From NCBI GenBank assembly GCA_045639635.1, contig JAZUDM010000038.1:1747-65746 (forward strand): 64,000 nt of DNA, in the 5' to 3' direction. The notes beneath the pieces were generated by a model that was not told the origin of the DNA, did no database searches, and saw nothing but the letters and a program-made list of their open reading frames with translations. The DNA comes from Saccharofermentans sp. Lineage in GTDB: Bacteria; Bacillota; Clostridia; Saccharofermentanales; Saccharofermentanaceae. This document shows, in pieces, positions 1-64,000 of this stretch (positions within the stretch are counted from its first letter, which is position 1; each line of letters starts with the position of its first letter). Both the position numbers and the translations under genes were made by a program.

Positions 1-220
1 TCTGATTGTTAAGTTCTTCGATTTCGCTAGAAATCTGCTCATTGCTAGCCTGCAATGCCTTATAGTAGTCAAGCTTTGCCTGAAGCTGTGCCTGCTCTAC
101 TTCGAGATTATAGTTCTTGTCACTAAGTGGCTTGATACCGAGAAGGTAAATAGCCAAGATCAACAAGCCGATACCCAAAAGGATAATGAGATATTTTTCA
201 CGTGGACCTAAATTACTCAT
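1..220 (-). CDS. PilO/GspM-like type IV pilus alignment protein, 3'-truncated by window edge
   Basis: ATG at 220 overlaps the pilN stop (TAATG). Open frame to base 1: MSNLGPREKYLIILLGIGLLILAIYLLGIKPLSDKNYNLEVEQAQLQAKLDYYKALQ... (single TM then coiled coil). Position after pilM-pilN. Confidence 0.65.
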   Translation of the reverse strand, partial: MSNLGPREKYLIILLGIGLLILAIYLLGIKPLSDKNYNLEVEQAQLQAKLDYYKALQASNEQISSEIEELNNQ

Positions 221-1128
221 TATGCTTCACCTCCCTCTTCTGTTTCTTCAACTACTGGTGAGTAGTAACATTCGATTACGATATTACGCTGTGCTGTACC
301 AGATACTGCATCTGCATCAATGAATGCCTGCAATGTCTCAGGTGAAACTTCAACGCCATCAATCTTAACCTTTGTAAGTACATAATTATCATATGTAGCA
401 ATGTACTCAAATCTATAGTCAGAACCTGGCTTCAATGCCTGAGTCTGTACACCAGTAAGAGCAGAAACTGTTACACCATCATCCAAGTAAGATGAGAATG
501 AAACGTATACATCAGATGTGAGGTTACCTGTAATTGTGAACATGTAGCATGCATCAAAGTACTGAACACCCTCTACGAAATCCTGATTACCAGGAACGAG
601 CTCTGTTCTAACGATCTCGATGTCAGGAGCTACGAATACGTCTCTTGACTGAATTCTGTTCATCATCTCAAGAGCACTATAGTAGTTGTATGTGTAACCA
701 ACGATCTGAGCCTCTTCACCTGTGAAGATGTATGTCTGGATGAATGTGTCGTTTGGAACATTATCACCAAGAACATCACAAAGTGCTACAGGAGCTGGCT
801 GAACCTCATCAACTGCCATACGCATCTGTGAAAGTGTATAGAAGTACTGAGCCTTAGAAACAATCTCTGCCTGGAGATCACGAGCCTGTGCATCAAGCTC
901 AGCGTACTCTGGCTTAGCAAGCTCCTTCTTCAAATCATTAACAGAGTTGTTTAAGTTAAACCATCTGTATCCCTGATAACCAAGGACTACGAGTGTAATA
1001 CCAACTGCAACAAGAGCAACAATAGCTACAATGGCAAGTGCCTGAGCCTGCTTACGTGCACTGGCTGTAAAAGCGGCGAAAAAGTTAATATCGTTCTTAA
1101 CTACGCCTTTGTTTGAACCGAAAGCCAT
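220..1128 (-). CDS. pilN: Type IV pilus assembly protein PilN-like, with C-terminal extension (302 aa)
   Basis: N-terminal NDINFF motif (PilM-binding INLL-like), one TM helix, coiled coil, ferredoxin-like core (AQIVGYTYNYYSALEMMNRIQ). Directly downstream of pilM. Confidence 0.75.
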   Translation of the reverse strand: MAFGSNKGVVKNDINFFAAFTASARKQAQALAIVAIVALVAVGITLVVLGYQGYRWFNLNNSVNDLKKELAKPEYAELDAQARDLQAEIVSKAQYFYTLSQMRMAVDEVQPAPVALCDVLGDNVPNDTFIQTYIFTGEEAQIVGYTYNYYSALEMMNRIQSRDVFVAPDIEIVRTELVPGNQDFVEGVQYFDACYMFTITGNLTSDVYVSFSSYLDDGVTVSALTGVQTQALKPGSDYRFEYIATYDNYVLTKVKIDGVEVSPETLQAFIDADAVSGTAQRNIVIECYYSPVVEETEEGGEA

Positions 1129-1141
1129 TTAATTCCCCTCC

Positions 1142-2257
1142 TTAGTCATTACGAATTAACGCACCGCAGCAGTTTACGAACTGTGGCAATGTGAAATCCT
1201 TAGGTCCGCGTACTGTGCTAATAGCATTAAGTACTTCAACCTGTGTGCCGAGCTGTCTTGAAAGTTCCTTATCAATCTTCTTGTACTCAGCACCTGAACC
1301 ATAAAGGAGACATGTACCGATACTGTCGATGTGGAACTTAGAAATTGCAAACTGAGCTGTTCTTGATACTGCATCAACAAGGCTCTTAAAGTAAGCATTT
1401 ACAGCACTCTGGAGAGAAGGAATCTCTGCAAGTGACTCGTGCCATACATCAATCTCTTCGATTGCAACAGAGAGGTCTGAATCTGACTTAGTGATGTTAA
1501 GTCTCTTAGCAAGTGAAGACTGTGTCTGAGCACCGCCCTGCATCTTCTTAATAGACTCAGCAACCTGACGAACATTAGCATGACCAAACTGAAGTCTTCT
1601 TGAAAGAACTGGGAATCCCTTGTCAAGGATAGTAATTGTTGTTACTGTGCTTGAAAGCTCAATAAGAAGAAGTGTTGACTGTGTAATATTGATATTGCTG
1701 TTGATGATACCTGATGAGAAAAGCTTTCTAACAGCGTTAGAGTTACAGTCCATAGCTACAGCTGTAAGATCAAGATTCTTAATGAAATCTCTGTACTCAC
1801 TGATTGTCTCTACTGGAACTGCGATAGCTCTGATCTTGAGCTTATCAGCATTTGTATCAACATCCTTTGTTGTACCAGTAACGATATACTCAATGTTCAT
1901 ATCCTTATTAGTACCCTGACCCATTACCTCGTAACGAACCATGTCTGCGAGCTGCTCAGCCTTTACCTTAGGGAGCTCAAGGTCACGTGAGTGAACGAAA
2001 GCACCATCAGTTGTGATGATACAGTTCTTATTCTTGATGTCGAGCTTAGCGAAAGCATGCTTCAAAGCCATGATTACGCTAAATGAATCAGCAATTGCAC
2101 CATCTGCGATAGCATCAGCCTCGAGTGGAACAATACCAACCTTTTCCAAAACAAGATTCTTTGTCTTTGGATTAAATTCGCCTACGGCGATCTTTACATT
2201 TGAACTTGATGTATCAATAACCAAGTTTGTTGTACTTGAAAAATCTAAAAAACCCAT
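1142..2257 (-). CDS. pilM: Type IV pilus assembly protein PilM (actin/FtsA-like)
   Basis: IDTSSSNVKIA N-terminus, LLIELSSTVTTITI...PVLSRRLQFG, LLYGSGA, ends CCGALIR. Operon context. Confidence 0.85.
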   Translation of the reverse strand: MGFLDFSSTTNLVIDTSSSNVKIAVGEFNPKTKNLVLEKVGIVPLEADAIADGAIADSFSVIMALKHAFAKLDIKNKNCIITTDGAFVHSRDLELPKVKAEQLADMVRYEVMGQGTNKDMNIEYIVTGTTKDVDTNADKLKIRAIAVPVETISEYRDFIKNLDLTAVAMDCNSNAVRKLFSSGIINSNINITQSTLLLIELSSTVTTITILDKGFPVLSRRLQFGHANVRQVAESIKKMQGGAQTQSSLAKRLNITKSDSDLSVAIEEIDVWHESLAEIPSLQSAVNAYFKSLVDAVSRTAQFAISKFHIDSIGTCLLYGSGAEYKKIDKELSRQLGTQVEVLNAISTVRGPKDFTLPQFVNCCGALIRND

Positions 2258-2279
2258 TTAAATCTACTCCTTTCTTATA

Positions 2280-3488
2280 TCACATGATGAACTTAGCCAT
2301 TGTGAAGATAGGCATTGCGATAGCACCTACTGTTGTACCTACGAGGATAGCCATGAGGATAATCATGATAGGCTCGAGGGCAGATACCATCTTCTGAGTA
2401 GCGGCATCAGCCTCATCCTCAAAATAGTCAGCAGCCTTATCGAGAATTGTATCAAGAGTACCTGACTCCTCACCGATAGCAACCATTGCATAAATCATTG
2501 GTGGGAACTCAGTAATATTCTTGATTGACTTTGAGAGTGAAGTACCCTTACGGATCTCAAGTCTTGCATCGGCAAGCTTCTTCTCAAGAATTCTGTTATC
2601 AAGTGAAGCTGCTGTAATCTCAACTGACTGCAATACAGAAAGACCAGACTTAAGAAGTGTAGATACAGTTCTTGTAAATCTAGATGCAGCTGTAAGCTTT
2701 GTAGCCTTACCTACAATAGGAACTGTAAGCATAAGCTTTGACCACTGCATTGAACCAGTATCGCTCTTTTTCCATGTTGTGAAACCATACCAGAGACCAA
2801 GACCAACGAGAAGGTAAACCCACCAGAAGTGTACAAGAGAATCTGAAACCTTCATAACAGCCTTAGTAAGAGCTGGCAAGTCACCACCCAAGTCCTTAAT
2901 TGTATCAGCGATACCAGGAACAAGGAATGTCAAAAGACCTACTGTAATACCGATTGTAAGGAAGAAGAGAATCTTAGGATATACCATTGCAGAAGAAATC
3001 TTATTCTTAAGCTTTGCTTCCTTCTGGAAGTGTGCTGCGAGTCGCTCCATGATTTCGTCAAGTCTACCTGACTCCTCACCGGCAGCAACCATACTTACCA
3101 TAATCTGTGGAAGTGCGTCACGCTGATCCTTAAATGCTTCTGAGAGAGTTTTACCAGACTGGATGTCCTCGTAAATCTCACCTACAACCTTTCTTGCAGG
3201 CTTAGAATCAACCTGCTGATAGAGCATATCGAGAGCTCTGATAATTGTAATGCCGGCAGACAAAAGTGATGCCAACTGTCTGGAGATAAGAACAAGTTCT
3301 TTCGTATTAAGCTTCTTACGAGTGATTTCCATGTTCAAAACGCCAGGACCATTATCAAGTTCAATCTTAACAACAAACTTGTTGTCTGCTTTAAGCTGTC
3401 TTGATGCATCAGCGATACTGTTCGCTGTCAATACACCAGTTGACTGCTTTCCAGAAGCATCAAGAACTTGATATCTGAAATTTGCCAT
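2280..3488 (-). CDS. pilC: Type IV pilus platform protein PilC (GspF family)
   Basis: Two GspF repeats (AGEESGRLDEIMERLA; IGEESGTLDTILDKAADYFE), SSAMVYP and ALEPIMI motifs. Confidence 0.95.
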   Translation of the reverse strand: MANFRYQVLDASGKQSTGVLTANSIADASRQLKADNKFVVKIELDNGPGVLNMEITRKKLNTKELVLISRQLASLLSAGITIIRALDMLYQQVDSKPARKVVGEIYEDIQSGKTLSEAFKDQRDALPQIMVSMVAAGEESGRLDEIMERLAAHFQKEAKLKNKISSAMVYPKILFFLTIGITVGLLTFLVPGIADTIKDLGGDLPALTKAVMKVSDSLVHFWWVYLLVGLGLWYGFTTWKKSDTGSMQWSKLMLTVPIVGKATKLTAASRFTRTVSTLLKSGLSVLQSVEITAASLDNRILEKKLADARLEIRKGTSLSKSIKNITEFPPMIYAMVAIGEESGTLDTILDKAADYFEDEADAATQKMVSALEPIMIILMAILVGTTVGAIAMPIFTMAKFIM

Positions 3489-3528
3489 ATATCATTCTCC
3501 TCCTATTTTTTATCGTAAAGAAAATTTA

Positions 3529-4644
3529 TTAAACGAAATCGAGATCGCCGAACAATGGGCTGTTTGCTGGACCACCAACATTGTTGATATATCTCTTAAG
3601 ATCCTCTGGGAAACGGCATCTGCTAAGAGCAGTCTCTCTAGAAATGATCTTTCGCTTAACGAGCTCAGCAAGATAGAAATCCAATGGGCACATACCTGTC
3701 TGAAGGCTTGTGGCAATTGTACTATCAATCTGATAAGTTTTACCCTCACGGATATTGTTACGGATAGCGTCATTAGCAAGCATGATTTCGAATGCTGCAC
3801 AACGTCCGCCTGTCATCTTAGGAACGAGAGTCTGACAGATTACAGCGATAAGGATTGAACCAAGCTGTACTCTGATCTGATCCTGCTGATGAGGAGGGAA
3901 TACGTCAATGATACGGTTAACTGTATCTGATGCACTTGATGTATGAAGTGTAGACATAACAAGGTGACCTGTCTCGGCTGCTGTAATAGCAGTACTGATT
4001 GTATCAAGGTCTCTCATCTCACCTACGAGAATTACATCTGGATCCTCACGAAGAGCAGCTCTAAGAGCGTTTGCGAATGACAATGTATCCTCGTGAATCT
4101 CTCTCTGGTTAATCATTGCCTCACCATGCTCGTGAAGATACTCGATAGGCTCCTCGAGTGTAAGGATGTGACACTTCTTAACGCTGTTTACGTGACCAAC
4201 CATTGCGGCAAGTGTTGTTGACTTACCAGAACCTGTAGGACCTGTTACAAGAATAAGTCCACGTGGTCTCATAGCAATCTCCTTGAAGATAGCTGGAAGT
4301 CCAAGCTTCTCGCAAGTTGGGATTTCATTTGTAATAGTTCTTGCAGCAAGAGAATAAGATCCACGCTGCTTGTAGATATTACATCTGAAACGGCTGAAAT
4401 CAGCTACAACGTATGAGAAGTCGATCTCACCACGCTCAGCGAGATACTGCTGACGTGAACGGTCGATCATTGACTTACACAAAAACTCTGTGTCAGCTGA
4501 TGTCAATACCTGATTGCTAAGTGGCATAAGCTCACCACTTACACGAATCATTGGTGGCAAACCTACTGTGATGTGAGTATCGGAAGCGCCTCTTCTAACT
4601 GCCTCAGAAAGAATGGCTTCCATTGTTAATGAAAATTCCTCCAC
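3529..4644 (-). CDS. pilT: Type IV pilus retraction ATPase PilT
   Basis: Walker A GPTGSGKSTT, LREDPDVILVGEMRD, TGHLVMSTLHT, AIRNNIRE (AIRNLIRE motif). GTG start with GGAGG SD. Confidence 0.95.
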   Translation of the reverse strand: MEEFSLTMEAILSEAVRRGASDTHITVGLPPMIRVSGELMPLSNQVLTSADTEFLCKSMIDRSRQQYLAERGEIDFSYVVADFSRFRCNIYKQRGSYSLAARTITNEIPTCEKLGLPAIFKEIAMRPRGLILVTGPTGSGKSTTLAAMVGHVNSVKKCHILTLEEPIEYLHEHGEAMINQREIHEDTLSFANALRAALREDPDVILVGEMRDLDTISTAITAAETGHLVMSTLHTSSASDTVNRIIDVFPPHQQDQIRVQLGSILIAVICQTLVPKMTGGRCAAFEIMLANDAIRNNIREGKTYQIDSTIATSLQTGMCPLDFYLAELVKRKIISRETALSRCRFPEDLKRYINNVGGPANSPLFGDLDFV

Positions 4645-4662
4645 CTACTATTTCCTCCTTAA

Positions 4663-6333
4663 TTATGAATCAATTGAATATGCAACACGGTTGAGCTCGT
4701 CAACTGTTGTAATACCTTCAAGACACAAAGCAGCTGCAGAATCAGCAAGCATCTGTGTACCTTCCTTAACAGCAAGCTGTCTCATATCTTCTTCACTTGC
4801 TCTCTTCTCAAGAAGTGACTTCATGCCCTTTGTCATAACGACAATCTCATGAATAGCAATTCGGCCCTTGTAACCACTGCCGTTGCAGTCTGTACAGCCT
4901 TCACCCTTATAGAGCTTCTGGCCAGGCTCAAGGTGGAACTTTTCAATATCGCTCTCATCTGGATCATAAGTCTTACGACAACCAGTACAGATTCTTCTAA
5001 CGAGACGCTGAGATACAACGCCTACGAGAGCAGAAGATACCATGTATGGCTCAAGACCCATATCGATAAGACGGTTAATAGATGAAACGGCATCGTTAGT
5101 ATGGATAGTACTAAATACAAGGTGACCTGTAATAGCAGCTCTCATAGCAATCTCGGCTGTCTCACCATCTCGAATCTCTCCGACGAGGATGATATCAGGG
5201 TCCTGACGGAGGATAGAACGAAGACCACTTGCGAATGTCATACCAGCCTTAGCGTTAACCTGTACCTGGTTAAGGCCTGGGATACGAATCTCGACAGGGT
5301 CCTCTACTGTGATAATGTTTGTCTCTGGATCATTCTTCTCAGCGAGAAGTGTATAAAGTGTTGTTGTCTTACCAGAACCAGTAGGACCAGAAATAAGACA
5401 GATACCCTGTGGAACCTTAATGATCTTATCAATAAGAGCATTATTGTGATCACTGATACCAAGATATCTTCTATTGAGGTTACCATCGTTCTTGGCAAGA
5501 ATACGAATAACGGTCTTCTCACCTGTGATACAAGGAAGAATAGATACACGCATGTCTACAGGAGTGCCGTTAATCTCTGTCTGGATACGACCGTCCTGAG
5601 GGATACGCTTCTCGGCGATGTTCATACCACCGAGGATCTTAATTCTTGTGATAATAGCGTCTCTGGCGTTAAGAGGGTTACTCATGATCTCCTGCATAAC
5701 ACCGTCGATACGAATTCTAACTCTAACTCGATCCTCCATTGGCTCAATATGAATATCAGAAGAACCTGCTCTGATAGCATATTCAATCATTGAGTTTACG
5801 AGCTTTACTACAGGGGCACTGTTAACTGCCTCGGAGATTTCCTCACTGATTCCCTCCAAATCATCTGAATCGAAATCAGCATCGAGCTCCTGAGCAGCCT
5901 TTGCTGCGCTCTCTCTACCATAGTTTACCTTGATAGTGTCGATAATTCCTGATCTTGTAGCAAGCATGAGGATAATCTGATAACCAGTACGGAACTGCAA
6001 GTCGTCCTGTACAAGAATGTTAAGCGGATCGTCGATAGCAACTACAAGCTGATCATCATCAAAACCGATTGGAACTACTGTGTTCTCTGTGCAATACTTC
6101 TCATCAAGAAGTGCAGTCGCCTTAGGATCAACCTCGATACTTGTGAGGTCAATGATAGGATAGTCATACTGGCTTGATACCGCACGGAGGATGTCGAACT
6201 CAGTCATGAGTCCCATCTCTGTGATAACTTCTCCTAAACGCTTTCCACTCTCTTTCTGAACGCTCAAAGCTTCAGCTAGTTCGGCTGCAGTAAGAAATCC
6301 ACTCTCGATGAGAATGTCACCTAATCTCTTCAT
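4663..6333 (-). CDS. pilB: Type IV pilus assembly ATPase PilB with N-terminal MshEN domain
   Basis: SDIHIEP, EKRIPQDGR, GPTGSGKTTT, RQDPDIILVGEIRD, tetracysteine CTGC...CTDC, GYKGRIAIHE. Tandem RLG repeats at the N-terminus. Confidence 0.95.
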   Translation of the reverse strand: MKRLGDILIESGFLTAAELAEALSVQKESGKRLGEVITEMGLMTEFDILRAVSSQYDYPIIDLTSIEVDPKATALLDEKYCTENTVVPIGFDDDQLVVAIDDPLNILVQDDLQFRTGYQIILMLATRSGIIDTIKVNYGRESAAKAAQELDADFDSDDLEGISEEISEAVNSAPVVKLVNSMIEYAIRAGSSDIHIEPMEDRVRVRIRIDGVMQEIMSNPLNARDAIITRIKILGGMNIAEKRIPQDGRIQTEINGTPVDMRVSILPCITGEKTVIRILAKNDGNLNRRYLGISDHNNALIDKIIKVPQGICLISGPTGSGKTTTLYTLLAEKNDPETNIITVEDPVEIRIPGLNQVQVNAKAGMTFASGLRSILRQDPDIILVGEIRDGETAEIAMRAAITGHLVFSTIHTNDAVSSINRLIDMGLEPYMVSSALVGVVSQRLVRRICTGCRKTYDPDESDIEKFHLEPGQKLYKGEGCTDCNGSGYKGRIAIHEIVVMTKGMKSLLEKRASEEDMRQLAVKEGTQMLADSAAALCLEGITTVDELNRVAYSIDS

Positions 6334-6360
6334 AAATAGCCTCCCTGTAAATCTCTATAA

Positions 6361-6399
6361 GAAAACCTCTCGCGCACCCTAATTTTGTGCGCAGTTTCC
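6361..6399 (-). other. Hairpin in the predicted 5' UTR of the pil operon
   Basis: Minus strand GGAAAC-TGCGCAC-AAAATTAGG-GTGCGCG-AGAG-GTTTTC pairs as two stacked stems. It lies between the predicted promoter and the pilB SD. Confidence 0.45.
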
Positions 6400-6416
6400 C
6401 TAAATATACAGGTTAA

Positions 6417-6445
6417 AGAATACAACAGGATGGGGTAAAAAACAA
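6417..6445 (-). promoter_or_regulatory. Putative sigma-A promoter of the pilB operon
   Basis: Minus strand TTGTTT (6445-6440), 17 bp, TATTCT (6422-6417). Confidence 0.45.
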
Positions 6446-6527
6446 GTTTTTTTATCATTTATAAAAGGCGTGTAATTTAAAAGTAACTATCTTTATGCTA
6501 TATTTTATTCGAAGGTAGGTACGGTAA

Positions 6528-7373
6528 ATGGACTTTTTTGCACTCGTTCACGGTTATTTTTATGTATTTTTCGCTATTCTTGGCGTAGTTATTGGAAGTT
6601 TTCTTAATGTTGTTATTTATAGAACACCTCAGGCACGTACAATTGTCAAAGGACATTCAATGTGTATGAGCTGTGGTCACGAACTTGCTGCCAAGGACCT
6701 GGTTCCTGTATTCAGCTGGCTTTTGCTCAGAGGAAAGTGCCGTTATTGTAAGGCACCAGTTCCTTCAAGATATTTCAAAATTGAGACATTAACAGGAATT
6801 GTATTTCTTGTTGTTACTTTATTACATAAATCCTGCCTTATTGTTTTTGATATTTATCTTAATTCAAATTTATTCAGTATTCAGGCTGTAGCGCGTCTTG
6901 TTTACCATCTTGCATTCCTTATTTCATGCTGTATGGTTATTTCTGCCATGATGATCTGGTACGACACAATTAACAAGTGCTTCTGGCGTCTCCCTGTTAT
7001 CACTATTTCCCTTGCGCTTTCAACAGAGATTTTTGTTGCTATTGTTTTCGAGCATACTGTTGGTGTTTTTGCTCTTAACTTTGGACTTAAGGTTCTTCGC
7101 CTTTTGCTTGTTCCAGCAGTTGGCTTCATCGTTTACCTTATTACTCGCAGAAAGTATACAAAAAACGAATTAACTATGGATCTTACTTTCGGTGGTATAT
7201 TCCTATTTACTGATTATCTTATGTTTACAACACCATGGATTATTGCTCCAGCATTTGCTTTGGCTTTGGCACTCTTAAGAAGCCTTTCAGCCGGCAAAAA
7301 GCCTGAGCGCTATGTTGGCATCATTGGTGCCTCTGTGGTTGTTATTTACCTTATTTTGAGTTATATTATTTAA
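6528..7373 (+). CDS. pilD: Prepilin peptidase/N-methyltransferase PilD-like (A24 N-terminal domain intact, peptidase domain degenerate)
   Basis: GSFLNVVIYRTP, CMSC...DLVPVFSWLLLRGKCRYCK. Hydrophobic C-terminal half lacks the GxGD motif. Extended -10 TGCTATATT at 6496-6504. Confidence 0.75.
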   Translation: MDFFALVHGYFYVFFAILGVVIGSFLNVVIYRTPQARTIVKGHSMCMSCGHELAAKDLVPVFSWLLLRGKCRYCKAPVPSRYFKIETLTGIVFLVVTLLHKSCLIVFDIYLNSNLFSIQAVARLVYHLAFLISCCMVISAMMIWYDTINKCFWRLPVITISLALSTEIFVAIVFEHTVGVFALNFGLKVLRLLLVPAVGFIVYLITRRKYTKNELTMDLTFGGIFLFTDYLMFTTPWIIAPAFALALALLRSLSAGKKPERYVGIIGASVVVIYLILSYII

Positions 7374-7410
7374 GTTTTTAATAAGTATATTATTATTTTT
7401 GGAGGTATAT

Positions 7411-8136
7411 ATGTCCGGTCATTCCAAATGGAACAATATCAAGAGAAAGAAGGAAGCTTCTGATGCTGCAAAGGGTGCAGTATTCACAAAGATTGCTAAG
7501 GAAATCGCAGTAGCTGTTAAGGCTGGCGGTCCTGATCCTGATGGTAACTCTAGACTTAAGGACGTAATTTCTAAGGCTAAGGCAGCAAACATGCCTAATG
7601 ACAACATTAAGCGTGCTATCGCAAAGGCTGCTGGCGCAGGTGAAGGCGACGATTACGAGGAGATCACATACGAGGGTTACGGCCCAGGCGGAGTTGCTTT
7701 CATGGTAAAGACTCTTACAAATAACCGTAACAGAACTGCTGCTGATGTTAGACACATCTTTACAAAGTACGGCGGATCTTTGGGCGTTGATGGCAGTGTA
7801 TCTTTCCTTTTCGAGGAAAAGGGTGTAATCCTTATTTCTAAGGAAGATTACGAGGATGAGGATACAGTTACAATGGATGCTCTTGATTGTGGCGCAGCTG
7901 ATTTCCTTGCAGAGGATGAGTACTACGAGGTAGATACAGATCCTTCAGATTACTATGCTGTAAAGGATGCTCTTGAGGCTAAGGGCTATGAGTTCATCGA
8001 CTCAAGCTGTGGTCCTGTTGCAATCACACCAACAGTAGTTACAGATGCTGACATTATTACTTCACTCGAGAAGATGCTTGATATGCTCGAGGAGAACGAA
8101 GACGTTCAGGATTATTACTATACTTGGGATAACTAA
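7411..8136 (+). CDS. yebC: YebC/PmpR family protein
   Basis: MSGHSKWNNIKRKK, GGPDPDGNSRL, YEGYGPGGVA, TNNRNRTAADVR. GGAGG SD before ATG 7411. Confidence 0.97.
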   Translation: MSGHSKWNNIKRKKEASDAAKGAVFTKIAKEIAVAVKAGGPDPDGNSRLKDVISKAKAANMPNDNIKRAIAKAAGAGEGDDYEEITYEGYGPGGVAFMVKTLTNNRNRTAADVRHIFTKYGGSLGVDGSVSFLFEEKGVILISKEDYEDEDTVTMDALDCGAADFLAEDEYYEVDTDPSDYYAVKDALEAKGYEFIDSSCGPVAITPTVVTDADIITSLEKMLDMLEENEDVQDYYYTWDN

Positions 8137-8154
8137 TTAATTGAGGTAAGTTTT

Positions 8155-9216
8155 ATGGCACAGGATGAACTTAATAATTCATCTGAAGTTCAGGAGAGTG
8201 CAAATAATCACTCTCAGCCACGTCGTGGTGTTTTGATTCCTGAATTGCGTGCCACTTTGCGTCGATTTGAGCGTTCTTCTGAAAGCCGTTCACATCGTAA
8301 CTCACCTGAATTATCCATAGACGATATTATGAGCAGCGAGGCTTTGACACGTGATGCGTTGTCAAAGATCGCTGTTTGTGCGTTTGTAGGACCTTCTGGT
8401 ACTGGTAAGAGTACCCGTGCTATTTCTGTAGCACGTTCTAACGATATCCATTTCCTTATTGACGATGGACTTCTCGTTAATGGTAGCCGAATTGTTGCAG
8501 GTACTTCTGCAAAGAAGGCGCCAACAAAGATGGAATCTGTTCGTCAGGCTTTGTTTGTTGACCCAACACGTTCTGCTGTAATGAGAAGAGCGCTTGTTGA
8601 GTCTGCTCCTACTGCCCTGATGATTCTTGGTACAAGTGATTCCATGCTCCAGAAAATCACTACAAACCTCTGGCTTAATGCTCCTTCAATGCTTATCCGT
8701 ATTGAGGACGTTACAACTGAGCAGGAGCGCCGTCATGCGAGAAATACACGTATGACAGAAGGTATGCATACAATTCCTGTTCCTAGCATGGAGATTAAGC
8801 ATGAGTTCTCTGGTTACTTTGCTGATCCTATTAACAGAATCAGACAGAGACTCGAGCTTGAGCATTCAAGCAGCCTTTCGATTGAGAATGGTGAGCAGGA
8901 ACGTACAATGGTACGTCCTACCTTCTCTTCCCTTGGTTCTTATTCTATTTCCGATGATGCACTTCTCGATTTAATTAAGATTGCTCTTAAGGATATTCCT
9001 GGAGTTGCCAAGGTAATGGATTTCAAAACTGAGAAGCGTACTATCGGAGTTGTTATTAATTTCGGTCTTGCACTTTACTATGGTTATGACGCACAGCAGG
9101 TTTTATTCGATGTGCAGCAGAAGGTTGGTAAAACAATCGAGGAATTTACTGCCATCACTATCGTCGCTGTTAATGTGCGTGCAGCGCGTCTCGTTCACTC
9201 TAAGGAGGCAATATGA
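8155..9216 (+). CDS. P-loop NTPase fused to a C-terminal Asp23/Gls24-like domain
   Basis: GPSGTGKS, IDDGLL, ILGTS, HTIPVP...FSGYF. C-terminal GVVINFGLALYYGY...VQQKVGKTIEEFTAITIVAVNV resembles Asp23. Confidence 0.65.
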   Translation: MAQDELNNSSEVQESANNHSQPRRGVLIPELRATLRRFERSSESRSHRNSPELSIDDIMSSEALTRDALSKIAVCAFVGPSGTGKSTRAISVARSNDIHFLIDDGLLVNGSRIVAGTSAKKAPTKMESVRQALFVDPTRSAVMRRALVESAPTALMILGTSDSMLQKITTNLWLNAPSMLIRIEDVTTEQERRHARNTRMTEGMHTIPVPSMEIKHEFSGYFADPINRIRQRLELEHSSSLSIENGEQERTMVRPTFSSLGSYSISDDALLDLIKIALKDIPGVAKVMDFKTEKRTIGVVINFGLALYYGYDAQQVLFDVQQKVGKTIEEFTAITIVAVNVRAARLVHSKEAI

Positions 9217-9971
9217 TTGAGAAAATTTACACAATTCCAGTAAATGAGGCTTATGAGTCTGATTGCGAGTGTCCTCTTTGTACACTTAAGGCCAAAGCTG
9301 AAGCTGATTATCTTGATTACTATCTTGGACCTTCACTTATGGAGCCTGATACAAGAGTTCAGACTAATAAGACAGGTTTTTGCCCTGAGCATATGGGTAA
9401 GCTTAATACAAGCGAGAAGAATCGTTTGGGACTTGGATTAATGCTTCATACTCACCTCAAGGATTTCGACGAAGATATCACTGAGGAACTTAGAGCAGCA
9501 GCTCCTAACAAGGGTTCATTCTTTAAGGGACGTAATACAGAGTATAAGTCAAAGCTTAACGCTATCGCGGATAAGATTGATAAGAGAATTAAGCTCTGCC
9601 CTATCTGTGAGAAGATTGATTACACAGCAGGAAGATATGTAGAAGTTATTATGTATCTTTATTCTCACGATCCTGATTTCAGAACAAAGTTCGATAGCAA
9701 GACTCATTGTCTTCCACATACATCTTTGCTCTTAAGAAGCGCAGCTAGTAAGCTTTCACAGAACGATGCAGCTGATTTTATTGTTTCTGTTTCAAGAACT
9801 AATACAACTGCATTTAAGACACTTGAAGATGATGTAGAATGGTTTACTCTTAAATTCGACTATCGTAATAACGATAAGCCATGGGGTAACAGCAAGAATG
9901 CTATCCAGCGTTCTATGCGATTCCTGTCTGGAAACAGAGGTGATTTCGATGAACGACAGTCGAAGAAATAA
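9213..9971 (+). CDS. DUF6062-like protein with two Cys/His clusters
   Basis: MIEKIYTIPVNEAYE, CPLC...GFCPEH, CPIC...HCLPH, KFDYRN...PWG. Confidence 0.65.
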   Translation: MIEKIYTIPVNEAYESDCECPLCTLKAKAEADYLDYYLGPSLMEPDTRVQTNKTGFCPEHMGKLNTSEKNRLGLGLMLHTHLKDFDEDITEELRAAAPNKGSFFKGRNTEYKSKLNAIADKIDKRIKLCPICEKIDYTAGRYVEVIMYLYSHDPDFRTKFDSKTHCLPHTSLLLRSAASKLSQNDAADFIVSVSRTNTTAFKTLEDDVEWFTLKFDYRNNDKPWGNSKNAIQRSMRFLSGNRGDFDERQSKK

Positions 9972-10359
9972 TTATTCATTTGATGAACAGCTTGAGTTAA
10001 TGCCGCAGATGACTTTGAACAGTGGTAACTCATTTGCAGCTATTGAGTTTACACATGATTATGTTTCTACTGATTCAGAATATGGCAGAAAGGTAATTAA
10101 AAATTACATCCATTCACTTGCTCTTAATATTGAGATGGGCGCTGTAATTCTTTTATCCGATAAGGCTACAAAGCTTCTTTCTGACGAAGAGCTTTTGAAT
10201 GATTTCATTATCCTTTCTGAAAGTCATCCTATCTATGTAGCTGAATCCGCTATTGAAGAATACAAAGTTGATATTCCAGAGAATATATCTTTGCAGCTCA
10301 CATCAGATAGCGAGTTCATTCAGGTTCTTATTGAATTTCACCCATTAGTAGTTTCCTGA
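9949..10359 (+). CDS. Hypothetical protein, DsrE/YedF-like fold without cysteines (136 aa)
   Basis: GAGGTG SD before ATG 9949. DYVSTDSEYGRKVIKNYIHSL and IYVAESAIEEYKV align by eye with the YedF DsrE-like domain. Confidence 0.45.
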   Translation: MNDSRRNNYSFDEQLELMPQMTLNSGNSFAAIEFTHDYVSTDSEYGRKVIKNYIHSLALNIEMGAVILLSDKATKLLSDEELLNDFIILSESHPIYVAESAIEEYKVDIPENISLQLTSDSEFIQVLIEFHPLVVS

Positions 10360-10386
10360 TTTACAAAATTCAATTTAACATCAAAT

Positions 10387-10415
10387 AAGCCAGTCATTCG
10401 ACTGGCTTTTATTTT
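10387..10415 (+). terminator. Intrinsic terminator after the pilD-yebC cluster
   Basis: AAGCCAGTC-ATTC-GACTGGCTT followed by TTATTTT. Confidence 0.8.
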
Positions 10416-10420
10416 GTGCA

Positions 10421-10451
10421 ACAAAAGAGGGATGCAATCAAGCATCCCTCT
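10421..10451 (-). terminator. Intrinsic terminator of the PilX-like gene
   Basis: AGAGGGATGC-N6-GCATCCCTCT, followed by TTTGT on the minus strand. Confidence 0.75.
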
Positions 10452-10475
10452 AATAGTTTTGAAGTTATTCACCAA

Positions 10476-12443
10476 TTATGGTGCAGGTGTGAAGTACTCG
10501 AAACCGATTACTCTGTACTGTGAGTTGATAATTACGAGACCATCCTCACCATCGTTTGTATTAGGATCAACACAATATGGAATGTTGAGTGGTGAACCAT
10601 TGTGGTGTGTTACTGTACTTGCCATGATTCTTCCGAGGTAGTAAGCGTTAGATGCTGTGAAGTCATCAGTTGTTACCTTAGAGTCATCATTCTCACCACC
10701 GTAAAGTCCGATATAAGCCTCAACTACTGAGTAACCACCAAGTGTTACTGTGTTGCTACCATAACCGAAGATGTAAGCGTGTGGCTTAGGGTTTGAAGCT
10801 GCACTTGCACCGATTACACCACCGTTGTTATCAACGTCTGCATAATCACGACCTGTAGCAGAGTAGATACCTGCACGGCCCTGACCACCGTTACCGATGA
10901 ATGTACAGTTAGAACCTGATGTAAGAACAATCTTGAACCAGTCCTGTGGGTTATCTGTTCTAACGAGGAATCTTACGAAACGGAACTCTACAGAACCATT
11001 AATGAAGATTACGCACTGCTGTGCACCTGGATCAGTCAAATCAATCTCGATGTAATCTGTAGTACCGTTGTTTGTTGAGATAGTCAACATAGAACCAGCA
11101 TTGATTACATAAGCACCATTGATGTTTGGAAGTACGTGACCTGTAGGAGCTGTACCAGCAAGACAAGCCTGAAGTGTAGCTACTGACAATGGTGTAGCTG
11201 AACCGAGTGTGTATGTACCAAGACCAAAGATTGAACCCTCAGCCTCTGAAGCTGTTGGGTAATCCTTATTAATCTGCTCAACAAGGCTGTTAGAAATGTA
11301 GTTATCCATTCTATCACCGATAGAACCACCCTGGAGTGTCATACCAGCATCACCGAAGCTGTCAACTACTGAATCCTCAATAATCTGAGCAAGGTTTGTG
11401 ATAGTTGTTGCATCCTGAGTATTAAGATAGTTTGTATTACCTGTAAGCCATGTCTGAGCTGCATTCTCACCTGTTGGAACTGGGTTTGAAATACCAGTTG
11501 TAGCATAGTGATCAGCATCGAAAGATGCATTAGCAAATGTAATTGATGTAGGAGCAACAGATGCATTGTTAAGAACGTCAGAACGAGTCTTATCGTTAAA
11601 TGCAGCACCTGTGTTAATGAAGCCCCAGTTATTTACATAACATGGCTCATTACCAGCAGGAATGATAGCTGATGTACCAGGACGGAATGTATTTGTTGGG
11701 TTGATAAAGAAAACGTTGTTAGCGCGGAGACCACCACCAGAAGCGTTTGTCATATCAAGTGTAGCATTCTCTCCCCAGAATACGAGGTCACCCTGGAATG
11801 TAAAACCAGCACGTGGTGTGAATGTACCAAGGATGATGTAGTTAGAAATAGGGTTTGTACTAGACTCACCGCCCTTAATCTCAGCATTACCACGAATAAG
11901 TACTGTATTGTCTGATCTACCAGCACCACCAGCACCGATAACCATCTCAGCTGGGTTCATGTCAGATGATGTCTCTACCATCTGTGTGAAAGCTGGCTGT
12001 CCAGGTGTAGGTGGAGTTCTCTGAAGTGTAATCTTAACAGAGTCTGTAGCTGTACCAATCTTAGTTGTGAACTCAACAATGATGAGGTTACCAGCACCCT
12101 TATAACACTTATAAGTAGTACAGTTGTCATCGTCGTTTGAAAGACCTGGGATACCAGGAGCAACGATTTTTCTCTCAACTGGAGAACCACACATACTCTC
12201 GAGATCTGCATCAGGAATACGCTGATTTACAACGGCCTGATAGAAAGCCTCGGCAGCAGATGTAACTGTAAGTCTAGCCTGACTCTGCTCAGCCTTGTCA
12301 TAGATTCTCTCACGAGTACCTGAAGTCATCATGATAGCACAAGTAATGAAAATTGCAGCGATGATGAAAACGAACAATACTGTTACAAGTACAACACCGT
12401 TTTTGTTCTGCTGCTTTTTGTTGTTCTTAACACTTGTCAACAT
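10476..12443 (-). CDS. Large PilX/GspK-type minor pilin, putative adhesin (655 aa)
   Basis: Basic leader KNNKKQQNKNG|VVLVTVLFVFIIAAIFITCAIMM (class III-like signal, no Glu5), then QARLTVTSAAEAF (PilX-N motif). Large Gly/Asn/Thr-rich beta-type C-terminal region. Confidence 0.75.
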   Translation of the reverse strand: MLTSVKNNKKQQNKNGVVLVTVLFVFIIAAIFITCAIMMTSGTRERIYDKAEQSQARLTVTSAAEAFYQAVVNQRIPDADLESMCGSPVERKIVAPGIPGLSNDDDNCTTYKCYKGAGNLIIVEFTTKIGTATDSVKITLQRTPPTPGQPAFTQMVETSSDMNPAEMVIGAGGAGRSDNTVLIRGNAEIKGGESSTNPISNYIILGTFTPRAGFTFQGDLVFWGENATLDMTNASGGGLRANNVFFINPTNTFRPGTSAIIPAGNEPCYVNNWGFINTGAAFNDKTRSDVLNNASVAPTSITFANASFDADHYATTGISNPVPTGENAAQTWLTGNTNYLNTQDATTITNLAQIIEDSVVDSFGDAGMTLQGGSIGDRMDNYISNSLVEQINKDYPTASEAEGSIFGLGTYTLGSATPLSVATLQACLAGTAPTGHVLPNINGAYVINAGSMLTISTNNGTTDYIEIDLTDPGAQQCVIFINGSVEFRFVRFLVRTDNPQDWFKIVLTSGSNCTFIGNGGQGRAGIYSATGRDYADVDNNGGVIGASAASNPKPHAYIFGYGSNTVTLGGYSVVEAYIGLYGGENDDSKVTTDDFTASNAYYLGRIMASTVTHHNGSPLNIPYCVDPNTNDGEDGLVIINSQYRVIGFEYFTPAP

Positions 12444-12500
12444 AACTTTTCCTTCCTTATATAAGATTACATAATACGCCTAACAATAATTATCACGGTT

Positions 12501-12529
12501 ATTATAAGACAGGTTCGGGGGAATTTCAA
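12501..12529 (-). promoter_or_regulatory. Near-consensus sigma-A promoter of the PilX-like gene
   Basis: Minus strand TTGAAA (12529-12524), 17 bp, TATAAT (12506-12501). Confidence 0.8.
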
Positions 12530-12546
12530 TAAAAGATTTTGATTTT

Positions 12547-12575
12547 TTGACAATTTAGTTCACAAATTCGTCACA
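12547..12575 (-). promoter_or_regulatory. Triple TGTNA(A/C) direct repeat upstream of the -35, possible response-regulator site
   Basis: Minus strand TGTGAC-gaatt-TGTGAA-ctaaat-TGTCAA (11- and 12-bp period). Confidence 0.4.
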
Positions 12576-12596
12576 TCATTTGCCATTATTCCTTGT

Positions 12597-13607
12597 TTAT
12601 TCTGCTACATTCTCCACATTTGTGTCATTTTCGGCTGTTTTTGTCACAATTGGTGCTCCATCCTCGCCGAATTTCACAAACTCTTCTCTTTTGCTTGATA
12701 CAAGGAAATAATCATTCTGTGTAGCAAATCTTAAAACAGTAGCAGCGTAGTATTTACCACCCTTATTCTTCTTAATCTTTGTGCGTGCAAAGAAATCTCC
12801 ATGAGACTTACATGAATAAAGAGCATAAATAGACTTACGAATTCTGAAAGAATCGATTTCTGAAGTTAATCTCTCACCACAAACCGGGCAGTTATCTGTA
12901 AAACCTGCAACAAACTTCAAAGAATCCATTGCGTTTGGTGCTTCTGAACCAACATTTACGTATTCACGCTTCACATCAGGATCAATTGAAGAGTTCTCAA
13001 TTACTCTGATTACTTCACTCTTCTGGTTACAGTCGAGTACGCACTTAAAGATTTCAGCAGTATACTTGGCATCTGCTGTAGCACTATGGAACATATCACT
13101 CTTTGGAATTGAATAATAATCTACAGCAAACTCAACACTTCTCTGCTTTCCTCTCTCTCCGGCAAAATATGAGAATACTGGCTGAACATCAAGGAAATAT
13201 CTCTTAAGCATATAGTCCATATCAAAGAACTTAAGATTCATCTTAAGCATATCTGGATCTGAATTACCCCAGCCTACAAGAATTGCATCTGGTCCGCAGA
13301 ATTCCATAAACTTCTCATAAGCCTTCTTAAAACTAATACCATTAAGAAGATCTGCATCTGTCTTATGAGTTACTTTCTTTACGTGATAATGAAGCTTTGT
13401 GTATCTCTGAGGTTTAATGTCGCACGAAAAGATGCCGGCATCTTCAAACTTGCCGTCTCTATAAATAAACTTTACAGCTCCGATTTCAATAATCTCACCT
13501 GTAAGTGTTGATACGTCGAACTTGTACTCACGACCTGGAAATGGCTGATTCCACTCCATGTCAAAGATGACAAATTCTGTACCATTCTTAATCTTCTCGT
13601 TTATCAA
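12597..13607 (-). CDS. DEDDh 3'-5' exonuclease (KapD/ERI-like) with C-terminal Zn-ribbon-like region
   Basis: VIFDMEWNQ, EIIEIGAVK, WGNSDPDML, FHSATADAKYT; CPVC...CKSHG. Confidence 0.85.
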   Translation of the reverse strand: MINEKIKNGTEFVIFDMEWNQPFPGREYKFDVSTLTGEIIEIGAVKFIYRDGKFEDAGIFSCDIKPQRYTKLHYHVKKVTHKTDADLLNGISFKKAYEKFMEFCGPDAILVGWGNSDPDMLKMNLKFFDMDYMLKRYFLDVQPVFSYFAGERGKQRSVEFAVDYYSIPKSDMFHSATADAKYTAEIFKCVLDCNQKSEVIRVIENSSIDPDVKREYVNVGSEAPNAMDSLKFVAGFTDNCPVCGERLTSEIDSFRIRKSIYALYSCKSHGDFFARTKIKKNKGGKYYAATVLRFATQNDYFLVSSKREEFVKFGEDGAPIVTKTAENDTNVENVAE

Positions 13608-15972
13608 CTTCGTTTTCTCCCAGATTTTTATCTAGTGTTTTTGCTTCTTTCTGTTTTACCAAGCGTTTCTTATTATACATAAAAGATAATAATATAAAAG
13701 AAATAATCATAATTACTGAAATTATAGTTCCAATAATGAAATCTTCTTTGCTGTTTAAAATCTTTGCCTGCTGATGCTCAAGACCTCCAGATTCAACCTT
13801 GAATGCAAGGTATCCGTTAAAATCAAAACACTCAGCTTCCTCTATTAAATTATCCTTAGTATAAATAACTTCATAATCAGAACTATATCTTAAAGAAGTA
13901 ATTACTGACTTTACCCCATCGTACTTCATATAAGAACTTAATGAGAGATTAATCTCATTTCGTCTTACTTCGCCCAAAGCGTTATTAAATTCTTCCTGGG
14001 CTTCCGTGTCGATAGTCAGAGGCATTACCTGGAAAGTTCCATACATAGAGCCTTCAAAATCCATGGCAACAACGAAACTATCCTTTTCAAGTTCTACCTG
14101 CCAGAGGAATGGGCCGTCGAATTCGTAGTCATATTCCTCTTCATCGTACAAAACTCTGAGATGACACCTGCCTTCATAGGAAGAACTGATAAAGCATGGA
14201 TCATCCGCATGCTCTTTATAAATACGATAATTTACTGTCACCATTGGTATTCCAGGAGTAATTTCAAAAGCATTAAATCCAAGATCAGTTGCTCCTGAAT
14301 AGTAAATTAATGAATTACTTACATTTACGTACACAGGATTTAGCATGGCAAGAGCAGCTACAGTATTTACGTTCTGGTGAGGAGCTCCTGTTAAATAGAT
14401 TTCGCTGATATCAGAAGCAGCAACAATATACTGTGTCTTCCCTGCTTCAAAAATATAGTCATCTTCATCTGAACTTACGTTATCGAAATAAGTCTTTGGA
14501 ATAATTTCGTGTGCAGGAAAACTTGATGGAGCAAAGCAGAATGCATTGTTAAAAGTAATTCCTGAAAGAACCAAGAGCACAAGGAAAATGGAAGTGCTCT
14601 TTATATTATTTATAAGTGTATATATAAGAGAGCAGCAGATAATAACCGCGAAAGCAGAAAAATAGAGTGAAACTGTGCCGTGAGTTATTTCTGAACTTGA
14701 ACTGTTGGAAAGGATAAGATAAGCAATAATTCCAAAGGCAGGAATATAAATCTCACCGCTTCTAATAGTGTTAATATTTCTAAGGGAAATGCCTGCGATA
14801 AAGATAATATACATCGCCATGCTAATAAGTCTTGCGTAGTAAAAAGATTCCTGGGCACCTTCAAAAAGGAAAATGTTTCCAAGACCTGTATACGCAATAC
14901 TTATATAAGTAATTAATAAGAAAAGTCCTGAACAGAGCTTAAATCTAAACGGAATTACTCTGTTTACGAAGAACAAAACTAAAAGGACAAGGACAAATAC
15001 GGAAAGACCCAAGGATGGCAGATGAGTCATAATTGAAGCGCCTTCGATATTTCCATCCATGAAACTATAGATAGAATCGAATAACTTAAAGTTAACAACA
15101 CCAGTTTTAAAGGATTCAATAAAATTCTCGCTAAATCTGTTACCCAAAACAGCAGGGATAAAAATAAAAGCTGCCATTCCAAATGCGAGAATGCATGAAG
15201 AAACAAGTCTTACGTATGTCTTAATATTCTTATGTAATGTGCCAACTGTAAGAATTACTGCTGAAATCAAAAGAAGTGGCAACAGCAAAATAGTTGCGTA
15301 AATACCAGTAAGACAGAAGCAAAAGCAGGCTACTGTGGAGAAAATAAATAACTTACGTCCACCATTCCATGCATATGTTAAAAGCAAAAGAAGAACAAGT
15401 GGCATTAATACAAGGGCATTAAACATGCTTGTATTAAGAGAAGTTCTTAATGCTACAAAGGAAACTGCAAATGCTACTGAAAGTAAAAGCGAGCCTGATT
15501 TTGAAAGATTAATACGGATTCTTAAAAGAAGATATGTAAATGCTGCCAGAAGTCCATACTTAATATAGTATGCTGCAAGAAGCAAAGGCAGAATGTTCTT
15601 AGCTCCTGTAAGAAGTCCTATAAAAAACAAGATATCTATATGGAAGAATAGAACATCTCTTGCAAAGTCAGGATCGTTAATAGAAGATCCGTTCTCAATA
15701 TGTGCTTTTAAAGTATCGATGTCGCGGCAATCTCTTTCGATGCCCTCGAAGATACTCATGTCAAATTCTGAGTGACGCATGGAGAGAGAATTTCTTGTAT
15801 TCTCAGGATCAAATTCAGACGTAGCGTAAGAAAGTCCGCAGGCAAAAATCAGCACTGATAAAAGAGCTGCAAGAAGTGCCATGAGAATATCTTTGGAAGC
15901 ACCTTTGGAAAAGAATTGCTGTCCTTTAAGTTTTAGCGTTTCCATCGTTTTCATCTTTATTATCAACTTCAA
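13588..15972 (-). CDS. YfhO-like polytopic membrane protein, divergent (start codon uncertain)
   Basis: Many TM helices, large acidic extracellular domain, C-terminal TM. Segments resemble the adjacent YfhO (KYGLLAAF, ALVLMPLVLL, VNFKLFDSIYSF). Confidence 0.55.
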   Translation of the reverse strand: MKLIIKMKTMETLKLKGQQFFSKGASKDILMALLAALLSVLIFACGLSYATSEFDPENTRNSLSMRHSEFDMSIFEGIERDCRDIDTLKAHIENGSSINDPDFARDVLFFHIDILFFIGLLTGAKNILPLLLAAYYIKYGLLAAFTYLLLRIRINLSKSGSLLLSVAFAVSFVALRTSLNTSMFNALVLMPLVLLLLLTYAWNGGRKLFIFSTVACFCFCLTGIYATILLLPLLLISAVILTVGTLHKNIKTYVRLVSSCILAFGMAAFIFIPAVLGNRFSENFIESFKTGVVNFKLFDSIYSFMDGNIEGASIMTHLPSLGLSVFVLVLLVLFFVNRVIPFRFKLCSGLFLLITYISIAYTGLGNIFLFEGAQESFYYARLISMAMYIIFIAGISLRNINTIRSGEIYIPAFGIIAYLILSNSSSSEITHGTVSLYFSAFAVIICCSLIYTLINNIKSTSIFLVLLVLSGITFNNAFCFAPSSFPAHEIIPKTYFDNVSSDEDDYIFEAGKTQYIVAASDISEIYLTGAPHQNVNTVAALAMLNPVYVNVSNSLIYYSGATDLGFNAFEITPGIPMVTVNYRIYKEHADDPCFISSSYEGRCHLRVLYDEEEYDYEFDGPFLWQVELEKDSFVVAMDFEGSMYGTFQVMPLTIDTEAQEEFNNALGEVRRNEINLSLSSYMKYDGVKSVITSLRYSSDYEVIYTKDNLIEEAECFDFNGYLAFKVESGGLEHQQAKILNSKEDFIIGTIISVIMIISFILLSFMYNKKRLVKQKEAKTLDKNLGENEVDKRED

Positions 15973-18703
15973 TTAAAGCACTATCTTCATTTTCTGAAGT
16001 TTCCAAAGAAACCTCTTCTGAAGTAAGTGGAATTTCTTCTACTACTTCTGAAACTTCTTTTGATGCTGCCTTTAAAACCTTCTTGCGTGAAAGTACTTCA
16101 AGGACAGAAATTATTACAAGAAGAGTAAGTCCTGCCAAAGAAATAACAAGACCCTCCTTAAATCCTGCTGGAACATATTTAAGTTCAATTTCGTGGTGGC
16201 CGGAAGTAAGCTTAACACCACAAAGTGCATCCTGAACGCTTAAAAGTTCTGTTTCCACGCCATCTACAGTAACAACGAATCCCTCAGCATAAGGAATTGT
16301 AAGGAACAAAAGACCATCTTCCTTAACGTCAATTTCGCCTCTGATTGATGTATCATCGTAAGAAGTTACATTAAGCTGTTCGTCAGAAAGAATATTAAGC
16401 ATCTGCTCGTAGCCTTCCTGATTAAGTTCATAAGCATAGTAATGAAGTGTTCCAGATGGTGATGGTGAATATGAAATTGTTACATCCAAAGGTTCACCCT
16501 CGTACTTACCAAGATAAAGGATCTGGTAACTTCTTGTATCGAATGTTCTTGTGCTGTCGCCACATGTAACAGTAACGTTCGCATTCTTTGAAGAATCGAC
16601 ATAACAGTAAATATCGCTGCCGATTGTCCTTCCCTCGATTGAAGTCTCAATTACAGTCTCCTTATTTGGATCCTGAACTGTATAAAGACGGCCGTTTCCT
16701 GATTCACCTTCGGATGAGATATTAGATGAGAACAAAGGCTCAACATAAAGTGGTGAATATACATCGTAAGGTACGCCCATTGAACGAACCCAGTCATTTG
16801 TCTTATAGAAACAGTCAACGTAAGTTGCATCAGGAACGTATCTTAAAATATCAGTTGAAACCATGTAACCAACAGAAAGTGCATCGGGGTTACCGTAGAA
16901 AACAACTTCATCTTCCCTATAATCTTCCTCAAACATTGGAGGGAGAGTAGAAGTATTCTCAATTACTGCAAGATTACGGATATTCAAAAGATCTGCAGTA
17001 ACTCTTGTTAAACCAAAGTTTCTAAGACCATTGATTCCGTTGTTGTGGAAACCAAAGTTACGCATGTACTTAATAAAACTCTCTCTTGCTGTAGAAGAGA
17101 AAATAGAAGTTCCCTTTACATCGTAAACAGACTGAATACAACAGATAAAGTTAGGATAAAGCTCTGTTCTTTCGAAAGGAAGATGTCCTTCGGAGCCTTC
17201 GATTTCGAGAGTATGTGTATGGATGATATCTCTGTTCTTTCCATAGAAATCGTATCCAGTGAAGCCTTCGTGCTCGCATACTCTTCCTACAGTAAACATG
17301 GATGAAGTAAAGATCTCAACTGCCATAGTGATTGCAATCAAAACCTCGTAGAAAGAAGATTTTCGCTTGCCTTCACGAATTGCCTTAATTACAGCACCCT
17401 GAATGATAATGAATAAAAGTGTTAATCCAATCTGCTGGTAACCTTCATTACCTTCACCGAACTTCTCGAATAAAACTACAAAAATACCGGCGCCAACTGA
17501 AACTGCAGTAATAGCCTGAGGTGTAAACTGCTTTAAGACACGGATAGTCATATGTGCCATATAAACAAGCACAAAACTCATAAGGAATGACTGTCTGTAT
17601 GGAATCTGGTTTGGGAAATGAAATCCATGCCAGATATAGTCCAAAGTTCTGTTTGTAAAACTTATATATAGTAATAAAAGGATAAAACCGAAACCAATCT
17701 TATGTCTAAGGCTGATGCCACTATTCTTTTTAGCTGCAAAGAAAAGCGGAATCATAAGAACTATAACTACACCGCAGGCAACATTTGCCATACCATCACG
17801 AATGTTTGGATTGGCACTAACCATAAGTCTTCCAAGGAAATCAAAAAGGTTCCCTGTAAGGTTATAGTCAACTTCAAGTTCACTGTTTGTTGCAGATGAG
17901 TGCTGAAGAATCATATAAACAGGAAGCACCATAAATGCGGACATCATACCTGCAACAAGACTTGCTACTGTAAACTTACCAGCGCACTTAAAGAATGTCT
18001 TAAATCCAAGGTTAGATGAATCGTGAATTGCAAAATAGTAAACAATAGAAAATGGAACGAGGAACAGACAGATAAAATAACCTGCGTAGAAATTAGAAGT
18101 TATGCATAGGGCAAGAGCGATAATATAAAGCTTGAACTTACCTTCTAACATAAGCTTACGAAGGCCTAGAATAATAAGTGGTAAAAGCACGTAGGCATCG
18201 CACCACATGATGTTCCAAAAATCTGTTAAAAACCATCCGCTAAGAGCATAGGATGCTCCAAATAAAACAGTAACAAAATCATAACGCCTGTTATCAGAAG
18301 AAGATAAAAGCATTCCCATAAAAAGTGACGCAAGACCAGCTCTTAAAGCTACTACAAAAGCAACAAATACAGGCAAAGTCTTGTATGGGAAGAAAACACA
18401 AAGGAAATTAAGTGGGCTTGCAGCGTAATTTGCATACGCTCCAAAGTACTCAGTTCCAAGACCTGAATTAAAGGAATAAAAGAATGATCGTCCTTCTAAA
18501 AGCTTGGCACGGAACTCATAAATAAACGGCATGTACTGGTGATAAAGATCAACTGTAAGAACAGTTCTGTCACCTACCGGATATACATCAAGAAAAGAAA
18601 ATACAACAATTATTACAAGGAATGGAAAAAGGAACGACAGCAAACGCGCGTCGCCTAAAAAATCCAAAAACTTGTTAAATGCCACCATTAGTTTCTTTTT
18701 CAT
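15926..18703 (-). CDS. yfhO: YfhO family GT-C membrane glycosyltransferase
   Basis: DLYHQYMPF, YAASPLN, MWCDAYVLLPLIILG, YIWHGFHFPNQIPYRQSF, FLTIPYAEGFVVTVDG, GHHEIELKYVPAGF. Confidence 0.88.
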   Translation of the reverse strand: MKKKLMVAFNKFLDFLGDARLLSFLFPFLVIIVVFSFLDVYPVGDRTVLTVDLYHQYMPFIYEFRAKLLEGRSFFYSFNSGLGTEYFGAYANYAASPLNFLCVFFPYKTLPVFVAFVVALRAGLASLFMGMLLSSSDNRRYDFVTVLFGASYALSGWFLTDFWNIMWCDAYVLLPLIILGLRKLMLEGKFKLYIIALALCITSNFYAGYFICLFLVPFSIVYYFAIHDSSNLGFKTFFKCAGKFTVASLVAGMMSAFMVLPVYMILQHSSATNSELEVDYNLTGNLFDFLGRLMVSANPNIRDGMANVACGVVIVLMIPLFFAAKKNSGISLRHKIGFGFILLLLYISFTNRTLDYIWHGFHFPNQIPYRQSFLMSFVLVYMAHMTIRVLKQFTPQAITAVSVGAGIFVVLFEKFGEGNEGYQQIGLTLLFIIIQGAVIKAIREGKRKSSFYEVLIAITMAVEIFTSSMFTVGRVCEHEGFTGYDFYGKNRDIIHTHTLEIEGSEGHLPFERTELYPNFICCIQSVYDVKGTSIFSSTARESFIKYMRNFGFHNNGINGLRNFGLTRVTADLLNIRNLAVIENTSTLPPMFEEDYREDEVVFYGNPDALSVGYMVSTDILRYVPDATYVDCFYKTNDWVRSMGVPYDVYSPLYVEPLFSSNISSEGESGNGRLYTVQDPNKETVIETSIEGRTIGSDIYCYVDSSKNANVTVTCGDSTRTFDTRSYQILYLGKYEGEPLDVTISYSPSPSGTLHYYAYELNQEGYEQMLNILSDEQLNVTSYDDTSIRGEIDVKEDGLLFLTIPYAEGFVVTVDGVETELLSVQDALCGVKLTSGHHEIELKYVPAGFKEGLVISLAGLTLLVIISVLEVLSRKKVLKAASKEVSEVVEEIPLTSEEVSLETSENEDSALIEVDNKDENDGNAKT

Positions 18704-18803
18704 AACTCATAGATATTATCACGATTTGTAGCATTGTGGTAACAAATGCGTAATTACTTTTGTGGTAAAGTATACTCAAGTATTTCTATGTGTAGGTGAA
18801 AAA

Positions 18804-19721
18804 ATGGCACTCAGGCTTAAAATCATTATGAATCCGTCATCTGGACGTGAAACAGCACGAGTTAATATTGAGGATATGCTCGCATACCTCACTTCTTTAA
18901 ACATGCTTGAAAGAGCTGATATTCACTATACATCCGGACGTTTCGATGCAGTTCGTTTTGCAAAAAATACTGATCCAAGCGAGTACGATTATGTTATTGC
19001 TGTAGGCGGAGACGGAACTGTAAACGAAGTTGTAACAGGTCTTCTTGAAGGCAATGTTGATATCCCACTTGCTATCTATACTTCAGGTACTGTAAATGAC
19101 TTCGCAACAATTAATAAGCTTCCAAGTCTTCCTTCAGATTTTGCAAGAATGCTTATGAATCCAACTTTCAAGAAAGTTGACTGCGGTAAGGTTAATGACA
19201 AGTATTTCCTTAACGTTCTTGCTGGTGGTCTTATGACAGACGTTGCTTATAAGGTTCCTTCTGATTTAAAGACAGCCTTTGGACCTGCTGCTTACTGGGT
19301 ATCTGCGATGAAAGATATTCCAACAATCAATAACACAATCAAGCTTCATATTAAGACAGAAGATAAGGAATACGATGCTGATGCAATAATGTTTCTTATC
19401 TCCAATACAAAGAGCGTTGGCGGTTTTAGAAAACTTATGACAATGGCTGACTTAACTGATGGAGTTTTGGACGTACTTGTAATCAAAAAGATGGATCCTA
19501 CCGAAATAATGCCACTTCTTGGTAAATTAATTCTCGGCGATCACATATATAATGATAACGTTATTTACTTCCAGGCAGATAACTTTGAATTGTCAACTAA
19601 TGACGAGAATCCAATTATTCTTGATATAGACGGAGAAGAAGGACCTCAGCTTCCATGCAAAGTTTCATGCATACATGAGGCCATTACATTAATCATTCCT
19701 TCAGAGGAGGAAGACTTGTGA
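18804..19721 (+). CDS. Diacylglycerol/lipid kinase family protein (YegS/DgkB-like)
   Basis: IMNPSSG, AVGGDGTVNEVV, SGTVNDFA, FLISNTKSVGG, DIDGEEG. AGGTG SD before ATG 18804. Confidence 0.9.
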   Translation: MALRLKIIMNPSSGRETARVNIEDMLAYLTSLNMLERADIHYTSGRFDAVRFAKNTDPSEYDYVIAVGGDGTVNEVVTGLLEGNVDIPLAIYTSGTVNDFATINKLPSLPSDFARMLMNPTFKKVDCGKVNDKYFLNVLAGGLMTDVAYKVPSDLKTAFGPAAYWVSAMKDIPTINNTIKLHIKTEDKEYDADAIMFLISNTKSVGGFRKLMTMADLTDGVLDVLVIKKMDPTEIMPLLGKLILGDHIYNDNVIYFQADNFELSTNDENPIILDIDGEEGPQLPCKVSCIHEAITLIIPSEEEDL

Positions 19722-21436
19722 AAAAAAGAGATGGAAAAATAAGAACACCTAAGATAGACGAGACTAAGCCAGAAGATATTAAGCCAACAGTTAGTACTTC
19801 TGAGTCTTTAGAGGATGCTATTCTTAATGCCAAGGACGAGGCCCCAGTAACTATTACTGAGGATTTTGACGATGCCGATACTCTTCCTGAAGTTCCTAAG
19901 AAGAAAAAGAAGCAGGCGTTCGAGGCAAAGGAAAAGCATAAGAATGAGGTTGCTCCAATCAAGCTCGAGCTTGATGGAAATAAGTCTGGTTCCCTCAATC
20001 GTTCCAAGGGTTCAATCGAAGGCAAACCAAAGAAAGCAAATTCAAAGAGTATTCCTTTCGTAATTGGTGCTGCTGTTGTAGTACTTCTTATAATTGGACT
20101 TACACTCTTTTATAGCGGTGGTATTAAGGAAAAGCTCCAGAGTCCTTTGTATATCAATGGACAGATGGTTGATAGTGCTGAATTTAGTTTCATGTATCAC
20201 TACATTCTTATCGATAACGGTGTTGATGTATTTGCTTCAGATACACCAGAGATGCTTAAGTCACCTTCAGAAGATCCAAACTTCGCAACACAGCGTGACT
20301 ATTTCCTTAACCTTACTGCACAGCAGATGCAGACAACTCAGATTCTTTACGACGATGCTATCCTTCACGGATATAAGATTGGTCCTGAGCACGAGACTCT
20401 TGCACGTACTTATATCGACTGGCTCAGCGGTAAGGCTTTTGAACTCGGTATCCCACTTGATACTTACATCCGTGGTGTATTCGGAAGCCAGGTAGATGAG
20501 CAGGTTGTTCTTAACGCACTTGCCAAGCAGTACTTCACAGAAGATTACGCTTCCGGCGCAAAGCTCGAAGAACTTCAGGCTACACCTGAGCAGGCTGAAG
20601 AAGCTTATAACGCTAACCGCAATGCATACGATACAGTTAACTACAAGATTTTGAGAATCACATACGAGCAGCGTGATCAGGCATTCATCGATACTGCCAT
20701 GCTCCACGCTAATCAGATTGTTGAAGGAATCAATCACGACGCTTCCCTTTTCGAGAGCGTTGCCTCAGAATTCTTCTCAGGCGAAGCTGCAAACACACTT
20801 GCTGCAACTGATTCAACTCTCGTTACTGATGCAAGATACGATGACTTTACTCATCTTGAGTTCAGAGACTGGCTTTACGATATGAGCAGAACTTCAGGTG
20901 ATGCTGTTATCTTCAACGATACAAACGGATTCCCTATTATCCTTTGTTTCGTAAGTCGTGACAGACAGACAGTACCTCTTAGAAATGTTCGTTTCGTACA
21001 TATTCTTGCTTCTACAAGCGAAGAGGGTCCTGGATTCCCTATGTCAGAGGCTCAGTTCTATGCACAGTCAATCTACGATATGGTTAATTCTGAGACAGAT
21101 ATTCAGAGTGTAGAGAACCTTTATACAGACCCTGTTCTTAACGGCGATATCGAGATTACACATAGCGCAGACACATACCCAAGCAAGTTCGATGGAATTC
21201 TTGCAAGCTGGATTTTTGATCCTTCAAGAGCTCCTGGCGATAAGGCTTTCCTCGAGACTAACGATGGTTTCTATATCATTTATATGGTTGATATTTCAGA
21301 GCAGCCAGAGTGGTATGACAGAGTTAACAGCTTTATCAGAATGCAGAACTATCAGGCATTTATGGCAGAGATGCAGTCAGAATATACTTATACATTCAAT
21401 CAGATTGGTCTCGATGCAATTCAGGACGTACCATGA
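19718..21436 (+). CDS. Membrane-anchored SurA/PrsA-like foldase (parvulin-type PPIase-like domains)
   Basis: Charged cytoplasmic N-terminus, one TM, INGQMVDSAEFSFMY, two parvulin-like segments (NYKILRI...; NVRFVHILAS...WIFDPSRAPGD...GFYIIY). Confidence 0.6.
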   Translation: MKKRDGKIRTPKIDETKPEDIKPTVSTSESLEDAILNAKDEAPVTITEDFDDADTLPEVPKKKKKQAFEAKEKHKNEVAPIKLELDGNKSGSLNRSKGSIEGKPKKANSKSIPFVIGAAVVVLLIIGLTLFYSGGIKEKLQSPLYINGQMVDSAEFSFMYHYILIDNGVDVFASDTPEMLKSPSEDPNFATQRDYFLNLTAQQMQTTQILYDDAILHGYKIGPEHETLARTYIDWLSGKAFELGIPLDTYIRGVFGSQVDEQVVLNALAKQYFTEDYASGAKLEELQATPEQAEEAYNANRNAYDTVNYKILRITYEQRDQAFIDTAMLHANQIVEGINHDASLFESVASEFFSGEAANTLAATDSTLVTDARYDDFTHLEFRDWLYDMSRTSGDAVIFNDTNGFPIILCFVSRDRQTVPLRNVRFVHILASTSEEGPGFPMSEAQFYAQSIYDMVNSETDIQSVENLYTDPVLNGDIEITHSADTYPSKFDGILASWIFDPSRAPGDKAFLETNDGFYIIYMVDISEQPEWYDRVNSFIRMQNYQAFMAEMQSEYTYTFNQIGLDAIQDVP

Positions 21437-22065
21437 TAGATATTTACTTTACTCGTCATGGGCAGACTAAGTGGAACACGGAGTTTAGAATGCAAGGGCG
21501 AAGTAATTCGCCCTTAACTTCTGCCGGAATTAATGGCGCTTTGAATCTTGGAACTACAATTTCAGAAATAAATCCTCCGATTAAAAGATGTCTTTGTAGT
21601 CCAATGCCAAGAACACTTCACACAGCTCAGTTAATCAGGAAGTCCTCTGGAATTAACTACACAATCGATGTGGAAGAGCTTTTAAGAGAGATGGATCTTG
21701 GCTCATGGGAAGGCATGCGTCGCGACGATACAAAGGTATTATTCCCTGAAGAGTTTATTAACTTCAGAACAAAACCACACCTGTTCGTACCTGTTGATGG
21801 CGGCGAGACATTCCACGATGTTTATAAAAGAGCAGAAAAGTTATTAAACAGACTTCGCACAGAACATATTGGAAAAACTCCAGATTATTCCATACTTCTT
21901 GTTTCTCACATGATTCTTGTTCAGGCCATATTATCAGTAGCAATTGAACATGATGTATCGTACTTAAGATCTCGTGATCCAATCCCAGGTACTACTCTTT
22001 ATGGTATAAGAATTGAAGACGAACCATCAAAATACACGCTTCTTTTAGGCACTTTTGATTGCTAA
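21433..22065 (+). CDS. Histidine phosphatase (phosphoglycerate mutase family)
   Basis: RHGQTKWN...QG, LREMDLGSWEG, GGETF, LLVSH. Confidence 0.92.
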   Translation: MIDIYFTRHGQTKWNTEFRMQGRSNSPLTSAGINGALNLGTTISEINPPIKRCLCSPMPRTLHTAQLIRKSSGINYTIDVEELLREMDLGSWEGMRRDDTKVLFPEEFINFRTKPHLFVPVDGGETFHDVYKRAEKLLNRLRTEHIGKTPDYSILLVSHMILVQAILSVAIEHDVSYLRSRDPIPGTTLYGIRIEDEPSKYTLLLGTFDC

Positions 22066-22110
22066 AGAATGCTAGTATAATACGAAGAAAAAAGAAGAAA
22101 GGCCAAAATA

Positions 22111-23652
22111 ATGCCAAAAGAAATCACAATTAGCAAAAGCAAGTTCTCCCTTGTTACTGCTATATATCTAATAGTACCTATTATTGTTTTTATAATTGGT
22201 TTCTTAAAAATATATCTTGCAATTCCATTTTCACTTATTTTTGTAGCTTCACTTTACCTTTATTACAAAGACTTCAACAAGGATAAGGACAAGAATCTAA
22301 TTTCCGATGACAAAATTTCAGTTAGTACTACGTATCTTCTAATCTCTTTCGTTGCAATCGTTATTTATACAATTGTTTCTGGTGTAGGTGAATTTACTTG
22401 GACAACTATTGATCACAGAGTGCGTTGGTCAATACTTTTAGACTTAATCGACTACAAGTGGCCTGTAATTTATGATTTCTCAACTCAGTCAAACCCTGCT
22501 GTACGTGAGATTTTAGGTGAGGGTTCTGCTGCCTTTACTTATTACTATACAATTTGGATGGTTCCTGCCTGCGTTGGAAAAGTATTCGGCTTAATGGCAG
22601 CACGTATCACATTGGTAATTTGGACATCAATTGGGCTTTATTTAATGCTTATCGGTGTTGGCCTTTGGGAGAAAAAATTAGGATATGTTGCACTTGTAGG
22701 ACTTCTTTTCTTTGGAGGTCTTGATGTTTTCCCATATACAGTAAAAACGCTTCTCGGTTTAGGTGGCACTTGGGAAGGCTGGAATGAGCAAATGTATATC
22801 CACGGAAGTTATTCACAGATGATGAATGTTTTTCATCAGAGTATTCCTGGATGGCTCATCACTTTATTAGTAATTTCAAACAAGAACAATCGATCAATCG
22901 GATTTATTGGTTCACTTATGTTTTGCTATTCTCCTTGGGCTACTATCGGATTGCTCCCTATTGCGTTCTGTCAATTATTCCGCAAGGATATGCTCTCAAA
23001 GGATATCAAAACTAATCTTACTAACATTTTCAACTTCAATAATCTTTGTGTTCCATTACTTATCCTTTTAATCTTTGTTCCTTTCTTCACTGCAAATCCA
23101 GAAGCAACTAGTGTTAGAGGATTTATTTGGAACTTTATTGACGGCGGTCCACTTAGAATACTTGTAGACTATTTACTTTATGTAATTATTGAATTTGGTA
23201 TCTGGGTGCTCATAGTTTACAAGGATTATAAGAAAGAGCCTCTCCTTTGGGTTCTTTTCGCAGAATTATTAATATTCCCAATTTATAACATCTCTAGTCT
23301 CAATGACTTGCTCATGAGAGGCAGCATGGCTCCGATGATTATTCTTATGCTCATGGCAATTAATACTCTCGAAAAGAATATTACTTTCATTAAGAATACA
23401 AAACCTGCAGACCTCCACATAAAAGAAATCTTAATAGTGTTTGTAGCGTTGATGTGCGCTATCACTCAATTCAAATTATTCACTGTTTCTGTGGACTTCA
23501 CTTTCAGAGACAAGGAAAACAAGCAGCAGATGCGTGAACTAATTGGTTCCTTCGGAAATATTAATGACGAAAGCGAAACTGATATGGTTGACTTACAATT
23601 CTTTGCTGAAAACTATGAAGAAACTTTCTTCTTTAAATACTTGGCTAAATAA
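22111..23652 (+). CDS. Polytopic membrane protein, GT-C-like (paralogue of 56665..58245)
   Basis: About 12 TM segments; DHRVRWSILLDLIDYKWPV, YYYTIWMVPACVGKVFG, NVFHQSIP, YSPWATIGLLP, NDLLMRGSM. Confidence 0.55.
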   Translation: MPKEITISKSKFSLVTAIYLIVPIIVFIIGFLKIYLAIPFSLIFVASLYLYYKDFNKDKDKNLISDDKISVSTTYLLISFVAIVIYTIVSGVGEFTWTTIDHRVRWSILLDLIDYKWPVIYDFSTQSNPAVREILGEGSAAFTYYYTIWMVPACVGKVFGLMAARITLVIWTSIGLYLMLIGVGLWEKKLGYVALVGLLFFGGLDVFPYTVKTLLGLGGTWEGWNEQMYIHGSYSQMMNVFHQSIPGWLITLLVISNKNNRSIGFIGSLMFCYSPWATIGLLPIAFCQLFRKDMLSKDIKTNLTNIFNFNNLCVPLLILLIFVPFFTANPEATSVRGFIWNFIDGGPLRILVDYLLYVIIEFGIWVLIVYKDYKKEPLLWVLFAELLIFPIYNISSLNDLLMRGSMAPMIILMLMAINTLEKNITFIKNTKPADLHIKEILIVFVALMCAITQFKLFTVSVDFTFRDKENKQQMRELIGSFGNINDESETDMVDLQFFAENYEETFFFKYLAK

Positions 23653-23653
23653 C

Positions 23654-23690
23654 AAAAAGGCTGTCTTAGAAAAATCTAGACAGCCTTTAT
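23654..23690. terminator. Bidirectional intrinsic terminator
   Basis: AAAGGCTGTCT(T)AGA-AAAA-TCTAGACAGCCTTT between convergent genes. Confidence 0.8.
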
Positions 23691-23709
23691 TAGTTTATTT
23701 GGTTATTAA

Positions 23710-23820
23710 TCAGATTCCTCTGATGATAAGTACAATTATTGAGATAAAAGTCAAAAGCATTGTAAGTGCGAGAAATAATGAAAGAACTTTTACCCAGAGT
23801 TTTCTTCTAGTTGGATTCAT
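23710..23820 (-). CDS. Small membrane peptide, 36 aa (absent from the ORF track)
   Basis: MNPTRRKLWVKVLSLFLALTMLLTFISIIVLIIRGI. ATG is 1 nt after the htrA stop and the ORF ends just before the terminator. Confidence 0.6.
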   Translation of the reverse strand: MNPTRRKLWVKVLSLFLALTMLLTFISIIVLIIRGI

Positions 23821-23821
23821 A

Positions 23822-25171
23822 TTACTGACTACTATCTCCTATTGTAAGATTTATCTCTATTAATTCTCCATCACGCTCAACAACAAATGTTAATTCATCG
23901 CCGACGCTATGAGCATTACGCACATCTATGATATCAGATGATTGAGTTATTACAACCCCGTCAATCTCTCTAATGATATCACCAATCTTAAACAATCCGT
24001 TATCTGCTGGGCCACCCTCGTCAATTACAACGATATAAACACCTTCGATTGAACCGTAGTAACTTTCAGAAGCAACTTCCTGAACCTGAATTCCAAGATA
24101 TGGTCTTCCAACTACATGTCCGTTAGTGATAAGTGACTCGATAATATCTCTTACACTTGAAATTGGAATAGCAAATCCCAATCCTTCAGCTGAACTCATC
24201 TTGGCATTTGTAATACCGATTACTTCCCCAAATGAATTAATAAGTGGTCCGCCACTGTTACCTGTATTGATTGAGGCATCTGTCTGAATAAGTCTCATCA
24301 TATAACCGTTGTTAGTAATCTCACGGTCAAGCGCTGAAACGATACCAGTTGTAACTGTACCATCAAGTGTTCCAAGGGAATTTCCGATAGCAACTACCAT
24401 CTCACCTACACGAAGTAAATCAGAATCCCCCAGTGTTACACATGGGTATTGACCCTCCTCGTTAAGCTTAATCACAGCGATATCTGTCTGATCGTCAGTT
24501 CCCATAATTGAAGCTTCAATCATGTCACCAAAACCTGGAATCTTAACGTAGATTGCCTGATTCTCTCTCTCGAGAACTGAATCAACTACGTGAGCATTAG
24601 TAACGATATATCCTTCTTCGCTGATAATAAAACCAGAACCTGAAGAAACTGTAAGTGGTGCGCCACTTGATACTTCAGTAATAAATACAGAAACTGTAGC
24701 AGGACTTACAAGATCAACAATCTCCATTGTAGTAAGTGTTTCCTTGTTTGGATCATAAACACTTGCTGCCTGTTCCAAAGTAAAGTGCGGATCATTTACA
24801 AACTCGTATGTTGTATTAGTTTCTTCCGTAGTATCTCCAGTATCAAGCTTACCGTCAGTCTTTGAAGCATAAGCCATAGTTCCTACTCTGCCTCGTGAAA
24901 GAGCAAAGATATAAACTGACTGCATACAGGAAAAGAGAAAACATACTGCAAGAGCAACAAGTAAGATGTTATACCAGTTAGGATTCTTTACCTTACGGTT
25001 ATCTACTGCAATATGAGTGATTTCGCTCTCTTTTTTATCCTCGCTGGAAGTCTCTTCAGAAACCTCTTCTGCTACAGGAGTTTCTTCTACTACAGGAGTA
25101 TCTTCAGTTTCAGTAGTATCAACAGAATCATTGAGTTCTTCATCTACATTTAAATTAGACTCTTCACTCAT
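23822..25171 (-). CDS. htrA: HtrA/DegP family membrane serine protease with PDZ domain
   Basis: TNAHVV, DIAVIK, TDASINTGNSGGPL triad; GLGFAIP; RPYLGI PDZ; acidic N-terminal tail and TM. Confidence 0.95.
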   Translation of the reverse strand: MSEESNLNVDEELNDSVDTTETEDTPVVEETPVAEEVSEETSSEDKKESEITHIAVDNRKVKNPNWYNILLVALAVCFLFSCMQSVYIFALSRGRVGTMAYASKTDGKLDTGDTTEETNTTYEFVNDPHFTLEQAASVYDPNKETLTTMEIVDLVSPATVSVFITEVSSGAPLTVSSGSGFIISEEGYIVTNAHVVDSVLERENQAIYVKIPGFGDMIEASIMGTDDQTDIAVIKLNEEGQYPCVTLGDSDLLRVGEMVVAIGNSLGTLDGTVTTGIVSALDREITNNGYMMRLIQTDASINTGNSGGPLINSFGEVIGITNAKMSSAEGLGFAIPISSVRDIIESLITNGHVVGRPYLGIQVQEVASESYYGSIEGVYIVVIDEGGPADNGLFKIGDIIREIDGVVITQSSDIIDVRNAHSVGDELTFVVERDGELIEINLTIGDSSQ

Positions 25172-25176
25172 TATTC

Positions 25177-25818
25177 TTACCTCTCAATCTTTGTCTTAAG
25201 TTCGCGCTCACCGCACTTAACTGCCATGGCACGTCCCTGGGACTTATCAATAATAAACGCCTTGAATGCTTCTTCATCCTTATGGTCACAAACGCAGGTT
25301 AAAGTTACATTCTCTGTATAGGCAATATCCTCAACATTCCATCCCTGATTTTTAATCGCGAAAAGCATTTTATCTGACATATCGTATTTAAGCTGGACCT
25401 CAAATGCGATGCCCTTACTTACGTTAATAACGCCGCTATTCTTAACAGCTTCAATCGCTGCATCAGTATAGGCTCTTACAAGACCACCCTTGCCAAGTAA
25501 AACGCCTCCGAAATATCTTGTAACAACAATAACGGAATTAGTGATTCCACCCTTCTCAAGAACAGACAAAATAGGAAGACCTGCTGTGCCTGATGGCTCG
25601 CCGTCGTCACTATACTTTTGCATATGTATGTTGTTATCCAAAATCCACGCATAGCAGCTGTGTCTCGCATCTGGATATGTTCCCCTGACTTCAGCAACAA
25701 AAGCCTCCGCTTCTTCCGGGGAATAAATACGCTTGGACTGACCGATAAAAACAGAGTTCTTAATCTCTATTTCGGATTTACCATACCCTTCGAGTGTTAC
25801 AAAAGAATCAAGAGCCAA
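25177..25818 (-). CDS. yigZ: YigZ/IMPACT family protein
   Basis: EIEIKNSVFIG, ARHSCYAW, SDDGEPSGTAG, VVTRYFGGVLLGKGGLVRAY. Confidence 0.95.
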   Translation of the reverse strand: MALDSFVTLEGYGKSEIEIKNSVFIGQSKRIYSPEEAEAFVAEVRGTYPDARHSCYAWILDNNIHMQKYSDDGEPSGTAGLPILSVLEKGGITNSVIVVTRYFGGVLLGKGGLVRAYTDAAIEAVKNSGVINVSKGIAFEVQLKYDMSDKMLFAIKNQGWNVEDIAYTENVTLTCVCDHKDEEAFKAFIIDKSQGRAMAVKCGERELKTKIER

Positions 25819-26232
25819 TTAGATAATCTCCTTATAGCGCTGGTATGCAACCATCAAAAGTGACTTATCCTGGCTATATGTAACCATTTCAAGTGCCTCT
25901 TCAATAGTGAAGAACTTACCCTCTTCGTATCCTGATTCCTTGTTAGGAACAACAAGATCACCTGTACACTTCATTACAAACCATGAAACGTTATTATGTA
26001 CCGGCTTACCAATCTTTACTGAATAGAATTCATAGTTAGTTTTTCCGCATGGAGCAACAATAGAAGCATCAAGTCCTGCGTCATTCTTAAGATTAGAAAC
26101 TGCAACATCTGTAAGTTTTACGTCACCGTTAACGATTCCCTTAGGAAAACCCCATTCCTGCTTGTCGTTAAGAAGCATAAGAACAGTATCCTCATAAAAA
26201 CAAATGCCACCAGTATAATTACGAACTATCAT
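25819..26232 (-). CDS. NUDIX-fold protein with degenerate Nudix box
   Basis: GGICF...WGFPKG...AGL scaffold; catalytic glutamates absent. Confidence 0.7.
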   Translation of the reverse strand: MIVRNYTGGICFYEDTVLMLLNDKQEWGFPKGIVNGDVKLTDVAVSNLKNDAGLDASIVAPCGKTNYEFYSVKIGKPVHNNVSWFVMKCTGDLVVPNKESGYEEGKFFTIEEALEMVTYSQDKSLLMVAYQRYKEII

Positions 26233-26327
26233 AGTTAACCCCCACTAAGGTTTCACATTTTTCTTAAAGATAATATAGCACAAGGGCGCTTTATTTTTCG
26301 CGCAAACTTGTAAAAAATACTCTTTCT

Positions 26328-26356
26328 TTGCTTTTATTACTTATTACTTATATAAT
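26328..26356 (+). promoter_or_regulatory. Sigma-A promoter predicting a leaderless transcript
   Basis: TTGCTT (26328-33), 17 bp, TATAAT (26351-56), 6 nt, ATG 26363; no SD. Confidence 0.6.
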
Positions 26357-26362
26357 GCACAC

Positions 26363-27739
26363 ATGATTAACAATAATCGCAATTACAAGTTTTCAGATTA
26401 TAGTAAGAATCAGAAGTACGGACCCTACAGAAAGCAGAAAACACTTTTGCTTTTGCAGAGAATATTTATTGCGCTTCTTTTCTCAGCTTGTACTTTGGGA
26501 TTAGTACTTACAGTAAGCATTATCGGTAAGTCTGTAACTCAGAAAGACAGACCTTTATTCGAACTTGGAAAAGAGACTACAGAGGCTGTAGCTCAGACTA
26601 TCGACAGCGTTCCTACTCCAACTCCTGCACCAACACCAACTCCACGTGAGCTTCTCCCAGAAAATGAACTTGCTGATGCATACTGGGGCGAACTTGTTGA
26701 GTGCGAAAATCCAGTTGAATACGAGCATGTACCTGTACATGGCCTTTATCTAAATGCCGCAGTACGTCTCGATGAGAACATTGAACTTGCAAATAACTCC
26801 CTTGTAGATGCTTTCGTTATTGATCTTAAGGAGGCCGAGGGCGTTTACTTTAACTCTACTAATGAGTTCGCGCATTCTTTGGGCTATGTCTATAACGCTT
26901 ACAATCTTGAAGAAGTCTGCGAAAGATGCCACGAGAACAACATTCGTGTAATCGGCCGTATTGTTTGCTTTAAAGATCCTACACTTGCAGAAAGATATCC
27001 TGACAGAGCTATCGCAGATGCTAACGGCAACCCACTCTTCTTTACTACTGAGGGTAGCAAGGCATTTGCTAATCCATACGATTCAAGAAACTGGGATTAC
27101 CTTATTGATCTTGCTCTTGAAGCAATTGACATGGGCGTAGATGAAATCCAGTTCGACTACGTTCGATTCCCTACAGGAAGTACAACTTCTGGTGCTGATC
27201 CTTACTATGGTGCTGAGGGCACTGTTCCTACAAAGGCTGATGCCGTTAACAGATTCCTTCAGACAGCGCGTATCAGAATTCAGGATACTTTGGGCATCCC
27301 AGTTTCAGGTGATATCTTCGGTATCGCTGTTACAAGTTCCCTTGATGGTCAGATTCTTGGTCAGGACTGGGGTACAGTTGGATTTACAGGAGTAGATTCC
27401 GTATGTCCTATGATTTACCCTTCTCACTATGCTCTTGGTACTGTTTTGAACAGCGTAGAGTACGACTGCCCTGACAGATATCCATACGATATTATGCTTA
27501 ACGCATTGCTTCTTGGCAGTGACTACTACTTAAGACCAGGCTATGCGGAAGTAAGACCTTATATCCAGTGCTTTACAGCTTATTACCTTGGTGAAGGTCA
27601 CTATCTTGAGCATAGTTACGAGACAGTTGATATTCAGATTTATGCGCTTCAGCGTGCCGGTCTTAATGAGTGGATTCTCTGGAATGCACTTTGTCTCTAT
27701 CCAGAAGGAAATTATGACGGCGAGACGCATGAATTGTGA
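26363..27739 (+). CDS. Membrane-anchored putative glycoside hydrolase (DUF4015-like TIM barrel)
   Basis: TM anchor, PTPTPAPTPTP linker, FVIDLKEAEG, RIVCFKDP, EIQFDYVRFP, SGDIFG, PMIYPSHY, WILWNA. Confidence 0.8.
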   Translation: MINNNRNYKFSDYSKNQKYGPYRKQKTLLLLQRIFIALLFSACTLGLVLTVSIIGKSVTQKDRPLFELGKETTEAVAQTIDSVPTPTPAPTPTPRELLPENELADAYWGELVECENPVEYEHVPVHGLYLNAAVRLDENIELANNSLVDAFVIDLKEAEGVYFNSTNEFAHSLGYVYNAYNLEEVCERCHENNIRVIGRIVCFKDPTLAERYPDRAIADANGNPLFFTTEGSKAFANPYDSRNWDYLIDLALEAIDMGVDEIQFDYVRFPTGSTTSGADPYYGAEGTVPTKADAVNRFLQTARIRIQDTLGIPVSGDIFGIAVTSSLDGQILGQDWGTVGFTGVDSVCPMIYPSHYALGTVLNSVEYDCPDRYPYDIMLNALLLGSDYYLRPGYAEVRPYIQCFTAYYLGEGHYLEHSYETVDIQIYALQRAGLNEWILWNALCLYPEGNYDGETHEL

Positions 27740-27789
27740 TATAATCAGTTAGTTAATTATTTGGTATTTAATTTATAGGAGGTCTATTT

Positions 27790-29088
27790 ATGATCGACAT
27801 TAAATTTCTCCGTGCTAATCCAGATGCAGTTAAGGAGAACATTAAAAAGAAGTTTCAGGACGACAAGCTCCCATTGGTAGATGAGGTTATCGAGCTTGAT
27901 AAGGAATATCGTGAGTCAAAGACTCGCGCTGAGTATTTGAGAAGCCAGAGAAACTCTAAGTCAAAGCAGATTGGTATGCTTATGGGTCAGGGTAAGAAGG
28001 ATGAGGCTGAGGTTGTTAAGGCTGAGGTTACTTCTATGGCATCTGAGCTCGAGGCTCTTACTGTTAAGGAGACAGAACTTTCTGAGAAGATTGACAAGAT
28101 CATGCGTGTTATCCCTAACATCATTGATCCATCAGTACCTATCGGTAAGGATGATTCAGAGAATGTTGAAATCGAGAAGTTTGGTGAGCCATTCGTTCCA
28201 GAGTTCGAGATTCCATATCACGTAGATATTATGGAGAACTTGAATGGTATTGAGCTTGATCCTGCAAGAGATACTTCAGGTAACGGTTTCTACTACCTCT
28301 CAGGTGATATCGCAAGACTTCATTCAGCTATCCTTTCATACGCCAGAGACTTCATGATTGATCGTGGATTCACATACTACATCCCACCTTTCATGATTCG
28401 TTCTTCTGTAGTTACAGGAGTTATGAGCTTTGCTGAGATGGAGAACATGATGTATAAGATTGAGGGCGAGGATCTCTACCTTATCGGTACATCTGAGCAC
28501 TCAATGATCGGTAAGTTCATCAACACACTTACAGATGAGGAGAAGCTCCCTCAGACACTTACAAGTTACTCACCATGTTTCCGTAAGGAAGTTGGTGCTC
28601 ACGGTATCGAGGAGCGTGGTGTATATCGTATCCACCAGTTCGAGAAGCAGGAAATGATCGTTGTATGTAAGCCAGAAGAGAGTATGGACTGGTACAACAA
28701 GCTCTGGCAGAACTCAGTAGACTTCTTCAGAAGCCTTGATATCCCTGTACGTACACTCGAGTGCTGCTCAGGAGATCTTGCTGATCTTAAGGTTAAGTCT
28801 TGTGACGTAGAGGCATGGTCACCACGTCAGAAGAAGTATTTCGAGGTTGGTTCATGTTCTAACCTTGGTGATGCACAGGCTCGTCGTCTTGGTATCCGTA
28901 TCCGTTCAAAGGATAAGAGCCAGGGTAACTACCTTGCACACACACTCAATAACACAGTAGTAGCTCCACCAAGAATGCTCATCGCATTCCTCGAGAATAA
29001 CTTGAACGAGGATGGTTCTATCAGAATCCCACTCCCACTTAGAATGTACATGGGTGGCAAGAGCATTATCGAAGTACCTGAGAAGTAA
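27790..29088 (+). CDS. serS: Seryl-tRNA synthetase
   Basis: MIDIKFLR, LIGTSEH, CFRKEVGAHG...RIHQFEK, EVGSCSN, HTLNNT. Confidence 0.99.
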   Translation: MIDIKFLRANPDAVKENIKKKFQDDKLPLVDEVIELDKEYRESKTRAEYLRSQRNSKSKQIGMLMGQGKKDEAEVVKAEVTSMASELEALTVKETELSEKIDKIMRVIPNIIDPSVPIGKDDSENVEIEKFGEPFVPEFEIPYHVDIMENLNGIELDPARDTSGNGFYYLSGDIARLHSAILSYARDFMIDRGFTYYIPPFMIRSSVVTGVMSFAEMENMMYKIEGEDLYLIGTSEHSMIGKFINTLTDEEKLPQTLTSYSPCFRKEVGAHGIEERGVYRIHQFEKQEMIVVCKPEESMDWYNKLWQNSVDFFRSLDIPVRTLECCSGDLADLKVKSCDVEAWSPRQKKYFEVGSCSNLGDAQARRLGIRIRSKDKSQGNYLAHTLNNTVVAPPRMLIAFLENNLNEDGSIRIPLPLRMYMGGKSIIEVPEK

Positions 29089-29111
29089 TAAACTTAGATT
29101 TGATAACAAAT

Positions 29112-29141
29112 AAAGCCTGGATTAATTTCCAGGCTTTTTGT
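29112..29141 (+). terminator. Intrinsic terminator of serS
   Basis: AAAGCCTGGA-TTAATT-TCCAGGCTTT followed by TTGTTT. Confidence 0.85.
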
Positions 29142-29159
29142 TTGCCCTAAATACAGGCA

Positions 29160-29186
29160 ATAAAAAACCCGGCTTATAAAGCCGGG
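29160..29186 (-). terminator. Intrinsic terminator of rpmB
   Basis: CCCGGCTT-N3-AAGCCGGG, followed by TTTTTTA on the minus strand. Confidence 0.85.
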
Positions 29187-29212
29187 AATAATAAGCAATT
29201 AATTATCTTACA

Positions 29213-29410
29213 TTAAGCTCTCTTAACGAGACCAGAACGCAAGCATCTTGTGCAAACTTTCATAGTCTTAGGGGTGCCATCAACTACTACCTTAACGCTA
29301 TGAACGTTAGGCTGCTGAGTTGTAAGTGCACGACGTGAAATCTGCGAACGTGTAATGCTTATCTTTCTGCCAAAAAATGTATCCTTCTGACAAACTTCAC
29401 ACTTAGCCAT
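29213..29410 (-). CDS. rpmB: 50S ribosomal protein L28 (Zn-binding CxxC form)
   Basis: MAKCEVCQK...PNVHSVKVVVDGTPKTMKVCTRCLRSGLVKRA; GGAGGTG SD. Confidence 0.97.
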   Translation of the reverse strand: MAKCEVCQKDTFFGRKISITRSQISRRALTTQQPNVHSVKVVVDGTPKTMKVCTRCLRSGLVKRA

Positions 29411-29448
29411 GGGGAACACCTCCTATCAATCTTTTAAAGCGCTAGAAA

Positions 29449-29477
29449 ATAATATCACAGTTGCTCCAAAGTTGCAA
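29449..29477 (-). promoter_or_regulatory. Sigma-A promoter of rpmB
   Basis: Minus strand TTGCAA, 17 bp, TGA-TATTAT (extended -10). Confidence 0.7.
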
Positions 29478-29522
29478 CTATTATTTAAAAATATTTATCG
29501 AGCAGTTAATTCATGTTACTTA

Positions 29523-30761
29523 TTAATCAAAAACACGTCTTACAGTTATTATTCTTTGGCAAATATCACTGTCAGAATTGAAGTTTATAAGTCTGATCGT
29601 TGTACCTGCCTTAGATACCATTAGAAGCGTGCCTGTGTCCGTACAGACTGCCATCTCGTATACCTGGCTATTCTCCGTCGCATTCTCATGCGGGGCCGCG
29701 AGGAACACTATATCACCTGGAATAATGTCTTCGATTATAAGTTCGCTTGTAACTACATCGTAGCCCGGTACAACCTCTGTACCCATTCTCATCTGCTCTT
29801 CTATCGTACGTGGCATTGGAATGCCGTTAACGCAGGAGCAGACGTATACAAGACCATTTACAGATAATCCGTTCATCGAGATTCCATTAGTGATATACAT
29901 GGAATTAACAAAGCTCAACGCTGAACTTACAAAGTATCTGCAGGATACGGCCTCAATCTCTTCTCTAGGACCAATCTCGATTACTCCTGAAGATCCAATC
30001 CAGCCAATCTCACCGCCCGGGAGATAAACCTGATATACACCGTCTCGCTTAACATCAGCATATAAAACAGTATTCATCATTACCTTTGTAATAAGTGTAC
30101 CGTTACTTGCGTGAGTCATTACGTTCTTACAGTTCTCAGAAACGATAAGCTTATATTCGTGAAGGTCAGGCTCAATTGAATCTCTGTCAGCAATCATGTT
30201 ATTTGTAAGGATATAACCCTGAATACCGTCAGTAGTCTCAATAAGTGAGTAGCCATTACCACCATCGAGCTGCAGCACCCTGACAGGCTCGTTATAAAGA
30301 ACCTCTGTAACTCTATAGGAAGAATTATCAGGACTTTCCCTCAAAACTGCTACAGTCGTATTGACAACGTAATAGGAGTCATCGTAAACAAGATTTACAG
30401 GCTTTTCCACGAAGAGCTCGATATTCGATCCCTTAAAGAAACTAGGAAGTACATTAGGTAGAATATAGAAAACAAGAGAAAGCACGAAAATAAAAGCCAG
30501 CGAAGCGATAACGAATCGCAAAATGACATTACGCTTACGATGACGAACGGAATCATCACCACGGCCGAGACCCCAGATATCCTGCATATTCTCAACCTGG
30601 CCGAAATCACCCTCCAGCTTATTTGAGTCATTAAGGAACGAAAGATTATTCTCAACGTGTCTTACGTTCTTTTCCCTGCTCTCAAATAGTAGCGAGTCAT
30701 CGTTTTTCTTAAACCAGTTCTTCTTTGAGCTGGATTTTGAATCACTTTTATTCTTCTTCAT
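29523..30761 (-). CDS. Membrane-anchored SH3b + NlpC/P60 (YkfC-like) protein, catalytic residues lost
   Basis: TM helix, SH3b (LRESPDNSSYRVTEVLYNEPV...GYI). NlpC/P60 scaffold GIPMPRT..EQ..G, PGDIVF, VRRVF, with GLSVNG in place of GFDCSG. Confidence 0.75.
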   Translation of the reverse strand: MKKNKSDSKSSSKKNWFKKNDDSLLFESREKNVRHVENNLSFLNDSNKLEGDFGQVENMQDIWGLGRGDDSVRHRKRNVILRFVIASLAFIFVLSLVFYILPNVLPSFFKGSNIELFVEKPVNLVYDDSYYVVNTTVAVLRESPDNSSYRVTEVLYNEPVRVLQLDGGNGYSLIETTDGIQGYILTNNMIADRDSIEPDLHEYKLIVSENCKNVMTHASNGTLITKVMMNTVLYADVKRDGVYQVYLPGGEIGWIGSSGVIEIGPREEIEAVSCRYFVSSALSFVNSMYITNGISMNGLSVNGLVYVCSCVNGIPMPRTIEEQMRMGTEVVPGYDVVTSELIIEDIIPGDIVFLAAPHENATENSQVYEMAVCTDTGTLLMVSKAGTTIRLINFNSDSDICQRIITVRRVFD

Positions 30762-30770
30762 TAATCTTTA

Positions 30771-31169
30771 TCACTCTTCGTCAGTAAGAAGTGTAACAAA
30801 AGCGCATGCTACACCACCATCGTGAGAAAGACTCACACTTACTGATGTTACCTTTAATTCTTCTGCTCTCTTCAAAGCTTCACCATGGAACACAAGTTCT
30901 GGTGCACCATTAGCTCCTCTTACGATTTCAAAATCAAGAAAGCCAATATTTTCTGTACAGATTCCTGTTCCAAGGGCCTTGGCTGCAGCTTCCTTGGCAG
31001 CAAATCTTGCTGCTAAGCTCTCTGCACGTCTGATATCAATCTTATGAGCCATAGCGTACTCATATTCACTGCCTAAAAAGCACTTCTTAAAGAAACTGGT
31101 ATTATTGTTCTCGACATGCTTTAAAATTCTATCGATATTTACAATATCAACGCCGTTTCTTATTTTCAT
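30771..31169 (-). CDS. acpS: Holo-ACP synthase
   Basis: GVDIVNIDRI, LAARFAAKEAAAKALGTG, GAPEL, SVSLSHD. Confidence 0.97.
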   Translation of the reverse strand: MKIRNGVDIVNIDRILKHVENNNTSFFKKCFLGSEYEYAMAHKIDIRRAESLAARFAAKEAAAKALGTGICTENIGFLDFEIVRGANGAPELVFHGEALKRAEELKVTSVSVSLSHDGGVACAFVTLLTDEE

Positions 31170-32056
31170 ACAACAACTGCCTTATCAATCTTTCCGCTGA
31201 GTCTTACTTCACTATTCTGAACAAGCTCAGGCTTGGAATAGATAGATACAAGTAATGTTGGAAGTCCTGCTGCATTACGAGCCTCAATTACAGCATTAAT
31301 GGAAGATGCCTTAATCCAGCTTCTAGTAATTTCTGCAGCATATTCATCGATTACAAGGAAATCACAATTCTTAATGAATTCCATTGTATCGTTATCCAGA
31401 TCAGCCATCTCCTCAGCCTTTACATAAGCTGCACCGATGCCCTCAATAATTGCATACTTAACGAGAATTACTGAAAGGAATGTCTTTCCAGACTGAACCT
31501 TATCAGTATATAAATAAAGTCCCTGATTCTCCTTACGGGAATTCTCAAAAACCTTCTTTACGCTGTCGAATACCTTCTTACGACGAGCCTTATCGCCAAA
31601 GTAATCACTCTTATAATTCTTAAGTGTATACATACTGTAGTCAGCAAGACCGCAGTAGTTATAACACTTTATAAGCTCATCTGACATACAGTCATTACAA
31701 ACAATCTCGATTCCACCCTTTGTAGTAACAAAGCCTGTGTCCTTACATGACATGCAGACAGGCTGCTCCTCATCGAAGTCAGGGTCAATCTTATTCTTCT
31801 TAATGAAGTTAACGCGATCCTCGTAAAGTTCCTCCAAACGCTTATCAAGAGCAGGAATTGGGGCATCGTTGCTATCGATCATGGCAACGATTTTTTCCTT
31901 ACGAATATTAACGATTTCAACATCGATTTTCTTAAGTTCAGGGAACTTTGCATATACAAGATTCATTCTGTCTTCCAACTGAATTGCTCTTGTAGCACTA
32001 AGTGAACCACGCTTTTCTCCAATAAGTGATTTAATTGTCTGCATCGCTGCCTCCAA
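31166..32056 (-). CDS. DnaC/DnaI-like (IstB family) helicase-loader-like protein, degenerate AAA+
   Basis: CMSCKDTG...CNDC Zn finger, DKVQSGKTFL, DFLVIDEYAAE. Directly downstream of a DnaD gene. Confidence 0.7.
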   Translation of the reverse strand: MEAAMQTIKSLIGEKRGSLSATRAIQLEDRMNLVYAKFPELKKIDVEIVNIRKEKIVAMIDSNDAPIPALDKRLEELYEDRVNFIKKNKIDPDFDEEQPVCMSCKDTGFVTTKGGIEIVCNDCMSDELIKCYNYCGLADYSMYTLKNYKSDYFGDKARRKKVFDSVKKVFENSRKENQGLYLYTDKVQSGKTFLSVILVKYAIIEGIGAAYVKAEEMADLDNDTMEFIKNCDFLVIDEYAAEITRSWIKASSINAVIEARNAAGLPTLLVSIYSKPELVQNSEVRLSGKIDKAVVV

Positions 32057-33086
32057 ACAGGTTCAAAATCTCGTCTTCTTCAACGTCAGGATCTGATGTA
32101 ACTGCTTCTTCAGCCTTCTTTGGAGATTCTGTTTTAGTTTCAGAAGAACCTACTCCCATCTCACCGCCAAGCTTCCAAGGATTACCTGAAGCCTTCTTAC
32201 GGCTGGCTTTACTCTTATTCTCTTCGTGCTTCTTATTCTCGTAAACAGCAGCCTTATCGATAGTAGTAATATCTGAAAGATACCACTCCTTAAGCTTGTC
32301 GCCTACGTTACGAAGTGTAATTGTGCTTCTAAAGTCGTTACAACGGTAAGCGTACTCTACTAACTCTACGCTAACGTCATATTCAGAAACCCATGTCTCA
32401 ATCTTCTCAATATCGAGACCGTCAAGACGCTTTCTCATAAGCTTTCCAAGACTCTTTACAATCTCTTCTGCCTTATTCTTGTTAGCAATCATTGTAGTTA
32501 ACTTATCAGGTGTAGTGTAACCCTTCTTGTACCAGTCTTCTGCGACTTTTTGTAAGAAATTAATTCTATAAAGCTGCTTTTCACGTCTTGCCTCTTCGAA
32601 AAGAGTATAAATTACAGCAGAATCAAATCCATACTCGTAAAGGCACTTATCGATGAGACGATAGTTAAGAGCTGCCATTTTACCAAGGTAGAATGTCTTA
32701 TTAATGCTGCTTGCAAGAACATCACGTGAATTATCAGAAGACAGAGAAACTCCATCAAGAGAGTCTCCTCTGGCGTTCATTGTCTTACAATACTCTTCTA
32801 CTTCACGCTTCTTAAGATCTACGAGCTGATACTTGTTATTCTTATCCTTAATAACCAAATCCTGGCTTATTAACTCAGCGAAAGCCTCACTGCGCTCCGC
32901 TTTTGTAATAACCTGATACTCCTTAAGATCGTTTTCAGTGAACTTATCGTTTCCTAAAATCATAAGAAGCCACATGTATAAACATATGGCATTCTTAGAA
33001 AGTTCCTGTATATATTGTGTAAGAAAAATATCTGGAACAAGTGTATCTGATATTAATAATTCTGAGTTGTCTTTATTAATAGACAT
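32031..33086 (-). CDS. dnaD: DnaD domain replication protein
   Basis: DTLVPDIFLTQYI N-terminus; two DnaD-like repeats (RINFLQKVAEDWYKKG; LRNVGDKLKEWYLSDITT). Confidence 0.75.
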   Translation of the reverse strand: MSINKDNSELLISDTLVPDIFLTQYIQELSKNAICLYMWLLMILGNDKFTENDLKEYQVITKAERSEAFAELISQDLVIKDKNNKYQLVDLKKREVEEYCKTMNARGDSLDGVSLSSDNSRDVLASSINKTFYLGKMAALNYRLIDKCLYEYGFDSAVIYTLFEEARREKQLYRINFLQKVAEDWYKKGYTTPDKLTTMIANKNKAEEIVKSLGKLMRKRLDGLDIEKIETWVSEYDVSVELVEYAYRCNDFRSTITLRNVGDKLKEWYLSDITTIDKAAVYENKKHEENKSKASRKKASGNPWKLGGEMGVGSSETKTESPKKAEEAVTSDPDVEEDEILNLFGGSDADN

Positions 33087-33098
33087 ATATTCTCCTAA

Positions 33099-34877
33099 TT
33101 AACCGCCCGGATTTTCTTCTGGTGCAGGCTGCTGTGGTTCCGTTTCAGGCGGAGCTGTTGGCTCTGTCTGTGGTGCCTCTGTAGCTGCTGGCTCTGTTGC
33201 AGAAGTCTCAGATGAAGTCTCACTAGGTGCTGTATATGTTGGTGTAACAGTTCCTGTTGAAGCATCGAACTGTGCCTGTGTACCATCTGCCTGCAATGTA
33301 CCTACCTCAACAATTGCTGGGATAACAGGATATACAGATGACATCATCTCAACACGATTAATCTCGTTACCGTTAGCGTCGTGCCATACAGCCCATGCAC
33401 GAGCTGTAACACCTGGATGTGAACCTCTGACTGTATTTGTTGAACCAACTGGCATTGAAGTGTTCTGAACATAAGTTGTACCAGCAGGTGTTGTACCAGT
33501 TCTCTGGCCCTCGATTGTGATGTACTGTCCATCTGGGAGCAAGTGTCCGTAGATTTCTACAGTTACTACACTGTTGCTTGAGTTCCAGTTAGCAATAAGG
33601 ATAATTGGATATCCACTTGTATTTGTAAACTTAAGGTCCTGAGCTGGCCAGTCTACTGCAGCATCTGTACCATCATCAGCATAAGAAGATGGCCACATAT
33701 GAGGCTGTCTCTGGTTGATCTCAAGGTTTGCCTTAACAGCTGACTGATAAATCATTGTTGAAACCTGGCAGATACCACCACCAAAGTCTGTCTCTGATCT
33801 ACCATCAACGATAACACCAGCCTCACGATAACCGTTAGCAGCTGTACGCTGACCGATAAACTCATTGAATGAGAAGTAATCACCAGCCTCGATTACAAGA
33901 CCATTGATTCTCTCACATGTGATATTAATGTTGTGGTTTCTGTTAGCAACAGCTGCTGTTGTCGAAGAAGATGATGAAACCTTACCAAACTCAGCCTCAA
34001 TAAGCTCAGATGTAAGTGTTGGCTCCTCAACTTCTGCAGTTACATCAACGATACCTACGTATGTGCTGCTATCAAGAAGTGCCTTAACATCAGCGATTGT
34101 CTGATCAATATCGATTGTGTAACCCTCTTCAGAAGGTGTGTACTCGAATCTGCATGATTCTACGTTGAAACCTGTAATCTCAGCCTCAACTGCCTCGTGT
34201 ACGTAGCTGTCGAGAACTCCGTGAACAAGTGTTGCAATCTCATCTGAGTGGAGTGTGTATGCTGTATTAAAGATTACTGGGCTCTTCTTAAGTGCCTCAC
34301 GCTGATTATAAAGTTCAATCAAAGCATTAACATCCTCGTTACCTGTTGGCTTCAAGTAATTAAAAGCTTCGTTTGCAACTTCCTCAGCATTGTTTGTGAT
34401 TGGAAGTGAGCTCAAATCAAGTGGGATAAGCTCATCGTCAAGGTTAAGCTGAATATCAATATCAAGTGGTGCAGCTGGCTGGTTTGCAATAACTGCTGCA
34501 AGACCTGCATCAAGAGACATACCAGAAACGTTAGTTGAATCGATAACGACACCCTCAACGAATCCCTCTGTATTAAGAGAATTTCTAAGCTCAGTCTCTG
34601 TCATCTGAACTACTGTACCATCAGCATTTGTAAGATCATATTTTGTCTCGAACAATCCCATCTTCCAAACTACTACGCCTGCAATACCTACTACTGCAAG
34701 AACAGCTGCCACGATAGCAACTGGAATCCAAGGAGACTTCTTACTCTTCTTAGACTTTCTGGAAGATGAACTCTTAGCTGGAACTCTAGATGGAGTTGAT
34801 GAAGCAGTTCTGGAACTGCTTCTTACTGAATTACCCGGTCTAACACTCTTAGAATTGTTTGCACCTGTTTTCTTCAT
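33099..34877 (-). CDS. VanW family protein with PG-binding region and Pro/Thr/Glu-rich tail
   Basis: Basic N-terminus, TM; NRNHNINITCERINGLVIEAGDYFSFNEFIG, GGGICQVSTMIY, RQPHMW, DAAVDW..QDLKFTN. Confidence 0.9.
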   Translation of the reverse strand: MKKTGANNSKSVRPGNSVRSSSRTASSTPSRVPAKSSSSRKSKKSKKSPWIPVAIVAAVLAVVGIAGVVVWKMGLFETKYDLTNADGTVVQMTETELRNSLNTEGFVEGVVIDSTNVSGMSLDAGLAAVIANQPAAPLDIDIQLNLDDELIPLDLSSLPITNNAEEVANEAFNYLKPTGNEDVNALIELYNQREALKKSPVIFNTAYTLHSDEIATLVHGVLDSYVHEAVEAEITGFNVESCRFEYTPSEEGYTIDIDQTIADVKALLDSSTYVGIVDVTAEVEEPTLTSELIEAEFGKVSSSSSTTAAVANRNHNINITCERINGLVIEAGDYFSFNEFIGQRTAANGYREAGVIVDGRSETDFGGGICQVSTMIYQSAVKANLEINQRQPHMWPSSYADDGTDAAVDWPAQDLKFTNTSGYPIILIANWNSSNSVVTVEIYGHLLPDGQYITIEGQRTGTTPAGTTYVQNTSMPVGSTNTVRGSHPGVTARAWAVWHDANGNEINRVEMMSSVYPVIPAIVEVGTLQADGTQAQFDASTGTVTPTYTAPSETSSETSATEPAATEAPQTEPTAPPETEPQQPAPEENPGG

Positions 34878-34942
34878 ATAAATAACGCCTCTATATTTTT
34901 TTAAATTTATAATCTACACCTATGCATAAAAACACACACTTA

Positions 34943-34977
34943 AATATAATCAAAAGCTTCATTACATTCAAGTTACA
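34943..34977 (-). promoter_or_regulatory. vanW-operon promoter overlapped by a WalR-type direct repeat
   Basis: Minus strand TTGAAT (34971-66), 17 bp, TATATT (34948-43). TGTAAC-ttgaa-TGTAAT at 34977-34961. Confidence 0.55.
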
Positions 34978-35031
34978 AAACGCCAAATGCACCCATTTTT
35001 TTAAATTTTATTTTAGTATTTAGACACTTTT

Positions 35032-35053
35032 TTCTTATGTACTTACATAAGAA
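35032..35053. promoter_or_regulatory. Perfect 10-bp inverted repeat (putative operator) upstream of the priming glycosyltransferase
   Basis: TTCTTATGTA-CT-TACATAAGAA; TATAAT at 35062-35067. Confidence 0.5.
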
Positions 35054-35096
35054 TAATAAGTTATAATGGTGATGATTATTTTCTTAGAGGGCAAGA

Positions 35097-36497
35097 ATGA
35101 AATTTAAACTAACAGTTCCACATTTCTTTAAATTGATTTTTCTTATTGGAATAATCATTGTGGTGCATGCAGCTTACCTTACAAGTTTCTATGCATGGTT
35201 TGGTAGCGCAATGGAGGATCCGCTTATTAATAACTTCGATGCGTATAAAGCGCTCGTTCCAGTTATTACTATTGCTTCCATTTTCCTTGCAGACTTTCTT
35301 CAGATGCCTCGATTCTTCCGTAAGAAGAATATCGATATTGTCGCTCAGACATTGAAATTCAGCTTTATCCTTACACTTATCACACTTTCTGCCAAGGACC
35401 TTACTGAGCAGAGAGCCTTCCCTCGAAGCGTTATTCTTATTAGCTTTGTGCTTCTTATTATTTACGTTTTCACCTGGGAAATGATTTGTAGTTTCATCAG
35501 CCACAGAATGTACGATAACGCAGAGCTTGTAATTATCGGTTCTAACAAGGCTACTATGGATCTCGTTCGCGATAAGATTTACCCTACACTTCACGGTATG
35601 GACCTCGATTTTGGTAAATCAGTAAGATATTCAGACAAAGCTGCTATCCGTTCTGCTATCAGACGTAATGCTGAGATTTTCCTCTGTCCTGACGTACCAG
35701 AGGATGTTAAGTCTGAAATTATCCTTCTTTGTGCTAAGAATAATACTGTTGTATATGTTGTTCCTCAGTTCTATGAGATCAGCCTTTATAAGTCCAGAGT
35801 TATTAACTTTAACGACCTTATGGTAATGCTAATCGACCGTATGGGACTTACTTTTGAGCAGAAGATTATTAAGAGAACTATGGATCTTATTATCTCCCTT
35901 CTCGCTTTAATTATTTCTTCACCAATCATTCTTATCTGCGCAATCGTTATTAAGCTTAGTGACGGTGGTCCTGTTTTCTATACTCAGGAGCGTCTCACAA
36001 TTAATAACAAGCCATATAAGATTTATAAGCTTAGAACAATGAGACAGGACGCCGAGGTTACAACTGGTGCTGTTATTTCTGGTAAGGATGACCCACGTGT
36101 TACACCATTCGGAAGATTCCTCCGTAAGTCCAAGCTCGACGAGGTTCCTCAGTTTATTAACGTATTAAAAGGCGAAATGAGTGTCGTTGGTCCTAGATCA
36201 GAAAGACCTGAATTCGTATCTAATTTCGAGAAGGAAATTCCTGGTTACTCACAGCGTTTTGCAGTAAAGGCTGGTATTACAGGTCTTGCTCAGGTTGCTG
36301 GTAACTACGACACAACTCCTCAGGACAAGCTCCGTTATGACCTCCTTTACATCAAGAACTATTCAATCCTTCAGGATTTGAAGATTATGTTCTTAACAGT
36401 AAAGGCTGTATTTACACCTAACCTTTATAACAGAAGCTTTGAAGACAATAAGTCTACTTTCGTTTCTACTAACAGCAAGGGTGAAGAGAATGAATAA
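35097..36497 (+). CDS. Polyprenyl-phosphate sugar-1-phosphate (priming) transferase, large monotopic PGT with N-terminal TM domain
   Basis: Four N-terminal TMs; KRTMDLIIS, DGGPVFYTQER, YKLRTM, DPRVTPFGRFLRKSKLDEVPQFINVLKGEMSVVGPRSERP, KAGITGLAQV. Confidence 0.95.
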   Translation: MKFKLTVPHFFKLIFLIGIIIVVHAAYLTSFYAWFGSAMEDPLINNFDAYKALVPVITIASIFLADFLQMPRFFRKKNIDIVAQTLKFSFILTLITLSAKDLTEQRAFPRSVILISFVLLIIYVFTWEMICSFISHRMYDNAELVIIGSNKATMDLVRDKIYPTLHGMDLDFGKSVRYSDKAAIRSAIRRNAEIFLCPDVPEDVKSEIILLCAKNNTVVYVVPQFYEISLYKSRVINFNDLMVMLIDRMGLTFEQKIIKRTMDLIISLLALIISSPIILICAIVIKLSDGGPVFYTQERLTINNKPYKIYKLRTMRQDAEVTTGAVISGKDDPRVTPFGRFLRKSKLDEVPQFINVLKGEMSVVGPRSERPEFVSNFEKEIPGYSQRFAVKAGITGLAQVAGNYDTTPQDKLRYDLLYIKNYSILQDLKIMFLTVKAVFTPNLYNRSFEDNKSTFVSTNSKGEENE

Positions 36498-37308
36498 TAC
36501 TGAGTATTCAGTTCTCATGTCTGTTTATGCTAAGGAAAATCCTGATTATTTAAAGGAGAGCATTAACAGCATCTTAGAGCAGACTATAAAGACAGATGAT
36601 TTTGTTATCGTTCTTGATGGTCCCTTAACACCAGAACTTAATAAGGTTATTGAAGAATTCACTTCCAATTATCCTTCAATTTTTAATATTGTTGCCTTTA
36701 AGGAGAACCGCGGTCTCGGATTAGCTTTAAGAGACGGTGTTCTTTCCTGTCGTCACGAGATTATTTTAAGACAGGACAGTGACGATATTTCAGTACCAGA
36801 AAGAAGCGAGAAGCAGCTTTTACTCTTATCTAAGACTAATTCAGACGTAATAAGCGGCACTATCGAAGAGTTTTCAGACTCAACTACAAATATCACTGGA
36901 AAGAGAACTCTTCCATTAACTCACGAAGAGATATTAAAGTTCTCCAAAAAGCGTAATCCTTTTAACCACCCTGCAATTATGTTTAAGAAGTCAGCCGTAG
37001 TTGCTGCCTCAAACTATAGTGAGGAGTATCACCTTTTCGAGGATTATCACCTTTGGATAAAGATGCTCATGAACGGAGCAAAGGCTGCAAACCTTGAGGA
37101 AACATGCGTATTCATGCGTGTGGATTCCAATACTTACTTAAGACGTGGTGGCAGAAAGTACGCCTCCGACATGATTCGTTTCCATAAATGGATTAGAAAT
37201 AAAAAATGGAGCAGCACCCTCGATTTTCTTACAGGTGCCGTTCCACACTATATTGTCTGTGTTATGCCTTCATTTATGCGAAAGGCAATTTATAAGATTC
37301 TTCACTGA
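36490..37308 (+). CDS. Glycosyltransferase family 2 (AmsE-like)
   Basis: YSVLMSVYAKE, VLDGPL, NRGLGLAL, RQDSDD, PFNHPAIMF, FEDYHLW. Confidence 0.92.
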   Translation: MNNTEYSVLMSVYAKENPDYLKESINSILEQTIKTDDFVIVLDGPLTPELNKVIEEFTSNYPSIFNIVAFKENRGLGLALRDGVLSCRHEIILRQDSDDISVPERSEKQLLLLSKTNSDVISGTIEEFSDSTTNITGKRTLPLTHEEILKFSKKRNPFNHPAIMFKKSAVVAASNYSEEYHLFEDYHLWIKMLMNGAKAANLEETCVFMRVDSNTYLRRGGRKYASDMIRFHKWIRNKKWSSTLDFLTGAVPHYIVCVMPSFMRKAIYKILH

Positions 37309-38465
37309 TTAACTGCATTCTTATATGCATTAAGTGTTGCCTTAGCGCAGTTATCCCAGGAGAAATACTTAGCTCTATCAAGTGCTTTATTAATCTTTTC
37401 CTGTGCCAAAGGATCGCCATTTTTAAGATCCTCAGAGCACTTAACTGCATCTACCAGAGCGTTTCCAATTTCTGAAATCTCATCAGGACTACAGAGGAAA
37501 CAGCAGTCTCCTGCAACTTCCTTTAAGGAAGAAACATTAGTAGTAACTGTAGGAACACCACTTGCCATACCCTCAATTACAGGAATACCAAAGCCCTCGT
37601 AGCGTGAAATATAAGCTACTGCAGAAGATGCCTTCATAAGACTTAGCATCTCGTTATCTTCAACAAATCCTGTAAAGATAACATTATCCTTAAGGCTCAT
37701 GTCCTCAGAAACCACCTTAAAGATTTCGTCGTAAAGCCATCCCTTCTTACCTACAATTACAAGTTTAAAGTCACCAATTGTACTTCTTATTTCCTTAAAA
37801 GCACGGATAAGATTAGGAACATTCTTACGTGGCTCCAATGTACCAACATAGATAATGTACTTACTGTCGATACCATACTTTTCCAAAAGCGCTTTATCTG
37901 CAGGAACAGAATCAAAGAACTTATTATTTACACCCATATAAGTTACTTCGATATCGCTGTTCTTTGGCTTACAGAAACGTGGAATATCCACCTTAGAACT
38001 ATTAGAAATAGTGATAATCTTGTCTGCCTTCTTGGCAGTTTCCTTTATATACCCCTGGAACATTCTGCACTTCCATCCAACAAGATACTCAGGATGGATA
38101 AAGTAAGACATATCGTGGAAAACGCCTACTACCTTTGTTTTCTTTGAAATAAGATTCAAAGCATAAGGCATAGTGTAATTAGGACAATGAAGAATATCAG
38201 CCTTCAATGAACGAATCTTCCAAGGGAAAACAATCTGTTCCCACAAAATTCTAATATACTGCTTACGAAGAAGTTTTGATTTTACAGGCACCATATGAAA
38301 ATTAGGGTTACTAATATCAAAGCCCATAAAATCATCGTCCTGGGCGAAAAGGAAATACTCATTTTCCTTATCGATATTTTGAAGCCCATTAAGAAGACCG
38401 AGCATGTATCTTCCAATGCCGGTCTTACTTTTCGGTGTTGCTGTAAGATCAATAACGATTCTCAT
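37302..38465 (-). CDS. Glycosyltransferase family 4
   Basis: TGIGRY, HDMSY, YVGTLEPRKN, YEGFGIPVIEGMASGVP. Confidence 0.93.
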   Translation of the reverse strand: MRIVIDLTATPKSKTGIGRYMLGLLNGLQNIDKENEYFLFAQDDDFMGFDISNPNFHMVPVKSKLLRKQYIRILWEQIVFPWKIRSLKADILHCPNYTMPYALNLISKKTKVVGVFHDMSYFIHPEYLVGWKCRMFQGYIKETAKKADKIITISNSSKVDIPRFCKPKNSDIEVTYMGVNNKFFDSVPADKALLEKYGIDSKYIIYVGTLEPRKNVPNLIRAFKEIRSTIGDFKLVIVGKKGWLYDEIFKVVSEDMSLKDNVIFTGFVEDNEMLSLMKASSAVAYISRYEGFGIPVIEGMASGVPTVTTNVSSLKEVAGDCCFLCSPDEISEIGNALVDAVKCSEDLKNGDPLAQEKINKALDRAKYFSWDNCAKATLNAYKNAVNQ

Positions 38466-38482
38466 TAATAACTAACCCGGGA

Positions 38483-39565
38483 TTAAAGGAGGTCTTCTCT
38501 TCCCTTTTCCTTGAGTCTCTCTACCATAAGCTTTACGTCCTGAACCTTGGACTTATCGCATACAAGAAGAGCTCCGTTTGTAGAAACTACAACGATATTC
38601 TCTACACCGATTGCTGTAATAAGCTTGTCGCCACAGCTGTCAAAGAAAACGCTGTCCTTACAGTCGATGAGCTCGCTCGCGCCAATAGTAACGTTGCCGT
38701 TCTCGTCTCTTTCAAAAACATTATCGAGAGCATCCCATGAACCTACGTCATTCCATCCAAAGTCAGCAGGGATTACATAAACACCCTCTGCCTTCTCCAT
38801 GATTCCGTAGTCAACAGAAACCTTCTCAAGTGTTGGATATACACGAGCGATAGCCTCAGCCTCAGATGGAGTTCTGAGGTCATCGAAGATAGCCTCCATA
38901 TCCTCGTACATCTTAGGAAGGAGCTTCTTAAAGTACTCAAGGATAACAGATGCCTTCCAGATAAACATACCTGAATTCCAAAGGTATGTGCCCTCAGCTA
39001 CATACTGCTTTGCAATCTCTAAAGCAGGCTTTTCTACGAACTTCAAAAGATCATAAACCTCAGGGTTAACCTCTGAAGCTGATGAGGAGAAGTTAATATA
39101 ACCATAACCAGTTGATGGGAAAGAAGGCTTGATACCGATAGTTACGATACGGTCTGTCTTCTCTGCTGTATCCATAGCAAGCTCAATGATTCTCTCGTAT
39201 TCCTTAACGTTAGCGATATGGTGGTCAGCAGGAAGAACTGCCATAAGAGCATCACCATAAAGCTTCTTCATTGTCATTGCTGCGTAGATAATACATGGTG
39301 CTGTATTTCTCATTGCTGGCTCAACGAGGATGTGACTTCTGTCTACTTCATCAAACAAAACCTTATCTGTAAGCTTTGCCTGTCTCTCGTTAGTCACGAT
39401 GAAAGTATTAGCACGAGGGATAACACCATCGTAATGCTTGATTGTCTCGTTAATCATTACATCATCACCTGTAAGCTTTGAAAGCTGCTTTGGTGATTCC
39501 ATTCTTGATACTGGCCAGAATCTAGTTCCGCCACCGCCAGCCATAATAACTGCAACTCGTTCCAT
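38483..39565 (-). CDS. manC: Mannose-1-phosphate guanylyltransferase (monofunctional)
   Basis: IMAGGGGTRFWPVSR..PKQ, EPAMRNTAP, TGYGYI, FVEKP, WNSGMF, WNDVGSWDAL. GAGGTG SD before ATG 39565. Confidence 0.95.
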   Translation of the reverse strand: MERVAVIMAGGGGTRFWPVSRMESPKQLSKLTGDDVMINETIKHYDGVIPRANTFIVTNERQAKLTDKVLFDEVDRSHILVEPAMRNTAPCIIYAAMTMKKLYGDALMAVLPADHHIANVKEYERIIELAMDTAEKTDRIVTIGIKPSFPSTGYGYINFSSSASEVNPEVYDLLKFVEKPALEIAKQYVAEGTYLWNSGMFIWKASVILEYFKKLLPKMYEDMEAIFDDLRTPSEAEAIARVYPTLEKVSVDYGIMEKAEGVYVIPADFGWNDVGSWDALDNVFERDENGNVTIGASELIDCKDSVFFDSCGDKLITAIGVENIVVVSTNGALLVCDKSKVQDVKLMVERLKEKGREDLL

Positions 39566-39633
39566 ATATTTCACCTCATTAATTTTTATCTAATCTTGTT
39601 GAATTATACCCTAAATACTGTAGAATTATCCAT

Positions 39634-40464
39634 ATGAGCTATTCATTTCTAGTTGCAACGGACGTTGATTCCACATTATTAGTACCAGGACAGCCTGTTT
39701 CAGACGCTAACAAAGCGGCTATTAATAAAGTTCGCGAATTAGGTGGTGCCTTTACACTTGCAACCGGTAGAACTTCATTACTTACAGGAGCTTATATCCT
39801 TGACTTAAATCTTGATGTTCCACTTATTTCTAGTAATGGTGCAGCTATCTACGACCCAACTTCCAGAAAAGAACTATATTCTTCTCTTATCCCAGAAGAA
39901 ATCGTTCGAAAGTTTATTGAAATCATTTTTAAGAACAAAGTAAATGCCGTTTGCTATAGTGCTGATGCTATTTACTTTACTCCTGGTAGCACTCGAAAGG
40001 ACTTCATCGAGAACTATAACGCAACACTTCCTGAAGATTTTAAAGCTCCACTAAAGGCTCTTACACCTGACATGATTACAGGTAACACACCTAAACTTAA
40101 TAAGTTTCTTTTTATCGATCCAGATAAAGAGTCTTGGGATTTTGCCTGTACTTTCGACGAGCTTGAATTAGTTAGTTCTGGCCCAGGTTTCTACGACATT
40201 ATGTATAAGGGTTCAACTAAGGGAAGTGGTCTTTTACGTGTTGCTGATATTCTTGGAATTTCTCACGACATGACATTTGCTCTAGGCGACAGCGACAACG
40301 ACTTATCCATGCTTACTTCCGCAAAATATGGAATTGCCATGGGAAATGCAAATAGCCTTATAAAAGAAAACGCAGCCTACATTACTGACAGCTGCGAGAA
40401 CGATGGTTTTGCAAAAGCACTTCTTGAATATGTAATTCCTACTGTTTTGAATCAGCAGAAGTAA
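39634..40464 (+). CDS. Cof-type HAD superfamily IIB hydrolase
   Basis: DVDSTLL, LATGRT, SSNGA, STKGSGL, LGDSDNDLSML, AMGNA. Confidence 0.92.
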   Translation: MSYSFLVATDVDSTLLVPGQPVSDANKAAINKVRELGGAFTLATGRTSLLTGAYILDLNLDVPLISSNGAAIYDPTSRKELYSSLIPEEIVRKFIEIIFKNKVNAVCYSADAIYFTPGSTRKDFIENYNATLPEDFKAPLKALTPDMITGNTPKLNKFLFIDPDKESWDFACTFDELELVSSGPGFYDIMYKGSTKGSGLLRVADILGISHDMTFALGDSDNDLSMLTSAKYGIAMGNANSLIKENAAYITDSCENDGFAKALLEYVIPTVLNQQK

Positions 40465-41623
40465 TTTCCTTAATTAAATTGCAAAGATTATTAGTAATAA
40501 TCTCCCATGTATAATTCTTTTCCACGTACTTAACTGCGTTATCCATCATCTGGGAAACGATATCTTCGTGTGAATAAAGATAATTAAGTTCACCTTCAAA
40601 CTCATAGAAATTGTTGTAATAGAATGCGCCGTTACTCTTAGTACAGTGCGCTCTTAAAACAGGGCACTTGCCATTTACGATAACAGGAGTTCTGATGCTC
40701 ATTGCCTCCAAAACAACAAGAGAGAGACTCTCATATTCAGATGGAAGTACAAGGGCACGTGCTCCCTTAATTCCATTAAACTTATCTTCATCGGAAACGA
40801 AGCCGAGGCTTACGATGTCCTCATCATCTGGAACATTAATTACAGCCTTACCCATAAGAACAAGCTTCAATTTGCTTTCAGGATTACGCTTTTTATACTC
40901 TTTAAAGTAATCAAATAGCTGAGGGCAGTTCTTGCCTTCGTCGATTCTTCCTACGTAAACAATATAATCATTAAGGCCATACTTCTTCTTAAAAGCTTCG
41001 CCATCGATTTTCTCTGGCAAATCAATGCCAACTCCACCCAAAGCGTACTTTAAGTCAGGACCATACTTACTTAAAACAAGGTCTCTTTCCTCTTCAGTAT
41101 TAAACATAAATGCATCAGGCTTACTAAAGATTCTGTCAAAAATATGCATCTTAAGGAAAGGCTCGTCGTGAGCAAGAGGAAGCATAATTACCTTATTATC
41201 CACAACCTCAATTCCCATAACGCTTGGATAATAAAGGTATGCGTAGAATAGTACACAGTCGTAATCGTACTGATGCGCCTTAAGATAATCGATAAGTGCT
41301 GGTACAAATGGTCCCTGCTTATCGATCCACTCCTGCTCTTCCTTTTCCTTTAAAATGCCACGCATAAAGCGGGAATTAACCTCATCGAACTGCTTCTGGT
41401 TACGCTCTTTTTTTACAGGAAAACGCTTTACATTAACGCCGTTAATTACCTCTTCGTCTGCTTCGTATTCGTTCTTCCATGTCATATAATCGATTGCTTT
41501 TGTAGTAAGAATATCGATTTTCTCACAGAAAGGAAGCATATGCTCAGCAAGCTGACGGCAATGGAGTTCAGCTCCGCCGTTAACTTCTAATCCATATCTT
41601 TGAATTACAAAACAAATCTTCAT
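40439..41623 (-). CDS. Glycosyltransferase family 4
   Basis: QRYGLEVNGGAE, YVGRIDEGKN, SEYESLSLVVLEAM. Confidence 0.92.
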   Translation of the reverse strand: MKICFVIQRYGLEVNGGAELHCRQLAEHMLPFCEKIDILTTKAIDYMTWKNEYEADEEVINGVNVKRFPVKKERNQKQFDEVNSRFMRGILKEKEEQEWIDKQGPFVPALIDYLKAHQYDYDCVLFYAYLYYPSVMGIEVVDNKVIMLPLAHDEPFLKMHIFDRIFSKPDAFMFNTEEERDLVLSKYGPDLKYALGGVGIDLPEKIDGEAFKKKYGLNDYIVYVGRIDEGKNCPQLFDYFKEYKKRNPESKLKLVLMGKAVINVPDDEDIVSLGFVSDEDKFNGIKGARALVLPSEYESLSLVVLEAMSIRTPVIVNGKCPVLRAHCTKSNGAFYYNNFYEFEGELNYLYSHEDIVSQMMDNAVKYVEKNYTWEIITNNLCNLIKEITSADSKQ

Positions 41624-42714
41624 TACTTCTTACCTTCTGTTAATTTAAGAACGTTCTCGAAATGAGACATAAAGAGCTTGGAGATATTTTCATAAGAAAA
41701 ATCATTAAGACGCTTTCTCTGTCCTTCAATGATTTTCTCCCTTAATTCCTTATCGTTTACAACTTCATGTACAGCAAAAGCAGCCTTTTCCATATCCTTT
41801 GTTTCAAGAAGGACGCCACTTCCACCCAAAGTCTCACCGATTGCAGAAGAATCGAATGCAACGATAGGGCTATCGAAATACATTGCCTCAACAAGTGGAA
41901 CGCAGAAACCTTCGTGCTCACTCATGGATACAAAGCAGTCAGCAAGCTTATAGTAAGCAAGGATATCCTTAAATGGAACCTGGCCTGTAAGGATCAAATC
42001 GTCACTTACACCAAGGTTATTAGCATAGTTTCTGATGCGCTCAGAATATCTTCCGGCACCATTATCTGAACCTACGAAAATAACTCTGATTTTCTCATCA
42101 GGGAACATCTTTTTATAGTAAGCAAGAAGTGTTACAACATCGTGCTGGCACTTATTAGGAACAATTCTTCCTACAAAAACAATATTCTTGTAGCCGTCAC
42201 TATACTTCTTGATTACTTCCTCGTTTGGCTCCTTCTTATAGTCTTCGAAAGGAATAAGAATAGCCTTAACAAACATTGGGCATGTGTAGCCAAAGTCCTT
42301 TAAATCCTGACAGTTATAAGAAGATACGCCAAGAACAGCATCGAAAGTGCTGTTTAAAGACTTAACCTGATCTCTGCCGTCAGAACAAAGGCAGGCAAGC
42401 TTGCCGTTATAGTCTGAAAAATAATGTCCAGGAGTGATATTGTGGTAAAGGCAGAACTTACGGCAGTTAACTGTCTTTATCCATTCATTAAGTTTTGTAC
42501 CAGTAGAAAGGTGATACAAAATCACATCCTCTGGCTTAATATCTGTAAGAAATCTTGCTTCACGGGCAACATTCTTTGGAAGCCTGTCATCGATATACTC
42601 AGCAAAAATCTCGCTGGCGTAACCATTCTTTTTTAAAAGCCCGTCTATCGCAAGACAGTCGTTACTAACTGCATCACCAAAAGCCAGAGTTGTAAGAAGC
42701 TGAATTACTCTCAT
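41623..42714 (-). CDS. Glycosyltransferase family 4
   Basis: GDAVSND, YHNITP, FVGRIVPNKCQHD, SEHEGFCVPLVEAM. Confidence 0.92.
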   Translation of the reverse strand: MRVIQLLTTLAFGDAVSNDCLAIDGLLKKNGYASEIFAEYIDDRLPKNVAREARFLTDIKPEDVILYHLSTGTKLNEWIKTVNCRKFCLYHNITPGHYFSDYNGKLACLCSDGRDQVKSLNSTFDAVLGVSSYNCQDLKDFGYTCPMFVKAILIPFEDYKKEPNEEVIKKYSDGYKNIVFVGRIVPNKCQHDVVTLLAYYKKMFPDEKIRVIFVGSDNGAGRYSERIRNYANNLGVSDDLILTGQVPFKDILAYYKLADCFVSMSEHEGFCVPLVEAMYFDSPIVAFDSSAIGETLGGSGVLLETKDMEKAAFAVHEVVNDKELREKIIEGQRKRLNDFSYENISKLFMSHFENVLKLTEGKK

Positions 42715-42717
42715 AAA

Positions 42718-43089
42718 TTACACCTCGGCATTAGTTCTGATTTTATCCAGGCGCTTATTAAGTTCAGCAATCCTGTTATTGAGCTCGCGCTTTGTCTTAT
42801 TAGCCTTATTAAGTTCAATGAGGGCATTAATAATTGAAGTGTTAACTGAATCCTGCTTTGCAGTAATTGGTCTGAACCAGAAAGCATTAATTTTCTTCAT
42901 GAACTTACCAACAGCATTAGTTGCTGCTACGTCAGCAATAGAATTAGACTCGAAATACTTAAGGTAAGAATTTACGTCCTCACCAAAGATAGGTGTCTCC
43001 TCAAAAGAAGGTACGTTAATAGATAAAGAATTACTCTTCTTATATTCTTCAAATCTATTATTAATTATCTGTGTTGGATTAAATTCCAT
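42718..43089 (-). CDS. Small hypothetical protein, amphipathic helix + coiled coil (123 aa)
   Basis: Translationally coupled (TAATG); KFMKKINAFWFRPITAKQDSVN then heptad-rich tail. Confidence 0.7.
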   Translation of the reverse strand: MEFNPTQIINNRFEEYKKSNSLSINVPSFEETPIFGEDVNSYLKYFESNSIADVAATNAVGKFMKKINAFWFRPITAKQDSVNTSIINALIELNKANKTKRELNNRIAELNKRLDKIRTNAEV

Positions 43090-43490
43090 TACTTCTTAGC
43101 CTTACCTTCTAATTCATTAACGCGCTTTTCAAGCTCATCGAGCTTAACAGCTAATCTCTCATTTTCCTTGTTTGTATCGTTAACTGACTGAATTACCTTG
43201 TAGAAATAGTAGTTAAGTGTATTCTGCTTAGCGACAACTGGGAGGTAGAACATACCATTAACCTTACGAATAACCTTCTTAACAAATACCTTAATCTTAT
43301 TACCTGTTAAGTACTCGTATGGTTCAATCTCATAGTGAGTAGAAAGATACTGAAGTGAGGCCTCAACGCTGCCCTCAACTGGAGCTGTTGCTTTGCTGTC
43401 GTCAAAAGAAAGCGGAATCTTGTCTCTTCCGCTATCCTTAATATCTTTTCTGATATCTTCCATGATTTTCTCTACGTTAATCTCGCTCAT
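43089..43490 (-). CDS. Small hypothetical protein, amphipathic helix + coiled coil (133 aa)
   Basis: MSEINVEKIMEDIRKDIK...KVFVKKVIRKVNGMFYLPVVAKQNTLN...LDELEKRVNELEGK; AGGTG SD. Confidence 0.75.
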   Translation of the reverse strand: MSEINVEKIMEDIRKDIKDSGRDKIPLSFDDSKATAPVEGSVEASLQYLSTHYEIEPYEYLTGNKIKVFVKKVIRKVNGMFYLPVVAKQNTLNYYFYKVIQSVNDTNKENERLAVKLDELEKRVNELEGKAKK

Positions 43491-43499
43491 ATATACACC

Positions 43500-44699
43500 T
43501 TAGTTTTCAAGTGATTCAAGAAATTCAACTGTTCTAGTTACTATTCTATCCCAAGAAAAATTATCTATTACATATTTTCTTCCATTTTCTGCCATTACCT
43601 TTGAAATTTCTTTGTTTTCTTCAAAGAACTTAATAGCACCTTCGTAATCGAAATAGTCCTTAAAATAAAGTCCGCCATTAGTTCTCTTGGCAAAATCTAA
43701 TGTAACCTCACACTCTTCGCTTACAATTACAGGCCTTTTGCAAAGCCAGCTCTCCATAATTACAAGGGAGAAACTCTCGTGAGTAGATGGCTGACAAAGG
43801 CAGAGTGCACCTGCCATTGCGTTATATTTCATTTCCTTCGAAACGAATCCCAAATCAATGATGTTATCTTTGTTTTCAGCAGGGATCTCAATCTCGCCGC
43901 CTCCGATAAGAACGAGTTTAGGATAGTTTCTTCCCTCGTTCCTGGCGCGGTTTATATACTCGTTATGGTACTTAATTAATGTATCTACATTCTTTCCAGC
44001 GTCCTTACGACCTGCATAGATTACATAGTCTCCTTCGATACCTGTTTCTCTGCGGAACGCCTCTACATCACCCTTAATAGTAACGTCGACACCAGTACCT
44101 AATACTTTCTGCTTTACTTTGCTTAAATCGTAATAGGAATTGGCAAGCTTCATCTCTGGGTGAGCGTTATAGATAAGTCCCTTAACATTTTCGAATGTAT
44201 TCTTAAATGCTTCCATATAGAAATAAGATTCATCGTGAAAACATGGAATTACTACTGATTTAGATGGAAACTTCTGACATCCCTCAATACATGTTCCAAA
44301 CATATATGGAGCATATAGAAAATAAGAATACTCATTCTCATGTTCTTCCATAAAGGCCAAAAGATTCTTACTTGTAGCTGAATTTCTAATGAAGATTTCT
44401 TCTTCTGCGGCAGTAATTTTCTTACCTGCCATAAGTTTTAAGTTTACTTCGTCAAAACTTCTAGCGTCTCTTTTATCAGCCTTAAATCTTCTGATAGTTA
44501 TGCCGCGGGAATCCTTGGAAACACCTTCTTTATAGAAGTTCTTTCCCCAGTCTGAAGCGAATTTTTCAATGCATGTAGTAAGGATTTCAAGCTGAATTCC
44601 TGTAGCAAAAAGATGTCCTGTGAGTTCGCGGACAAGACTTTCCGCGCCTCCTGGAATCTCTTCACCATACCATGGAACAACGAATCCTAACTTTTTCAT
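43500..44699 (-). CDS. Glycosyltransferase family 4 (paralogue of 40439..41623)
   Basis: PWYGEEIPGGAE, YAGRKDAGKN, STHESFSLVIMESW. Confidence 0.92.
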   Translation of the reverse strand: MKKLGFVVPWYGEEIPGGAESLVRELTGHLFATGIQLEILTTCIEKFASDWGKNFYKEGVSKDSRGITIRRFKADKRDARSFDEVNLKLMAGKKITAAEEEIFIRNSATSKNLLAFMEEHENEYSYFLYAPYMFGTCIEGCQKFPSKSVVIPCFHDESYFYMEAFKNTFENVKGLIYNAHPEMKLANSYYDLSKVKQKVLGTGVDVTIKGDVEAFRRETGIEGDYVIYAGRKDAGKNVDTLIKYHNEYINRARNEGRNYPKLVLIGGGEIEIPAENKDNIIDLGFVSKEMKYNAMAGALCLCQPSTHESFSLVIMESWLCKRPVIVSEECEVTLDFAKRTNGGLYFKDYFDYEGAIKFFEENKEISKVMAENGRKYVIDNFSWDRIVTRTVEFLESLEN

Positions 44700-44704
44700 A
44701 TTAA

Positions 44705-46189
44705 TTAATCTTCTTCGTGAACCTTAATTGTGTCACCCAAAATAAACTTATGGTCAAGTCTTACTACACCAACATCACCTGTTGTTGCATAAGTCTCGAT
44801 TGAGAAAATCTCACGATGGTAGTCAACAGCTACACTTCTGTCATACTCGATAGCAAGGTCAACTGTGTACTTACCAGGAAGAAGGTTAAATGAAGAAATC
44901 TTAATTTCAACTGTACCATCCTCGAGAAGATCGAATCTGTCATACTGCTCAAGAAGTGTGTTACTTCCATAAACCAAAAGCTGGTCAGCACGATAGAATG
45001 CAAATCCAAAAGTTGCATCCTCAATTGGCTCGTTAACCTTAAACTTAATCTTAATAGAGAATGGATCAGCAACGTGGTAAACGTAGTTCTCATTGCCTTC
45101 AGCATCGTATGCACGTGCATCAACGATTTCTACCTTATAGTTACCCCAGCGCTTCTTCTCTTCTTCTTTTACTTCTTCTACTACTTCCTCAACTACCTCA
45201 GCTGGAGCCTCAGGGTTTTCTTCGCTATTAGCTGCTTCCTCTGCTGCCTTTGCTTCCTCAGCAGCCTTCGCCTCAGCCTCAGCCTTTTCCTGCTGAACCT
45301 GCTCAATAGTATTAAGAATCTCATCAGGGATAGAGAATTCCTCTGCTGATGTATCAATCTCGCCACGGGCAATCTGAAGTTCCTTAATCTTCTGCTCGTT
45401 ACGCTTCTTTGCCATGTAATCAAGGTAAATTGGGTGGATACGTCTTGGCTTACCATCAGCCTTAAACTTACCTTCGTGAATCCAGATTGATCTGTCGCAG
45501 AACTCCTCAATCTGTGAAAGTGAGTGAGATACGATTACGATTGTTGTACCCTGAGCCTTAATCTCCTGAAGCTTGGCAAAACACTTTGCCTGGAAGTTTG
45601 CGTCACCTACAGCAAGAATCTCATCGATAAGAAGAACGTCAGCGTCTACGTTGATAGCAACAGAGAACGCAAGTCTCATGTACATACCTGAAGAATATGT
45701 TCTTACAGGGTTATCGATAAACTCCTCAAGCTCTGAGAATCTGATAATCTTCTCCATTCTCTTGTCGATTTCCTTCTTGGAAAGACCAAAGATAGAAGCA
45801 TTAGTATAGATATTCTCACGTCCACTCATGTCTGGGTGGAAACCAGCACCAAGCTCGATAAGAGAACTTACTCTTCCCTTAACGATTACGTCACCGCTTT
45901 CTGGGTAGAGAATTCTTGTCATGAGCTTCAAAAGAGTACTCTTACCACAACCATTGTGACCAATAAGTCCAACGGCCTCACCACGCTTAATGTTAAGTGA
46001 GATGTCTCTTAATACTACACGGTTCTCATAACGGTTACGCTTCTGGAATAAAACCTTTTCCTTAAGGCTTGTTCCCTTATCGTAGAAAACCTTGAACTGC
46101 TTTGTTACGTTCTTTATGATAATTACGTCTTCAGCATCCTTAGGGTTAAATTCTGTTGTTCCCTTTTTATATCTTTCTTCAAATGCCAT
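44705..46189 (-). CDS. wzt: Polysaccharide ABC exporter ATPase Wzt with C-terminal carbohydrate-binding domain and acidic insert
   Basis: GHNGCGKSTLL, SSLIELGAGFHP, YSSGMYMRLAFS, LLIDEILAVGD, VSHS. Wzt_C after RWGN. Confidence 0.95.
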   Translation of the reverse strand: MAFEERYKKGTTEFNPKDAEDVIIIKNVTKQFKVFYDKGTSLKEKVLFQKRNRYENRVVLRDISLNIKRGEAVGLIGHNGCGKSTLLKLMTRILYPESGDVIVKGRVSSLIELGAGFHPDMSGRENIYTNASIFGLSKKEIDKRMEKIIRFSELEEFIDNPVRTYSSGMYMRLAFSVAINVDADVLLIDEILAVGDANFQAKCFAKLQEIKAQGTTIVIVSHSLSQIEEFCDRSIWIHEGKFKADGKPRRIHPIYLDYMAKKRNEQKIKELQIARGEIDTSAEEFSIPDEILNTIEQVQQEKAEAEAKAAEEAKAAEEAANSEENPEAPAEVVEEVVEEVKEEEKKRWGNYKVEIVDARAYDAEGNENYVYHVADPFSIKIKFKVNEPIEDATFGFAFYRADQLLVYGSNTLLEQYDRFDLLEDGTVEIKISSFNLLPGKYTVDLAIEYDRSVAVDYHREIFSIETYATTGDVGVVRLDHKFILGDTIKVHEED

Positions 46190-46201
46190 AGTAAACCTCG
46201 A

Positions 46202-46972
46202 TTAAAGTTCTTCTGCAAAATGTCTCTTGAGCTTTGAGAATACGAAAGTACCAATTACAAGGAACAATACTCCCAAAACAAATGCCTCAAGAAGTGTAGA
46301 CAAATCAGGAACCTGCTCACTATAAAGAATATCTCTATAAGCGATTACTACTGATGTCATTGGATTTAAATGGAAAAGCTGCAAGTACTTCTCTGGTACA
46401 AGGTCTACACCATAAACTACTGGTGTTAAGTAGAACCATGCCATGGAAATGATACCCAAGATGTACTCCAAATCTCTAAAGTAAACTGTAACAGCTGATG
46501 TAATCATAGCAATTCCCATAGTAAGAAGGAACTCTACAATCATGATTACAGGAAGGCATAAAAGCGCCAGAATTGGTGGTCTTCTGCCTGAAATGTAAAC
46601 AACTGCAATTACGACAACGAAAGACAAAAGCATGTTTACAAAGCCTGAAACTACATAAGAAATAGGGATTACTTCACGTGGGAAGTAAATCTTTTTAATA
46701 AGATCATTCTGCTGAATAATAGAAACAGCACCGCCTGTAATTCCTGCTGAGAAGAAAATCCAAGGAATAAGTGCTACGAAAAGGTAGAGGTAATAATCCT
46801 CAATACCCTGTCTCATAATTACTGAGAACACAAGTGTGTAAACAAGGAGCTGCAAAAGTGGGTTAATAAAAGTCCACATGAAACCAAGTACAGAACCCTT
46901 ATAACGTCCACGCAAATCCTTACGAACAAGACTTGCAATCATCTGTCTATATTCATAAATCTCTTTAAACAT
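46202..46972 (-). CDS. wzm: Polysaccharide ABC exporter permease Wzm
   Basis: KDLRGRYKGSVLGFMWTFINPLL, KKIYFPRE, YFRDLEYI, WFYLTPVVY, LNPMT. Confidence 0.95.
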   Translation of the reverse strand: MFKEIYEYRQMIASLVRKDLRGRYKGSVLGFMWTFINPLLQLLVYTLVFSVIMRQGIEDYYLYLFVALIPWIFFSAGITGGAVSIIQQNDLIKKIYFPREVIPISYVVSGFVNMLLSFVVVIAVVYISGRRPPILALLCLPVIMIVEFLLTMGIAMITSAVTVYFRDLEYILGIISMAWFYLTPVVYGVDLVPEKYLQLFHLNPMTSVVIAYRDILYSEQVPDLSTLLEAFVLGVLFLVIGTFVFSKLKRHFAEEL

Positions 46973-46984
46973 TCGAAAAACCTC

Positions 46985-47914
46985 TTAATTCAAACTTCTG
47001 TAGTAAGAAAGCACTTCGAGAAGTGTGTTATTAATATCATACTCTGGGCTAAAACCAGTATCTTTTGAAAGCTCAGAAATATCTGCACGTACATGAACGA
47101 GAGCATCGTCAGGAATGCGCTCAGGTAAAGTTACAGCTGCGCTTGCCTTAGGGCTGTCGTTAACGAGAATTTCAATCATATCTCTGATATATGTGCTCTT
47201 ACCAGAACCTACGTTATAAATCTTGCCGCTTACACCCTTTTCTGCGAGGAGTCTATAAGCTCTTACAACATCACGTGCATCAGAGAAATCTCTCCAGGAA
47301 TTAAGATTTCCGAAAGAGAATGTATCAATCAATCCACGCTCCAAATCAACGATTCTCTTAGAGTAGTCAGTGATAACAAAACCAGTCTTCTGACCTGCTC
47401 CAATATGGTTAAAGGAACGTGTGAAAATATATTCAAGATTAAATCTTTCAGCAATTAATCTTACGAGAACTTCCTGTGTATTCTTTGAAACATCGTAAGG
47501 AGATGTGCCGTTTACAGGGAAAGACTCATCGATAAGACCATCTTTAGAACTACTAACATCGTACTGATTTGCAGAACCGATGAAAAGAATTCTTGCCTTA
47601 GGACAGTGATTAGCAACTGCAAGTGCAATATTTACTGAAATATCAACATTTAAGTGCATTGTAAGATTAATCTTTTCCCAGGAAATGCTAGGAGCAGCCT
47701 GTCCTGCGAGATTAAAAACATAGTCAGGCTTAACGTTCTCGAAAAGCTTGTTACACTCATCAAAGTTAAGCATATCAACTACAAAAGTATTGGCCTTTGA
47801 TGGATCTTCACACACATCTGCGCCATAAACTTCGTAGCCATTATTCAAAAGCTCATTATATAAATAATTACCTGCAAAACCGTTACAGCCAATAATTAAA
47901 GCTCTTTTTGCCAT
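46985..47914 (-). CDS. rmd: GDP-4-keto-6-deoxy-D-mannose reductase (Rmd-like SDR)
   Basis: GCNGFAG, FNLAGQAAPSISW, SPYDVSK, RSFNHIGAGQ, GNLNSWRDFSDARDVVRAY. Directly downstream of gmd. Confidence 0.8.
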   Translation of the reverse strand: MAKRALIIGCNGFAGNYLYNELLNNGYEVYGADVCEDPSKANTFVVDMLNFDECNKLFENVKPDYVFNLAGQAAPSISWEKINLTMHLNVDISVNIALAVANHCPKARILFIGSANQYDVSSSKDGLIDESFPVNGTSPYDVSKNTQEVLVRLIAERFNLEYIFTRSFNHIGAGQKTGFVITDYSKRIVDLERGLIDTFSFGNLNSWRDFSDARDVVRAYRLLAEKGVSGKIYNVGSGKSTYIRDMIEILVNDSPKASAAVTLPERIPDDALVHVRADISELSKDTGFSPEYDINNTLLEVLSYYRSLN

Positions 47915-47925
47915 ACAAACACTCC

Positions 47926-47978
47926 AAAAAAAATAAAAGACGGCACACGGATAGGAAAAAGGCTATCCGTGTGGCCGT
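47926..47978 (-). terminator. Terminator-like hairpin between gmd and rmd
   Basis: Minus strand ACGGC-CACACGGATAG-CCTTTTTC-CTATCCGTGTG-CCGT then CTTTTATTTTTTT, immediately before the rmd SD. Confidence 0.65.
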
Positions 47979-48059
47979 AGTACTCATAAATTATAGATTA
48001 ACGTCAGTCTTAAAATCAGACTGCTTAGCAATAATCAACATAAATAATTCTGCCTTAAA

Positions 48060-49094
48060 TCAAAGCATTCCTGCTTCTTTCTTAGCGAGATTCAAGTCGT
48101 GCTCAGCCATGATACGGCAAAGCTCCTCGTAGCTTGTCTTAAGTGGGTTCCAGCCAAGCTTTGTTCTAGCCTTAGTAGGATCACCCCAAAGGTTAACTAC
48201 GTCAGTTGGACGATACCACTTCTCGTTTACGCAAACGAGCATCTTACCTGTAGCCTTATCGTAACCCTTCTCATCGATGCCCTCGCCTCTCCACTCAAGC
48301 TCGATACCATCGTTCTTGAATGCGAGCTCAGTGAACTCACGAACTGTGTGCTGAACACCAGTAGCGATTACATAATCATCTGGCTCGTCCTGCTGGAGAA
48401 TAAGCCACATGCACTCAACATAATCCTTTGCATAACCCCAGTCACGGAGTGAATCGAGGTTACCAAGCTCCAAGTGATCCTGGAGACCACAAGCGATACG
48501 GCCTGCAGCAAGTGTAATCTTACGTGTTACGAAGTTATCGCCACGACGCTCTGACTCGTGATTGAAGAGGATACCGTTACAAGCAAAGATACCATAAGCC
48601 TCACGGTACTCCTTGATCATCCAGAAACCATACTGCTTAGCAACAGCATATGGGCTATATGGGTGGAATGGTGTGTTCTCATTCTGTGGAACTTCCTCAA
48701 CCTTACCATAAAGCTCTGAAGTAGAAGCCTGATATACGCGGCAAGTCTTATCAAGACCAGCTGTATGTACAGCCTCGAGGATACGGAGAACACCGATAGC
48801 GTCTACATCGCCTGTGTACTCTGCAGCGTCGAAAGAAACCTGTACGTGTGACTGTGCAGCAAGGTTATAAATCTCATCTGGCTGAACCTTAAGAACGATT
48901 CTGATGATGCTTGATGAGTCTGAAAGATCACCCTCGTGGATGATAAGCTTATCAATAATATGATCAATACGTGCTGTTGTTGAAACAGACGCTCTACGAA
49001 CGATACCATGTACCTCGTAACCCTTCTCAAGAAGGAACTCTGCAAGGTAAGATCCGTCCTGTCCTGTAATACCTGTAATAAGTGCTTTCTTCAT
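48060..49094 (-). CDS. gmd: GDP-mannose 4,6-dehydratase
   Basis: [69 protein letters not shown]. Confidence 0.98.
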
Positions 49095-49175
49095 AACTAA
49101 GCCCCCATATAAATTAATCTCTATAAAAGTAATCGTTATATACGTTAACCGAAATTATAACATACTTTACTAAAT

Positions 49176-50336
49176 TCACGTACTTTTTGCAAAGCGTACA
49201 GCTTCCTCGTAAACCTTAGCAGCATTAGCCCAGGAGTATCTTCCACTATTTAAAATGAGCTTTTCTTTCTTCTCTTCTGAAATACCCTCGTTAATAGTAG
49301 TAAGAATCTCATTCGCGAAAGCCTGATCGTCATACACATCAACAAGAGGCGCAAGTCCGTTTGAAATCTCTGGAAGACTTGAAGTATTTGCCAGAACACA
49401 AGGTGTTCCGCAGGCCATAGCCTCTGTTACAGGCATTCCGAATCCCTCGTACATACTTGGGAAAACGAATACTTCTGCGTTTCTATAAAGCATTCTCTTT
49501 TCTTCATTTGAAACATAGCCTGTCTTAATTATTCTGTCCTTAAATGGGCTGTTTTCAATTGCGCCAAGTGTTTCTTCTGAATGCCAGCCAATTCCACCTG
49601 TTAAAACAAGCTTAATATCAGAATTAGTTTCCGCAATTCTGTTAAAGGCCTTTATAAGAGTAATAACATTCTTACGTGGCTCCAATGTGCCTACATATAA
49701 GATGTATTTATTTAAATCCCACTTCTTTTTAAGTTCTTCCTTTTCCTTTGAAATCTCTATGGAATCAGAAGTAGGTTTATAAAAATCAGTGTCGATTCCA
49801 CATGGCGCTACAAAAATCTTTTCCTTAGGAATACCAAGTGTCTCAACTATTTCATTCTTGGAAAACTCTGAAATAGTAACGATAGATGATGCATTTTCTG
49901 CAGATTTTCTAAGGAATCTTTTGAGAAGATTACGGTTTCTGTCGTCCATAGTCTCAGGAAATCTCTCGCAGACCATGTCGTAAATAGTAATTACTGACTT
50001 GCCCTTAAAGCCCTGTGGTGCAAGATAATTAAAGAAAACTGTTACATCTGCCTTAGATGAAGTAAGTTTCTCGTATGGAAGAATTCTTCCAAGTTTTCCA
50101 AGGCGGATATATAAAGACAAAGGCATAAGCTTAACCATTGAAAGCTTTGATTCATCAAAAAAATCGCCTAAATGAGTCTTACAAAAGTCACCTGTTTTGT
50201 TGCGGCCAAGGAAATTAAATACGTGCAGTTCGTAGTCTTTTGTATTAGGAATAAGGCACTTTAAAACATCGGCAGCATAGTTACCGATTCCTGTCAGATT
50301 CTCTGAAGCCAGTGGCTGAACATTAAATCCAATCAT
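49176..50336 (-). CDS. Glycosyltransferase family 4 (mannosyl/rhamnosyl-transferase-like)
   Basis: TGIGNY, TIYDM, YVGTLEPRKN, YEGFGMPVTEAMACGTP. Confidence 0.93.
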   Translation of the reverse strand: MIGFNVQPLASENLTGIGNYAADVLKCLIPNTKDYELHVFNFLGRNKTGDFCKTHLGDFFDESKLSMVKLMPLSLYIRLGKLGRILPYEKLTSSKADVTVFFNYLAPQGFKGKSVITIYDMVCERFPETMDDRNRNLLKRFLRKSAENASSIVTISEFSKNEIVETLGIPKEKIFVAPCGIDTDFYKPTSDSIEISKEKEELKKKWDLNKYILYVGTLEPRKNVITLIKAFNRIAETNSDIKLVLTGGIGWHSEETLGAIENSPFKDRIIKTGYVSNEEKRMLYRNAEVFVFPSMYEGFGMPVTEAMACGTPCVLANTSSLPEISNGLAPLVDVYDDQAFANEILTTINEGISEEKKEKLILNSGRYSWANAAKVYEEAVRFAKST

Positions 50337-50929
50337 TTACGTCCCTTTCCCTTAGACTTAATTGCAGTCTTGCCTGCATATTTATCGCTACGCTTCATGC
50401 TCTCAAAAACAAGATATCCGTTATCGTGCTCGTAAATTTTTACGCCACCAAATACAGAAATCATCTTATTCTTATACCAGTCACGACGCTTTGTGACCAT
50501 AAGCATTCGCCCACCTATTTTAAGTCTGTTAAAGCCTTTCTCTATAAAGGTTTTGGCAACCTTAAAATCTGTATGATATGGCGGATTACTTAAAATTACT
50601 GTGTAGTCACCATCGGTAACAGCTGATAAAGCATCGCCACAAACGATGGTTGCATCAGGAAAACCAGCTCTCGCCATATTCTTTCGTGCATACTCTGTTG
50701 CCTTAAAGTCAACGTCAGTCATTGTAACATTAATGGGATTTACACCTGCAGAACATGCTGCAAGGCCAACAATACCGGCACCGCAGCCAAGATCCAAAAC
50801 CTTGTCCTCTGCCGTGAAATTTGCATGCTCGAGCATAGAAAGCGTCCCCTTGTCCGGCCCTTCCGGGCTGAACAAGGAGACGTCTGTATCAATCTCAATA
50901 ATCTTACCTGATAATTCTACCTGGTACAT
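50333..50929 (-). CDS. Class I SAM-dependent methyltransferase (MTS/RsmC-like)
   Basis: SLFSPEGPDKGT, VLDLGCGAG, ILSNPPYH. Confidence 0.88.
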   Translation of the reverse strand: MYQVELSGKIIEIDTDVSLFSPEGPDKGTLSMLEHANFTAEDKVLDLGCGAGIVGLAACSAGVNPINVTMTDVDFKATEYARKNMARAGFPDATIVCGDALSAVTDGDYTVILSNPPYHTDFKVAKTFIEKGFNRLKIGGRMLMVTKRRDWYKNKMISVFGGVKIYEHDNGYLVFESMKRSDKYAGKTAIKSKGKGRK

Positions 50930-50938
50930 TTAAGAAGC

Positions 50939-52714
50939 TTACTTAAGCTTAGCCTCAACGAAAGCTGACATCTGTGACTTAACTTCCTCAAGTCTAGCCT
51001 CAGAACCTTCTCTTGTAGAAGCATAAGAACCGAAGTAAATCTTAAGCTTTGGCTCAGTACCTGATGGTCTAGCACAAGCCCAGTCAAGACCCTTATCGCC
51101 ACCGAGCTCATAAAGGAGAACGTTTGACTTAGGGAGTGTAAGCTCTGTTGTTGTAACACCATCAGCTGTGAACTCATATCTTACTGACTTCTGGTAGTCG
51201 CAAACAGCCTTAACAACTGGACCACCGATGAGGTTTGCTGCATCAGCTGCGTTCTTAACAGCCTCAAGCTCTGATCTCATAACAGCCATTGAATCCTGAA
51301 TCTTCTGGATTCCAGCCTTACCCTCGAGAGTAAAGCTTACAGCCTGCTCGAAGCCATAACCGTGCTTCTTATAAATCTTCTCAATTCTGTCGAAGAGTGT
51401 CTCACCACGATCGAATGACTGTGCAGCCATACCACAAACGAGCATTGCAGCTACTACAGCATCCTTATCTCTTACGTTTGTACCTGAAAGGTAACCATAA
51501 GACTCCTCGAAACCAAACTGGAATGCCTTATCACCGAACTCATCGTCGATCTTGATTCTCTCACCGATGTACTTAAATCCTGTGAGTGTCTCCTGAAGCT
51601 CTACACCGTACTCCTTACAAACTGACTTACAAAGCTTTGTAGAAACGATTGTTGTACAAGCAAAAGCCTTGTCCTCAAGTGTTCCAGCCTGCTTCTTTGA
51701 ATCGAGGATGTAGTCCAAAAGCATAAGTCCAACCTGGTTACCAGTAAATGTCTTATACTCACCATCAGCTGTTCTTGCAGCAATACCAAGACGGTCTGAG
51801 TCTGGGTCTGTACCAAATACGAGTGAAGCATTAACCTTCTTAGCAAGCTCGATACCCATTGTAAGAGCTGCAGGATCTTCTGGGTTTGGTGTCTTTACTG
51901 TTGGGAAAGCACCATCAGGTACTTCCTGCTGTGGAACGATATAAACGTTATTAAATCCTACTGACTTAAGGATTCTTCTAACTGGCTTATTACCTGAACC
52001 GTGAAGTGGAGTATAAACGATAGACATATCCTTCTGTCTGTCGATAGCATCCTTATCGATAACGAGCTCTGTAAGCATTGCTGTGTAAGCGATGTCTACC
52101 TCTGGTCCAAATCTCTGGATAAGACCAGCAGCCAAAGCCTCGTCGAAATCCATTGTCTTGATGTTTCTAACATCAGCGTACTTATCCATGTTTGCAAGGA
52201 TTGCATCTGCAGCCTCGTTTGTAACCTGGCCACCATCCTCACCGTATACCTTGTAACCATTGTACTTAGGTGGGTTGTGTGAAGCTGTAACCATTACACC
52301 ACAGAAAGCATTAAAGTATCTTACTGAGTAAGAACACATTGGAACTGGGCGAAGCTCGTCTGAAAGATAAGCCTTAACGCCATAAGCTGCCATTGTTGTA
52401 GCAGCAATCTGAGCGAACTCAGGTGAGAAATGTCTTGAGTCGTAAGAGATTACAACACCTCTCTTCATTGCCTCTTCGCCATTCTCGATAATATAGTTAG
52501 CAAGACCTGCTGAAGCCTTAGCAACTGTATAAACGTTCATTCTGTTTGTACCAGCGCCGAGGATTCCTCTAAGTCCACCTGTACCGAACTCAAGATCCTT
52601 ATAGAATCTGTCTTCAATCTCCTTCTCGTCATTGATTGCGAGAAGTTCTGCCCTTGTTGTCTCATCGAAATATGGATCCTGACTCCAAATTTCAAATGTC
52701 TCCTTATAGCCCAT
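50939..52714 (-). CDS. pgm: Phosphoglucomutase/phosphomannomutase
   Basis: LEFGTGGLRG, TASHNPPKYNGYKVY, DPDSDR, GFEESYG, RPSGTEPKLKIY. Confidence 0.95.
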   Translation of the reverse strand: MGYKETFEIWSQDPYFDETTRAELLAINDEKEIEDRFYKDLEFGTGGLRGILGAGTNRMNVYTVAKASAGLANYIIENGEEAMKRGVVISYDSRHFSPEFAQIAATTMAAYGVKAYLSDELRPVPMCSYSVRYFNAFCGVMVTASHNPPKYNGYKVYGEDGGQVTNEAADAILANMDKYADVRNIKTMDFDEALAAGLIQRFGPEVDIAYTAMLTELVIDKDAIDRQKDMSIVYTPLHGSGNKPVRRILKSVGFNNVYIVPQQEVPDGAFPTVKTPNPEDPAALTMGIELAKKVNASLVFGTDPDSDRLGIAARTADGEYKTFTGNQVGLMLLDYILDSKKQAGTLEDKAFACTTIVSTKLCKSVCKEYGVELQETLTGFKYIGERIKIDDEFGDKAFQFGFEESYGYLSGTNVRDKDAVVAAMLVCGMAAQSFDRGETLFDRIEKIYKKHGYGFEQAVSFTLEGKAGIQKIQDSMAVMRSELEAVKNAADAANLIGGPVVKAVCDYQKSVRYEFTADGVTTTELTLPKSNVLLYELGGDKGLDWACARPSGTEPKLKIYFGSYASTREGSEARLEEVKSQMSAFVEAKLK

Positions 52715-52779
52715 AATCTACCTCCATAAAGATAATTAATAGATTTTGATTTGATAACCTAAAGTAACTATATCATAAA

Positions 52780-55575
52780 TCACATTGCTTTTGTCTTTTT
52801 AAAAGACTTTTTATCCATAAAGCAAAATGCAATAAGACCAATTACACCAATACATGAAACGATTCCACCTTCTTTAAGTCCTGGTGGAGTAAAAGTAAGT
52901 TCAATTTTATGTGAACCAGGCTTTGCCTCAATTCCAATTAATGCTTCCTGATATACAGTAATATCAGCAGGAACGCCGTCAATTGTAAGTCTCCATCCTT
53001 CTTCGTAAGGGATTGTAGTAAGAATCATTGTGTCATCCTTTACGCTGGCAGTCATTGTTACATGACCATTAGAAACTTCATTCACCTCAACCGTATAATC
53101 AATATCTGAGAACTCTGATGCAAATACATCGTGATTTAAGTAAGCAAAATTAATTGCCTGGTAAATAAATACATTTTTATCAGATTCAATTCTTACATTA
53201 ATAGTCTCACCTTCATCAAATGAACCAAGACGTGCAACTGATGAGAAGAATGTATCATCAAGCATATCGCTTACAACAACGTCATTTACATAAAGCCTGT
53301 AGCCGGAAGTGCAGGCAGGAGCTGAAATATTGATATAAAGCTCATCGCTGCTCTCAATTAATATGTCGTAACTAATGACGATTGGCTCTTCCTTATTACT
53401 TCTAATGATTTCATTCTGGTAAGGAACATTGCCATTTGGCTCCAATGCGATTGGATCCCTGTCAAAATCAGAAGGAACATAATTTGAAGTATCGTTATTT
53501 ATAGTACCGTTACTAATTGCAGGCTCTGATACATTATTGGAAGCGTAGTAAAAGTCCTCTGTAAATGCATCCGGGAACATTGAGCGATACCAGTTATTTC
53601 GGAACTCGAAATAGTTCTTATCAGCAGAATCAGCCTCAAGCGCATAGAAATCGAAATCAAGAGCACTCTTTGCAATAGTAAATGCGATTGGCAAAACTTC
53701 TTCGTTTCTATAAAAACTGATATTCTCACCAAATACATCTGTATCAACATAAGTAGCATTAGAATAATCTCTTCCTGCCATCACTGAACCGATTGAAAGG
53801 AATGCATCTGTATCTTCTGCAGCAAATGAATATGTAAGCCAGAAATAGTTATAGTTACATGTGTATCCTAACTGCTTTAAGAATCTGTGGTAAAGCTTAT
53901 TGGAATTGGAATTAAAAAGAGAAATTCCATTTAAACCAAGGTAGTAGGAGTCTTTATTCTGGCCTGTTGTATCTTCGCTTGCGATATACTCGTGCTCAGT
54001 ACGAAAAGCCTCAGGTGTAGATTCAACATTCTGGCTCATCTGGGAAATAGCCATGATTGTAGTTGTATATTCCTTATTTGTACCGTAATGAACAGACAAA
54101 GAAGCGATACCAGAACTCTTAATAGGCTCAAAGAATGCTGCTTCCACAACAAGAATCAAAGCAAGAAGGAACGGGATAAGCTTAGGCATATTTCTAAGCT
54201 GCTCGTGCCAGTTGTTGATTCTAAAGAGAAGAAGAATTCCAGTAACGCCAACAAGCATGGCAAGATTAAATGCGAAAACCTTATCGTGATTCTTCATTAA
54301 ACTTAAGAATCTTGCAATAAACAAAAGAACAAGCATTATTCCAGACGACTTAAGAATCTCAGAAATAAGGAGTTTCTTCTTATTCTCATAAACCTTTAAA
54401 GCCATAGTTAAGAAGAATGGGAAGAATACAAAGCTCTCTCTGTGATAAAACCAGTTAGGCTCATCGAAAGCCTGCCATGCAGTATCAAGGAAAGAAACGC
54501 AAAGACTTAAATAGAAAAGTGCAATAACACATCCATAAAAAATCTTGGTTCTCTTATCAAAAACCTTACTTACAAAGAAAATAATAACTGCGAGAGTTAC
54601 AAAAGTACTGATAAAGATAAATGGTGGATTACCATTCATAATGTCGCTGAACTCACCTGTTGTGCCTCCGAACATCTGATTGATAAATCCAATAATTGAA
54701 AACTGCACGATTCTTTTGTCTGAAGAAGAAATAATCGGATCACTGTTTCTTAAAGTATCCAAAGCAACAGGAAGAAGGAAAACTGCGATACTCATGGCAC
54801 AAAGAACTGCCATAAGTACAAAGCGTCCAATCTTTTTTAAAGATGCCTTTATATCCTTAAAACTTCCATTCATGTACATTCTTGAAAGAAGGTAGAAAAA
54901 GGAATAAACGCCAACCATATAAGCGATATAGTAGTTGCTTAAGAAAAGATAAAAGAGTGTGACAATAATTCCGGCCTTTTTGCCATTTCTAAGATATCTT
55001 TCAACGAAAAACAAAAGAAGTGGCAGTGTTGCAAAGCCATCGAGCCACATAATCTGGAACATATAGCAGAGCGCATAAGAAGAAAATGCGTACAAAACTC
55101 CAAATAATGCACCAGCATAAGAAGTCTTATCTTCCTGTCTTTCAGTAATAAATAAAGACATGTTCGCAGAAGCTGCAACAATCTTTATGCCCATAATTAA
55201 AAGGATAAACTTACTTACTTCATAAGTCTTAAAGAAAAGACCCAAAAGATTAAATGGGCTCATTAAGTAATAACCTAATGTCGCCATCATATTCTTACCT
55301 CCACCCAAGGAGAAAGAATAGAAAATATCTCTTAAGGAATGAGCATTTTTAATTAAATTCTTAAGTAAATAAAGAAATGGCGCGTACTGTGCTTCAAGAT
55401 CACTCACAAGAACAATCTCGCCACCAAATGGGTACACCTGACCCATAACACATAATCCGATAAAACATAAAAGAGCAACTAAAGCTCCAATAACTGGATT
55501 CTTTATGTAATTGCTGGCCCCATTTAACTTAATAGCCTTAGATGGCTTGTTGTCAGCTGAACTTACTACTTTCAT
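52780..55575 (-). CDS. yfhO: YfhO family GT-C membrane glycosyltransferase
   Basis: SDLEAQYAPF, YYLMSPFN, MWLDGFATLPL, WQAFDEPNWFYHRESF, TTIPYEEGWRLTIDG. GGAG SD favours ATG 55575. Confidence 0.88.
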   Translation of the reverse strand: MKVVSSADNKPSKAIKLNGASNYIKNPVIGALVALLCFIGLCVMGQVYPFGGEIVLVSDLEAQYAPFLYLLKNLIKNAHSLRDIFYSFSLGGGKNMMATLGYYLMSPFNLLGLFFKTYEVSKFILLIMGIKIVAASANMSLFITERQEDKTSYAGALFGVLYAFSSYALCYMFQIMWLDGFATLPLLLFFVERYLRNGKKAGIIVTLFYLFLSNYYIAYMVGVYSFFYLLSRMYMNGSFKDIKASLKKIGRFVLMAVLCAMSIAVFLLPVALDTLRNSDPIISSSDKRIVQFSIIGFINQMFGGTTGEFSDIMNGNPPFIFISTFVTLAVIIFFVSKVFDKRTKIFYGCVIALFYLSLCVSFLDTAWQAFDEPNWFYHRESFVFFPFFLTMALKVYENKKKLLISEILKSSGIMLVLLFIARFLSLMKNHDKVFAFNLAMLVGVTGILLLFRINNWHEQLRNMPKLIPFLLALILVVEAAFFEPIKSSGIASLSVHYGTNKEYTTTIMAISQMSQNVESTPEAFRTEHEYIASEDTTGQNKDSYYLGLNGISLFNSNSNKLYHRFLKQLGYTCNYNYFWLTYSFAAEDTDAFLSIGSVMAGRDYSNATYVDTDVFGENISFYRNEEVLPIAFTIAKSALDFDFYALEADSADKNYFEFRNNWYRSMFPDAFTEDFYYASNNVSEPAISNGTINNDTSNYVPSDFDRDPIALEPNGNVPYQNEIIRSNKEEPIVISYDILIESSDELYINISAPACTSGYRLYVNDVVVSDMLDDTFFSSVARLGSFDEGETINVRIESDKNVFIYQAINFAYLNHDVFASEFSDIDYTVEVNEVSNGHVTMTASVKDDTMILTTIPYEEGWRLTIDGVPADITVYQEALIGIEAKPGSHKIELTFTPPGLKEGGIVSCIGVIGLIAFCFMDKKSFKKTKAM

Positions 55576-55663
55576 AAAAGACTCCAATTCTATATGTTGC
55601 AAAATCTGCTTTTAGATTATAATACAATTCAGTTATAATTTCATTTTTGAAATGGAGAGCACT

Positions 55664-56602
55664 ATGTTAGTAAGTCTTATTGTTCCTTGCTATAACGAGG
55701 AAGCTTCATTGCCTTTTCTTTATGAAGCACTTTGTAATGTAAGAGAAGAAGTTAAAGATAAATCTTTTGAATTCATTTTCGTAAATGATGGAAGTAAGGA
55801 CAAAACTTCAGAGATTGTCCGTGATTTTGCTTCTAAGGACAAGGACGTTAAGTACGTATTCTTTTCACGTAATTTTGGTAAGGAATCTGCTATGTTCGCA
55901 GGTCTTGAGAAGGCAAAGGGCGATTACGTAGCAATTCTTGATGCAGATATGCAGGATCCACCTTCACTCATCCCTTCAATGATTGAGTCTCTCGACAAGG
56001 ATGAGGCAGATATCGTTGCTGCAAGACGTGTTACACGTGAGGGTGAGCCTAAGATTCGTAGTTTCTTTGCACGCTGTTTCTATAAGCTTATCAACAAGAT
56101 GAGTGAAGTTGAGATTGCCGATGGCGCTCGTGACTTCCGCCTTATGAAGCGTCCTGTTGTTGATGCTATCCTTACACTTTCTGAGAGACAGCGTTTCTCA
56201 AAGGGAATTTTTGCCTGGGTTGGTTTCAGAACAAAGTGGGTTGAGCACTTGAATGTAGAGCGTGTCGCTGGTGAGACTAAGTGGAGCTTCTGGAAGTTGT
56301 TCCTCTATGCTATTGACGGTATCGTTTCATTTACGGTAGCACCTCTTAGATTTGCTACTATTTCTGGATTTGCGATTTCTTTCGGAGCTTTCGCTTATAT
56401 GCTTTTCCATATTATCAGAGCTCTTGTAATGCAGATTTACACAACAAATCCTGGATATCCTTCACTTCTCTGCTTCATCCTCTTTATCGGTGGACTTATT
56501 CTTATGTCACTCGGACTTCTCGGTGAGTATATCGGAAGAATCTTCATTGAAGTTAAGAAGAGACCTGTTTATATCAAGGGCGAAGAAGATAAGAACGACT
56601 AA
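55664..56602 (+). CDS. GtrB/CsbB-like GT2 (polyprenyl-phosphate glycosyltransferase)
   Basis: SLIVPCYNEE, FVNDGSKD, SRNFGKESAM, DADMQDPP, DFRLM, two C-terminal TMs, GEYIGRIFIEVKKRPVY. GGAG SD before ATG 55664. Confidence 0.93.
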   Translation: MLVSLIVPCYNEEASLPFLYEALCNVREEVKDKSFEFIFVNDGSKDKTSEIVRDFASKDKDVKYVFFSRNFGKESAMFAGLEKAKGDYVAILDADMQDPPSLIPSMIESLDKDEADIVAARRVTREGEPKIRSFFARCFYKLINKMSEVEIADGARDFRLMKRPVVDAILTLSERQRFSKGIFAWVGFRTKWVEHLNVERVAGETKWSFWKLFLYAIDGIVSFTVAPLRFATISGFAISFGAFAYMLFHIIRALVMQIYTTNPGYPSLLCFILFIGGLILMSLGLLGEYIGRIFIEVKKRPVYIKGEEDKND

Positions 56603-56623
56603 TATTATTTTCAGACAAAGCAC

Positions 56624-56660
56624 AAAGACCATCACTTCATGGTGTGATGGTCTTTTTATT
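56624..56660. terminator. Bidirectional intrinsic terminator
   Basis: AAAGACCATCAC-N8-GTGATGGTCTTT-TTATT between convergent genes. Confidence 0.85.
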
Positions 56661-56664
56661 TGCG

Positions 56665-58245
56665 TTAGTTTGGATTTGGCTTTGCCATGTGACTATAAAA
56701 GAACGTGTCTTCGTAATCGTATACGTAGAAGTTTTGGCTACATATATAAGCGCGTTGCTTTGTTCCTATATTTTCAAGAGAACAAACGTCATCAGCTCCC
56801 TTTTGGCCTTCAAGCGTTGATGTAAAGATTACAAGGAACATCTGAAGTGCCACGCATGCCATAACTAAAATCAAAAAACTCTTTCCCAAAAGTCTTAAAG
56901 ACAGATGAAGATTCTTTGCGTTCTCGCCTTTGTACTTTGCGGCAAATCCTGAAAGGAAGTCAGCAAACATAATAGTAAGCACAAAGAATAATGGCATTGC
57001 GCCTCTCATAGTGAAGTCATTCTGATACGTAATCTTATAAAAAGGCATAAGCATCAGCGCAATTATAACTGTCCAGAAAAGGCCATCCTTAAAGTGTCTC
57101 TTTCCAAATAAAAGGAAAGAAGGAAGAATCTCAATTACGAATACAAATAAGTAGCCAAGAAGGAACTTTCCAAAACCTCCATAGAAGGAAATTGTATTGC
57201 CGCTTATTGAAGTTGCACCGGAGTTTGCCATATACATTGGAGCAAAGCAGAGGAAAAGTACTGCCGCAGGAATAATGTTTCCGATAGAAAGAATATTCTT
57301 TATAGAAACCTTGTCGTTTGAAAGGCGCATCTTCTTTGCGAAAAGATAGTAAACAGCAATTGGGAGCATACCGAATGTAGCCCATGGAGAGTACGCAAAA
57401 CATGTTCCTGCAATTAATCCTTCAGATCTTGTGTTCTTCTGAAGTCCAAGTAAAACAACAATCAAATAGCATGGAATAACCTGATTAAATACATTCAAAA
57501 GGTTATTGATATTACTTATATAAACAATGTGCTGAGTATAACCTTCGAGCCACATCCATGACTCTTTCCCTGCAAAGAACTCAAAATAAATATAAGGAAT
57601 AATATCAAGTCCAGAGAAAAACACCAAAGCAAATACTGAAAGGTATGTTTCTCTCTTACAAATCATGCTGATTCCAAGAATAATTAAAAACAAACCAAGT
57701 GCTGACCAAAGCAAAAGTGCCACATTACCTGCACCAAAGCCAAAGACTTTACCAACTAAGGCTGGAATCATCCAGAATGAGAAATAGTAAGAGAAAGCTG
57801 CCTGTGTATCAGGGAACATCGCGTTGATTTCAGGATTTTCCATCTTGGTAAGATCCAAAAATACTGGCCACTTATGTGAAACCAGATCTCTAAAGATAGC
57901 TCTTCTGAAGGCATGGTCATCTACAGACCAGATATATTCACCAATACCTAAAGCATATGCCAAAAGAACTGAAAGTATAGAAATTACAATAAGATAAACG
58001 ATGCTTACATCAAAATGGCTGTCTTTAGAAAGGACGTTACTATTATCCTTGTTAGCATCCTTAAAAGCATAACAAATAGCAAATCCAAGCAAAAGGCTTG
58101 CAGGAAGAGCGATATAAAGCCTGAGCCAGGCGAAGAAAAACACAAGAATTGGGGCAATAAGATATATCACCGATATCAAAAAGAAAACACGATGTGAGAT
58201 GGAAACTTTGCCTGATTTCTTATTGTTAACGTCATTTTTTCGCAT
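56665..58245 (-). CDS. Polytopic membrane protein, GT-C-like (paralogue of 22111..23652)
   Basis: DDHAFRRAIFRDLVSHKWPV, YYFSFWMIPALVGKVFG, NVFNQVIP, YSPWATFGMLP, NDFTMRGAM. Confidence 0.55.
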   Translation of the reverse strand: MRKNDVNNKKSGKVSISHRVFFLISVIYLIAPILVFFFAWLRLYIALPASLLLGFAICYAFKDANKDNSNVLSKDSHFDVSIVYLIVISILSVLLAYALGIGEYIWSVDDHAFRRAIFRDLVSHKWPVFLDLTKMENPEINAMFPDTQAAFSYYFSFWMIPALVGKVFGFGAGNVALLLWSALGLFLIILGISMICKRETYLSVFALVFFSGLDIIPYIYFEFFAGKESWMWLEGYTQHIVYISNINNLLNVFNQVIPCYLIVVLLGLQKNTRSEGLIAGTCFAYSPWATFGMLPIAVYYLFAKKMRLSNDKVSIKNILSIGNIIPAAVLFLCFAPMYMANSGATSISGNTISFYGGFGKFLLGYLFVFVIEILPSFLLFGKRHFKDGLFWTVIIALMLMPFYKITYQNDFTMRGAMPLFFVLTIMFADFLSGFAAKYKGENAKNLHLSLRLLGKSFLILVMACVALQMFLVIFTSTLEGQKGADDVCSLENIGTKQRAYICSQNFYVYDYEDTFFYSHMAKPNPN

Positions 58246-58329
58246 GTTCTTATACTAAAGGGTTTAATTCGAAATGTTAAGCCTTAAGTCAAAACATTTA
58301 CAAAATTTAGCATATTTCTGTCATTAATA

Positions 58330-58358
58330 TTGAAAACCTACTATTTTGATAGTATTAT
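58330..58358 (+). promoter_or_regulatory. rrf2 promoter with operator box in the spacer
   Basis: TTGAAA (58330-35), 17 bp, TATTAT (58353-58). CCTA-ctattttga-TAGT at 58337-58353. Confidence 0.7.
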
Positions 58359-58389
58359 GGTATTATCTTATTTTCCAGGAGTTTTTACC

Positions 58390-58830
58390 ATGAAAATTTC
58401 TACTAAGGGACGCTATGCGCTCCGTATGTTAATCGATTTGGCATCACATAAGTCTGAGGGTTATGTTGCACTTAAGACTATTGCTGAGCGCCAGGATATT
58501 TCAAAAAAATACTTGGAGCAGATTGTTCCAATTCTTAATCGTACAGATATTCTTATTACTAACCGTGGTTTCCAGGGAGGCTATGCTCTCGGCCGCGATG
58601 CTTCCAGCATCACTATTGGCGAAGTATTAAGACTTACTGAGGGCAGCCTTGCACCTGTTGCATGCATGTCTTCTAGCGGTTCTATCAACTGCGACAGAAG
58701 TTCAACATGCCCTACACTCCCAATCTGGAAGGGACTTAACGAAGTAGTTAATAACTATCTTGATAGTATTACTATTCAGGATGTCGTTGATCAGACTAAC
58801 GCAGTTGGCGCAGACGACTACATTATCTAA
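58390..58830 (+). CDS. Rrf2 family transcriptional regulator (IscR/CymR-like, three-Cys motif)
   Basis: MKISTKGRYALR, ISKKYLEQI, RGFQGGYAL, EGSLAPVACMSSSGSINCDRSSTC. AGGAG SD before ATG 58390. Confidence 0.93.
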   Translation: MKISTKGRYALRMLIDLASHKSEGYVALKTIAERQDISKKYLEQIVPILNRTDILITNRGFQGGYALGRDASSITIGEVLRLTEGSLAPVACMSSSGSINCDRSSTCPTLPIWKGLNEVVNNYLDSITIQDVVDQTNAVGADDYII

Positions 58831-58860
58831 GTATTTCTTTGTTTTTGTTTTTTCTATATA

Positions 58861-58905
58861 AGGCTATTTCCTAAGTTTACTCCTTAGGAAATAGCCTCTT
58901 TTTTG
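58861..58905 (+). terminator. Intrinsic terminator of rrf2
   Basis: 15-bp stem AGGCTATTTCCTAAG-N7-CTTAGGAAATAGCCT followed by CTTTTTT. Confidence 0.85.
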
Positions 58906-58919
58906 TTTTTTACGCATAC

Positions 58920-58951
58920 GAAAAGGCCCCGCTAACAGTAAAACGGAGCCT
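58920..58951 (-). terminator. Probable terminator of cysK
   Basis: Minus strand AGGCTCCG...CGGGGCCT (with G-U pairs) followed by TTT. Confidence 0.55.
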
Positions 58952-58981
58952 CTTCAAAAAAGGTGTTTATGTCAGATTTTA

Positions 58982-59911
58982 TTAATCCTGGAAAAGTGGA
59001 GTTGAAAGATATCTGTCACCTGTATCTGGAAGGAGAACTACAATATTCTTTCCCTTGAACTCATCACGCTTTGAAAGTTCTGTTGCTGCGTAAAGTGCTG
59101 CACCAGAAGAAATACCTACAAGTACACCCTCACTTCTTGCAAAAGCTCTTCCTGTCTTAAATGCATCATCGTTCTCAACCTTGAATACTTCGTCGTAGAT
59201 TGAAGTATTAAGCGTATCTGGAACAAATCCAGCACCGATACCCTGAATCTTATGTGGGCCTGCAACGCCCTCTGAAAGAACTGGTGAACCAGCTGGCTCA
59301 ACTGCAATTACCTTAACATCAGGATTCTGCTTCTTAAGATATGCACCAACACCTGAAACTGTACCACCTGTACCAACACCAGCTACAAATACATCTACCT
59401 TACCCTCGAGGTCTGTCCAGATTTCAGGACCTGTTGTTGCCTCATGGATTGCTGGGTTAGCTGGGTTTACGAACTGGCCAGGGATAATGCTGTTTGGTGT
59501 TTCCTTCTGGATTTCTTCTGCCTTGGCGATTGCACCCTTCATTCCCTTTGAACCATCTGTAAGAACGAGCTCAGCGCCGTATGCCTTAAGAAGATTTCTT
59601 CTTTCAACTGACATTGTCTCTGGCATTGTGATAATGATCTTATATCCTCTTGCAGCTGCTACAGAAGCAAGACCGATACCTGTGTTACCTGATGTAGGCT
59701 CAATGATTGTTCCACCTGGAAGAAGCTTTCCTGTTGCCTCAGCATCGTCGATCATTGCCTTTGCAACTCTGTCCTTAACGCTTCCAGCTGGGTTAAAGTA
59801 CTCAAGCTTTGCGTAAATATTTGCCTCAGCACCATTTGCCTTACTGTAGTTATCAACCTTAAGAAGTGGTGTGCCTCCGATTAAGTCTGTTACCTTGTTT
59901 ACTAATGCCAT
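58982..59911 (-). CDS. cysK: Cysteine synthase A (O-acetylserine sulfhydrylase)
   Basis: [20 protein letters not shown] (PLP Lys), [39 protein letters not shown]. Confidence 0.98.
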
Positions 59912-59988
59912 AATAGTTACTCCTTTTATGTTTTTATTTTTATATTTACTAATTGATATTGCCGATTCGGTACACTTTGTACCTAATG

Positions 59989-60036
59989 CCTATCGGCTTT
60001 GTAGGTTTATTCTAACACCACAATTTCTAATGTCAA
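59989..60036 (-). promoter_or_regulatory. cysK promoter and operator box 1
   Basis: Minus strand TTGACA (60036-31), 16 bp, TGT-TAGAAT (60014-09). CCTA-tcggctttg-TAGG at 59989-60005. Confidence 0.75.
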
Positions 60037-60062
60037 TAGTTTTGCGAAAAATAATTTCCACT

Positions 60063-60135
60063 AAACCTATTGACAAACTAGGAATTAGGACGTAATATAC
60101 TGTCACAAGCAATTCCTACAACAACAATAGGAATT
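60063..60135 (+). promoter_or_regulatory. metY promoter with operator boxes 2 and 3 (CymR-type)
   Basis: TTGACA (60070-75), 17 bp, TAATAT (60093-98). AAACCTA-ttgacaaac-TAGGAATT (60063-86) and AATTCCTA-caacaacaa-TAGGAATT (60111-35). Confidence 0.8.
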
Positions 60136-60164
60136 AAGGGAATTGAAAACAGAGGTGTTTATTT

Positions 60165-60233
60165 ATGAAACAGTTATTACAAAAGATTATTAGAGAAAAC
60201 TACAGAAACGGACGAATGTGTACTTGTTGTTGA
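60165..60233 (+). CDS. Cysteine-rich leader peptide / small ORF, 22 aa (absent from the ORF track)
   Basis: GAGGTG SD 7 nt before ATG; MKQLLQKIIRENYRNGRMCTCC-stop; lies in the metY leader. Confidence 0.65.
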   Translation: MKQLLQKIIRENYRNGRMCTCC

Positions 60234-60299
60234 TCCTACATAAAACTTTTAACAACAAAAATAAATCAATTTAAATAATAGAAAAACGAGGTGCACATT

Positions 60300-61598
60300 A
60301 TGTCATATTCATACGCAAACAATTATAAGTTCGAAACAATCCAGCTTCACGCAGGTCAGGAAAATCCAGATCCAACAACAGACGCAAGAGCAGTACCTAT
60401 TTACCTTACTTCTTCTTTCGTCTTCCACAATTCCGAGCATGCAGCTGACAGATTTGGTCTTAGAGATGCTGGTAACATCTACGGAAGACTTACAAACCCA
60501 ACACAGAGCGTTTTCGAAGAGAGAATCGCAGCTCTCGAGGGTGGTGTAGCAGCACTTGCAGTAAGTTCTGGTGCAGCAGCAATCACATATGCTATCCAGG
60601 CTGCAGCACACGCAGGCGATCACGTAATCGCAGCATCTAACATTTACGGTGGTACATTTAACCTTCTTAAGCACACTTTGAAGGAGTTCGGCATTGAGAC
60701 AACATTCGTAGACCCATTCGATTACGATGCTCTCGAGGCAGCTTTTAAGGAGAATACAAAGGCAATCGAGATTGAGACACTCGGAAATCCTAATTCTGAA
60801 GTAGTTGATATTGCGAAAATTGCTGAGATTGCTCACAAGCACAACGTACCACTTATCGTAGATAACACATTCGCTACTCCATATCTTGTAAGACCTATCG
60901 AGTACGGTGCTGATATCGTAGTTCACTCAGCTACTAAGTTTATCGGTGGTCACGGTACATCAATCGGTGGTGTTATCATTGATTCTGGTAACTTTGACTG
61001 GATTGGTGCTAATAAGTATCCATGGCTCGTTGATCCAAACCCAAGCTACCACGGTGTAAGCTTTGCCAAGGACGTTGGAGCTGCTGCTTTCGTAACTTAT
61101 ATCAGAGCTATTCTTTTGAGAGATACAGGTGCTACACTTTCTCCTGTTCATGCATTCATTTTCCTTCAGGGATTGGAGACTCTTTCACTTCGTGTAGAGC
61201 GTCACGTTGAGAATGCACTTAAGGTTGCAAAGTTCCTTTCAGAGCAGCCACAGGTTAAGAGCGTAAGTCACCCATCTTTGACAACAGACCCTGCACAGCA
61301 GGCACTTTATAAGAAGTACTTCCCTAACGGTGGTGGATCAATCTTTACATTTGAGATCAATGGTGGCGCAGCAGAGGCTAAGAAGTTCATTGATAATTTG
61401 AACCTCTTCTCACTCCTTGCTAACGTAGCTGACGTTAAGTCACTTGCTATCCATCCAGCTTCTACAACACACTCAGAGGATAACGATGAGGAGCTCGCTC
61501 TCCAGGGAATCACACAGTCAACAATCCGTCTCTCAATTGGTGTTGAGCATATTGATGACATCCTCGCTGACTTAAAGCAGGCATTCGATAACCTTTAA
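60300..61598 (+). CDS. metY: O-acetylhomoserine (thiol)-lyase / aminocarboxypropyltransferase
   Basis: FETIQLHAGQ, PIYLTSSFVF, IYGRLTNPT, VDNTFATP, HSATKFIGGHG (PLP Lys), LANVADVKSLAIHPASTTH. GAGGTG SD before ATG 60300. Confidence 0.96.
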   Translation: MSYSYANNYKFETIQLHAGQENPDPTTDARAVPIYLTSSFVFHNSEHAADRFGLRDAGNIYGRLTNPTQSVFEERIAALEGGVAALAVSSGAAAITYAIQAAAHAGDHVIAASNIYGGTFNLLKHTLKEFGIETTFVDPFDYDALEAAFKENTKAIEIETLGNPNSEVVDIAKIAEIAHKHNVPLIVDNTFATPYLVRPIEYGADIVVHSATKFIGGHGTSIGGVIIDSGNFDWIGANKYPWLVDPNPSYHGVSFAKDVGAAAFVTYIRAILLRDTGATLSPVHAFIFLQGLETLSLRVERHVENALKVAKFLSEQPQVKSVSHPSLTTDPAQQALYKKYFPNGGGSIFTFEINGGAAEAKKFIDNLNLFSLLANVADVKSLAIHPASTTHSEDNDEELALQGITQSTIRLSIGVEHIDDILADLKQAFDNL

Positions 61599-61631
61599 TA
61601 ATTAAAAATAAATATAAACATAAGCCATAAT

Positions 61632-61667
61632 AAAACCTCCACATCACATTCGTGGAGGTTTTGTTTG
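61632..61667. terminator. Bidirectional intrinsic terminator
   Basis: AAAACCTCCAC-N9-GTGGAGGTTTT-GTTT. Confidence 0.85.
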
Positions 61668-61668
61668 C

Positions 61669-62469
61669 TTAAAATCCCATATTTTCCAGGTCAACTACAA
61701 CCTTCTCGTATACTTCCAAAATATCAGATACGCCTTCACCTTTCTTACTTGTAAAAGGCTTTCTTCTAAAATCAACTTCATCGCAATGGGAAATTCCGCG
61801 ATTACTGTTGGACTTAACTACACCTTTATAGTCGCCCCACATAACTGAACTTGGAGCAAGAAGGCCATCGTTTTGTCCATCGAAAATATTTACTACAAGG
61901 TTTGTAAACCACAAAAACATATCTGAAGTAAATCTCTTCATGACGAAAGCATAACTTTGGTAGTAAATTCCATCCACATCAGGATTTTCTTCGTTAAACT
62001 TCTGGGCATTTTCAGTTTTAAAACTATAAATAGCAGTATAAGTATCAGGGTACTTATCGCCTCGCATCTTAAACCAGCCATCTACAAGCTTACAGAAAAT
62101 CTTAATAACAAACTTTGGAAGTTTTAAAAGGAAATCTACTGTCTTAGAACCGTTATGTGGTGTCTGCATCGTTGTAATTGATGCAATCTTATCCCCATAA
62201 CCCATAGTGGATGCAATATAACGAGCTTCAAGGCCGCCTTTACTATGAGCGATTATGTTTACTTTAGACGCACCAGTTTCTTTTAAAATTTCATCTATCC
62301 TATTAGCTACAAACTTACCATTACTTTCAATTGACGCATCAACATCCTGGCCACTTAAGTAAACCTTAAGGCCCATCTCATCTAATTCCTGAGGAACTCT
62401 TCCCCAGTATTTAAAAATACCGTCGTCACTAAACCACATTCCGTGAACCAAAAGAACTGGATACTTCAT
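61669..62469 (-). CDS. Alpha/beta-hydrolase lipase/esterase
   Basis: YPVLLVHG, IIAHSKGGLEAR (nucleophile Ser), TPHNGS, NDGL, ISH. GGAGG SD before ATG 62469. Confidence 0.9.
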   Translation of the reverse strand: MKYPVLLVHGMWFSDDGIFKYWGRVPQELDEMGLKVYLSGQDVDASIESNGKFVANRIDEILKETGASKVNIIAHSKGGLEARYIASTMGYGDKIASITTMQTPHNGSKTVDFLLKLPKFVIKIFCKLVDGWFKMRGDKYPDTYTAIYSFKTENAQKFNEENPDVDGIYYQSYAFVMKRFTSDMFLWFTNLVVNIFDGQNDGLLAPSSVMWGDYKGVVKSNSNRGISHCDEVDFRRKPFTSKKGEGVSDILEVYEKVVVDLENMGF

Positions 62470-62567
62470 ATCAAATCCCTCCGATTTCAAATAAATAAGA
62501 GCCCTGATTAACAGGACTCTTACAGTATAGTTGTATTTTAATAATCTAACTAATACGGGGGTATTTA

Positions 62568-63053
62568 TTAAAGCTGAACTTCCATGATCTCAATTACTAC
62601 TGGCTCAAGTGGCTTATCTGAGTAATTTGTCTTAACAGAAGCAATCTTATCTACTACCTCGATACCCTCGATAACCTTACCGAAAGCAGCATACTCACCA
62701 TCAAGGTGTGGAGCATTCTCATGCATGATGAAGAACTGTGATCCAGCTGAGTTAGGGAGCATTGAACGAGCCATTGAAAGAACTCCACGCTCGTGCTTCA
62801 AATCATTAGCAACACCATTTGATCTGAACTCACCCTTGATCTGCCATCCTGGGCCACCCATACCTGTACCATCTGGGCAACCACCCTGAATCATGAATCC
62901 CTCGATTACACGGTGGAATGTAAGTCCGTTATAGAAACCTGAGCTTGCAAGCTTAATGAAGTTCTCAACAGTGATTGGAGCGTACTCTGGATAAAGCTCA
63001 CACTTGATATCACCCATATCCTTAATCTTCATTGTTACGATTGGATTTGCCAT
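62568..63053 (-). CDS. Cyclophilin-type peptidyl-prolyl isomerase
   Basis: APITVENF, FYNGLTFHRVIEGFMIQGG, GVLSMAR, SAGSQFFI, HLDGEYAAFGKV. Confidence 0.96.
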   Translation of the reverse strand: MANPIVTMKIKDMGDIKCELYPEYAPITVENFIKLASSGFYNGLTFHRVIEGFMIQGGCPDGTGMGGPGWQIKGEFRSNGVANDLKHERGVLSMARSMLPNSAGSQFFIMHENAPHLDGEYAAFGKVIEGIEVVDKIASVKTNYSDKPLEPVVIEIMEVQL

Positions 63054-63081
63054 AAATATATCTCCTTATTAATTAATAACA

Positions 63082-63112
63082 AATTAAAGGTCCGCAGAAG
63101 CCTACGGACCTT
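63082..63112 (-). terminator. Probable terminator after the SPFH gene
   Basis: AAGGTCCG-N10-CGGACCTT with a T-rich tail on the minus strand. Confidence 0.55.
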
Positions 63113-63143
63113 CATTATATCTTATTTTTTAAGAAGTTACGAA

Positions 63144-64000
63144 TCAATTGTCCTTGATTGTTTCCTTAAGGCCAGCTGCAAGACCAGCAAGTCCCTGAAT
63201 CTCTGATGGGATGATGATCTTTGTTGCCTTGCCATCAGCAGCCTTCTCGAATGCCTCGAGGCTTCTGATCTTGATAAGGCTCTCATCAGCTCCTACATCC
63301 TTGATCATCTGGAGACCCTTAGCTGTAGCTTCCTGTACTGCGAGGATAGCCTGAGCCTGACCTTCAGCCTCACGGATAGCTGCCTGCTTCTTAGCCTCAG
63401 CTCTAAGGATTGCTGACTCCTTCTCACCTTCTGCAACACGGATAGCAGCTTCCTTCTGACCTTCAGCGATGAGGATTGACTCTCTCTTCTCACGCTCAGC
63501 CTTCATCTGCTTCTCCATGGCTACCTGAATCTCACGTGGTGGGATGATGTTCTTAAGCTCTACTCTGTTAACCTTGATGCCCCATGGGTCTGTTGCCTCA
63601 TCGAGGATCTCTCTCATCTTTGAGTTAATGATATCTCTTGATGTGAGTGTCTGGTCGAGCTCGAGCTCACCAATGATGTTACGAAGTGTTGTAGCTGAAA
63701 GATTCTCAATAGCTGTGATAGGACGCTCAATGCCGTATGTATAGAGCTTTGGATCTACGATCTGATAGAACAAAACTGTATCAATCTGCATTGTTACGTT
63801 ATCCTTTGTGATAACAGCCTGTGGAGCAAAGTCTGCAACCTTCTCCTTCAAAGAAATCTTCTTAGCAACCTTGTCGATTACAGGCCACTTAAAGTGGATA
63901 CCTGTCTCCCATGTTGTCTGATAAGCACCGAAGCGCTCAATGATGAATGTTGTTGCCTGTGGTACAACCTTGATGCATGAAACTGCAATTACGATAAGTA
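63144..64000 (-). CDS. SPFH/band-7 (QmcA-like) membrane protein, 5'-truncated by window edge
   Basis: Frame is open to the edge: ...IVIAVSCIKVVPQATTFIIERFGAY...; QAVITKDNVTMQID, DEATDPWGIKVNRVELKNI, KQMKAEREKR. Confidence 0.93.
   Translation of the reverse strand, partial: LIVIAVSCIKVVPQATTFIIERFGAYQTTWETGIHFKWPVIDKVAKKISLKEKVADFAPQAVITKDNVTMQIDTVLFYQIVDPKLYTYGIERPITAIENLSATTLRNIIGELELDQTLTSRDIINSKMREILDEATDPWGIKVNRVELKNIIPPREIQVAMEKQMKAEREKRESILIAEGQKEAAIRVAEGEKESAILRAEAKKQAAIREAEGQAQAILAVQEATAKGLQMIKDVGADESLIKIRSLEAFEKAADGKATKIIIPSEIQGLAGLAAGLKETIKDN

Follow-up and report, generated by a model that had tools for sequence, protein, structure and literature searches.

A conserved family of leader peptides upstream of methionine genes in Clostridia and its proposed role in translational control of metY

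Upstream of metY in the window (the whole stretch of 64,000 nucleotides from Saccharofermentans sp. analyzed here) lies a 22-codon open reading frame (ORF) that is a member of a large family of leader peptides in Clostridia of the gut and rumen. The conserved element of this family is an 18-residue peptide ending in N-Y-R-x-G-R(CGA)-M, rather than the Cys-rich tail on which the original prediction had centered. We favor, with somewhat more confidence than doubt, the reading that the leader is a cis-acting methionine-regulon peptide which works by translational attenuation of metY. The family probably switches methionine genes on when ribosomes pause for want of methionine or cysteine.

The leader ORF and its surroundings in the window

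The leader ORF occupies positions 60165 to 60233 of the forward strand and consists of 22 codons followed by UGA; its product, read from the sequence, is MKQLLQKIIRENYRNGRMCTCC. A Shine-Dalgarno sequence, GAGGTG (60152 to 60157, forward strand), lies 7 nt 5' of the leader ATG, and the 3' end of the ORF reads ATG-TGT-ACT-TGT-TGT-TGA (60216 to 60233), so that a Met codon and three Cys codons fall within the last five sense codons. The next 47 nt after the leader stop (60234 to 60280) contain no G. On all of these points the sequence agreed with the original prediction. The spacer from the leader stop to metY is 57 nt in the window and mostly 45 to 65 nt across the family.

Three segments of the ORF, all on the forward strand, are referred to below. 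The conserved core codons N12-Y13-R14-N15-G16-R17-M18 lie at 60198 to 60218, and the codon pair CGA-AUG (Arg17-Met18), which is the proposed pause site, lies at 60213 to 60218. The tail codons Cys19-Thr20-Cys21-Cys22 (UGU ACU UGU UGU), which are facultative in the family and are proposed to sense cysteine, follow at 60219 to 60230.

In a survey of the same genus, all six of the closest MetY orthologues (79 to 100% identity) were found to have a short ORF, orthologous to the leader, at the leader position 5' of metY. The leader peptides of the closest same-genus relatives are MFTIQKETRHNYRQGRM, MNYVFIMIRHNYRNGRMCRFFYL, MNIIFAMLRRNYRNGRMCLCMCTR, MNIIFAMLRRNYRNGRMCLCCAIR and MLQYIIRHNYRNGRMCRSCCRIS, each followed by a stop codon. 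Since a degenerate peptide-level pattern matched the window once, against 0.00 matches expected, and since the mini-gene recurs 5' of metY in relatives, the leader ORF is more than a chance reading frame.

The gene 3' of the leader, metY (60300 to 61598, forward strand), encodes O-acetylhomoserine/O-acetylserine sulfhydrylase (PF01053, 450 bits; TIGR01326, 627.6 bits with a cut-off of 495.1) and is the gene that the leader would regulate. The cysteine synthase A gene cysK (58982 to 59911, reverse strand; TIGR01139, 457 bits with a cut-off of 351) is divergent from metY and does not lie 3' of the leader. An Rrf2-family regulator is encoded at 58387 to 58830 on the forward strand; the rrf2_super model exceeds its threshold for this gene, and the models for IscR and CymR both fall short of theirs.

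Transcription would start from a predicted sigma-70-type promoter, TTGACA-17 nt-TAATAT (60070 to 60098, forward strand), which matches the consensus at 10 of 12 positions. Just 3' of the -10 box lies a perfect inverted repeat, AATTCCTA-N9-TAGGAATT (60111 to 60135, given with no strand), and relatives have CCTAT-N7-GTAGG at the equivalent place. This inverted repeat is a candidate operator for a repressor of the Rrf2/CymR type, and the Rrf2-family regulator encoded nearby is its candidate binder. Together, the inverted repeats at the promoter and the nearby Rrf2 gene suggest a separate layer of transcriptional control.

The leader-peptide family, its coding signature and its regulon

Degenerate peptide-level scans of one genome per prokaryote species returned 33, 39 and at least 120 loci, where some 4 to 17 loci would be expected by chance according to our own estimate; in all, the mini-gene was found in more than 120 species-level genomes. 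The matches came almost entirely from Clostridia, namely from Oscillospiraceae, Ruminococcus, Lachnospiraceae, Christensenellaceae, Eubacteriaceae, Saccharofermentans and a few others. When an even sample of 401 Clostridia genomes was scanned, N-[YF]-R-x-G-R(CGA)-M was present in 32 genomes of 24 genera, and a reversed control pattern gave 2 hits. Cultured carriers include Yeguia hominis NSJ-40, Cuneatibacter sp. NSJ-177, Eubacterium sp. OM08-24 and Ruminococcaceae bacterium KHP2 and P7.

From these loci 127 leaders, representing 115 distinct peptides, were extracted. Their consensus is M-x-x-[LIY]-F-x-x-L-[LV]-R-x-N-Y-R-[F/N/Y]-G-R-M, about 18 codons long, with Met at residue 18 in 105 of the 127. 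The invariance of N12, Y13, R14, G16, R17 and M18 in this wide set is partly a matter of ascertainment, because these positions were fixed in the search patterns. A Shine-Dalgarno-like run of at least 4 nt precedes 123 of the 127 leaders, and 118 start with ATG. After Met18 the leaders either stop immediately at UGA (30%) or continue into a short Cys-rich tail.

The codons behind the conserved residues drift synonymously. All six codons are used at each of Leu8, Arg10 and Arg14, all four at Gly16, and both at Asn12 and Tyr13. This pattern indicates that selection on the leader acts at the level of the peptide, and that the leader is a coding element. It also bears on the idea that the element is an untranslated, riboswitch-like RNA whose conserved core merely happens to be an open frame, which we regard as extremely improbable. 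Within CGAAUGUG even the nucleotides are invariant, as such an RNA would have it, but every other conserved position drifts synonymously, a Shine-Dalgarno sequence and an ATG are conserved at a fixed distance of 18 codons, the enrichment of Cys (see below) is specific to one frame, no Rfam match was obtained at E values up to 10, and conserved local structure is absent, the leader sequences being otherwise unrelated. The strong conservation of amino acids would be superfluous for a device that works purely by hungry codons, and hints at a further function of the nascent chain.

We then analyzed the codons around the end of the core. Arg17 is CGA in 36 of the 36 leaders found with a pattern that permits any MGN codon, and every Met/Cys leader listed for the same-genus metY loci has CGA-ATG either terminally or close to its 3' end; these loci had been identified by an independent route, through MetY homology. 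In the window genome CGA makes up 3.7% of Arg codons, and one tRNA-Arg(ACG) gene is present. Of about 40 leaders for which the search left the codon 3' of Met free, 35 have UGN there. All tail-less leaders seen have UGA directly after Met, including those from the scan that left this codon free, although UGA ends just 20% of the long ORFs in the window genome. In leaders that bear a tail, the stop is UGA in 51 of 88, versus 31 of 101 downstream genes (p = 2e-4; this and the other p-values reported here are optimistic because the loci are phylogenetically related). As a speculation prompted by this excess of UGA, slow RF2 termination at UGA, through SAM-dependent methylation of RF2, could be the step that is sensed.

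The tail itself differs between leaders, and 38 of the 127 end straight after Met with no Cys tail. Beyond the first tail residue, 30% of residues are Cys, versus 1.45% in the proteins of the window genome. In translated tails, TGY codons number 118, 9 and 3 in frames 0, 1 and 2; in the equivalent stretch past the stop of tail-less leaders the numbers are 10, 11 and 5, with no excess in any frame. At least two Cys are present in 50 of 97 metY leaders versus 3 of 17 metQ/metN leaders (p = 0.016), and 25 of 97 metY leaders versus 11 of 17 metQ/metN leaders are tail-less (p = 0.003). The Cys codons thus appear to be true regulatory codons, but optional ones, and their bias toward metY is in keeping with a sulfhydrylase active in homocysteine as well as cysteine synthesis, as opposed to a methionine importer. 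Of the proposal that a Cys-codon leader controls metY, the cis-regulatory role and the use of Cys as codons are upheld by the frame-specific TGY counts, but the Cys tail is not the part that is conserved.

It had also been proposed that the peptide is a redox, metal or Fe-S partner of the neighboring Rrf2, and a small Cys-tailed protein acting in trans on Rrf2 or MetY would account for the conservation of the whole peptide, for the Rrf2 gene 1.3 kb away in the window and, through the chemical reactivity of Cys-rich C termini, for the tail. We consider such a protein very improbable, and the proposal did not hold up against the family data. Many members, including the leaders that end at Met, contain no Cys; an Rrf2 gene was present in the fetched stretch at 30 of 120 loci; and the Cys content of the leader is independent of Rrf2 (1.67 versus 1.50). 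Furthermore, the mini-gene is the first ORF directly 5' of metY, metQ or metN, 25 to 130 nt away in most cases, and the 3' end of the leader is predicted to be complementary to each downstream ribosome-binding site (RBS).

Some same-genus relatives that have no N-Y-R-N-G-R-M core carry different Met/Cys leaders at metY. One such group reads MYDRKFYFQSLVRxNFRCGRMCCSCSNS... Another is a long type of 29 to 42 codons, dense in Met and Cys, most of which end in CGA-AUG-UGA and most of which are then followed by an intrinsic terminator; the relatives with this classical design are L012, L013, L021 to L026, L028 and L030.

The first gene 3' of the leader is metY in 97 of the 127 cases, metQ in 15 and metN in 2. 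Of the remaining leaders, 6 run off the end of a contig and 7 precede other genes, two of which resemble mis-framed metY; genes for an amino-acid ABC permease and for an ECF S-component are among the rest. The window genome contains a second copy of the leader, MKNYFEQLIRANYRFGRMCK, directly 5' of metQ-metN-metI. To judge from these gene neighborhoods, the regulon is that of methionine (metY, metQ and metN). The sole SAM-I riboswitch of the window genome lies at metK, and none of its eight T-boxes is on the metY or metQ contigs. Since the regulon consists of methionine genes, and since the SAM-I riboswitch is confined to metK and no T-box is found on the metY and metQ contigs, the leader would fill the place that the S-box and T-box hold in other Firmicutes.

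Searches for known elements agreed with the claim that this is an undescribed system. A covariance search with Rfam models (cmscan, positions 58000 to 62000, E up to 10) found nothing in 59912 to 60299 apart from a 17.7-bit chance match to a CRISPR direct repeat on the opposite strand, and nothing relevant was found with Rfam in 20 related metY loci. Four leader peptides gave no match in Pfam or NCBIfam at E values up to 10, and the short leader peptides were absent from a collection of 15 billion proteins in an exact look-up. In the literature, the motif strings NYRNGRM, YRFGRM and YRNGRM occurred in no paper, and NYRFG occurred only in an unrelated clinical protocol; we found no description of a methionine leader peptide in bacteria and no published account of the family.

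Predicted pairing between the leader and the metY ribosome-binding site

The original prediction described the region after the leader as showing no hairpin. RNAfold, however, predicted a long-range helix of 15 bp and an inner hairpin of 8 bp. The 5' arm of the helix is an anti-RBS strand within leader codons 16 to 21 (GAC GAA UGU GUA CUU; 60211 to 60225, forward strand), and the 3' arm (60289 to 60304, forward strand) holds most of the metY Shine-Dalgarno sequence (GAGGUG, 60288 to 60293) together with the AUG (60300 to 60302). The inner hairpin (60226 to 60256, forward strand) pairs GUUGUUGA (60226 to 60233) with UUAACAAC (60249 to 60256) across a 15-nt loop and would stack on the long-range helix. 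The repeat that forms this hairpin is kept in a close relative (L057). A stretch of the 5' untranslated region (UTR), CAACAACAA (60119 to 60127), was considered as an alternative partner of the UUGUUGUUG tail; as it is not conserved in L057, the closest relative, that pairing is probably due to chance.

The predicted fold is stronger than that of shuffled sequences. For the 106-nt segment the fold gave z = -2.96, and 1 of 200 shuffles folded equally well. The duplex of the window helix was -20.7 kcal/mol, versus -9.85 +/- 2.67 kcal/mol for shuffled arms, and none of 1,000 shuffles was as good. Since the sequences differ between loci, the stall segment of each leader was tested against its own RBS and against all others. 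Among 82 nonredundant loci, cognate leader/RBS pairs had a mean of -9.7 kcal/mol and noncognate pairs a mean of -8.05 kcal/mol (z = -7.0; 0 of 20,000 permutations). Generic anti-Shine-Dalgarno pairing was set aside as an explanation, as three control segments from the same loci (the 5' part of the leader, the 5' UTR and the coding sequence) paired no better with their own RBS than with the others (z = +0.2 to +1.5). The core codons of the leader, taken as a fourth control segment, overlap the pause site and gave z = -3.4.

Simulation of a ribosome footprint further suggested how the position of a ribosome on the leader could affect metY. In the window, the predicted unpaired probability of the metY RBS was 0.21 for the free RNA and rose to 0.49 when the footprint was placed at Arg17, at Met18 or at the Cys codons, while a footprint at codon 2 or codon 8 left it unchanged at 0.21. 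Across the family, the predicted pairing partner of the RBS lies most often at +7 to +16 relative to the Met codon, and a simulated ribosome at Met18 raised the accessibility of the RBS from 0.426 to 0.504 (p = 2e-7), with no rise at a control position. A cognate duplex of -10 kcal/mol or better was found at 33 of the 82 loci (about 40%), versus 25.5% of noncognate pairs. The metY RBS is thus predicted to be sequestered by RNA at or just after the leader pause site that covaries with it. In the models the pairing effect appears strong in a subset of loci that includes the window and weak in the others and, given that accessibility rises only modestly on average, the helix model may apply to just part of the family.

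On this basis, the translational attenuation that we favor would proceed as follows. A ribosome that moves along the leader without delay and is released at UGA would allow the helix to re-form, masking both the Shine-Dalgarno sequence and the AUG, and metY would be translated poorly. A shortage of Met-tRNA or Cys-tRNA would cause the ribosome to linger, either at the three Cys codons or with its P site on CGA and its A site on AUG. The paused ribosome would hold the anti-RBS strand inside it and leave the metY ribosome-binding site free. By classical standards a single Met codon is a weak sensor of starvation. CGA is read through an I:A wobble, and in yeast this wobble is known to interfere with decoding of the codon that follows. 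Slow decoding of the rare CGA, combined with the conserved nascent chain, could turn the single Met codon into a sensitive pause site, and the Rrf2-type operator at the promoter would add independent transcriptional control.

It was also proposed that stalling at the Cys codons controls termination by Rho. Rho would load on the G-free spacer after release at the leader stop and terminate before or within metY, and a ribosome stalled at the Cys codons would block it. No intrinsic terminator or antiterminator was found between the promoter and metY in the window (60100 to 60300), intrinsic terminators are present in 5 of 106 family spacers and absent from 101, and Rho is encoded in the window genome; these observations, together with the 47-nt G-free run, are what Rho-dependent attenuation would call for. 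On the other hand, the spacers are short and, contrary to the A/C-rich character first ascribed to the region, are A-rich instead of C-rich: they average 43% A, 18% C and 14% G, C exceeds G in just 65 of 106, and the G-free run of the window has about 7 C in 47 nt by our count. The spacer would be free of ribosomes whether or not one had stalled upstream, and the covariation of leader and RBS would be left unexplained. We therefore consider attenuation through Rho distinctly improbable; of the two outputs of stalling first put forward, control of metY translation is the one that the predicted RBS helix points to.

A different possibility is that the signal is not tRNA charging at all, and that the N-[YF]-R-x-G-R-M chain, while in the exit tunnel, recognizes a small molecule such as methionine, SAM or homocysteine, with stalling at Met18/UGA governed by this ligand, in the manner of TnaC or SpeFL. 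Conservation of the amino acids with full synonymous drift, the fixed length of 18 residues and the invariant last pair of sense codons would all suit such a ligand-sensing arrest peptide, and so would the preference for UGA, seen in all tail-less leaders and in the stops of the tails. Stalling at a stop codon occurs in TnaC, and the UGA preference of the leader resembles the TnaC pattern. The RBS helix is compatible, as an output, with ligand-dependent arrest. Nevertheless, we think this explanation unlikely. The frame-specific Cys codons and their bias toward metY suit sensing of tRNA better, and same-genus relatives have classical Met/Cys-rich leaders with terminators at the same site. Moreover, because the RBS-masking helix makes a stall the ON state, the ligand would have to relieve the stall for genes of biosynthesis and uptake, for which we know of no precedent.

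Beyond translational attenuation as such, we tentatively raise a more specific possibility, doubtful as it is at present. N-[YF]-R-x-G-R-M may be a true programmed arrest peptide which, with the I:A-wobble tRNA-Arg on the P-site CGA, ties peptide bond formation or termination at the lone Met codon directly to the supply of methionine, sensed either as Met-tRNA or as a ligand bound in the tunnel.

Significance and comparison with known systems

In about 8% of the sampled Clostridia genomes, from many gut and rumen families, the leader family appears to replace the riboswitch or T-box at metY and metQNI. It would unite three features that are usually separate: regulatory codons (Met and, optionally, Cys), an arrest-like nascent chain encoded in part by a rare, invariant codon, and an RBS-masking helix. 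It thereby offers a compact system for asking how one codon can serve as a sensitive metabolic sensor, and it suggests a function for many unannotated peptides about 20 residues long. If the arrest-peptide reading is true, the leader would stand as the first nascent-peptide sensor of an amino-acid biosynthesis regulon in bacteria, with CGS1 as its parallel in plants, and S-box/T-box control would have been replaced by it in a sizeable share of gut and rumen Clostridia.

The textbook control of methionine genes in Firmicutes is by S-box (SAM-I, RF00162) and Met T-box (RF00230) leaders. The clostridial leader takes the same position in the regulon, 5' of metY and metQNI, but neither RNA is present at the leader loci examined.

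In classical attenuators (trpL, hisL, leuL, pheL and thrL), a translated mini-gene in the 5' leader carries codons of the controlled amino acid, and the position of the ribosome selects the fold of the RNA. The short leader ORF with its regulatory codons, Met and Cys, is shared with these systems, provided that it is translated in the window, as we infer. Classical attenuators, however, act through a terminator and an antiterminator, of which the window has none, its predicted output being translational; and they rely on a run of codons and require no conservation of the peptide, whereas the clostridial family has one Met codon and a conserved peptide.

In the attenuation of ermC, ermB and cat, a ribosome stalled on the leader melts a helix that masks the Shine-Dalgarno sequence and the start codon; the nascent chain matters, and the trigger is an antibiotic in the tunnel. 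An RBS-masking helix opened by a stalled ribosome is likewise predicted for the window, where a ribosome footprint placed in silico raised the accessibility of the RBS. The trigger would differ, being presumably the supply of sulfur amino acids in the clostridial family, and the genes controlled are biosynthetic and transport genes.

SpeFL (ornithine), fungal AAP (Arg) and the MTO1 region of plant CGS1 (SAM) are metabolite-sensing arrest peptides. TnaC is an arrest peptide that senses Trp (PMC8429421). Like these, the clostridial leader is a short peptide of tunnel length that is conserved near its C terminus, often with a stop at the putative arrest site, and CGS1 also controls the methionine pathway. 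The arrest peptides have no sequence similarity to the clostridial leader, however, and the output predicted for the leader is unmasking of the RBS and not blockage of Rho or decay of mRNA.

The closest characterized system is the mycobacterial "Cys ribulon," in which ribosomes stalled in a leaderless short ORF with a poly-Cys tract were demonstrated to keep the downstream RBS from being sequestered in a duplex (Canestrari et al., bioRxiv 10.1101/834739). The two systems are alike in having an upstream ORF with Cys codons, sulfur amino-acid genes downstream and no intrinsic terminator, and the mycobacterial output mechanism is the one predicted here. The mycobacterial ORFs, however, are leaderless and actinobacterial, whereas the ORF in the window is clostridial and is led by a Shine-Dalgarno sequence after a 5' UTR of about 60 nt (60098 is the last position of the predicted -10 box, and 60165 the first of the ORF). 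The mycobacterial ORFs are also defined solely by their poly-Cys tract; the tail in the window is C-T-C-C, 30% of the clostridial family has no Cys, and N-[YF]-R-x-G-R-M is conserved. Finally, the clostridial family is centered on methionine, with metY and metQNI as its genes, and carries the invariant CGA-AUG.

A second leader upstream of metQNI and a candidate shared operator

The metY leader was not the only member of its family in this genome. Outside the window, on contig C1 (reverse strand, approximately 4147-4209), we found a second leader, MKNYFEQLIRANYRFGRMCK, which ends at a stop codon and lies 54 nt upstream of metQ-metN-metI. The Shine-Dalgarno sequence, the AUG and the first codons of metQ were predicted to pair with the RNA that extends from just past the Met codon of this leader to about +45.

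The cysK-metY intergenic region of the window contains several CCTA...TAGG inverted repeats (I2, I6 and I7, at 59982-60009, 60062-60089 and 60111-60135). In relatives, CCTAT-N7-GTAGG was placed downstream of the -10 box and ahead of the leader, and the same motif was also found 5' of the metQ leader on contig C1. These repeats are likely a shared operator of an Rrf2/CymR-type repressor.

A 16-codon ORF, MRNNYRNGRMCDKLSK (followed by a stop codon), was found at a Listeria cornellensis locus (L045) 5' of the gene for a 217-aa membrane protein. This ORF lacks the N-terminal half of the leader-family consensus, and it could be either a chance match or a degenerate relative.

Terminator-like hairpins

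In three close relatives (L004, L005 and L034), the stretch that separates the short leader from metY contains a strong hairpin of -18 to -21 kcal/mol which, with the U-rich tail behind it, resembles a terminator; no counterpart of this hairpin was found between the leader and metY in the window. The hairpin suggests that an extra transcriptional stage operates in some lineages. In the window, the convergent Rrf2 and cysK genes are separated by a 15-bp GC-containing hairpin with U-runs (58861-58897), which is probably a bidirectional terminator. The window also encodes a 526-aa multi-pass membrane protein (56665-58245, reverse strand) without a Pfam match.

Leader forms of same-genus metY loci and the SAM-I riboswitch

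The only SAM-I riboswitch in the window's genome is located 5' of metK (contig C44, 67104-67202). SAM sensing and the proposed leader-peptide control are thus divided between different genes.

Six same-genus metY loci (L015-L020) carry an intermediate leader, MYDRKFYFQSLVRxNFRCGRMCCSCSNSRCS...TITI, in which a short-type core runs into a long tail rich in Cys and Ser. The tail reaches its stop codon about 20 nt short of metY. Other same-genus metY loci (L012, L013, L021-L026, L028 and L030) have leaders of 29-42 codons that are rich in Met and Cys codons, such as MSATYRKSMCMCMMPCWYEMEIECFSCHVDDQDTRM (followed by a stop codon). Most of these long leaders end in CGA-AUG-UGA, and most have an intrinsic terminator behind them. 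The 5' arm of this terminator is complementary to the conserved UGCUUCUCUUG within the leader ORF. Together, the long Met/Cys leader and its terminator make up a transcription attenuator of the classical type for sulfur amino acids.
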